Positions 1-64,000 of a DNA stretch of 64,000 nucleotides are shown in pieces. The position numbers and the translations under genes are program-made. This stretch comes from Ylistrum balloti (taxonomy: Eukaryota), in the NCBI RefSeq assembly GCF_031769215.1, contig NW_026782025.1, positions 1 to 64,000 of the forward strand, given 5' to 3'. A model generated the notes under the pieces. The model worked only from the letters and a program-made list of their open reading frames with translations, was not told the DNA's origin and ran no database searches. Positions within the stretch are counted from its first letter, which is position 1. The number at the start of each line of letters is the position of its first letter.

Positions 1-599
1 TACCATATTGAAACCACCTGAGGAATCTTGGAATTTAAAGACTCGTATATCAGACAATGAACGAGAAATGGTGGATATCATGATTGTTTACAGAATTATG
101 AACAATTATAATGGTGACACAACTGAAATATATGGCCATTATATAGGAAACAAACCGAGAGGCAACTCAGCAATACCATTTAATATTATAGATGTGATAT
201 CCGCAAATATACTTTTGGACTGAGAATTGTCGATATGTGGAATAGTCTACCAGACTAAGCAAATAGACAAATAGGCATCAAACAATCAAAGTCTCTGAAA
301 TGTAATTGGAAAATATTTGAAATGCTTGAAACTAAAAGTTTACCATAGTGCTAGCTTCAAATTAATTACAGAGAGTGCTAATTTTATGTACAATTATTGA
401 TATGGATATAGAGGCAAAACAAAGCCTGCGTCCATTTATCTTACACTGTATCACCTTGCTAGCCGAAAATAATTTGGATGGAACCCAACCGTTATTCTGC
501 ACTAAAGCACTCGACGAAAATAATGATAAAAAAAAAACCGATTCGGGACATATTTTCCCCGATATAACGTGACGTCATTATGAAGTATATTCTGTAATC

Positions 600-1410
600 C
601 ATTACATGACATTCGATTGGTAATTGGAAATGATTTTCAACACTATTATCTCTGATTTGCATGCGTAATCCTTGTCGGAGATTACATATGACGTCAATGA
701 CTCCGCGACATGTCGTACAAATTACATCTGGAACAGGCCTAGGTAACAAAGATTACGTAAGATTGCACCAAGGTATGTTCAGAATTATCTGTTTGTTTCC
801 GTCTATATAAATCAAAATGGGGGATAATCTAATTGGGAATTGATGTTGCTGCTGAATATCATGATTGTCGCAAATCGTATCGGCGACGTATACTAATATG
901 CCAATGTATAAAAATGATGTAAGGTTGCAAAATCGCATCACCATAAATTCATTCTTTAATTAAGGCATAAAATAATATCAATGGTAAGATGTTGAAAAAA
1001 GCTCTTGAATACAATTATTGAAAGCGGGCGCACTCACGAATAAAATGCTCCGACATATATACGCAGAAAGACTCGTGCTACACACTTACACCCACACACA
1101 CAAAGAATCGTGTTGGCATCCTTCAATAACAAACACATGTAAGGTATCAAAGTGTATAACACCGAAAGCAATTTGTTTAAACTCGTGCTGCATCTCTTTT
1201 AACTTATATGTAGATTGTACACCGAACAGCGACAATGTCGTGCAAAATTTAGCAGTTGTTTTACGACACGAGAGAAGTAGACAATACATCCCAGTTAACT
1301 TATGCATGGCTGTACCAGACAGCACAAAAGCTAGACGTGGCGGAAATAATTTAGGAAGTGCAGACAGACTATTAGATGATGGCGTGACCTGTCTCATTGT
1401 CAACAATCAC
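600..1410 (-). mobile_element. Degenerate reverse-transcriptase fossil of a Penelope-like element (Naiad-type), split over several frames
   Basis: Three consecutive minus-strand ORF pieces fall in RT order. 1086-1406 has LPKL...KFCTTLSLFGVQSTYKLK...IHFDTLH, resembling PKLHK...KYCDT..SGVN.MWILK...FDFSTLY. 753-944 has FL..ILVYV....QQ..QFPI..SPIL, resembling motif B QQ..GIPMG..APLL. 492-749 has TCRGVIDVI, resembling TFRYIDDVL. Alignment is by eye to a remembered consensus; boundaries are approximate. Confidence 0.5.
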
Positions 1411-3762
1411 AAAGGAGACGAGTTCTCATATGAAGTTTAGAATGAATGACTATTCTGTAACAATGTGAAAGAAAATATTTCAAAATGGAAAGGTAAGCAT
1501 TTGTTGTTCGCCTATAAGTTCTAATTAAATATCTGAAAAATAGTGTCAGGATTTACTGGAACAAAGAACAACAAATATATATAATTTGGTCGCACCTGTT
1601 GAGAAATGAATGGAATACCAAAACCGCCGTCATTTTACAGAGTATTTAGCTTATAGTCCGTGCATTTTCCTTTTGTGAAAACATGATTGATTTTCATTAT
1701 ATTTTGATAGCATTCTATAACCAATTAATGGTTTAACTTTTTTAATTCTTAATTGCTTCCTATAAAAGAGTACGAAAACTGCCCGATTCTGCTGGAACGA
1801 CCCGACAAGTTCGCTATTACAGCCAATAAATGAAAGCCACCAACGGCGACAGCAGAAATTGCAATACAACGAGGTACTTGTGTATATGTTGTATGCGGAC
1901 TGCCTGCTACCTTCATATATACACCGCACGTTTTAATCGGTATCCCCTGTCACTGGCAATAATGACAGGCCATTTTCCCAAGAAACCCCTCTGGGAATGA
2001 TGGTTCGGCAATCTCCATCACTGCGATCAATGGCAGCCAAATTGCTTCCGGCGTCTTTTCGAATGGCCAAGCATACTGGAATACCGGAAGCTGTCGGTTT
2101 AATATCGGTCTTATTTTCCAGCTGGTTAACAATTTCTGATGTCAAATGTTATCCAATTATTGTCATTTTGTGTTGGCAATGATATATAAAATAATTTACG
2201 ATAACTTTTACAAGTGGCAGATCCGTGACATTGTATACGCAACATGAAATATATTGATAGAATATTGAAATTGGGCAGATAGTTGTCGGCAACCAGGAAA
2301 TGTCAACACCAAGTTAACATTGTCTGGATCTCTAAAGGATCGTTCAAGTCTTCTGTGGTAAAGTGCCGACGTATACCGCTCTGTGGAGAAAGAGACAGGA
2401 AGGAGGATTTATAAGATTACAAAATCGCTAGGGTAGTGTTTGTGCTTAGAAGGCAATAATTCATTCATAACAGCAGCTTAATGTCTTTTTGATGGCTTTA
2501 CAAGGACTTGCCTAATACAGGTTAACATTAAATTAATACGGTAGAGTGTTGCCCCGTAAGATTGTATCTAGTTCAACACAACAAGGGCAATAACTGACGC
2601 GTAAGATATCTTCTACCTTATTTCTCTGTATGTTATAATAAAGTAGTTGCCAATGCGAGAAGGACGATAAATGACCAGGTCCATAATTTGCCAACCCAAC
2701 TTATGATTTATGGAATAAGACATGAAAAAATGCAAATTGCTATGAGAAGAAATAAAACATTATGCCACTTGTATTTAATCGTAAACATCAGTAAATATGT
2801 AAATTGAACAAAAAAATATTTTAGAAAAATAAATTTCCTCTTGTGTGTGTATGATCTTATATTTGGCCCTTACTTGTTCTAACATATCTTACTTTTTATA
2901 ACTATAATTTCTCAAATGAAGGCTTTTTTATAATTACCAGGTAGAGTTCTGAGATCACAGCCACCGTAAGTCACAACATCAACACGGTTATATACAGACA
3001 TTTGTTGTTTGAAAGCGTCAGTCGCTTTTTCGTGGCAAATTTCTGCTTGCATATAGAATAAAGGTCAAGAGCTGACGTTCTTCACGAAGAAATTTTATCG
3101 ATTTTATTTGAATGTTTGCTGATTTGCCAACCGAATCTCCATTTACTCAAAAATTGTCAGTAGTACCATATGAAAAACAACTTTAAAAACAATAAGTCAC
3201 AACTTCATTCTGAAGCTATTTTGATTTAACTTGATAAAGCCATTGACAAGTAGGTAAACCAATGATCATTGTGTAAAGGATTAAATATAGTACAAATTTA
3301 ATGCGAAACCATTAGACACCAACCTGGACTGGTTAATGACGCTTTATTTTCTGCTGTAGATACCGTTATTTAGGGCGAATAAGGCGTACGAAAGCACGAC
3401 CAGAAAAAGTTAGGTCATGGATTCCATTTAAGGTAACACACTTTTGTAGATCACTCCGAAGACCAAATATTTCGTGATTGACATATATATCACGGTAGGC
3501 TAGAAGATGTTGACATTAATAGTTCAAGAAGAAAGATCACGATGGCATTCATAGTACAGGTATGTACAACACAAGAAGAGAGAGAGTTGAAAATAGCAAT
3601 AATTCACCGACGAGAACTGACGTTCACAAAAACTGATCGGTGCACAGGGATTTGGTACGAATTCCCAACGCATGGCCCATATATATGTATTACAACTTCC
3701 AAGAAGGAAAACTGAACTTTTTAAAGGCCATAGATCTTCGTTACACATACTATTTATTTTAA

Positions 3763-4103
3763 TTATGTCTCCGGATCGAGAGGTCGGTGGCATATTGTTT
3801 TCGTGGTGTCCCTTTATCTGTTGTCAACTTTAACCTTGTCAATAACTAATGCCTAGTAACAGGTAGGGCTTTTGGGCTTTTATACACATAGCATGTGTGT
3901 TCCTTGTGACAAGACCTTCCCGATGGTACCAAACATTTTGACCATGAGACCTAACCGTGACCTTTGCACTACATTTGAAAGTTAAAAAAATTCAATACAA
4001 CAATGAAGACATAATGTGTGCACGCAATTAGCGCATGCCTTACAAAGTACATCATTAATGTCCTACTTCAGAAGTTTGTTGCAACCGCGGGCATACATCT
4101 TGT
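3763..4103 (+). mobile_element. Degenerate non-autonomous Helentron/HINE-like element
   Basis: The 5' end is an imperfect hairpin, ATGTCTCCG (3765-3773) / CGGTGGCAT (3785-3793), followed by ATTGTTTT. The body (AACTTTAACCTTG...TTCCTTGTGACAAGACCTTCCCGATGGTACCAAACATTTTGACC) resembles the core repeat of bivalve HINEs. A possible 3' end is CGCGGGCATACATCTTGT. Confidence 0.55.
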
Positions 4104-4521
4104 CTCTCCAATGAGTGTTTTGAACAACTGTCAAGTGTTGACCAAGTTCTGAAGTATTGAATTCGGAAATAAAACTAAGTAATGGGCAATGGATACATCA
4201 ATAGCTCGCAAAATCTACACTTGTGGTGGTATTAAGGACCCATGACCTTGTCCAAATAGAATATCCTTTGATGGGTTAATGTCCCATACGTTGTTCCATG
4301 TGATTTACTAGAATAAATCTGATTGAATGGCACTATTATTTACAATGATTCAAAGGGTAGAAACTGTCTTGATTATGATTAATTTGAGTCATTTACCTAA
4401 ATTAATCAGAAGGAAGCTGACATTTAGTGTAACTTAATGGAGGGATGCTGTCATACGCAATATTTATCAGAAGGAAACTTACATCCGCAATGCATGACCT
4501 TAGAACATAACATATTGCCTA

Positions 4522-4612
4522 ACTGTTCGGAGGGAAAATGATGTTTAGCACCAACGACTGTTCGGAGGGAAAATGATGTTCAGCATCACAACTGGTCGAA
4601 AGGATGTTCAGA
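4522..4612. repeat. Short tandem repeat, ~35 bp unit, ~2.5 copies
   Basis: ACTGTTCGGAGGGAAAATGATGTT starts at 4522 and 4557; a degenerate third unit starts at 4591. Confidence 0.85.
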
Positions 4613-4846
4613 ATTAATCTTTAAAAACTGACAATGGTTGATGGAAAGAAATTAACTTCCTTTAAGCATACTAAATCAGATTTGTTGTTATTGTATCGAA
4701 GTAAATTGATAACAGTTCCTGACTATCTCGTCATAGATCAGATTTTAAGGCTGATCTTTGTAGCGTTAAGACCGAGGATTGTATCTTTATTGTGCTACTC
4801 TGAATAACTGAAGAACGTTTGACTTATTCGATTTCCGAATGTACAC

Positions 4847-5910
4847 CTTTGAACCGAGTCCATGACTAATGTAAATTCCGGACATCTTTGAACCGAGTCC
4901 ATGCCTACTGTACATTCCGGTGTGTTTCACTCTTCATGGACACCTTTGAACCGAGTCCATGCCTACTGTACATTGAACCGAGTCCATGCCTACTGTACAT
5001 TCCGGAGTGTTTCACTCTTCATGGACACCTTTGAACCGAGTCCATGCCTACTGTACATTCCGGTGTGTTTCACTCTTCATGGACACCTTTGAACCGAGTC
5101 CATGCCTACTGTACATTCCGGAGTGTTTCACTCTTCATGGACACATTTGAACCGAGTCCATGCCTACTGTACATTCCGGAGTGTTTCACTCTTCATGGAC
5201 ACCTTTGAACCGAGTCCATGCCTACTGTACATTCCGGTGTGTTTCACTCTTCATGGACACCTTTGAACCGAGTCCATGCCTACTGTACATTCCGGAGTGT
5301 TTCACTCTTCATGGACACCTTTGAACCGAGTCCATGCCTACTGTACATTCCGGTGTGTTTCACTCTTCATGGACACCTTTGAACCGAGTCCATGCCTACT
5401 GTACATTCCGGAGTGTTTCACTCTTCATGGACACCTTTGAACCGAGTCCATGCCTACTGTACATTCCGGTGTGTTTCACTCTTCATGGACACCTTTGAAC
5501 CGAGTCCATGCCTACTGTACATTCCGGAGTGTTTACTCTTCATGGACATTGAACCGAGTCCATGCCTACTGTACATTTGTGTTTCACTCTTCATGGACAC
5601 CTTTGAACCGAGTCCATGCCTACTGTACATTCCGGAGTGTTTCACTCTTCATGGACACCTTTGAACCGAGTCCATGCCTGTACACGGAGTGTTTCACTCT
5701 TCATGGACATTGAACCGAGTCCATGCCTACTGTACATTGTGTTTCACTCTTCATGGACACCTTTGAACCGAGTCCATGCCTACTGTACATTCCGGAGTGT
5801 TTCACTCTTCATGGACACATTTGAACCGAGTCCATGCCTAATGTACATTCCGGAGTGTTTCACTCTTCATGGACACATTTGAACCGAGTCCATGCCTAAT
5901 GTACATTCCG
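4847..5910. repeat. Minisatellite, 58 bp unit, ~19 copies
   Basis: The unit CTTTGAACCGAGTCCATGCCTACTGTACATTCCGG(A/T)GTGTTTCACTCTTCATGGACAC is repeated head to tail. Early copies are near identical; later copies carry small deletions. Confidence 0.98.
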
Positions 5911-6665
5911 TATGTATACATACATTAAATTGACACAATTTTTTATGACTTTATACACAGTCTAATCATTAAAACAAAGTTAATAAAAATCAAACAGACC
6001 CCTAAAACAATTACATGTTGGAAAGGCAATTTCTTTATTTATTGTTTCTTATGCTGGTTTGAGTATTTTTGATTCTGCATTTCAGCGTCAGGTACAGCGC
6101 AAATTACTCAAAAATATCTGTATTATTGAAAAAATAGTACTTTAAGCGACCAGATTTTTTTTCGCCTATTTGTGATAAAACGATGCTTTTCATCTTTGTT
6201 TACGTAAGCGTAGGCAATTAAATACAAATGGCCGATAGCAAAAGTCTGAAAAATGTGTCTTTGTTTTCCACGAGGCTGATGGTATCTGCCTTTATTCTGG
6301 TACAGCAAATAAAAAAGTACGTCTCGTCTTATCCAATCATCTTGTGAAATGTCACTACGGGGCATGACGTCAGCTAATCAACTTTGATCAGATACGCGCT
6401 GGATACCATTGAGATATCAGACTTCAATGTGATTTATATTCACATGTATTATCTGCTGAAGTTTATCAAATGTAATTTTAAAAAGGATATAAATTACAGC
6501 AAATTACCGCATGTTTCATATGTACATATGTTCTTGACGCTCTTTTGAAATGAAAAAAATCAATGAAATTTGCGAATTTTGTCGAAATATAGTGATATGG
6601 CATCTCCTTTATTTAATTTTGAAATTTCTTTCGATCAAGTTTGGTTTTCCTCAGTCGCCTCCAAG

Positions 6666-6830
6666 GTTTAAAAGTCCTAGAAGGATGAAACAGATGTATG
6701 CAGTAATTTATTGATTGGCTCTATTGTATCTGGTTCTGAATTTATCTTCAAAGTTACTAATCACGTGTGTATCTCTTGAAAAGACCCTTCAAGCTGTTAA
6801 AGATATTTCATGTAGAAATGCATATTTAGA
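6666..6830 (+). mobile_element. Copy of dispersed hammerhead-bearing repeat family (core degenerate)
   Basis: AAAAGTCCTAGAAGGATGAAACAGATGTATGCAGTAATTTATTGATTGGCTCTA matches the family consensus. Stem II (GTCCT-AGA-AGGAT), GAAAC and GTA are kept, but CTGATGA is lost. Confidence 0.7.
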
Positions 6831-7392
6831 TACGAAACCTGATCTAATCTGTCAAAGATAGAAAAAATGTTTTTTCTTCCAATTAGAAAAGTTTTGATAA
6901 ATATCCATATTTGACAATGGTTTTCCAATGAGAACTACATATTAATCTCTCTTAGTGACCTGCTTGTCTGTGTTATCCATTCATTCATTATTGGCCAAAA
7001 TATTTCCTACAAAATTGAAGTAACATTATACATGACAGCTTTACTCCGTCTGTACCATTATTTACATGAAGTCCTGATTCTATGTGACAAGCCCAAGGCC
7101 GTATCTTTCCCCGAAGATCACGACTGTCAACATTTGTGAAATGTGAGCGAGATGTAGGCTGTGATAATACAGGTAGCTGTCCCCTAACAATCTAAAGATG
7201 ACACGGCCGTACCATTGTGTACTTTTAACAACGTAATCCGTTTACCAACTGTTGAGCCTTGCATGATCCACTTAAAATCAAATTCTACCTGAATTTCCAT
7301 TGGGACATAAATCATTGTCACATGCACATGTACAGGATATGTTTATCTCTTAGCGAAGGACAAATCGCCGATAAATAAACGGCGACTACCAT

Positions 7393-8995
7393 GATAATGT
7401 TTGGAGAAATGTGGTGATGTCGAGACAAAAACGATAATGTTTGGAGAAATGGTAATGTAGAGACAAAGTGATATTGTTTGGAGAAATGGTAATGTAGAGA
7501 CAAAAGCGATAATGTTTGGAGAAATGGTAATGTAGAGTCAAAAGCGATAATGTTTGGAGAAATGGTAATGTAGAGACAAAAGCGACAATGTTTGGAGAAA
7601 TGGTAATGTAGAGACAAAAACGATAATGTTTGGAGAAATGTGGTAATGTACAGACAAAGCGATAATATTTGGAGAAATGTGGTGATGTCGAGACAAAAGC
7701 GATAATGTTTGGAGAAATGTGGTGATGTCGAGACAAAAGCGATAATGTTTGGAGAAATGTGGAGATGTCGGGACAAAAGCGATAATGTTTGGAGAAATAT
7801 GGTGATGTAGGGACAGAAGTGATAATGTTTGGAGAAATGTGGTGATGTTGGAACAAAAGTGATAATATTTGGAGAAATGTGGTGATGTCGGGACAAAAAC
7901 GATAATGTTTGGAGAAATGTGGTGATGTCGAGACAAAAGCGATAATGTTTGGAGAAATGTGGAGATGTCGAGACAAAAGCGATAATGTTTGGAGAAATGT
8001 GGAGATATCGAGACAAAAGCGATAATGTTTGGAGAAATGATAATGTAGAGACAAAAGCGATAATGTTTGGAGAAATGTGGTGATGTCGAGACAAAAGCGA
8101 TAATGTTTGGAGAAATGTGGAGATGTCGGGACAAAAGCGATAATGTGGTGATGTGGAGAAGTGATAATGTTTGGTGAAATGTGGTAGGGACAAAAGTGAT
8201 AATATTTGGAGAAATGTGGTGATGTCGGGACAAAAACGATAATGTTTGGAGAAATGTGTCGATGTCGGGACAAAAGCGATAATGTTTGGAGAAATGTGTC
8301 AATGTTGTGACAAAGTTAAATGTTTCGATGTCGGGACAAAACTGATAATATTTTGAGAAATGTGTTGATGTCGGGACAAAAGTTAAATGTTTCGATATCG
8401 GGACAAAAGTAATAATGTTTGGAGAAATGTGTCGATGTCGGAATGAGAGTGATAATGTTTGGAGAAATGTGTTGATGTTGGGACAAAAGTGATATTGTTT
8501 GGAGAAATATGTCGTTGTCAGGACGAGAGTGATACTATTTGGAGAAATGTTTCGATGTCGGGATGAGAGTGTAATGTTGGTGAAATGTGTCGATGTCGGG
8601 ATGAGAGTGTAATGTTGGTGAAATGTGTCGATGTCGGGATGAGAGTGTAATGTTGGAGAAATGTGTCGATGTCGGGATGAGAGTGTAATGTTGGTGAAAT
8701 GTGTCGATGTCGGGATGAGAGTGTAATGTTGGAGAAATGTGTCGATGTCGGGACGAGAGTGTAATGTTGGTGAAATGTGTCGATGTCGGGATGAGAGTGT
8801 AATGTTGGAGAAATGTGTCGATGTCGGGATGAGAGTGTAATGTTGGTGAAATGTGTCGATGTCGAGATGAGAGTGTAATGTTGGTGAAATGTGTCGATGT
8901 CGGGACGAGAGTGTAATAATGTTGGTGAAAGGTGTCGATGTCGGGATGAGAGTGTAATGTTGGTGAAATGTGTCGATGTCGGGACGAGAATAATG
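7393..8995. repeat. Compound minisatellite, 38-40 bp units, ~40 copies, G-rich/C-poor on +
   Basis: Three unit types follow each other: GATAATGTTTGGAGAAATGGTAATGTAGAGACAAAAGC (38 bp), GATAATGTTTGGAGAAATGTGGTGATGTCGAGACAAAAGC (40 bp) and GTAATGTTGG(A/T)GAAATGTGTCGATGTCGGGATGAGAGT (38 bp). Confidence 0.98.
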
Positions 8996-10729
8996 TGAAT
9001 TATGATACAATAAGACAATGAAATATTTGAAGAACGCTTTTGTTCAAATTAAATTTGCATCATCGGTTTTGAAAACATCCAATCTTTGAAACCATGACTG
9101 GATTTCTGTTGTGTTCTGGGGGCCATTCTACCGTTCACGTGTTCGGAGTGTCGTTTATCGAACGATAGATGTGTCTTTTTAAAATATGGATAGGGTCTTG
9201 ATGAAGACTTTTGAAGATGTATAAAAATTAGAGTTAATATTCATACAAAAACTCGAGAAGACATCAAATACAGCTATAATTCATAATGGAAAGTCTCTCA
9301 AACCTAAGATACGTTTATGTTTAATTGTTTTACATATTTATCTTCAATTGAGTATTATGCTCCTTAGTCGCACTGATTACATGCATGTGACATATATCTA
9401 AATCATGTTATAAACCTGCATATTCTTGTAGCCGTGAAGAGGAATTTGAAAAAAAAAGAAAAATAGCAGGAAGTCATTGATGAAAGATAATTATCACAAT
9501 AGGTTCCCGCTCATTAACATACTTGATACTGGTTAATGTGTTAGGATTCTTTTCGAACTTCCTGTAGGCCTCGCTCAGGAGTTTTAGCAAGATGACGTGT
9601 GACTTAATTATCTCAAGTAGAATGTTGCGCTTGGCAATCAAATTAGTGCCTAACGGGGAGGTATGGGAGTAAAGGGGACTTATTACACTACTTCATTTTA
9701 CTCGCAAACTGGGAATTTTTTGTGGATTATGAACTTGTGTTTATTTTTCAAGAGGTCTTTTAATTAATTGTTTGGAAGCTACACATCTTGATTATTTCCT
9801 CTATAAAACGTGTAATGATTCTACAATAAAGGTCGCTCGGCGATTTTTTTTTGTCTTTCTTCTGTTTTTTGTTTTTGCGTTTTGTTTTGGTTTTGTTTTA
9901 AATCATTCGCTTGTAGTGTAGTAGTGTGTATACATGGTAATCGCACGACCAGTCTCTTTCAAGATATTATTGTTTGTATCGTCAATTACCTGAAGCGTGA
10001 TTTTATTTCACCTGTCTTTCCTGTCTAGGTGATCGATGGCTCTTGTAGGACTACTTGGAAGACACAACCTTCTAAAACATATGCTGTGTGAATACTTGCT
10101 TATCTTAACGTCATCACAGCGGCTAGGGCGATATGAGGACAGGTATCAAGAGTGACACCACAAGTGAAAAAAAAGGCCGGAAAGAACGGAAGTTACTGAG
10201 ATTCCCATGGTTGCAGTGGAGACAACATATCAATATGAATTGACCTCTTCAAATTTTCGTTGGTAGAATGCAGAGAAAACTAACCGTATACTGCATTATT
10301 TGTTAATTGCCTCTTACGAACATGTAGTGGAAGTCAGCGGATCATATCCTTTGGATCCGTTATGTCCGTTAAACAAGAGGCATCGGAGAACTACTCCGAA
10401 TCTGAGAGGATGTCAAACAATTAAACACCTTCCATATGTATACAGATAAATCAGGTATATCATTTCTTACGTCACTATCTGTTTCCTTATTCACACACTA
10501 GTCCCCTCATAACCACTCTCTATTTGAATTCTACAATGTATTCACCAGATGACGTCAAAATGAGATGATCCCAATTATTAAAAAAACATTAATGTCTTGT
10601 ATTGTTGAATTTCGTAGAATACATTTAAAAGCGAGAAGGATTTTTTTTACATCAAAAACTGCTATATAGAGTGTTATTGTGTTTAGCATATAATATTTCA
10701 ACAAAATCACTCACTGACTAATCTGGAAA

Positions 10730-11190
10730 GGCAATATCCCCACAAGAGACTTTACACAGCGTTAACAATCCGACACTAAAGCGTTCCACCAAGACAAATA
10801 TCACCACGTACAAAGACTTCGAGCGCAATTCCTAGTTTTTGGACGGGAGTATTGACAGAGTAAACTAATTGATGACGATGAAGGGTTTTGGGAACAAAGA
10901 TTGAATGTAATGACTCAATACAATTTAAACACACTAGATGATACGACCGAGAATTAGAATCAGTGAGAATTTTAAGGTTATACAGAAGTTGGTGTGTTTT
11001 GGTAACTATTAACAGTTAGGGGTAAAAACTGTATTGGAGATGTCTAAAAGCTTCTTAATTACGTGCTACCAGGCAAGGGTCTATAACGATCTTTATAAAG
11101 TAAATTGATGTTTCCTATCAACATTAACCTTTGTAACGATTACGCTTCCAACTGCCGACAATTCAGAGACCGAAGCAAAACGTCGAACCT
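10730..11190 (+). mobile_element. Possible 3' end fossil of a Penelope-like element with a C-terminal GIY-YIG endonuclease
   Basis: 10880-10930 translates EGFWEQRLNVMTQYNLN, similar to the PLE endonuclease C-terminal motif E.(F/Y)WI..L.T..P.GLN. About 250 bp downstream is a decayed hammerhead-like string, CTGCCGA...CAAAACGTCG. Confidence 0.35.
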
Positions 11191-12210
11191 ATCGTGTGGA
11201 GTATATCACATGGCGATCGGGCAGTGTTGTAAAATGGGGATGCAAGTTAAGGTAATGATATAGAAAGACATTGTCAAATAAGTATAAAACGGAGAATATT
11301 TACAGTGATTTTATTATAAAATGATATAATTCTGAGATTAAAATGATGATTTAAAATGGTACAATATATAATTGTTTTAAAACGCAGAATTATATCAATG
11401 CTTTTAAAAGAATATGCTACGTATTGATGTAAACAGCGATTTAAGGTGAAGATAGCTGTCGAGTTGTAACGATAGTATGTCAAACGACAATGTAAAACAA
11501 TTAGATCAGACGGGGTTCAATGACAATAACGTAAATAGGGAAGGTTTGATATTGACATTAAACGGATATAAAAACACAACTTTGTATATAGAAAGTGAAA
11601 TACCAGAGAATTACATTAAACGGAAGATAATGATGAAAATTTTTATGCTTAAAATCTAAAACAAAGAGAAAAAAAAATTGCTTTTTGGATTAACCGTTGT
11701 CGGCAATACCCATTTAACACGAAGAAGAAAGCATAACACAAGATACTTCATTTATCTACCGGAAAATGACTATTTAAAGAGCTGGTAGCTCGCTTGGACG
11801 GTGTACAAACAGTCTTTAGTGGGTGCGTAATGATGAAAAGGAAATATTTATAGTTTTATAAATAGATTAATTCATATAAGAGATAAATTATATAGAGCCA
11901 TTTTGTTGATCGTTCCCTAACGTATATAACTCTGCGGGGGTCGCAAATATCTTAAATATAAGTACTTACAAGGGGGCACTAGAGAAATGGTCCCTGGTTG
12001 ACATTAAGACTGTCAGCTGATGAGGAATGCCCTTTTCATTACAACCATGAAAAACTTCCGAGATGCTCCTTTATTGACACAAGAAACATCAATATAATAC
12101 CAACATTACAACATAGCCATACTCCAATATCAAATTCTAAAAAAAAAAAAAGACAAAAAAAAAACCCCGCAAAATATGAACAAAAGGAATATTTAAACAG
12201 AGATTCCTGA

Positions 12211-12343
12211 AAAAGGACAAGGAAATAAGACCAGGTCTTCCGGAAGAGTAAGCGTCTTCTGCTTCGTCCGCGACACCCGCTATGTACACCTTGGTCAATG
12301 TCAAGTTGTCAAATGAGAACCAGGTGTACAACATACAACAACG
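12211..12343 (-). mobile_element. 3'-terminal fragment of Naiad-type Penelope-like element (conserved 3' motif, copy 1)
   Basis: The minus strand reads GCGGGTGTCGCGGACGAAGCAGAAGACGCTTACTCTTCCGGAAGACCTGGTCTT. It is clearly homologous to the motif downstream of the RT fossil at 17235-18050 and to the copies near 29.4, 43.9, 51.6 and 55.2 kb. Confidence 0.7.
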
Positions 12344-12748
12344 GCAGAATTTTTGCTTTTTTTTTGTTTGTTTCATGATCCAATTTTTCGTTGATAACAA
12401 TTATTTCAGTACAAAAACAGAATCGTTTACGTGCCATTAAAGCAAACATACATGTGTATATATCTTTATGAATGTTTGTACGTTAACTTCCGTTAGTTAT
12501 GGAACAAATTCGTTAGGAAATGTGAAATACACGATGGAAGATTGCTGTCTCCCAAACCAGGCTAACAAAGAAGCAATAGGTCACGTAAGCTACCTCTATA
12601 TTTTGTTACAATACCCTCACAGAGTGGTTACAATGCCCTCACAGAAGTTCCGTTTTATATTCAAACTGTAAACCGATTTCTGCAATATATTGTTTTGAAA
12701 TCAAAGTCCAAATCGTGTAGACGTTGACCTTATATACAGGTTGCAGTA

Positions 12749-12904
12749 CAGTGAAACCTAATCATCTCGAACTCGTATAACTCGAAAAGACCGATTAATT
12801 CGAAGTATTTCGTTTTCACATGACATTCGATTTCACCTGAATCGAATACTGGGATAACCCGAAGTTTTCCAACGGTCCCACCGACTTCAACGAAGTTTAA
12901 AGTG
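12749..12904. mobile_element. Tc1/mariner (pogo/Tigger-like) MITE, ~156 bp, TA target duplication
   Basis: The left end is TA|CAGTGAAACCTAATCATCTCGAA and the right end is a decayed inverted copy, AACGAAGTTTAAAGTG|TA. Internal repeated (C/T)TCGAA motifs and a subterminal ACGGTCCC are typical of this MITE class. Confidence 0.55.
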
Positions 12905-15127
12905 TACGAATTATCATTTGTCATTGATACAGCATGCTGTCGGACTGAGTGTTTAAGGTCACTGGTAAACTGTTAAGCCGAAGAGGATGAATATCGTTCA
13001 TCCCAATAAACAGGACTTGTACTGTCATTCAGCATTGCCGGCCTTTTGTGTATATCCAATAGCTATGACGTACATGTGTATATATAGTGATACATGTTCG
13101 GCGCCGTGTGTCCTTTACCAGATATTATCCTATTATGTTGGAATATCATCCACTTCCGTAGATTGCTACGAAATTGTGGCCTAATTCTACAGTAATGGAG
13201 CAATCGAGAAGCTGTACCGGGAAACTTGGGATAGAATCCAGTAGAAAGAACATTAAAGGGAAATGTGGTCAATCAGGTGGAGTAAAAGTACCTCCTAGTA
13301 AAAACAGATTATCTCTAATATGCCAATAATGATTGCACTTTTTTTAGAAAAAAAATCCTCTCATTTGATTTGAACATTTTTCTTTATGAGTTCCGGGAAA
13401 TAAAAGCATTTATCAAATTAAGGAACGGGCTGATTCAGTGTTACTGCAAACATCAGTCAGTGTTGTCTATCACTTGAGACTACCGCGTGGAAGGCGAATA
13501 ATTCTATTGAATGAGATTTTCTTGTTATAAAATGTATAAATAAATATCTATTATGAGGTATAAAAGTTCCCGTGACTCGTACATAGCTTAGAGATCAAAG
13601 AAAGACTTTGATACATAAGATAAACCAGGCTCCTAAAAGGCCGTTCCTCTCTCTCCAATAACCAAATCTGGATTCATAAAATTTTCTTTATCGTCGTTGG
13701 GTGGTTTTCTAAGCTTTTGTTTTGTTTAACACATATGATTTACAGACTTCGGAGGGTATTGACAACAAAACACAGCGTGTTCTAACCATATCATAAAAAA
13801 TCAATTCATGTGCAATTGGGAAACACATGAATGAACCGTGAAACGACTAAAATAATATTTTCGGCGCTTCAAGAGCAGAGTGTTTTGTAACTTATGATAG
13901 GACAGCGACATATATGCTCTCCTCTAGCAGTCAATCTGTAGCTGCATTTCATTGGAGTCTCTAGTTTGACTATATAACAGATGTGGGAAAAACGCAACGC
14001 ATTGTGTGTGAGATAGTTCAGTATTTTAAATAATAGATCTACCAAATTCCACGTTTAGTTACAAGTATTTTTGTATATGCTGTGCTTTAAGCGTAAAATG
14101 CGCCATTGACAATAATTTAGAAAAATTCGAGGAAGAATTAGTAATAGCCTTGTATCCAAGGCTAATGGAACTACTTAGAATTCATTTATATACCTCACCT
14201 ATGTAAACCTTGCCGAGAGTCATCAGTCTATTTCTCTTTTTTAGGTATGTAATGGTAATCCTAATTACTCCAACGGCGGCCTCCTGTATCTGCTTTGTGT
14301 TATAGCAAGGTAATTATCCGAATACATGACGTTTTCAAATGAGATTCTGAGAGTAAAATAAATCCAACAGATTAAGTAATGTGGTGCTTTTGCAGCACAA
14401 ACAGCAAAAAGTCAACGTCATTCTTGAAAACCCCAGTGACAAATACCTTACCTCCAAGGAGCTTATGTAACACGAAAGTCGTATTCATGCATTTTTACAG
14501 AATCAAACCTTCACTACATGTATATAGACGTTTTATTGTTTTAGGAAACATTAAACATACACCGCTAAACACCTGTTCGCCGTAAAGACACAAAATGTAT
14601 CGTTGTCAAATTATATTTGGTTCTAAAGCAATCAAATTATATTGCAAAAGAACCTCTACTGGGGACGACAATAATCTGATGTTGTCTGTAAGAAGAGCAA
14701 GGGAAATATTTTGAATGTTTCGTGAACCAGAATGGAATTTGATGTCAATTCATCCCTTCTGTCTCCAAGACAAGCGTTGGTCTTTATTGAAGGAAAATTC
14801 ATCTGTACTGACATTTTATGATCGTCAAAAGAACTGAAATGTCAGTTATTGTTTGTTTCGGATACAAGATAAGTTCCATTTGTATAGAATTAAGTAAAGG
14901 TATTAGATATGAGACAGACTTCCATGGCGGTACCAGTATCTTACAACACAGCCACTGAAACATGGACACAGCGATATTTTGAGGTATCATTGAAACGTAA
15001 TTGATTATTTTTGTGTTTATCTCAAGGACAACTTAATTTCACAAAGGATATAGTAGACATTATAATTGCCGTATGGTAGAGAACAAACCCAGACAGCAAC
15101 AGCGTCATCTTACCGGTAGTATTAGTA

Positions 15128-15481
15128 TTTCTTTGAAAATTAAAGACATGCTGTGTAGAACGGTGTAGAGTAGAACTAATATTTTTGACAGAATTATTAC
15201 CTCCGTTTTGCAATTATATATATATTTTCATAACGATGATGACCAGATGTTCAAGGGCATATCTAATTCCCCTCCTTGTCGATTGTTATGACCTTGGAAA
15301 CATTTCTTTGAAAATTAAAGACATTCTGTATGGAGCGGTGTAGAGTAGAATTAATATTTCTGACAGAATTATTACCTCCGTTTTGCAATTATATATATAT
15401 TTTTATAACGATGATGACCAGTTGTTCAAGGGCATATCTAATTATCCCTCTTTGTCGATTGTCATGCCCTTGGAAACATTT
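15128..15481. repeat. Local tandem duplication, ~176 bp x 2
   Basis: TTTCTTTGAAAATTAAAGACAT...CTTGGAAACATTT occurs at 15128-15302 and again at 15303-15481, with scattered substitutions and small indels. Confidence 0.93.
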
Positions 15482-17234
15482 AAGCTATATGACGGAAAGA
15501 ACTACACAAACGTAAACCAATTACCATCCGTAGACTTGGAGTAATATACCTCCATTACAAGAATAGTCAAGTGATATAATGTGTTGACTTTTACAAATGA
15601 ATCCTGAACAATTCAAATCGAACAGATCTGATATAGTCATCAATATCAACGAAAATGGCATATCTTTAGGCGTACATATACAACCAACATTCCGGGCAGG
15701 CTAATACGTGTCCCGGTCTATCCGGGATTACCTCAGTTTGGAGCGTGCAGAACGGAAAGATGGCGCGTTTGACGGACTGTCTGTTCAACAGCAATTAATG
15801 TTAAACGATTGACTTTTTAAAAAAAGAAAATAAATCAGCTTGGTACCCTTTACCTGTCTTTCTTTTTTCTTGACGAATTTCTCCACGTCATACTATAAAA
15901 TCATTGACTTTCGAAGGGGATTTATTTTCAATGATGTTGTGGGTACTCGTAATCCCAGAATTCAAATGTCCATACAATTCAAAAATAAATATAGGTCGAC
16001 TTATTAAGCTATATTTATCAATGAAATCAAGAATTTATAAAATAGCATATTTTGAAAGACCGCGAAATACAGTGTCACGAAAATGTATGATTGTACAATA
16101 ACAATGTTTCATTTAAGGATTCTTCTGTTGTAATAACACTTTGAGAAGGTATGGAAGCGCTTTATTCTAGTTAAACATTGCCTTCCAATAGCGCATACCA
16201 TCTACATACTCGATAAAAGATTAATCAAATCTCCCTACAGTACAACACAGTGTCGAGATCGTGAGACTACTATCAGGACTGTCTTTGTAAAATTAAACAG
16301 AAAAAAACCATTCGGAGTCCGCAAACAGTCAAGAGTTTCTTTTTCAGAATTTAAATGAGCTGAGATTGTAATTTCCGTTTCTTATTTCAACAAAATGATC
16401 GTAATTTATTTTATTCGATCAAACTCGATATACAAGTTAGATAATAAGGAACCGTAGCGCCCTTTTGCATCATTACAGGGGAATAAGGCAACGAACTCCA
16501 GTTATGATATTAAGCTAACAAAACACCAAATTTTTATTTTGTCAGTAATACATATATAACTAATGAAAGACATTTTCAACCTTCAAAGCGCTAGCAAAAA
16601 CCTGCCAGGGCGTCAAGATATATATATACGTAACCAATGTAGCTGTACCTAAATAATGACTGGTTTCCCAGTTTCAATAATTAAATAATTCCTTTCTTAA
16701 TATCTAAATAATAAATAGAGGCAACCAAATGTTTCGTTTCTACAAACAGGAGGGATATATTGCCAGATAAAAGCAAGATCAACAAGTCCATTTGTGCGGT
16801 TAACTACCTAAACACACACTATACCAAATGTAAAATGTTTATTGCATATTATAAGTCCCCTTTCTCGGCAATGTACATATAATGGGATGGCATTGCAAAT
16901 TTAGAAATGTATGTATGAATGCGAGCCCTTTAAAAACTACAAATGAATGAAATATCTAGATTTTCTTTTGTATTACTTTATTATACAAAAGAAAAGATAT
17001 GTAGGAAAAAGTTCATTTGACTATTCAGTTAAATGAAAATAGTGTATATATCTGTCTCCATAGAGTCAGTTTGGTGATAGATTTACAAATTCGAATACTG
17101 TACTTAAAACAAATACCGGTTGAAAAAGAAAAAATCTCAAGAAATACCATCAACATTATCATAATTCAAACTGAAATTCCATTAAAATAGCGCAAAATAT
17201 GAACAAGAGAAAGATTTACACGGAGACTCCTTAA

Positions 17235-18050
17235 AAAAGTACAAGGACAATAAGACCAGGTGTTCCAGGAGAGTGAGCGTCTTCTGCTTCATCGACGACA
17301 CCTGCCATGTAAAACTTTGGTCAATCTAGGTAAGTAATGTCACGTTGTCAAATGAGAACAAGGTATAAAACAACCAAATCAACAGACAAACTAACGAGCA
17401 TCAAATACATTCAAAGAATATAATACATTTCATTGAGATCACTATTGTGACTATAATACTACCCATAATGTTCATCTTTGGAACCCTTTTGTTACGAGTT
17501 TGCCAGTCAGTTGACGACTTCTTGCATGAAAATCGCGATAATGGGAACAGGCATTTGACTAACGAATCAACTGTGAAATGTAAATACCATAGGTTGGAGA
17601 TGCAGGGATATTGCTTTCCAGAAATGGAAAATTCTAAATAGAGAAAGCAAAATCATCACGTTTATCATACAGCTTGATTGAAAGCTGTCCATATTGGTGT
17701 CCATGTAGGGAAAGATCGAGATAAGCGGCTGATGTAAAAGAGTCTGTCGTGTCTTTGATTTCCAGTTCTGGTGGATAAATACGATGAACGTAGTAAATAA
17801 ATGTCTTGTTATTTAAAGACAAAACGTCATCAATATGTCTGAAGGCTTTTTGTAACAAAATATCACACGGAAACGTCTTCATATCCGTTTTGCTTTAGCT
17901 TCCTGGTGCAAAACCTTGACCAGACAATTTATTTGTCGACAGAGGAATAGTTCGATGAACTTTGAAGGAGTCGGTAAGTAACGACAACACTAAAGTATGT
18001 GTAATCAATTATATCGCCGTGTAATTGTCCGAACATTCTCATCAGAGGAA
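17235..18050 (-). mobile_element. 5'-truncated, degenerate Penelope-like retroelement (C-terminal RT, Naiad-type) with 3' UTR
   Basis: The minus strand translates AFRHIDDVLSLNN...IYPPELEIKDTTDS..SAAYLDL...KLYDKRDDFAFSI*NFPFLESNIPASPTYGIYISQLIR*SNACSHYRDF...LTGKLVTKGF. This is the RT palm (YIDD to HIDD) plus the thumb typical of PLEs. The RT runs straight into the 3' UTR motif (17252-17305) with no endonuclease after it. In-frame stops mark it as dead. Confidence 0.85.
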
Positions 18051-18429
18051 GTGTCCAGCACCTCTTGGTGTTCATAAAATTTGTCTGGGCGATACATAAC
18101 ATTCAACCATTCGAGGAGCACGTCTGGCTATGTCGGCTTGTCGCTTGTTTTATATTTGACCTTGGCTATAACTTGTACGGATTATATCCGTTGGTACCAT
18201 GTTTGTAATCTACAAGAAGGCAAAGCTTAAAATCTAATCTAAACATAAGTAAAAAGCATTCTTGTAAGTTGTTGGTTACATATCTACTCATAGCACTGAA
18301 GGTGGTTGTTGCCAGCATAATGGATATGTTGCTTCAACAGCAAGTTTGGCTCGGCAAAAAAATGACCTGTATCAAGTAATTACTTATTTTTGGCAAAATC
18401 AACGTTTTTTCCTTAATTTCAGGTACTCC

Positions 18430-18600
18430 GTGTACATTTCTACATATCTAAAGTCATTATTCACCGTAATCTACATAGGACACACAAGGATATTTGACAT
18501 TTGAATTCAAATAAAGTGTTAGTTAAGGTGTCTGCCAGAAGATAATTGCACTGCATCATACAGCAGTTTCGTCCTTCTAGGAGTACTCATCAGCGATGTT
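18430..18600 (-). mobile_element. Copy of dispersed hammerhead-bearing repeat family (best-preserved ribozyme core)
   Basis: The hammerhead at 18554-18598 is followed on the minus strand by CTTGTGTGTCCTATGTAGA and GATATGTAGAAATG, which match the family body in other copies. Confidence 0.7.
18554..18598 (-). ncRNA. Minimal type I hammerhead ribozyme motif
   Basis: The minus strand reads CATCG-CTGATGA-G-TAC-TCCT-AGA-AGGA-C-GAAAC-TGCT-GTA-TGATG. Both catalytic boxes (CUGAUGA, GAAA) are intact. Stem I is CAUCG/UGAUG, stem II is G-UCCU/AGGA-C with a 3-nt bulge, stem III is AC/GU, and the cleavage triplet is GUA (cut between 18559 and 18558). Confidence 0.75.
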
Positions 18601-19634
18601 AGGTTCCCAGTGTTGAAATCTGGGAATCAAAATGGGAAAATAGCAAAGAAACATTTCATAATAAATCGGTCGGCGTGTATTAAACTGTGTAATTTCATAT
18701 GCATTTCAAATGCAAAAGTAGCAAAAATAACGAATATTTCAGAACATACGGCGGAACATGTTATTTTCTTGACTCCGTTTATGCGCGATTTTCTAATCGG
18801 TAACAGTAAAACACCGGGGAGGTGGTTTCAACGATTTAATTACAATGACACAAAAGTCTATTAACGGTAAAATGTAGCTCTATGACAACAGAGTCGATTC
18901 TATTATCTTGATGTCAAGGCTATTTGCTATCATTTAATAATTTTATTGTTAATGATATTTTAATATGAACATAAATCTGTGTCTGACGATATAATTCGCG
19001 TTTCAATGTTCGTGGTCGGAATGCATAAGAGTCCGACGTATTTATATATAAAGTGCCGATAAATATTATCCCTCAGAAAGTGGCCTTGTCCAGTATTACA
19101 GATTCACCGTGTGCAGAACCAATAACGTGAGCTAAGTAATAGCAAATGACAAATCCACGGGGACCAGAAATCAGACTTAGCGAAGTGGTCGATCTCAATG
19201 ACCAGTTACCAGAGTGTCCGATAGGAACAAACCCGTCAACCAGCAACTATCGACCGAAGTCAAGTGCCGAGTACTCAAATTAATGGGTTACCTAACTGAT
19301 GGCTACAAAGAGGTCCTGTCATTCCACCATCGGACTCCCTTTTATTGGGAATGTCTTCCTGTCTGGAAAGGAGTTTGGCAAGAACCACCCATAAATGTCA
19401 TGTACAGTCCTGTATGTAATACCTCTATGAGTTCTAGATTAAGAACTCTGCCCCTGTCTGAAGACGTATTTGTTCTGTAATCGACCACCTAATGCTCGTA
19501 TCCTTTAGCCTCTTAATTGTTCACTTCTCTGCCGCTGGACTAATATTTTACTACCCTTGACAGCATCTGTATATGACGATCTTAAAGCTCATCCATATTG
19601 ATATATTGAGACATTGGATCTGAAATGTTTGTTA

Positions 19635-19820
19635 CTGAAATTTTATTAATTTTTGCGGGGGTTCTATTTTCGTTAATTGCGTGGGTACTTTTATTTCATG
19701 AGTTCATATGCCCACGAACTGTTAAAAATAAGTAAATGTATAGAGTTATTGAGTTATTTCTAGATTTTTGAGAATAAAAACCCACGAATATTTAGCCCTG
19801 CGAATGGCAGGACTTTACAG
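19635..19820. mobile_element. TA-flanked MITE (Tc1/mariner-like), ~186 bp
   Basis: The ends are TA|CTGAAATT and CTTTACAG|TA. Subterminal GCGTGGG on the left and CCCACGAA motifs on the right are in inverted orientation. Confidence 0.5.
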
Positions 19821-19849
19821 TAACATTAATTTTTATGAAATGATACCGG

Positions 19850-19990
19850 AAGCCTTCGGTGTTGTGGCGTAAAGTCGGCATTAGTTGCATACGATCACAT
19901 GGCGGCATATACACGAACACAAACTCAAGACAGGCAGTCTTATATTGACCATTGCTGTTGATAGGACGTCAAACAATATTAAATCAATGC
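19850..19990 (+). mobile_element. Possible SINE 3' fragment
   Basis: It ends in ATTGCTGTTGATAGGACGTCAAACAATATTAAATCAA, which resembles the tails of molluscan tRNA-derived SINEs. No head is recognisable. Confidence 0.35.
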
Positions 19991-21865
19991 TGATGTTACA
20001 GATGGTCAGTTCTGGACACAATGCATCAAAGGCATGTTTTTCCTGTTAAATATTGTAGTCAATCGGAATGGTCTTTTGAAAGTATTTCGTTATAACAAAT
20101 AGTAACGCCTCGGAGTCGGAATGTTAACAACGAATTAAAACCAGCCTTATCTAACTTCTGCCATACTTGTCCCGTGTGAAAGGCAGATATCGTCTACCCA
20201 TAATTTGAGATGACACATTGGCGGCGGTAATACAGTCTGCTAGACGCTCAGGCAGGAGCCGAATCGGTAACAGTTATAGTTCAGTGAAGAAATCTCCGGC
20301 GCTGGTCACTTCATACTGAGGTAATGGCGTTACAAGTGTATAAAACATTAATTTCCATTTGCCGCCATATTGATTTTACCTTCTATAAGAAATTATGCTT
20401 CATTGATAACATCGTCAATTGTACAATGCGAAAGCGAGAGGGTGTCGTTCTTAAGATTTCAATAGTGTTAATAGGATATGGACACATAAATTCCAAAGAA
20501 GACCACGTTAGATTTACAATCTAAACCTTGACACTTGTGGCGTCTTAACCGCGGAACAGAGAGAGGTCGAAGATGACCAATTTCTGAGTAACATCAAGTC
20601 TGTCCGGGTCAATATGCCGCTACATGGAGCCGAAATTTTATTACGCAGCACAGGATAGAGGTCGGCAAAATATGGCCATTACTTATGTCTACTATATTCC
20701 ATTACTGGTACCATCCTAACCCTAAGAGCTCGAGGAGTCGGTTTATGATTTTTCTTTTTGTCTCGGGGAGACATCAAGAGTGAAATGGTCATATCTTACT
20801 GAAAACAATTATCAAGAACAACCCAATTTCCTACAAATGCAGAATCATGGATTTTTTTTATATCATTCGTTTTGATATCTTCAGTATAACCCGAAGATTA
20901 AAAATTTCAGCTCTTAAAATCATAGTGTACAACAGCAACCATAAAAGTCAAAATCTAGATAGGGATGCACAAACCAAGCAATCAAAAATTCTAAGTGGTT
21001 TATCGAAGAGAGGCTATGAGGAATAAGTAATCGGCATACATAAAACCTAATGTGGGCGTAGATATTGTCAGTAATAGCTGTAATAGAGCCATGTGGTAAA
21101 ATAGGTCCGATGGGTCACATACATGGCCAACAAAATGGTGAAACTAGGCTTAACGAAGGCACGCAGAGGTATTTTATACCTTTCTGGGGACAAATGAGTT
21201 AAGGCATGCTAAAAATCTAATATACAGGCAAACGATTCGTCCAGAAAGTTTATGTATGTCACTGTTCCCAGCCAACACTAACTAACATGTAGCAGACCTA
21301 ATATAGACAGTACCAGAAAGTAATCGCATAAAAGTGCACCATCCACGTCACGCGAATTACCAATTATGTAACGAAAAATAGACGCAGTCTTATAACGTGC
21401 CAGATAGAATTAAACTTGAGTTCTTAAAAACGCGAACTAAGTGAGGATCAAACTGCAAATTTCATGTTTACAATTTGTGATCAGGGCTCTTACCATAAAG
21501 GTACATCATACCGATAACAAGTGTGTGCTAATGAAATTAGAGTGACATAAACGCTGTAGGTTTATTAAAGGTGGCAGGGATACATGTATATATAACGCTC
21601 CACAAAGCAAGCCCTGGCACGGAAAATGATCATCAATCTGTACTGCAAGAGCGTCTACCGTTTATCAAAATTCAGAGATCTCTTCCAGGAATCGTAAAAT
21701 ATGTAAATTACCACGGATGCTATATTATTTCCGAAAACAATCCACACATTATGAGTTGTTAAGATGTTAGCTGTTGAGGTCACTAATCATAACTTGAAAA
21801 TGTTCATTGTCGGAGAGAGATAAGTGAAAACACAGTTTTCGGATTTTTAGGACATTCACACGGAC

Positions 21866-22135
21866 TCTAATTAGAGTTCTGGAAATAACACTGTGTCTGT
21901 AAGTAGAGCCCTAGGATAGCCACAATGCCTGTCAACTTGTCAGTAATGTCTTAGGACAACCACACTACCTGTAATTGGAGTTCTGGAAATACAACACTGA
22001 GTGTAATTGGAATTCCAGTACTACCACACTGCCTGTAATTGGAATTCCAGTACTATCACACTACCTGTAATTGGAATTCCAGTACTACCACACTGCCTGT
22101 AAGAAGAGTGTTAACACTACCACACTACGTGTAGG
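21866..22135. repeat. Minisatellite, 32 bp unit, ~3-4 good copies plus decayed flanks
   Basis: The unit is CACT(G/A)CCTGTAATTGGAATTCCAGTACTA(C/T)CA, with a 32 bp period (CTGTAATT at 22033 and 22065). Confidence 0.9.
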
Positions 22136-23279
22136 TAGGGTCTTATTTCAGTCACCACGAGCCAACGAAAAAACAACACCGTCTTTAATCGGAATACTAA
22201 AACCACAGGTACTACGATACCTTTTAACAGAGACCGAAAACTAACCTATTGGCGCCAAAAGTAGTCACATCAAAATTTGATTCGCTTTTATGAGATTTTT
22301 ACCTCCCTATACATACTGAATAGGAAAATTCAATTCAAGTCTTCCCTATGGGATATGTATGTGTGTCTACTAATATAAAAGCTGTCAGTGGCAGGGTGTG
22401 TTTTGACGTGGAGACCACTGGATTTTATCGATGACAATGGTTTGGTAGACTACACGCACTGATCAGCATCCAGATCGCCCATTTCTTTATGAAAATACAA
22501 GTTAGTACATGATCTTGAATTCGTGTGAATTTTCATTGAAGTGCGCTAGTGTTAAGATAATCGATCTATTGATTTTCACTCTTGAGGTGAAAACAAATAC
22601 GGGTTTGAATGATTTAAAGGGAAAATGTGCTAAACCATCCATACAACCTTGAGAATTTAATTGATCTAGAACACTGAAGTAATTTTTTTAAACATTTTAC
22701 ATGAAACCAAGACATATTCCAACAATGAATTGTAGGATCTTAAGTGTTATGACGCCTTTACCCAGGGGTCAAGACACATGTAAATATACAGCTATTGGGA
22801 AAGGATATCAACTGTGCTGTTTTTACAGTTTGACACCCGGACTAAGACCCAAAGGGTCAGGAACACCTATCGAGTCTCTCTGGTCGAAGCAATTTAGGTT
22901 GTAGATCGTAGTTTTTTCCCTATTTGACCCCCTCCACCGTTCAGTTCAAACCTTAGGGATCAATGGGGAAATCTGGGCCGTTGATGGACGCATTTCATTC
23001 CCTACGGACGGCATGTTTTGTATATTTTCATAGATATAATATTTCAACCTGGTCATAGAGAATTAGTTTCACTTCTCAACAAGCTTTATTTTCCATGGGA
23101 GGTAAGAATTAATTTCAACTAGACTCCATTCACTAAATTTGTACAATGTACCGACTGTGCGATGTACCGTCGTAGCTTTTAATTAGTGTTGTTGTGTGGA
23201 CCAGACTCACAGATCATTATACAAATCGAGGCCATAGCCGCTCGTAGAGAGCTGGCACCTTTTCGGTTGTAATATACCG

Positions 23280-23460
23280 TTCCACTGTATTCTGTATTGA
23301 TTCTGCAATTTTGCTTCAGTAGTTCAGGATAATACTCCAACAGTTTATCAACAACCCCCTCCCTTCCTCCATAAAATCTATGTGCCAGGAAGTTGGCACT
23401 TTCTTTCACGATGGAAGAGAATGGATCTTTCGAGTATAATACGAACCATGCCAGGTCTCC
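23280..23460 (-). mobile_element. Possible Ty3/gypsy integrase C-terminal (GPY/F region) fossil
   Basis: ORF 23179-23526 contains GDLAWF...LAHRFYGGREGVVDKL, which resembles GDLVW...KL..R(W/F).GPY.VV.KL. The GPY motif itself is not intact. Confidence 0.3.
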
Positions 23461-23686
23461 TTGTTGCAATATAACGATACAGATTAATGATTTTCTATAT
23501 AACGCACCGATGTGTACATGTATCAATATGTAACATCACCACACGAATACAACATGTCTATAAACGAAGATTCCATATATCTTACCAAATCGTTCAGAGT
23601 ACAGAAAGGAAATATATCAAAATTCTGCGGGGCAGGGTTTGATTCATTCGAATAGTGGCACGGTTCAGAATATACACATATGTTCT

Positions 23687-23712
23687 TTGCGTCCTTCTAA
23701 ACTCATCAGACA
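23687..23712 (-). mobile_element. Fragment of hammerhead-bearing family (5' half only)
   Basis: The minus strand reads GTCTGATGAGTTTAGAAGGACGCAAA. CTGATGAG and TAGAAGGAC are kept; GAAA is mutated. Confidence 0.55.
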
Positions 23713-23794
23713 TATGGAAATTACGAGCATTATCATGTGTCTAGAACACTTCTCTTTCTTGATTTTGACTTTTCTTTCTATGCTTCAAAATTTA

Positions 23795-23915
23795 GGTCCT
23801 TAGCGTAACTGACTAGATGAACGAAATAGCTGTATGATGCAGTTTTATGCATTGTTCGGCTATGCTGTACTTAACTGTAAACTTGTGTCTTTTGTACAAT
23901 CTTTGAGGATATTCT
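23795..23915 (+). mobile_element. Copy of hammerhead-bearing family (core with deletion)
   Basis: TTTAGGTCCTTAG...CTGACTAGATGAACGAAATAGCTGTATGATGCAG...ACTTGTGTCTTTTGTACAATCTTTGAGGAT matches the family consensus. Confidence 0.7.
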
Positions 23916-25479
23916 TAAACTGTGAAGATGCAATAGATGTAGATTTTCGTTTGTCGTCCCCTCCCCTGTCTTCGCTTTTTCCGCTTTTGTGAACAAATTG
24001 TTACCGTATCTTGATTGTAGACGTGTAGACGGAGTGTTCGTAAGCCGCTGTCTGTATCGATAACATTATGTAAGATATATAAATAATTATGGATCTAATT
24101 AACTACCGCATCCTTTTGTGAGAGTATACAACCGGCCGATAGCCGCCGTATTGCAATGCAGACCGAGAGAGACCTTAATAAGTAATAGACCGATAATTTA
24201 ATGTTGGTGATAGTAATGACCAGGTCCCCTCTTCAATAAAAAAAACTACTGTATTGGTTTTATAATTGTTCTGTCATTTACATATTTGTTTTTTATAGTT
24301 GATAAGTAATGTTCTTTTCGAGAGTTAAAATTTCCGAGGTAAGAGTATATCGCGAAACTAGTAATAGGATAAATAAAAGGAGAGACCGTAGGCTGTGTGT
24401 TTCACAGAAATAAAACTCACAAATGATTTATTTCGGCCACTGTTTCAACATTTATTAGGTCATAATTTAAAACCAAAATGTTTGCAGTCATAAGGCTATT
24501 TCTACTGCCGCTCACCTGCTACAGACATTACAATTTCAGTCAATGTTGATATGTGGTGTCGACTGTCCCCGCAGGCGTAGCTGAGAAATGACTTTTACAA
24601 AACAAATGATAAGAAAATTAAAGAGAGAGAATACTAACAAAAAAACAATATTGTATTGTAGAGTCATGATGTATTTGAACGTCATTTAGAATGCACCAAT
24701 ATTGAAAATTGAATAAATTTACGCGGTTATTGCAACGTGAGTAAAATTATCAGTTACGACTGGATTCGACTGTCTTAACTCGCTGTCCATATCATTATGT
24801 ATTAAATCGTAAGCCCGAGAATGATGAAAAAGCTGTATGTTGCAATTGTATCCAACATTCGACATTTTCTTTATCTAAATATATTAAATATAATTTACAT
24901 ATATTAAAAGATTATATTGCACGCCATTTATGAAATATTTACGGAGTTGTTTCTGTACTGCTGTTCTTTTGCAATGTTTTTTTCTCATAAAATTATTTTT
25001 AAATGACTCAAAATTCACTTATACATATATATCATTATAGACCCGCATTGGAACAGCAGTTATTTAAAGGAAGAGCTTTTTTCCCGACTGTTGTCGGCAA
25101 TAGATGCAACACTCAACAAAGTATTCTCACATATGCAATTAAAAATGTACATTTAAAAATAATCGTTTATTTGAAAATTACGAAAAAGTGAATGAATCCA
25201 CGGCAATGTGTTATGCAATGTAATACATGTTTTCATAAAACTTGTGATTCATATAATACTACGCCTGCCACTTCATCAGTTCATGTTATTGGAAAAGAGC
25301 ACACATAGGATTTTGTATATAGGTCGATGCAGATATATGTGTTCGTTTCAATAGTTTTATTACATGTAGGGTTCCGTTCGCTATATAATTTTGAACACAC
25401 AAAGTTTCATTTTTCATGTTTGCACACCTGCTAATTAGGCAAAATAATTTAAATTTTCTGCATTGCAACTCACGCTTCA

Positions 25480-25585
25480 ATGAAAGAAGTTCTGAATTGA
25501 TATCTCGGTCCAACACCCACGTGGATGCTGCCTTTTCCCACGGTAACCATTTTCGTACCGAATTCGACCAGTCATCTTCCTCCAC
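25480..25585 (-). pseudogene. Possible chromodomain-like coding remnant (TE-derived?)
   Basis: KWLPWEKAASTWVLDRDINSELL has the KW-xx-W-xxxx-STW-xxxxx-I-xxx-L spacing of chromodomains. There is no recognisable flanking coding context. Confidence 0.3.
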
Positions 25586-25723
25586 AGACTGTTACGCCCA
25601 AAGTTGAAACACGTTAATTCAATATTTTCGTTTAGCAAATTGCCTTAATAGTAAGAAACCTATGGACACGTGTTTGTATCTGAGTATCTGTATCGCTAAA
25701 GCTTCTCATGTTATGTACAGTAC

Positions 25724-25820
25724 AAGGTAAAACCACTACGGAATTGTTTTTGGCTTTACTGTGTCTAATCTCCGAAAAAGTTGATATTCACTTGTGTGTC
25801 TTTTGTACGTTCTTGAAGAT
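25724..25820 (+). mobile_element. Decayed copy of hammerhead-bearing family
   Basis: AAGGTAAAACC...AATTGTTTTTGGCTTTACTGTGTC...GATATTCACTTGTGTGTCTTTTGTACGTTCTTGAAGAT matches the family body. Confidence 0.6.
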
Positions 25821-26226
25821 CCAACAGAGAATTAAAATTTTGATACTCTCCTGGCGATATTGTATTTGAAGAAGTCGATGTTGAACTCACCCACTTGATG
25901 TGATTGAATCGAACTCGTTCTTTGTTCACATGCTAATAAACTGTATGAAGTATCAGTCCCGTATTACACAAGTCTTAGACAGATTTAGAATTTCCTTTGC
26001 ATATTTCTACGGTAATAGTATTACTGTTAGCGTTTGTATTATCACGGACATCTTGTTCTCACCTCAGTTACCGATCAGCGCTTTAGCCCTAGCACTACAC
26101 AGCACTATAACTCTTATAAAATTAAATTAGAGCTTCAACGGCTTTTGTATGTACTTCCTTTACGTCCTTTTCTACCTGTATAGTCTTGTTTTATAACTTA
26201 AATCGTGCCCAGCATAATCCAACATA

Positions 26227-26408
26227 NNNNNNNNNNNNNNNNNNNNNNNNNNNNNNNNNNNNNNNNNNNNNNNNNNNNNNNNNNNNNNNNNNNNNNNNNN
26301 NNNNNNNNNNNNNNNNNNNNNNNNNNNNNNNNNNNNNNNNNNNNNNNNNNNNNNNNNNNNNNNNNNNNNNNNNNNNNNNNNNNNNNNNNNNNNNNNNNNN
26401 NNNNNNNN
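26227..26408. other. Assembly gap (182 N)
   Basis: A run of N; the true size is unknown. Confidence 1.
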
Positions 26409-27430
26409 TATTCATATAATAATCCAATTTTAATGTTAAGCACCTCGTGGCTAAATAAGAAGATCTGACCACGTTGTAAAAGTTTTGCCGAAATATACGC
26501 TGTTCAACTTCGATCCACATCGTCTGGACGAAGAATGTCAGCCATATTTCCGAGGTAGCATTGGAAAAGCTTCTAAAATTTCACTATTGCAACTAAAGAA
26601 AATTATCGTCTACTTTTTCTTGAAGTAGTTAGCTACACACCGGATTCATTTAAGCTTAGATGTTTAACATTGTTGAGAAAACAGTCGATAGATTCACGGT
26701 GCCATAACTGTATAAAATTACGCAATGAACCATGGTTCCTTGCTTGAAAACACCTTGAACCTATCAGCTACCTTTTCCTTGCGTAACAATATACAAGAAT
26801 ATTTATAGATTAATTACTTATGTCCTCTGGAGCAAGCAGTCGATAAAATAATAATACTGTATCGTTTTAGTTTTAAAGAAGGAACCGTGGGACGGCACTC
26901 GATCAGTATCCTTCACAATCTATATCATTGGGTGTCCCGGCTAGCAGTTTTAATCAAACGCAGATTCAATGCATTATATATCAAATACATCAATATGTAA
27001 TGTAAATAGTAATTACCGGTTAGCTTGTAATGATAATAATCTAATGATATTACCTTTCAACAAATGTACGGCATGTTGCTCGCTTATATATAAAGAAACA
27101 ATTTTATTGTATTTGTGTAAACTATAACATATGACTCTATTAACGTTAGTGTCGAGCTTATTGCTATTTTTACAACTTGTAATTCATCTCCATATTTATT
27201 TCCCTCAGATTGCATTAAAGAAAAAACATGATGGTAAAGCTCATAAACGATTCAGAAAGGATTTTTTTTATTTGTTTAGTCTCCTATTCATTTTTATGCC
27301 AAATGCATTTGCTGAATGCGAATACCATTTTATGTCACGTATTGATTGATAACTGGATAATGATGAACGTTGGTAGCCCAAGCATATGACATATAAAATG
27401 GCGAAAGTGAAATCGAACATAAAAGTTATC

Positions 27431-27577
27431 GGTAACTATAGTAACTATGGTACATATAACTACAGTAACTAAGTTATTTAGGGTAACAACGGTAGCTACG
27501 GTAACTGCGGTAAGTATGGCAGCAATGGTTAATATGGTGACTACGGTAACTACGGTAGCCATGGCAACTATCAGTAA
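27431..27577. repeat. Degenerate 9 bp tandem repeat (GGTAACTAY)
   Basis: GGTAACTAT/GGTAACTAC/GGTAGCTAC variants recur with a 9 bp period. The ORFs at 27335-27562 and 27447-27698 are by-products. Confidence 0.85.
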
Positions 27578-29432
27578 ACGATTTGCTCACATGTCCTTAT
27601 CAAAACGCCCAGGCAAAATTTCGATTTCACAACACTTACACAACAATAGACTAGTCCGGTCATTATTTCCTATGAAACCGAAACAAACAACTTTTTAAGA
27701 AACATCAACTAAGCGTTGCCTGTCAAATATCTTATGGGCATGTTTTATCATGATCATGAAATCGTGGCATTCGTAGTAGGTTGCTTATTGAATAATTAGG
27801 GAAATTCTGAAACTACTGTAAAGGTAAACTGGGATACATGGTTCATGATTACAAAATGCCGAACGGTCGACCTTTCCGTGGAGTAAAAAAGATGTTCATT
27901 TTGACATCTGGATATAACTTCCTGAAAACTGCAATAGCTGAAAACTTGTGTCAATATAAAATATTTACGAAATATGTATGCTATTGAATTTATGACTTAT
28001 AAATAAAACTTAATAAAATCCTTTAATCAATAATTACCACATTACAATAAAAATTAGGAAATTTATGGAATGGGGTGGGGGGTTGTTACGTTTCAACAAT
28101 CCACAACCGGAGCGCATCACTGGCGAGTCTTTGAAGCAGCTGAATGTTTGTTCTATTGTATTGTTTCTAATTTTGAAATCGATTGAAAATTGCCATTAAC
28201 TTACATGTTTTTTTTGTACAGTTCTTGAGACAAGAGCATTATGCCTCGCAGAAAGACGGAATTTCCTTTCCGTCTAACGCCAACAACAACAATGGCGACG
28301 GGGAAACCGGATGAAAGGCATATAATTAATTTTCAAAATGGTGATTAAACTTGCTGAACTTTGATAAAGGATGCACGTATTGTCTGCGTTGTAGGATACT
28401 CAAACATGAATGGCTTTATAGAACACAAAACAAGTAACTAAACAATTCCAATACTTTTGTTTTTCTCTGTTTTCAGTCGCATAGCTTGCGAAACTATTTA
28501 TTGACGAACTTGAAATATATTGCACGGACTTTGATTCCTTGTAGAGTGCACAAGTCCTGGTGGTGAAGGATAATTTATGGGAAATGAAAGTTCCAAACCG
28601 GTCTTGTACAATGGACAAAATTGTCAGCAGTCGTTTGTAATCACATTGGCTAAATTAGGATTGCAGTATTTTAAATGTCGGCATCATACATTTATTCCAA
28701 ATCCCATGATGCACCAGAACCTTCACAAGAGTCTATTCCTATCATGTTATCACATTTTACACGACAAAAGTGCACGTAAGTACACCCGGGAACTCATAAT
28801 GATGAGAAATCTTCGAAGGCATCATTTGCGACATAGCGCAAACAACGCCAGACACATCTCCACATCAAACAGCTAATTATCAGCAGCTTGAATTGATAGA
28901 TTCCTTTGGAAGAATATAGATATTCGGAAAATTCATTGCTATGATCTTGGCTCTAAATACATACAGGGAAATATGAAAACGTCATGTTGAAAGAGAAACA
29001 ATATCAGTGGTAATTGTAAAGTACTGATAATATTTGTCAAATGTGTTCTTTCCTATGAATCTGATCTGAACATAACGCAAAAAGTGTAGTCTGATGTTTT
29101 AATGAGTAAATTGCAGACTAAGATATAAACGAAATACATAACTCTCAAATTTGATAGTTTCAGTGCTGAAAACTCAGGATATTTGCACGACCTGTATTTA
29201 GATTTATTTATGAAACATTTTATAGATGTTATTTGTTATATATTCTATACATAAGAAACGATATAAAATACGACATGTATAAGCAATGGTAGATTTCGAA
29301 TGAATTGTTATAAAAGTTAGTAAGAAACCAAAGACATGTCAACATAATTTTAATTAGGACTCATATGCTATGAAACTTGGGCAAATTGGGAACAAAAGAA
29401 AAGAAAAGAAAGTATTAGATGAAAACTCATGA

Positions 29433-29760
29433 AAAAGGAGGATAAAACCAGGTGTTCCGGAGGATTAAGCGTCTTCTGCTTCATTGACAATACCCCCGTG
29501 TAAATCTTGGTAAGTCCAAGTAATTAATGTCGCATTTCTAAATGAGAACAATATACACAACGACGGAACTACCAAACTCACATCAAACAGCTATTCTCGA
29601 TAAAGTAAGAGGATCGCACAAAAGTTTGAGCCGTGCATATTACCATATCAGCTTGTTATAACAACTGTAAATACTCTTCATCAACCTACATCCCTCGTCT
29701 TAAAACCGTGTGTTGTGAGGTTTCCAACATCTTGAACGTAAAACGTGATATTGAAAACGA
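29433..29760 (-). mobile_element. 3' fragment of Naiad-type Penelope-like element (motif copy 3)
   Basis: The minus strand reads GGGGGTATTGTCAATGAAGCAGAAGACGCTTAATCCTCCGGAACACCTGGTTTT (29444-29500). The adjacent ~60 bp match copies 1 and 2. Weak remnants of the ORF C-terminus lie further upstream; the upstream boundary is uncertain. Confidence 0.65.
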
Positions 29761-32700
29761 TTAATCATAAATGGTACTCTATTGAAATGATGAATATTAT
29801 TATAGTGCACATATTCGTTAGCTTACATTAAGTTGTTAGATAATAATAATTTGAAGACGTAGAAAAAGAAGAAGAAAAAGAAAAGAAAAATCTTATTTTG
29901 TTTAGAACTAATTCCTTTTTTTAAAGATATGAATATTTGTAAAAATAAAGTTTTTTCCCAAAAATAGTCAGACAAACTGTAAAGCTGCAGAAAGTGTTGA
30001 AACCTCTAGACACATAAAACATGATGAAAAAGGTTTACCGTTGCTTGGCAATGTTGGCAATTACCATTGTTTGTTGTTTTCGAACATCTGATGCCTTCAA
30101 AGTAGAAGCCGTTTTTAAATGAACATAACTTTTGACATGGCGTGTGACATTCATAAAACCAAACCATTCTTGGTAGAATTTGGGAAAACACCCGTATAAG
30201 TACACACGCCTTCAATTTTCACATTTTTAATGCGACCACAACCTATTATTATATTGCCAAGCCTGCTAAATTAGAAGTTGGCTTGGTTAGATAGCGAAAC
30301 TTCCAACAACCTAAGTATGATGTAGAAAGTAAGTGTATTTTTGTCCTGGTTAAAATGATTGATGATAAATGTCGACAATAATATTTACCTTAGTTTAGTA
30401 AAACCGTTTTTTTAAAAGGTCGTATATGATGTGATATAACTGTATACCAAGTGTAAAGATATCAAAATTATACTTCCATAAATCGTAAATACGTCAGTGC
30501 TATATATAAATAGATTGTATTACCTGATAAAACATTACAGAGACCGCCTTCTACGTCCGACCGCTTTATTAAGCTTATTATTGAACGATTATTACTTACA
30601 AATTGAAACAAATAGTATCTCCTCAAGCATCTTTCTGGGACAAGTATGATGGGCTCAAGGCACGTACAACGCAATACATTATGGATAATGATATATTGAT
30701 CGGTATGGCTTGATGAAATCGTACGGTTGACGACACCCATCTGGCAGGTATAATTAGTTTCATACCACTATACAGAAATTTGGTTTGTTTATGTACACGT
30801 AGCTATAAACAGTCAGTAACCGCTAACGTTATTTCATTCCTACTTTATTTTGATACCGGTTTCATACATCAAACAATCTGTTTCCTATATAGATATCAAA
30901 GTTGGTGAATACTTATCGCCCCTTTTAACATTACCCTGCTATGCTAGACGATATAGCCTGGATCTGGCTTTTCTCAGACTATAGACAGACTAGAGTTCCG
31001 GGAGAATGTTAAATGAGACTATCTGTGAGAGCATTTAAAAAAAAAATTGTCTCGCTGCTGATCATGTTAAATTTCATGATATCTGCTTGTCTATGTATAT
31101 TTTGTATATTGCATTGTATATCTAATATGATTTTTTTCATTCTGGACGCGATCTGCTAATATTTCAATCAATGTTACACTTGAATCGAACGATAATGACG
31201 GGATTGCATTGGTATATATTGATATTCATTGGAAAACATGTAGTGTACTCTGGGGGTCTAGTAATACTGTTTTACATTTCTAAACAACGCCCACATTAAT
31301 TTACTTAACGCTTTTTGATCAATGCAATTTAGAATATCGATCATTAATAAACAAGGATAGATGCATATCAGTACTGCGATAAACTTCATTTGGAGAATGT
31401 TTTAGCACACCTCAGTGAAAACCTGTTCCGGAAAACATGTATATGTAACGATGTGCTGCACTTTACGCGTGCATCTTGCTAAAAACGACTGAAATGTATT
31501 TTAAATTGCATTCTAGTTACGTCCTAGGAATCTAAATAAGAATTTGAACAAAACAGTTGCCAATTCGTCACTTTCCTTAAATATCGATTGGGTTAATCAA
31601 TATACGGGAGCTGTATGTTCGTTTTCGCGACACTTATGATAATTAACTTATGCTTGGGCGTTCTGGTACATGATGTTTAATTCAACAAGAATGAACAGAT
31701 GGGATATTTGTGACAATAAAGTCTTCACACAATTCTAATTATTAATTTTGTTATCCATCTCCCCCTACCCCACCAGGAAAGTTTTCTTAATTCCATGTAA
31801 AGAACAACGGTACTATAACGTTGGAGTTAGGAAAGGAATAATCCTAGTATAGAAAGCATATGCCACGCAGACAGGTTACCTAGAACAATGGAGATTCATT
31901 GAACTATCAAAAGTGTAGCGGGGGACAAATCATATGGACCAAATGTATATCAGTTCATATGTCAAAGTATCGGTACCAGAATGTAATTCTATAAAATAGA
32001 CCATAAAATAGCATAAATGGTAGTACTCTTTATTATCATTATCTTACACAAGCACGTTTTATTACTATATAAAACTGAAGATTATGATAACATACGTGAT
32101 TCATGCTGAGTATCGGACTGTTTTAACATTAAATATCTGTTGGTAATAGCAATATATGCCAATTCTTTGAAAGATGGTATTTTTCGTCTTAGATTTATTT
32201 GAGATTGAATTCATACAAAAAAGCAAAAAGTGTCTCTGTTTAAAGTCCAATATAGGTAATTTCAAATCTGCATGATGTTTAATCCTGAAAACTCGAATGT
32301 TGAACATAGCAGATGTCAGGACCGGCACTGAATCAATATGTTAATCAAATAATATGGTGTCGAGGTGAACAGACATCTCAACACCAAAGGCCAATATCTG
32401 AAACCAATAACCTCTGTCCCTAGCCAATCAAAGATGACCTTCACTCTCAATACACTCCTGGCAAGGTCAAAACAGTTCACACTCATATTTATACTACAGA
32501 AACAAAATGAAAAGATGGCTCGGATTCGGAAATATGTAGCCGTTAACTCCAATATACAGTGATGTTTCTTCATGCATAAATACTTTCATGTAGAAACATT
32601 CATAATCACGCTCATAAGAAGAAGAAATGATCTGTTAAAATGTCATCATCATTTCGAAGGAATAGTTTATTCGTATACACCCTTTCCAATTTCCTTTTGT

Positions 32701-33419
32701 CTGTGGGTCTTATTAAACTACAATGGAATGACCACTGTGAGGTTTGAATGTAAACCTTTCTATCATAGTAGAGTCCTGTTGGTCGAAACTTTAGTGTCTG
32801 CCGCTAATAAATTTCAGTCAAAATAACCCCCTTACGTCGCCTGCAGATCTATATCCGCGTTCCCTAGAGCAGGGTTAATTCTAAATAAACGATACACCTC
32901 TGAACATTGTTCGACAGTGTAGCATATTGACCAAATGTATAACCCCAGTCTTCCAAAACGTCTTAATATCTGCATTTGTTTCCTGTTGTAACAAAACGCT
33001 ACACTTTTACCATTAACAAAACATTTAAATGAAACTACTAACCTTAGTTTGATGATAACTCACTTAAAATATCATGTCCTCATGAAAATGTCTGGTTGTT
33101 TATCCATTAGGTTGCTACATCTCGAAGTGATGAGATTCTGTACTTACTGTGGTAAGATGTACCAATATTACAACTTAGCATTATTGTTTTCGCAATACTG
33201 AATTTCTTTCATACATACTTGCAATAAAACCATTGTTATTTTTTGTTTTTCGTAGTTAGTTTCTTTACAGCCTTGTCAGTTCATTGTATCGTCTAGACAC
33301 TGTAACAATATCCCACTGTGTTATATTTGATATAACGGCAGTGATACTTAATTGTATCGTTCATTTTTTGATGATATTTATATAGCATTTCTTCGTAATA
33401 TGACGTATGGGGAGTGTTA

Positions 33420-33425
33420 ACTTAC
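33420..33425 (-). other. 5' splice donor (phase 0) ending GPCR coding exon 1
   Basis: The minus strand reads CAG ACG|GTAAGT, a perfect consensus. An in-frame TAA two codons into the intron shows the frame must be spliced here. Confidence 0.85.
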
Positions 33426-33662
33426 CGTCTGGAGTCGACGCTCGGTCCTTACGGCATGCAACACCATAGTATTCCCCACCACTGTGAGGAGACACAGAAT
33501 TAACAACAGCACCCCCAGGGGAATCTTCCGCCATAATTTGTCTTCCAAAATGTTTTTACTTAATGATGTTGAATTAGAATTATTATACACAAAAGTATCC
33601 CATGGAAAAAGAAAATAGTCCGGAGTTGTTCCGTTAAATTCCAAATAGTAATCATTTGACAT
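33426..33662 (-). CDS. First coding exon (79 aa) of a class A biogenic-amine GPCR, histamine H1 receptor-like
   Basis: It encodes MSNDYYLEFNGTTPDYFLFPWDTFVYNNSNSTSLSKNILEDKLWRKIPLGVLLLILCLLTVVGNTMVLHAVRTERRLQT. There are three N-glycosylation sequons (NGT, NNS, NST) and a hydrophobic TM1 with the conserved GN. ICL1 VLHAVRTERRLQT closely resembles H1 VLYAVRSERKLHT. The ATG is at 33662 with an in-frame TGA upstream (33705-33707); the ORF track's GTG start is not needed. Confidence 0.88.
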
Positions 33663-35934
33663 TTCTGGTAATGGTGACACAACTAATTCTCCAGCACACC
33701 TCCTTCAGAGCGAAACACATTCAAAGTGACACAGGCCTGCCTTTTCTACTACGATAGCTGTAAGGAGTAGTCACACATGGCCTTGGACACCTTTTCATCT
33801 TTGTCATTCCCTCCGCAACGTCAGTTTTTCAATGAAAAACTTTTCTTAGAAGAGTTTACTTAATGCAGGTAAACTTCGATATAGTGGCGTAATCGTTAAG
33901 AATCTCTCGCTACCAGCATCCTCTTATTCCAACCATTTCATTTACAAATATCACTTTTTTGAAGGTTATTACTCGGTAAAAGATCCTGTATTGATTCTTA
34001 TCGAGCAAACGCTTGGCCTGAGTCTATCTGAAAACGAACACCTATTCTCACTGCGCGTGCAGTAGCTCTATCAATATCTGACAGTATGTTCTACTTCTAC
34101 TGCACATACTTTCTGTCAGAAACATTTAGTATTTAATGATGAGTAATTATCGAGAAATGTTCGACCAACTGCTTCAGTTGTTATATGCGATTCAAAACTG
34201 TTCTTTTCTTTGAATAAGGCACTACTTGAAAATTAATACTTATCGCTGACATTTACAACAGTAAAAACATATCTTTCAATTTAAAAACATGTTTTTTCGT
34301 TTTCAAATACCAAAGAAAATATTATATAGACTGCCACTGATGTCTGATTCTGTCAGCGTATTCTTTTAAATCGACATTAGTCTCACAAGGTATGAATACT
34401 TTCGAGTCCGTCGATATGCTAGTTTTGTTTTAGTAATTTTTTCTTATACCGCGGTCGTTAATAAACAAATTTATGAAGTCTAAAAAAGTCTTTTCCACTT
34501 CACTTACAGAAATGTTTTTATAACATTATAAATATTTGTATTTAGGTTGTGTGTTCCCTAGCCAGTCAAGCTATCAACTGTCAATAAAGCAGGTACTGTT
34601 CACGACCTTTAAGCATTCCTAAGACATTTCTTACATTCCAGCAATATATCCGATCACTCTTCCGGTACTTCTTTATATCTTGTCCATAATTATGTCTACA
34701 TTTGTTTCTGAGCGTGTTTAATGTGTTATTACAAGATGTTGTTAACATTTCCACCCAATAGATGTACTAAATGTCAGGCATGTCTTTCATTTTGATATTT
34801 ACAAAACGTTTAGCAGTATTGCCATAACAACGTACTTATCTTAAGAAGACATTTTAGTAAAATAAGTTCAACTTCCTTTCAGAACACTTTAATAGCACAG
34901 CCAAACAATTCTACCAATCTCCGAAAAATTAGCTCCGTATGTAATTCCCAGCGTCACATCGCACAGGTACGGTTCACATACTTCCTTGATATCAAAGAGT
35001 TCAAATCGCGTGTAACGTCTGTCGCCGATCGATGTTTCGCTCTTCAGTGGATCCTGATAGCTGAGCTCCCAAACATATCTAGGGTTTACGAGACGCGAGG
35101 AACACGCGGCCGTTCACCATCAACACTTACTTCAAGTATGGGGAATACCAAAGGAAACGCTGAACACGACCATGTATTAGCAAAGGCGTCTCCATATTAC
35201 TTTTATTACTCTTCGGCAACGGAGCAGCCTACACGTAGATCTGTAAAGGTTATTATCAGGAATACACTAACCCTTGATTATACTGAGGTTAAATAGTTAC
35301 AATACCAACTATCAAGATTAATAATGCGTTAAGTAGGAGATTACGTGCTCCTTTTCTATTTTAATAGATTTTATCAGAAGGTATATTCGGTTTAATACCT
35401 TGGATTAATAAAGAACTTGTTTTATTACAAAACGTGTTCCTGGGACCCGGAAACATAATTGAGCTCGACTGTTGGGGCGACATGAAATTATCTCTGTCAT
35501 AAATCAAACGATTACACATGGTAATATTAACATCAAAATAGTTTCCCCCTGTCGACGGGTTGAGGAGAAGATTTCAGAGTGATTAAAAGTGTACCTTGTG
35601 TCTTTCATTTCAGTTTCCAGACATTAAAATATATACCATATACGTTTTAGATCTCCACTTCAAAAATATCCCGACTACTGCACTACTTTCACCTACTCTA
35701 GCAAGTGCAACATTCAGTGATAAAGATATTTCCTCAAGGGCTTCATGGCTCATAGATTCCCAATATTAAACTGTATATATATATATATACAGTTTGATGA
35801 TACGTTCTACAAAGAAATAAAGGTGGATAGTTTATGCACCTTGATTTACTTTTACAGCTCTTGATTGAATGGTTCTCGCATTTAAAGACAATATGGAAGA
35901 CATACAAGAAAAGAATGCCGTTGTTTTTGGTAGT

Positions 35935-35965
35935 TTATTTGTGTGTCTTTTGTACAATCTTCGAA
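35935..35965 (+). mobile_element. Short fragment of hammerhead-bearing family body
   Basis: TTTGTGTGTCTTTTGTACAATCTTCGAAAAT matches the most conserved block of the family. Confidence 0.45.
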
Positions 35966-36209
35966 AATGAAGTTGGTAGACACCGCTGTTGGACTTTTAC
36001 TCCCCAACGGTTGACGTAACCTGTAAGTCATGTACATTTTTCCAATAGTGGCATAATTCAACATGTACGCGTACCCTTGACGCTCTGCTTAAATCTTCAG
36101 ATATATGAAGTTTACGAAATAAACTTAATTAAGGGGCTAGGGCACAATCCCATCGAGAGTTTGGAATTTAATTCGATACATATGAATTTTTTTCAGTCAT
36201 CTCCCAAAC

Positions 36210-36360
36210 TTTAGGCCCTTGGTATCACGGACGAGGCCTTGATGACGGAACAGCTCTCTATGATGCATTTTAAATATTGATTGGCTCTACCGTGTCTTAC
36301 TTAAATCTGTATTAAGAGGTGCTATTCACTTGTGTGCTTTTGTACGATATTTAAGTATAC
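36210..36360 (+). mobile_element. Copy of hammerhead-bearing family (core mutated)
   Basis: The sequence is TTTAGGCCCTTGGTATCACGGACGAGGCCTTGATGACGGAACAGCT...TGATGC...TATTGATTGGCTCTACCGTGTC...GGTGCTATTCACTTGTGTGCTTTTGTACGAT. Stem I (GTATCA/TGATGC) can still pair. Confidence 0.7.
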
Positions 36361-37627
36361 TTTGACTCAGATCGAGATTTGTTTCCATTTAGTTCTTACT
36401 TATATCAAAAGAAAAAAATATTAGTTTCAGCTATTGCCAAGTGGGAAAATCTTCGTTTTTTGTGTTAGTTCACCTTTCCAACAACTTATATATCACTGTA
36501 CGTTTTCAAATTGTAGTGATTTGGAAAGTATCCAAAGCAGGTACTAATATCAAAACAATGTTGCTGTAGATATATTTATTCTCTTATATGATCAACGGAT
36601 TCCTTCCAAAATGACTGTCCTTTAACAGCTGTCGACAAACGGCCGTCATATTGATGTTTATCGTTTACATTACAGCACCTTCTGTCCCTTTCTCTTCTGC
36701 AACGTATTGGTCCTTTTCGATGGTGGCACCAAACCATCATGCTGTCCCGTCAACATGCCGTTATATTTATACTTTGTCAATTCACTTGGGCAGCCATCTG
36801 ATATTACACTCATTGCACATCGTTAGCATACTTAATATACTGTTGATTTCAAAAACAAATTATTAAGCATTATTGAATCAGTTGTCTGATAAACATCTAC
36901 CTGATTGCGTTTGTGCAATGCATTGGAGATTGCAAGGTCCTACAGCTAGCGTGCGTGTTTTTATTATCGTCGTCCTTTCGAAAGAGCTAGATAAGTACTG
37001 TCTATACAAGTAAAACAATGTTTGGTAGATAGAAAATTGGTTGAAATTGTTTTTTGTTTTTGTTTTTTCTAAATCCTCATTTCATTGCATACAAAACCCG
37101 CCAGACAGCTCTGTTCAATAACAGTGTTGTACATAATTAAAGCGGAACTATTGATTGGTTCAATACCAGGATTCTAAAGATCTACCAAGGTCCTTCATCT
37201 CGGTGCTTTTATATGTCAAGGTAATCATGGTAGTGTTCTATTTACCTTCAAAGCATGGATGATATTGACAAAACGATAGAATATCTAATTTCTTTCAGTT
37301 ATAGCTAAGTTGATGACGAAGAATATTTAGTTGCTAGTTTATGGTAAGTCAAACGGCAAAACAAATCTAGTATGGAAGATCATTGCAAATTCCCAATGAT
37401 GGTATTCTCTGAGTTCCAAACACCGTGAAATTACCATTTGAAATTGTTATTTGGCTCGATACATAGACAGACATATAAGATTTTATCATATAATTGCCTT
37501 CTTATTAAGTGAATATACCCAAGTGAAATGTCTTGTGTATTATGTATTCGTAATAAAAGCCATTGTGACACAAGGTTAAAATAATAAAATTATATCACTA
37601 GCTTACAAATTGCATTGTGACGTAACA

Positions 37628-37630
37628 AGA

Positions 37631-37697
<67 letters not shown>
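37628..37697. repeat. (GA)n microsatellite
   Basis: About 35 GA units with one interruption. Confidence 0.99.
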
Positions 37698-37700
<3 letters not shown>

Positions 37701-40700
37701 GTCACTTCAATCAGACGTGCAAATGTCTTTAAGATGGATATTTCAACAACATTAACAAGGAAATACCTCAAAGTCGACATAATATGGCGATTTCTCTTTG
37801 CCTGCATCGTTCTGTGGCTAGTAATGTATTAATGGTTTGATGTCATCTATATTGCATAAGTGCAAATGAAATAAACAACACATGTCATATTCTAGCATTA
37901 AATATTAGCAAACAATAATAATCCATATCCATAACGCAATTTCAATTTTACTCTCCATGTTATGTAATATGTCATTGTTTATACACCTTATAGGAGGCTA
38001 CTTTCGCTTTAAGGAGGATTCATTCACTTCAACCACTATAAGTGTGATACTTTGGCGTCATCGCAGGTTTACGAAACACATTGGTCGTGCTGCACCTTGT
38101 GAGCGAATAAGGATTGTTAATTTTGTCTGAGTGATGTCTAGAATTCAGTCATTGATATCAGGAGTATTTGTTAACTTTTCAAAAAATCCTTTTCGTAGTC
38201 ATAAACGTGATCCTTATAGACGTCAAACATATATCGCAATACCTGATAGGAATTAACCTTGTTGTATTTGTTTTTTTATTTACAAAACATAATATGATTC
38301 TTCCGATACAAGGGGAAATCCTAATTACTTTGTAAGGTTGACGTTTAGCTCATTGTTACTGACACGGCTCTTTTCTTGAGAACTGGATATTCTCATACTG
38401 GTTTAGATTTGAGTACTCCGGTGTTGACACAAATGTCTCCACACCAAGATTATTAATTGTTGATCTCAAAGTACTCTGTGAAAATATATACCTGTTATTC
38501 GTTATATAAATATCAAATGATTTAATGGTCTTCCGAACACTTATATGCCATCCATATTTCGTTTTTTATTTTGTAAGTAGATTTCTATTCGTAATAGTGT
38601 TAACTCAATTGTCATTAGTTTTATTATTAGTGGTACGCATTCGGTAAACGTTTAATGTTCAGAAATACCATGACAATAATAGTATTTCTCTTTTCAAATC
38701 ATCATTAGCGTTTTTATTCTTTTTCTTTTAACTTCGATTAGTCAAGAGTTTATAACGTTGCCTGCCTTTCGCTATAGGAACTTTGAAAACATTCTTTCAA
38801 TGTTGCAGACAAAAATTGCCTAAATTTGATAGATTGGTGCACGAACCTTTAGACCAATAATATCGTGCATTGAAGGCGCAGTTTTCATCTTGGATCAGTG
38901 TCATAAAGCCTGAAAAAGGAACGGGTCTTAATCACTATGATATCTTGCATGGACATATGACATTTCGTCAATAATATCACGCTGAACAGATGAAAGAGGC
39001 GTGAACATATTCATTGCAATACTTCATAACGCTGGAACAAGATTGCGTGGGTTTGCCAAAATTCACCATACTAAATAACTGTATGTTACGAGCTTTCCGA
39101 TGATTAAACTTACATTTTGTATACGATTAGAGATAACATTATTGATATACAAATATCACCATATTGTTCAAGACGTCATCGCTGATGATAGTGACATCGC
39201 ATTTCCTTTTGATTTCATCTAAGTGATGAAAACCTCTTAGAGATCGATATTTAAGATAATGGCTATTTTATACCGCAGTCTGATTGCAAAATGACTTTGT
39301 GTCGTTGTTGTAAACTTTTTTCTCAGTTTCATAAGGCGGAAGTCGACGATGAAACTGACTCTTTGTTATTACCGGGTGTTATTCACTTTATATTCTCTCA
39401 AATGTCATTCATTTCTATCCCAAAATAAGTTTATATGTCCAGTTTATGTAAGACCATCTCACTGTTTATGTCACCTCACCTTTACGACCACCTCTCAATT
39501 CAGTTTTAAAGCCCACATACAAGTTTTGCATTGATGTCCAATTAACCTTTAATAACACTGACAATCCATGCACGATGTTATCTGGTGTTTATGGCAATCG
39601 TATACTGACAAGTGTCAGATCTTTTATCTATTTTTAAACGTCAAACTAGATACTCAGAGTTAATGAGTATTCAGACCACCCTGATAATAATAGTTGTTTA
39701 GACCCTATAATAGCTTTGATACTGAACATTCGGCGAAGTCATCAAGCTTGTCTAACGTTCATTTGCTTATACAAATGCAACCTTAGTTCGTTTAATTGAT
39801 TTTGAGCGTTAATAGCATGTGAGAGTTACGTCTCTCTTCACGATAAAAAGTGCAGCATTTAATCTGGCTTTGACATAAAAGTAAGTATGTAAGAATATAT
39901 AAGCAAGAAGAATAGGTATTATGAACGATATATCTAACAACAAGAGTATTAGACACATGAAACTAAATTGTAACTATATTAACCAATTTGTTACAATATC
40001 CAACCCAGTCAACATAAAACACGCATTGCAGTTGAAATTCATTATGCAACGTTCACAATGTTGAGCTGAAGAAAAAATCAGACAGATGGCAATTGCACAA
40101 AAGATAACAAGATATGAATGTCACCTTTAGAACACAATGTGTCTGCTCATTTAGTTCATTAGTTTGTTGCAGAACGTAACATGTCTGCTAAAACTGACAG
40201 TATTACAGTGCTGAATCATCGATCTCTGATGTTTTGTAAATTGGTTTTTGGAGGTTGTTTTTGTTAACTGAATTTTCTTTTTGTACGCATGTTTTCCTTT
40301 TCTCGTTGAAAGTCATCTTAATTCAGAAATACCAACACATTTACAAATTTTATACAAAAGGTTAGTGTTATGAATGCCAGCAGAGAATGTCAATGCTTGC
40401 TTCTAGTAACATACTGCTTAGAATCTTATTGGGGCATAAGGCATGAATTGTATCCTGCGGGTAGCAATCTTATATTGTCATTTATATGGATAATAACAGG
40501 TGAGAAAATCTTTAATATGCAGTCTTCGTTGGGAAGTAATCTTCAAGAAACTGATTGTCTAGTATTGCAAGACGATATATATAGTAACAACAGCCTTGCG
40601 CATGTCCTACAAGCAGACAAATAAAGTATGGATAAAGCATTTGATTCTGTTCGGAGCAGCTGTGTATTGTTAAATATTAAATTTCGTGGTTTTTTTATTT

Positions 40701-42962
40701 TCGTCGAATTTGTTGTTACCTTTCTATCTACGAATATTTGTGTCAACGACATAATAATCAAATCATCAGAATTGACATTTTAGTACTAGTAAAATTCTTG
40801 AGCAAAAGAAAAAAAATGAATCTTTGTAAAACCAAGAACTTTCAGCCCAACAAAAATACATTATAGTAACTAATTTTAAACAATATCTTAGAATAGGGCA
40901 TAATCGAAATAATTGTTACAATGCCCTTTTTCAATCTTTCTGTTAATGACTTCCACTGATCATTTCCTAGATAAAGGTAACAAATATCATCAAACCTATA
41001 GTTTAAAAAATGCTATATTTCCCCCACTAGAATTTCAACTGATTGGTCAATTCTGGTTAAAAAATGTTTATGACCTTTTTTCATAGAGATTTTTACATGT
41101 TTTCGGTTTTGGATTTTTTGAGATTATTTGATAAACCATGTTTTATGCCCCAATTTCATACGAGTTGAGAAACGATTAGAACATGATTTTAAAGCAGCAA
41201 ACCCTGCTTTATATTATCTCCAATGTCTTCTCTCAGATGAAGCCAATTACTTTACATCTTATCGTGTATTATACACCTTACTCATGAAAAAGTGTCCAAT
41301 TAAAATTTTTGAGGGATACTGATGACATACTCAATACGATTAACTCCGGATGTTTTTATTGTACCAAGGTTCTGTCTGCGATAAAGGATTTGTCTTTGAT
41401 TTGAATGAACTTCAAATAAAACTGCATGATTTTAATTCAACCATTTGAAATTGTACTAATATATTGATACTGATCCAATTAAAATTAATTTAGGTATGTA
41501 GTTATCGTCGAAAACATCCTAGCGTTTGTCTCAAAATCTTCTTAATCCAAGTGATTCCGCCCCTGATAAACATCTTTCAACCATAGAATGTATTCAATTT
41601 GTAAGTTATTATTGACTAATGAGCTGAGAGAGTTGGGAACATATTTGTACAGCTAATCTAATACCTAATACTTGAATCTGATGAACAAAAAATCCCTGAT
41701 AATATCTGATTGTTTAAGATCTTCATGGAAAGTCTTTGAGTATGCTATTGTTAAATGCTTCCATCGTTATCAGTTAGTAATATCTTCTTTTTTCTAGGCC
41801 AAACTAATTTTCAATTCAATAATTTGATAAATATGTAATGTATTTATCAATCTGCCTCTTTGAAAATAAAAGAATTACAAGTCTATTTTCTTTTTGTATT
41901 ATCTAAGGCTTCAAGAGGAATGTCGAAAAAAGTAAATTACATAGTACGAGAAATAGGGTATTTTAGATTGTAAAGATGACTATTTGGTATCCAGTTTAAC
42001 TCAGATAATTAAGTTTTGAGGCAGACGTTACCAAGGGATCAGTTCTTGGGTCATTGTTATCTTTACTAATGACACTGCTGATAAAGTCACTTTCTACATG
42101 TAATCGTGTTCCGTTTCCACAGATATTGTAAATGTTAGGAACGATGACCTTGAGTTCATAGACAGACAAAATCAACGATACCCCTTAACTAAGTTGACGT
42201 ATCGTTTATTTCTAATTTGGAATATATATTGTAAATTGAAACTACGTCTAAATAGAACAATGTTTATACCCTGAAGTCACATGACATGGTGCGTTTCTAG
42301 AAAATGCATATGATATATTTAGCAGCAAGTCAAAACTGGTATAATTATAAAGTAATTACCGACGAAATGTGAAATTGCTATATGTTTTTTCCAGAAATAC
42401 CAAATAAATGCATAGCGTCTTTTGTGCATATATTTGAAACAGCTGATATTCATATGATAAATAAATAAAACCGTTGCCGTTGTACAAGTCTATTGAGGTT
42501 TTCTTAATGAACTTGACACAAGTGTCTCACAAACTTGCTAAACGCAATGCTAAACGTTGTCCGGCTCCTGAGATTTAAGTCGAAAATCTGGGGTAGTTGT
42601 ACTTGAAAAGATGTAGAGTGCATTTAGTGAAAAAACGTTAATTGAAAAAACAGTTAAAATTTGAAGTGCACATATGATTGAAAATGCAATTGGATTTCAT
42701 CGGTGCACATGTTCTTGTCGCGTTGGGAGTAATAATGGCATGTATTTGACGCTAAAACGCATTTTTATGAAAACAGTTTTTAAATTAACATTTTTTTCGT
42801 GAACTACAGAATATTAATCTGTAAATGTCATACCAAACCGGGATGACCTTTATCCTTTCTTGTCAATAAATTACATCAACGTAAATACCGTAACCGCCCT
42901 GGTGGAGATCGAAGATAAAAGTAACAGCTGAAAACTACTCACGTCGTCTCTTTTGTCTACAG

Positions 42963-43102
42963 AAGACATCCCTGTTTTATTGTTTCGTGACGAAAACAAA
43001 TTACCTTTCCGTGACTGCGTTGCATTCTATGTAACAAACAGTTACCCATCGACTCATATATCAGTGGCACATACACAAAGTGTTGTCATTAATGGATATC
43101 AG
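42963..43102 (+). CDS. Candidate internal exon of an unidentified + strand gene
   Basis: A strong acceptor (CGTCGTCTCTTTTGTCTACAG) is followed by 140 nt open in phase 1 to 0 (EDIPVLLFRDENKLPFRDCVAFYVTNSYPSTHISVAHTQSVVINGYQ) and the donor CAG|GTAGTT. No homology recognised. Confidence 0.3.
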
Positions 43103-43789
43103 GTAGTTATACACTCAAAATTCTGTGTTCAAAAACTCAAAAGAAAATCCAGTTTACATGGTTTTTGTATTATAGTAGAGATGATGTTTCACAAATATTT
43201 TCAGATTATACCAGCATGTTTTCTGGTTGAATGTAATAAAAAAAATAATAAACATTGGCGGAAAGAATTTTAGCGTTAATCGACTTTATAGCCGATGATA
43301 CATTCCCTTGACATGTGAAATTTAGAACATGTTACGCTAGGGTATTCAATCATAGGTCAACTTCTGTGCTACAAACGAATGACACGGGTCTTTCTGTAAT
43401 GGTAAACTGAATGGCACATTGTACTCATATTTCTTTTAGTGTAGTTTTACCTTGTACGTAGCTTACTATCGATCTCAAGTGGAGTTTTTTTTCTATGACT
43501 CGACGCCAATATGCAGGGCATATTTTAGATACGATCTTTCAGACTACCCCCTTCACTAAACTGATATTGTGGTAATACCTGAATATTAAAAGTTCGGTCC
43601 TTTACTCTTCAAAACGTGTCTACATCAGCCTCATAAATTGTTTTGTACTCTCAGGAAACCAACAAGAACACCTTTCCACCAACTGCAATATTGTGAACGT
43701 TCTATGTTTTAGAGAATATAAAGTCTACATCCCTATGTTACAGAGCTTACATGTCGTAATTGATTCGATCTTAACACTGCCGACAGTTG

Positions 43790-43970
43790 ACAAACTCAAC
43801 CAAGACTATAGAAAGACACAAACTGAGGAAGACTACGGGGAAGTTTTGTGGTCGCCTCAGTGATCCCGTTGAGGAATTCCATCTCTTTGTACGATATGAC
43901 GTTAGACATGTCCATTGAACATTGGTTTATATGACTGGTGCCGTTGTTAAAGAAGAAGACGCTGCCTTGT
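43790..43970 (+). mobile_element. C-terminal ORF remnant plus partial 3' motif of Naiad-type Penelope-like element (copy 4)
   Basis: With one frameshift it reads KLNQDYRK/KLRKTTGKFCGRLSDPVEEF, resembling KLL.QGY..KLRK...KFYGRH..LV. It is followed by GACTGGTGCCGTTGTTAAAGAAGAAGACGCT, the 5' half of the shared 3' motif. Confidence 0.6.
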
Positions 43971-44284
43971 GTTTTTCTCTTTGTCATTGTCAAGGGTATC
44001 GGTGCAATGTTTGCTCATATTTTACCATCATTTTATTGAGTTTGAGTTAGGATATTTATGAACATATCGGTAGTCTGTTCTTTTGTTTCCTTTTTACAGA
44101 ACTTGTGGCACCGCCCATGTCCTGCATGAGAAGTAGTTAGGTACTAACGATATAAAGAAATGACTATAAATATGACCTTGGGCTACAGATTGAGAAAAAT
44201 ACGCTGTCTGATCATGGCTTTTAACAGTAGATTTATGGTTTCGTTGAAGGTTATTCTCGATCGATTTTATTTCCTTTTATACAG

Positions 44285-44344
44285 ATGTCCATTCCTGTTT
44301 ACCGTCAAAGTGAAATACACATCCAATGAAACAGAAGAAAGTCG
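44285..44344 (+). CDS. Candidate 60-nt symmetric micro-exon
   Basis: The acceptor is TTTTATTTCCTTTTATACAG. Only phase 2 is open (CPFLFTVKVKYTSNETEES). The donor TCG|GTATAT is weak. Confidence 0.22.
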
Positions 44345-47300
44345 GTATATGCCTACACCATATGCACTATTTGTTGTTTTGAACTTTATTGTTGAACGTT
44401 TATTTCAGTGTTTGTAACTGAAGGCACCAATTTCGATATAAAAATCTTCTGCGTTCAGGAGTTGTTTGGAAATCATAGCTTATTTTCGTGAAAAAGATGT
44501 TATCTCTTACTAGATTTCCTTCGAATGTACACCACACCAATACCCTGAGAGTTAATGTGTAATTTTCTTTTATATTAAACCGCGCGGTGATAGGACAGTG
44601 ACACAGACCAAAATCATGTGCAGTAATGTAGAATGAAAGCCATGGATTATAGAGCCACGGATAGACCTGGGTAACGACCCAAGGATATCAAATACTCGGA
44701 AAAGGAAAGTATTCAGATGATAGATAAGATAAAACTTGGACAGACGGAGTAACATACCCATACACCACATGATATGATATGGACAGTTCTGGATACTGAA
44801 GGGATATAAATCAGACACAGAGTGTACTTACGTAACCAACAGCCTCAACAATGATACAATAAAGACGGATCAAGGAAATACATGGAAGACGTGGCAGACA
44901 CAGTCTGTACTACGGTAAGGAGAAGACATTACCAACAGAATATTTATGGTAGAATATTAACGTGTAGTTTTAAAAGTTCCATACAGTAAGGGATTGTACA
45001 AGGGCGATAAAAACACAATATAATTGTAATGAGTATTGTAGAGTTTCAGGTGATGATAACCAACGGAGTCAAAGAAGCATGTTTCATGAACTTAGTGACA
45101 GGGACCATATTTAACCCTGCGTACAAGCCACATCGATCCGCTCCTTCTACAACACCTCAAAGAACAGGCACAAAACCTACACTACGGCAGTTACATGTAG
45201 AACAGCATACAAAACATGTGGAATAGGGATAGTGCATGTCACAAGAGGGACACGTAAATGATATACAGGAAAGAGTCGCGTTTAACAACTACAGGTAGAT
45301 TAGAGATATGTCAAGATGATACCATGACATGAACTATAAAGACATACCGTGATTAAACAAAGGATATTCAGGACGGACAAAGAGTATACAACGGCAGGTC
45401 AAATTTGGACTGAACCAAGTTACTAACGGTAAAGTAAAAGACAAAGAAAATAAAGTTGATACCGAGGCAGCAGGAAAACTGACAGAGACAGGTAAACCGA
45501 AAATGATTTCAAAGGAACAGACACAAAAAAGTATAAAGACAGATTTAGAACATAGAAACTACAACAGATGATCCAACCCTGGGAACAGAAAATTTTAGAC
45601 GGCATCTGTTAGATGTTCCTAGATAATCCATTTAACAATATGTAAAGTTCAAAGTCTTTCACGAACAAATAGGTTGTGATCAAATTTATACCTCAACACA
45701 GTATATTCGTCTTTTTCTCCTGGGAATTTGAAACCGTCATTCTCGTTGGACCGTACGTTCTACTTAAGTAATCGGAAACGTTTATTTTTGTAAATCAAAT
45801 TTGGCCGCAACTGTGTGTTGTCTTCAGTCAGACTACAGCAACATACGGGGCCTAACCTATCTTCGTCGCATAAAATTGAAACCACATGCACCTGTCGTTC
45901 CGAGTTGAAGGCTAAGTTGACATTTTAAAAGTCTAATGATCATATGAGGTTCAGTAAATCTTGACACGGCGATAACAATTCCATGAACAAAGTGCGTCAT
46001 ATTCTATATCTGATATAGCCGAGATAATATACATATCGTTTCAGATCCAAGGGTCGTTTGTTTTAAATTAACGGTTTTCTCGAGGTGTCATCCATTGTGA
46101 GTTAAACAAAAAGAAGAACATAGAAAAGGACTTAAACTTACAAAAAAGTACTATATGATATTTGGTAAAGGTAAGGTAAGTGTAGCTAACTTTATCGTCA
46201 AAACAATGGATCGGTTGCATTGCTTTATGTATTTTGTGAGACACGAACGAATAGTAACGTACACCTGTACTAAAAACAATTAGAGTTCTTATAAAGTACA
46301 TGGGCTAATGGGTTGATATAGAAGAAGGCGTAAAACGATGCAGAATATACACCGTATTAATGTCTATATTTAAGGTATATCTTCTCTATTACTGGTGCAG
46401 TCTCATGACATATCTACCCTACGTGTTTGGTCGTTACATCAATATATATTGTAATGAATTTTCCATGACGAAAACGCACTTCCTCTTCCGGTATTCTGAG
46501 AACGCATGACAGACTACATTTTGTATTTGGACACGGTTATATAAAGCAACGAGAACTGTAATGGTGCTTCGCTCCTTTATCAATCAGTTATAAGTCAACA
46601 TTTCGGTGAATTATATAAAGTTGCATGCAATCAAATACCAAATCGTTAAACCGTATAATAGATGATATAGGGAGACCGTCAGCTATTGAAGCTGCACATG
46701 CGATGTCTAGAGTATTCCAGTGACAGAAATGGGCCAGGGGTGGATTATCAATGTCTGCCCTAAAGCGACCCCGACGTTTCGATTTCTAGTTTACAAATTA
46801 ATAGACAATGGAATAAGGTCTGTTTCAATCCTGCTGTCTTTTCAAATCGATTGTCTGCATACAGTGCGTACATGAATTTCAATTTATGGTGAAGAGTTGT
46901 GAGATATGCATTGCTTCGAAGATCGTAAAGAAACAAGAAAGTGTCAGTTTTAAATTGTGTAAAAGGATGTCATGCCCTAACAGTATACGGGACAATTTCA
47001 TTTACACCAACAGTGTGATTTAATGCAAATACATTACAAATGACACTTCAATGAAAATATGTTGAAAGTTGCACTTCAGATAGTTTGACTCGAAGTCAAT
47101 TTTGCAAAAAAAGTCCATTTATTTTTATTCAAAACTATTGCCATGGGATCCGATTTATTACGTGACATTCTTGATAAGTTGACTAGGTAATATAAAAAGA
47201 AGCCCTCTAAACAATTAAAGTGACATATGAAGCGCCCCATTTATATGGGGGATTTAACTCTAATAGTGGATGTAAAGACCAACGTGTCTCAATGTACTAT

Positions 47301-48608
47301 GGATATTGTCAGGATTTAAAGTTATAAAGCACCGGATAAGTAATATACCCATGCTTAATGTAGTAGGTTGAATTCTGGTGACTGTGACATCCCTTTCACT
47401 AGTGTTTGAAATTCAATTCGACCAATTTGGATTAATCTTATTTGCTTCGCGGAATTTAGGCATCGAAAACACTGTTAGGTACAACACATATCAGTTTTAA
47501 AATAACAGATACATGAAACAGAAATACAGGAGTACAAATAATAAAGAAATGTGGATATGAAAAAAAAAGAAAAAGAATAAGACTGCTTTGAAGAACAGAC
47601 AAGACCCGGATGATAGAGATTGTAACTAGCATCAGCTATGCAGAAAGATACTGGGACAAGCAGAATAACAGCAACAAAGGCCAGAGAGATTACACTGTGT
47701 ATTAAGAAAAATATGTTTTTATTTCTCATAACATATCCATTGACTTTTAAAATTATTTTTAAAATTCATTTTCTAGAAAAATAGATTATTACGTGAAGAA
47801 AGGCACGTCATTGTTATGAACGAAATTTAAGTAAAAAAAAATACAAACAAAAAAGTGAGAAAATCATGAAAATAATTATAACACTGTTAATTTAGTTTCG
47901 AACTTCAGGTCATAGAATGTTGGTCACCGAGCCCTCTTTTTAATAGGAAGAATTAATTCACCAAACACGTTTGGGAGCTAGACACAAATATCATTTTCCT
48001 GTTGTGTTGAGATTGCCCAGTTTAACACCGTTAAAAATCAGTCATCTAGGACATGTTTTGGGAAAGTAGAATGTTATGCACCTCAGAGTGAGCTTAATTT
48101 TATACATACGATATATCAACGTTTGTTACATGTAGTGATTGGATTTGTTGTTTTTGTTCTTTGTCACAAAATCTTAAAAGCTTTGCTTACAGTTAAGACT
48201 GTTCAAGATATTGCAACTATGAATTTCAAAACACACGAGGAATGGATTGTAGAATATAGATTCGGCAATAATAAAATCAAAACTTACAGAAACTTTAGGC
48301 TCTGTCAATATGTCGTCATCAATTATTCATAGAAAATATGAGGGCAAGGATATGTATATATGCCATGACCTTTGTCAGTTAGCCTCGCCCCTATCCTACA
48401 GGTGACGTAAAGGGCAAGAGTTCCCTAAAGTGTCACTGACAAGTACATGCATGGTCTCTGCCTTATTGTATTCCAGTATTGCTGAAAATTGGATGTGGCC
48501 TACATAATACGTTACTATCTACAGAGTATAGTTATATCTCGTTCCTTTTCGGAAAACATTTCGTTTCGCTTTTGTCCTTGGTTTTTGGTATTGAGGCATG
48601 TTTATCCC

Positions 48609-49160
48609 TTTTTACCCCACAACCCGAAAGGGTGTGGGGTATTGCAAACACGCACGGCGTCCGTCCTTCTGTCGGACTCGCCGTCTGTCCGTCCGTCCAC
48701 AATTGCATACCACTTATTATCTCAAAAACTACATCACTGGTCATCACCATTTTCACTGGGGATGTTGGGCCTATGGACCTACACAACCCTATTGTTTTTC
48801 ATTACCGCGCGATATCCAATATGGCGGTTACGGGCGCCATCTTGAATTTGTATTCCGCTCATTATCTCAAGAACTACAACACCGGTGGTCACCATTTTAA
48901 CTGAGGATGTTGTGCCTATTGACCTAGACAACCCTATTGTTTTTCGTCGGCGCCCGATATCCTATATAGCGGTTACGGCCGCCATCTTGAATTTGCATTC
49001 CGCTCATTATCTCAAGAACGACAACACCGGCGGTCACCATTTTCGCTGGGCATGTTGGGCCTAGGCACCTACACAGCCTATTGAGATTCTTCACAAGCTC
49101 AGCCCTGCACTCAACTTTATTATAAGGCTGTGGGGTATTGCCCGCGTTTGCGGAGCTATT
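48609..49160 (+). mobile_element. Complete non-autonomous Helentron/DINE-1-like element (HINE) with internal 145 bp tandem repeats
   Basis: All diagnostic parts are in order: a T-rich start; a 5' subTIR/IR hairpin TACCCCACA(48613-21)-ACCCGAAAGGG-TGTGGGGTA(48633-41); a GTCC/GTCT microsatellite (~48658-48700); 2.5 copies of a 145 bp unit (starts 48716, 48861, 49006); a 3' subTIR TGTGGGGTATT (49129-39); a terminal hairpin CCGCGTTTGCGG; then TATTTTTT. Confidence 0.88.
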
Positions 49161-51032
49161 TTTTAAACAATAAAACAGTGTTTGAATGCTCGTCAGCAGA
49201 GAATATGTGTATCTACTTGTGCCATCTAAAACGTTCAAAGTGAAGTGAGTGAACTGGAAGGGCAGACATTTTCAGTGATGCACGATGTATATATTGGTTA
49301 ACTTTAACTTGTAGTACTTCCAGCACATTTCTATCATCCCTTTCACATCAAACTCAGGCTCAGGTGTCATTTCAAAAGTAGCGTCAAGTTAAACAATAAT
49401 AGGCAGATAAAAATATAAAAAATAAAAGAAATCATCAAACACCGGCTAGAGTAGAAACAAAGTCTAAAGGAATTTTCTACGTGAAGGAAAGATTTAGTCC
49501 CCAACTGTGTCCAATAACATGTACTTTTACAAAGATTGTAACTGAGACCATATGGGATTTTAATTGTCTACTGATATTTTGTCCAGTGGGTGTTTGCTAA
49601 TATATACAGACAGGTGGCGTGAGTTTGGGCACTTAAAATTCCGTCTGAATCTTAACATGTATGTTACATTATTTCTGTTCCCTAGGTAATTTCCACAACA
49701 ATGAAAGAACACAAAGTATCCTGTAACCGGGACTGTTCCTGACATAGTAAATACTGGCTCAGACTAAGCACGTCCGTTTCCTAGGAATTTTAATGGTTAG
49801 CAATATCTGCTGCTTATCCAAGTTAACAAATGGGACGCTGTGAGATGTTTTATTCACGAAATCATCCGATTTTCGGATTTGTTTTACACAGTTGCAATGT
49901 AACTGTATTTACATATGATAACGGTAAAAATTATTGAAAAAGTCGTTTGATTAAGAAATAAAGTATGCATGTATCTATATATGGATATTGATAAGTTGTA
50001 TTTGATGCGGGCCCAGCTACAAGTTGCATAAGTATGAGGACAGTTCATTTAGATTCATGAGGCCTATTCCATATGCATTGTTATAATCAGATACAGAAAT
50101 TGATAATTCAGAAATTAAAAGCCCGGATAATTTTTTTTTGCAAATTTTCAGTTTCCATAAATCTTCAAAAATGTACAAAATAAAAAGCTTGAAAGGATAT
50201 AAAAAGCAGGAATCTTAGGTTCGTAAAAAGTAAAATTGTACAAAACAGAAACGCATTCCATAAAATCCGCAGCAGTAATCCCTCTGGAGAAAAACCTGAA
50301 TACGAAAATGACATTTCGCATTCTTCAAATATTGTGTTTGTTTGTTTGTTTTTCATTACATCATATTAATAAGCATAGGATGAAATATTAAAACGTTTGT
50401 AAACAATGCCATTTCGAATTCAGTCTGACGATACTATCTTAAGCTATTGAAATGAAAGAAATGTAGACATGCAATATAAAAAAATCCTGTATTTCTGTTA
50501 AAAATCCATAATATTAAAATCTTAAACGTCAAATTAACTTTCTTCTGAATATTATATTTATATATTAGAAAAGACGGATTTGTCCTGTCACGTGCAAAAT
50601 AATCTGTTTCATTTCCGCTAATATGACGCGGGTCGTGATGACTTCCGGTTTTTTTTTTTTTTTTTGTGGTGTTTCTCAAGTTCTGGTGTTAGTACTGACA
50701 TTTGAATTCTACTTTTGCATACATATATTTCTCCTCACGTTACGTTGTGTGGTTCGGTACTTATTCACGGCCACTACCTGGCGACTGCCCCACACTTCTT
50801 ACTGGACGCTAAAGACTGACATTTGCGTTTTAGTTCGGTATATTGATATAACATTGGTACGGTCTATTTTTTGTACAATCTATTGTATTAAAACGTTTTC
50901 ACTATATATACAAAGTTAAACTTTTATATGAACAGAGTGTTTCACATCCTGATTTCTCTTATCACAAGCATAGATCGATAACCTCACAGAATATTTTAGG
51001 TTCATGTAACGTTCATGTTTTTCCTATTCCAG

Positions 51033-51086
51033 GTAATTCTGATCCGCTGTTCCAAATAAACAAATCATACCTGACCGATTTTGAGA
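51033..51086 (+). CDS. Candidate 54-nt symmetric micro-exon
   Basis: The acceptor is TTCATGTTTTTCCTATTCCAG and the donor is GAGA|GTGAGT. Only phase 1 is open (GNSDPLFQINKSYLTDFE). No homology recognised. Confidence 0.3.
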
Positions 51087-51609
51087 GTGAGTATATGAAT
51101 ATATTGTCAGTATGTGGACTATGGTTCAGAACATTTGATTTATTTCATATTTATTTTATCACTTCCGTTATATGCTCAAAAATATGTTATTTTCTCATCG
51201 AATATTTCGGATATACCTCGAAAAATGCTCGATAATCATACATGAGTACTTGTCTGACAGCTTGTCCGGATTGTCACTATTTTTCTTCTGATTCATAACA
51301 ACAGTTACCGAACAAAAGAAATTATGCTTTATCACTATTGATTTTAATCAACAATGCATTTGCATCTCATCTTTTCGCTATAATGTCGAACTGAGCAAAT
51401 GCACCCCAGATTAGCTAAGTCCAGATGAGAGCCTAGAATTTAAAGTTAGATTGCGACTTTGCATATTAAAACGTTGCAATGTGTCGATACTTCATACTCT
51501 ATTTAATTTCCTTGTGCAGTATGAAGACGTGCTTAGTGCTCGCTATTGTGCCTGGCGATTCCGTACTTTGTTCTTAATTTGGAACGTGATCTTCCTTGGA
51601 ATGTTCAAG

Positions 51610-51680
51610 ACTTACCAGGCGAGTGTCGTGGATAAAGAAGGCAACGCTAACACTCCCGAGACACCTGGTTTTACACTCCT
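51610..51680 (+). mobile_element. Penelope-like 3' motif (copy 5, diverged)
   Basis: GGCGAGTGTCGTGGATAAAGAAGGCAACGCTAACACTCCCGAGACACCTGGTTTT aligns with the other copies. Confidence 0.55.
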
Positions 51681-63575: not shown

Positions 63576-64000
63576 ATATATGCGTTTGTTTCTATACACG
63601 AATACCAATTAATAGATTCTAAAGGTATTTTTTCATTAATTCAATCATCAGAATGCTATAATACATATTTAAAGTAACTTAGTAATTAGGCTTCAATCAA
63701 TATATCATGATTTCTCGCGTATAGCCTACAACAACAGCTTGCACGCAGATGTTTTACTATATAGTCGATAACCCGCACCTCCGTATTGCCCACAAGTCGA
63801 AAACTTGAATGCTGTATAAATGGACCAAGAAAATAATGTGATATTTGAATCGTTTTATATGTATGTTTACCACAACATTCTCAAGTTGTAACCTCGCCAA
63901 ATCAGCTGTGTCTTACAAGCTCATGAACTGCCAAAAGTGTACTAATGTTTCAATTAATGTAAGCAAATGAATGTTACCTTCTTTATAACAAGTCGGGAAT

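What the first reader, a model, noticed from the sequence alone, without database searches (positions are those of the whole stretch)
18554..18598. Near-intact minimal hammerhead ribozyme on the minus strand, inside the inferred GPCR intron 1
Seen: CUGAUGA and GAAA cores, stems I-III and a GUA cleavage triplet. Established: minimal type I hammerheads with a very short stem III occur in Penelope-like elements and retrozymes and often cleave as dimers. Inference: if intron 1 spans this position, the motif is sense to the GPCR pre-mRNA and could cut it co-transcriptionally. Against activity: a 3-nt insertion creates the palindrome GAGUACUC, which could sequester core residues, and the stem III loop is UGCU rather than the family's palindromic AGCU.
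Basis: partly seen in the sequence, partly recalled or inferred. Interest (0 to 1): 0.7.

Follow-up and report, generated by a model that had tools for sequence, protein, structure and literature searches.

The report
Decayed solo Penelope-type hammerhead ribozyme copy
The hammerhead ribozyme motif is really there, but it is one mutated, isolated copy of a very abundant mobile repeat of this genome, and it is most likely a dead transposon relic rather than a switch that cuts a receptor gene's RNA.

Summary

It is not a chance motif. It is one unit of a 45-nt minimal type I hammerhead family. That family has 2,673 letter-perfect units in this 648-Mb genome, mostly in head-to-tail arrays. In one locus it sits about 540 nt downstream of the end of a GIY-YIG endonuclease ORF of the Penelope-like type.

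The window copy is a solo unit inside a roughly 176-bp carrier fragment (18472-18647) that is 72-78% identical to other copies. Its TAC insertion is unique in the genome. Rfam hammerhead models hit the intact siblings but not this copy, even at E<=10. The predicted hammerhead fold loses about 7 kcal/mol. The stem III palindrome needed for dimer cleavage is broken, and the new palindrome competes for core residues.

The GPCR context is unproven. Only exon 1 (33662-33426, -) is in the window, and the contig ends before any exon 2. No RNA data could be obtained.

Verdict: an ordinary, probably inactive relic. This scan has reported the same family before on other pieces of this genome.

The parts
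18553..18599 (-). Solo minimal type I hammerhead unit (47 nt; family units are 44-45 nt). The scissile bond is expected between 18559 and 18558.
   Evidence: Sequence read. Family covariance model R1 scores it 53.3 bits, against 66-76 bits for intact units. No Rfam hammerhead hit at E<=10.
18583..18585 (-). Private 3-nt insertion (UAC on the RNA strand) directly after G10.1 in stem II. It creates the palindrome GAGUACUC (18588-18581).
   Evidence: It appears as an insertion in the R1 alignment and in the MAFFT alignment with 10 other copies. A genome-wide pattern search finds it only here.
18472..18647 (-). Detectable extent of the carrier repeat: about 45 nt of leader, the hammerhead, and about 82 nt of tail. 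This is a heavily 5'-truncated copy of the element that carries hammerhead arrays elsewhere.
   Evidence: BLAST to other loci gives 72-78% identity over 96-131 nt. The leader and tail align in MAFFT. Nothing upstream of 18647 is repeated with this family.
6600..6790 (+). Second copy of the same carrier on the opposite strand. It has leader and tail but only the 3' half of the hammerhead (6673-6698).
   Evidence: R1 partial hit of 29.7 bits covering model positions 13-38. The sequence shows a family-like leader and tail.
23678..23715 (-). Dead hammerhead relic on the same strand, 5.1 kb upstream. The CUGAUGA box is present, but GAAA and stem III are lost, so it cannot serve as a dimer partner.
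   Evidence: R1 scores it 17.8 bits; sequence read.
33426..33662 (-). Candidate exon 1 of a rhodopsin-type receptor: ATG, N-terminal tail with N-glycosylation-like sites, TM1 with a GN motif, ending in RRLQT followed by a gtaagt donor.
   Evidence: Sequence read. Genomic paralogs with 35-40% identity continue into TM2-TM4 with a DRF motif. Pfam finds nothing on this short piece. No other receptor exon is found in the window.
17120..17845 (-). Unrelated 5'-truncated fragment of a very high-copy retroelement (ORF remnant 17634-17882). It is not part of the hammerhead carrier.
   Evidence: 75-81% identity to 40 scored copies out of 8,150 candidates. Protein matches at 150 places. No hammerhead lies next to it in 20 other loci.

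Best explanation
Window 18553-18599 (-) is a mutated, isolated unit of a genome-wide family of 45-nt minimal type I hammerhead ribozymes. The family belongs to the 3' region of a Penelope-like retroelement lineage and its short non-autonomous (retrozyme-like) derivatives.

In functional family members, units stand head to tail. The palindrome ACAGCUGU of two neighbouring units pairs into a long stem III, giving a double, or circularly permuted type III, hammerhead. That structure presumably processes the multimeric element transcript.

The window copy arrived as a severely 5'-truncated insertion carrying a single unit. It then decayed by acquiring a private 3-nt insertion next to the G10.1-C11.1 pair. 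It now has no partner unit, no palindromic stem III, a destabilised stem II, and a new palindrome that can trap core residues G8 and A9. I infer that it is catalytically dead or nearly so and has no role in the surrounding gene.

Shown here: family membership, copy number, the solo and truncated state, the uniqueness of the insertion, the loss of the Rfam score, and the predicted loss of fold stability. Inferred: lack of cleavage in vivo and lack of host function.
For: - Family: more than 100 BLAST matches, mostly in arrays of period 45. There are 2,673 exact copies of the 32-nt core + stem II + stem III pattern, against 0 for the reversed control. The first look gave about 405,000 rough candidates, and arrays reach 7 kb.
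- Genuine hammerheads: intact units score 32.7-35.8 bits on Rfam RF00163 (gathering score 34). Pairs of adjacent units score up to 48.4 bits on RF00008 (gathering score 48.5).
- The predicted homodimer MFE of the family's majority unit is exactly the double hammerhead, at -30.5 kcal/mol.
- Penelope link: in L074 the end of a GIY-YIG/CCHH endonuclease ORF (PF01541, 33.4 bits) is followed about 540 nt later by a family-like leader, half a hammerhead and a tail. Published work places minimal hammerheads in Penelope-like-element terminal repeats (PMC4209133, PMC8557442) and derives animal retrozymes from Penelope-like elements (bioRxiv 10.64898/2026.07.22.740005).
- Decay of this copy: flanks are 72-78% identical to other copies. 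TAC is unique in the genome. There is no Rfam hit at E<=10. R1 scores it 53 bits, against 66-76 for intact units.
- Energetics: the hammerhead fold is -0.3 kcal/mol, against -7.3 for the family and -6.2 with TAC removed in silico. The stem III self-duplex is -3.9 against -13.1, and the GAGUACUC self-duplex is -12.2.
- Literature: a single minimal hammerhead showed no detectable cleavage, and even dimers cleaved poorly in vitro (PMC4209133; reviewed in PMC6765202).
- Relics of the family lie on both strands of this window, as expected for random insertions.
Against: - No cleavage assay and no RNA data exist.
- All 13 invariant core nucleotides and the GUA site are intact.
- Nearest-neighbour energies ignore hammerhead tertiary structure, and bulges in stem II occur in some natural Penelope-type variants. 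The D. virilis motif has a bulged nucleotide in helix II (PMC4209133).
- A hetero-dimer with abundant family transcripts would pair 7 of the 8 stem III positions (my own pairing by hand, not computed).
- The Penelope link rests on one locus with a half-deleted ribozyme.
Confidence: 0.85

Rival explanations
1. The motif is an active, sense-strand intronic ribozyme that cuts the pre-mRNA of the receptor gene co-transcriptionally and so lowers or gates its expression.
For: It is on the same strand as the candidate exon 1 at 33662-33426 and 14.8 kb downstream of its donor. The core nucleotides and the GUA site are intact. Functional intronic hammerheads are known in amniotes (mentioned in PMC7229834).
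Against: - No exon 2 lies between exon 1 and the contig end, so the intron is unproven.
- No Rfam hammerhead hit, including the intronic HH9/HH10 models.
- It is a solo unit of a class that needs dimers (PMC4209133).
- A private insertion destabilises stem II, and stem III is not palindromic.
- It is one of thousands of copies, and other relics in the same window lie on the opposite strand.
- The flanks are decayed.
Confidence: 0.04
2. The copy is inactive on its own but is cut, or guides cutting, in trans by pairing through stem III with abundant transcripts of intact family units. Host transcripts that carry relics would then be collateral targets.
For: The window stem III strand can pair with the family palindrome at 7 of 8 positions (by inspection). 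The family is very abundant. Related mollusc retrozyme RNAs can reach high levels (PMC7229834).
Against: The stem II bulge next to the core remains in any dimer. The GAGUACUC palindrome competes at -12.2 kcal/mol. No expression data exist for this genome. Cleavage by Penelope-type dimers is weak even in cis (PMC4209133).
Confidence: 0.06
3. It is a chance juxtaposition of CUGAUGA and GAAA boxes with fortuitous pairing, not a ribozyme-derived sequence.
For: The loose pattern is expected 0.44 times per window, and 21 of 100 shuffles have at least one match. The fold z-score of the region is only -0.41.
Against: The family covariance model gives 53.3 bits, E 2e-14. Identity to more than 100 units is 84-90%. 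The leader and tail are homologous.
Confidence: 0.01

Closest known systems
Minimal hammerhead ribozymes of Penelope-like elements (Cervera and de la Pena 2014, PMC4209133; Lunse, Weinberg and Breaker 2017, cited in PMC6765202)
   Same: Type I topology, a 1-2 bp stem III capped by a short loop that is palindromic in the family, and predicted action as dimers. Copy number is massive, and units occur both in tandems and as dispersed truncated copies. The family sits downstream of a GIY-YIG ORF (L074).
   Different: The window copy is solo, has a private 3-nt bulge in stem II and a non-palindromic loop III, and fails the Rfam models. Elsewhere the family forms long arrays in which the whole 45-nt repeat unit is the ribozyme.
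Metazoan non-LTR retrozymes (Cervera and de la Pena 2020, PMC7229834; Li, Clavereau and Pollet 2026 preprint, 10.64898/2026.07.22.740005)
   Same: Short non-coding carriers with type I hammerheads, low GC, repeats a few hundred bp apart (for example hammerhead blocks 340-400 bp apart), present in bivalves, and derived from Penelope-like terminal repeats.
   Different: No circular RNA or expression evidence was obtained here. The window copy is a single fragment of about 176 bp, not a tandem unit, so it cannot be excised by two cuts.
Conserved intronic hammerheads of amniotes (Rfam HH9 and HH10)
   Same: The location is claimed to be in the sense strand of an intron.
   Different: Those are single-copy, ultraconserved, stable monomers with loop-loop contacts. 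This one is a decayed repeat copy, has no Rfam hit, and lies in an unverified intron.

Membership tests
Hammerhead ribozyme, type I (Rfam RF00163 / clan CL00010) | Conserved core: C3 U4 G5 A6 N7 G8 A9, then G12 A13 A14, the A15.1-U16.1 pair, and H17 at the cleavage site | tested here: met
   CUGAUGA at 18593-18587, GAAA at 18570-18567, and GUA ending at 18559. These columns are invariant in 50 siblings.
Hammerhead ribozyme, type I (Rfam RF00163 / clan CL00010) | Three helices around the core, with an uninterrupted stem II starting at G10.1-C11.1 | tested here: not met
   Stems I (5 pairs) and III (2 pairs) form. Stem II has a 3-nt bulge directly after G10.1. The enforced hammerhead fold is -0.3 kcal/mol, against -7.3 for the family.
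Hammerhead ribozyme, type I (Rfam RF00163 / clan CL00010) | Score at or near the curated covariance-model threshold | tested here: not met
   No hammerhead model hits at the gathering score or at E<=10 in 601 bases. Intact sibling units reach 32.7-35.8 bits (gathering score 34) and 48.4 bits on RF00008.
Hammerhead ribozyme, type I (Rfam RF00163 / clan CL00010) | Site-specific self-cleavage | not testable with these tools
   This needs an in vitro transcription assay or RNA-end mapping.
Penelope-like-element / retrozyme minimal hammerhead repeat | Homology of the ribozyme and of its flanking carrier sequence to a multi-copy family | tested here: met
   R1 scores it 53.3 bits. The leader and tail are 72-78% identical to other copies. 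The genome holds 2,673 perfect units.
Penelope-like-element / retrozyme minimal hammerhead repeat | Family linked to an RT plus GIY-YIG element, with the hammerhead in the terminal repeat or 3' region | tested here: inconclusive
   One locus (L074) has a GIY-YIG/CCHH ORF end followed about 540 nt later by a family-like leader, half a hammerhead and a tail. The RT part could not be fetched. Most arrays examined have no long ORF within 10 kb.
Penelope-like-element / retrozyme minimal hammerhead repeat | A second unit nearby and a palindromic stem III, so that an active dimer can form | tested here: not met
   It is a single unit. The nearest same-strand relic (23678-23715) lacks GAAA and stem III. 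The stem III self-duplex is -3.9 against -13.1 kcal/mol.
Functional intronic hammerhead | Lies in a verified intron, sense to the gene | tested here: inconclusive
   A same-strand exon 1 candidate exists, but there is no exon 2 before the contig end and no RNA data.
Functional intronic hammerhead | Conserved at the orthologous site in other species | not testable with these tools
   The genome has no relatives in the searchable collections (notice).

The most novel reading that the evidence does not exclude
Despite its stem II bulge, the copy might keep residual activity when it pairs through stem III with abundant transcripts of intact family units. If so, a very long first intron of a receptor gene would be nicked in a way that depends on how strongly the repeat family is expressed. 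That would be a transposon-driven, trans-acting brake on host genes that carry sense relics.
Probability: 0.04. Interest if true: 0.55.

Novelty: new member of a known kind. Interest (0 to 1): 0.12.

Why it matters
This finding matters little on its own. It adds one decayed copy to a class of minimal hammerheads that Penelope-like elements and their retrozyme derivatives are already known to scatter through animal genomes.

Its use is as a calibration point. A motif can keep every core nucleotide of a ribozyme and still be a relic, and here the genome supplies thousands of intact siblings as a direct control.

If the copy did cleave, it would be an example of a transposon relic controlling a receptor gene from inside an intron. 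Nothing found here points that way.

Tried and rejected
- Rfam scan of the whole window at gathering scores and of 18300-18900 at E<=10: no hammerhead hit. The three weak hits (CRISPR-DR51, Yar_2, DLEU2_4) are chance.
- MFE folding of 18548-18604: z = -0.41, and the MFE structure pairs CAUC with the GAUG of the core. It is uninformative by itself.
- Covariation in the family: there are no compensatory changes. The family is too young and too similar, so structure support comes from Rfam scores, not from covariation.
- Search for a long RT ORF beside six arrays: none within 10 kb. Homology between loci extends only about 100-260 nt upstream and about 100 nt downstream of the arrays.
- A 755-aa GIY-YIG ORF (L067) turned out to be a different element with a telomere-repeat-like tail and no hammerhead.
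- Tested whether the RT-like fragment at 17120-17845 belongs with the hammerhead: rejected, because no hammerhead lies next to it in 20 other loci.
- Motif and tblastn searches for further receptor exons in the window: none found.
- The bacterial promoter/terminator scan is irrelevant for this eukaryotic sequence.
- The N run at 26227-26408 was left untouched.

Full report
**1. Observation**

The minus strand of window 18553-18599 reads as a type I hammerhead.
- Stem I pairs CAUCG (18598-18594) with UGAUG (18558-18554): four Watson-Crick pairs and a G.U pair next to the core.
- The boxes are CUGAUGA (18593-18587) and GAAA (18570-18567).
- Stem II is closed by G10.1 (18586) and C11.1 (18571), with UCCU/AGGA and loop AGA. 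It is interrupted by UAC (18585-18583).
- Stem III has two pairs and loop UGCU (18565-18562).
- The triplet GUA ends at 18559, so the scissile bond lies between 18559 and 18558.
- The palindrome GAGUACUC (18588-18581) is real.

A loose pattern alone would not be significant: 1 match against 0.44 expected. The fold of the region is unremarkable (z = -0.41).

**2. What it belongs to**

A BLAST search of the window's own 648.5-Mb assembly with 18450-18720 (-) gave more than 100 matches to the roughly 50 nt of the motif. Most sit in head-to-tail arrays with a period of exactly 45 nt, such as L002 480-1550 and L019 830-1700.

Fifty distinct units align without gaps (A1). All core positions are invariant, the core box is mostly CUGACGA, and loop III is mostly AGCU, which makes ACAGCUGU a palindrome.

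Copy numbers:
- An exact 32-nt pattern covering the core, stem II and stem III occurs 2,673 times, against 0 for the reversed control.
- A covariance model of the unit (R1) raised about 405,000 rough first-look candidates.
- Arrays reach 7 kb, for example C48:1206572-1213602.

Rfam recognises these units as genuine hammerheads.
- RF00163 (type I) scores single units at 32.7-35.8 bits, with a gathering score of 34.
- RF00008 (type III) scores the circularly permuted form that spans two adjacent units at up to 48.4 bits, with a gathering score of 48.5.
- In the permuted form, stem III is the palindrome shared by neighbours, and stem I is closed by a UAG loop.

ViennaRNA predicts the double hammerhead as the MFE homodimer of the majority unit, at -30.5 kcal/mol. 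There is no compensatory covariation. The family is simply too uniform.

**3. The carrier**

Arrays are flanked by a conserved leader of about 100-260 nt and a tail of about 100 nt.

The window copy has both. Its detectable homology runs from 18647 to 18472, at 72-78% identity to other solo copies. Nothing further upstream is repeated with the family. It is therefore a severely 5'-truncated single-unit copy.

A second carrier copy lies at about 6600-6790 on the plus strand and retains only the 3' half of the ribozyme. Weaker relics lie at 23678-23715 (-), 23803-23840 (+) and 36222-36266 (+). Copies on both strands of a single 64-kb window are what random insertion predicts.

**4. Link to Penelope-like elements**

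Of ten regions fetched downstream of GIY-YIG hits, two gave R1 matches below E = 0.1, both hammerhead-like.
- L074 (C238) carries the end of a GIY-YIG ORF with the CCHH motif (PF01541, 33.4 bits). About 540 nt further on the same strand it has a family-like leader, the 5' half of the same hammerhead (R1 30.8 bits), and a family-like tail.
- L076 carries a different hammerhead about 760 nt after another GIY-YIG domain.

This matches the literature.
- Minimal hammerheads sit in the terminal repeats or 3' ends of canonical EN+ Penelope-like elements (PMC4209133, PMC8557442).
- Animal retrozymes are proposed to be non-autonomous derivatives of those repeats (bioRxiv 10.64898/2026.07.22.740005).
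- Bivalve retrozymes of 350-390 bp are documented (PMC7229834).

I could not fetch the RT part of L074, so I rate this link as probable, not proven.

**5. State of the window copy**

- The TAC insertion is absent from every aligned copy. It is unique in the genome.
- The G.U pair next to the core and the UGCU loop are subfamily traits shared with other units.
- R1 scores the copy at 53.3 bits, against 66-76 bits for intact units.
- Rfam gives no hammerhead hit at the gathering score or at E<=10 in a 601-base search.
- The enforced hammerhead fold is -0.3 kcal/mol. The family majority unit gives -7.3, and the window copy with TAC removed in silico gives -6.2.
- The stem III segment self-pairs at -3.9 kcal/mol, against -13.1 for the family palindrome. 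The new GAGUACUC palindrome self-pairs at -12.2 and includes core residues G8 and A9. The predicted homodimer of the window copy is not a double hammerhead.
- Published assays found no detectable cleavage for a single minimal Penelope-type unit and only weak cleavage for dimers (PMC4209133; PMC6765202).

**6. Gene context**

A convincing exon 1 of a rhodopsin-type receptor lies on the same strand at 33662-33426. It has an ATG, a glycosylation-rich tail and TM1, and it ends in RRLQT followed by gtaagt. Paralogs elsewhere in the genome continue into TM2-TM4.

Neither motif scans nor tblastn with the paralogs find any further receptor exon between 33426 and position 1. Position 1 of the window is also position 1 of contig C168. 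An intron spanning 18.5 kb is therefore possible, but it would have to exceed 33 kb and cross the contig end.

The N run at 26227-26408 was left as it is.

**7. Neighbourhood**

The ORF remnant at 17634-17882 belongs to a 5'-truncated fragment (17120-17845, -) of another, extremely abundant retroelement: 8,150 candidates, with copies 75-81% identical. It never sits next to a hammerhead in other loci. Pfam is blank for it. The nearest protein-atlas clusters carry PF26215 HTH_animal, which is a lead only.

**8. Verdict**

The interpretation as a Penelope/retrozyme-type minimal hammerhead is right. The functional reading, co-transcriptional cutting of a receptor pre-mRNA, is unsupported and unlikely.

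The copy is best explained as a decayed solo relic (confidence 0.85). Earlier notes of this scan on other pieces of the same genome reached the same view of this family. I treated them as leads and re-derived the points above independently. One note calls the organism a scallop; I did not verify that.

Noticed in passing
L002:480-1550, L019:830-1700; G000:C48:1206572-1213602: Long arrays in which the whole 45-nt repeat unit is a hammerhead. Each pair of neighbours also forms a circularly permuted type III hammerhead that nearly reaches the Rfam RF00008 threshold (48.4 bits against 48.5). The genome holds 2,673 letter-perfect units. Such arrays should self-process into 45-nt pieces if they are transcribed.
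   Followed up: partly
window 17120-17845 (-), ORF remnant 17634-17882: A 5'-truncated fragment of a very high-copy retroelement, with 8,150 first-look candidates. Its product has an RHIDDVLSL motif and a C-terminal part that Pfam does not recognise. The nearest protein-atlas clusters carry PF26215 HTH_animal.
   Followed up: partly
window 6600-6790 (+): A second copy of the hammerhead carrier, with leader and tail. The 5' half of the ribozyme (stem I strand and CUGANGA box) is deleted.
   Followed up: yes
window 4973-5910 and 7393-8989: Two satellite blocks flank the second carrier copy. One has a 58-nt period (16.6 copies, 93% matches). The other has a 38-40-nt period (about 40 copies in two sub-arrays).
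   Followed up: no
window 33426-33662 (-): An orphan-looking first exon of a rhodopsin-type receptor, whose closest paralogs resemble amine or muscarinic-type receptors. No later exons lie before the contig end. A paralog lies on the same contig at C168:287373-287537 (+).
   Followed up: partly
L067 (G000:C129:48000-52500): A 755-aa ORF with a GIY-YIG domain, followed by a tail of telomere-like AACCCT repeats and no hammerhead. The same ORF occurs five times about 5.3 kb apart on C422. It may be a separate Penelope-like lineage.
   Followed up: no
L076 (G000:C977:346200-348600), 1321-1367 (-): A hammerhead of different sequence, with its core and a GUA site intact, about 760 nt downstream of another GIY-YIG domain. 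It appears to be a second Penelope-type hammerhead lineage in this genome.
   Followed up: no
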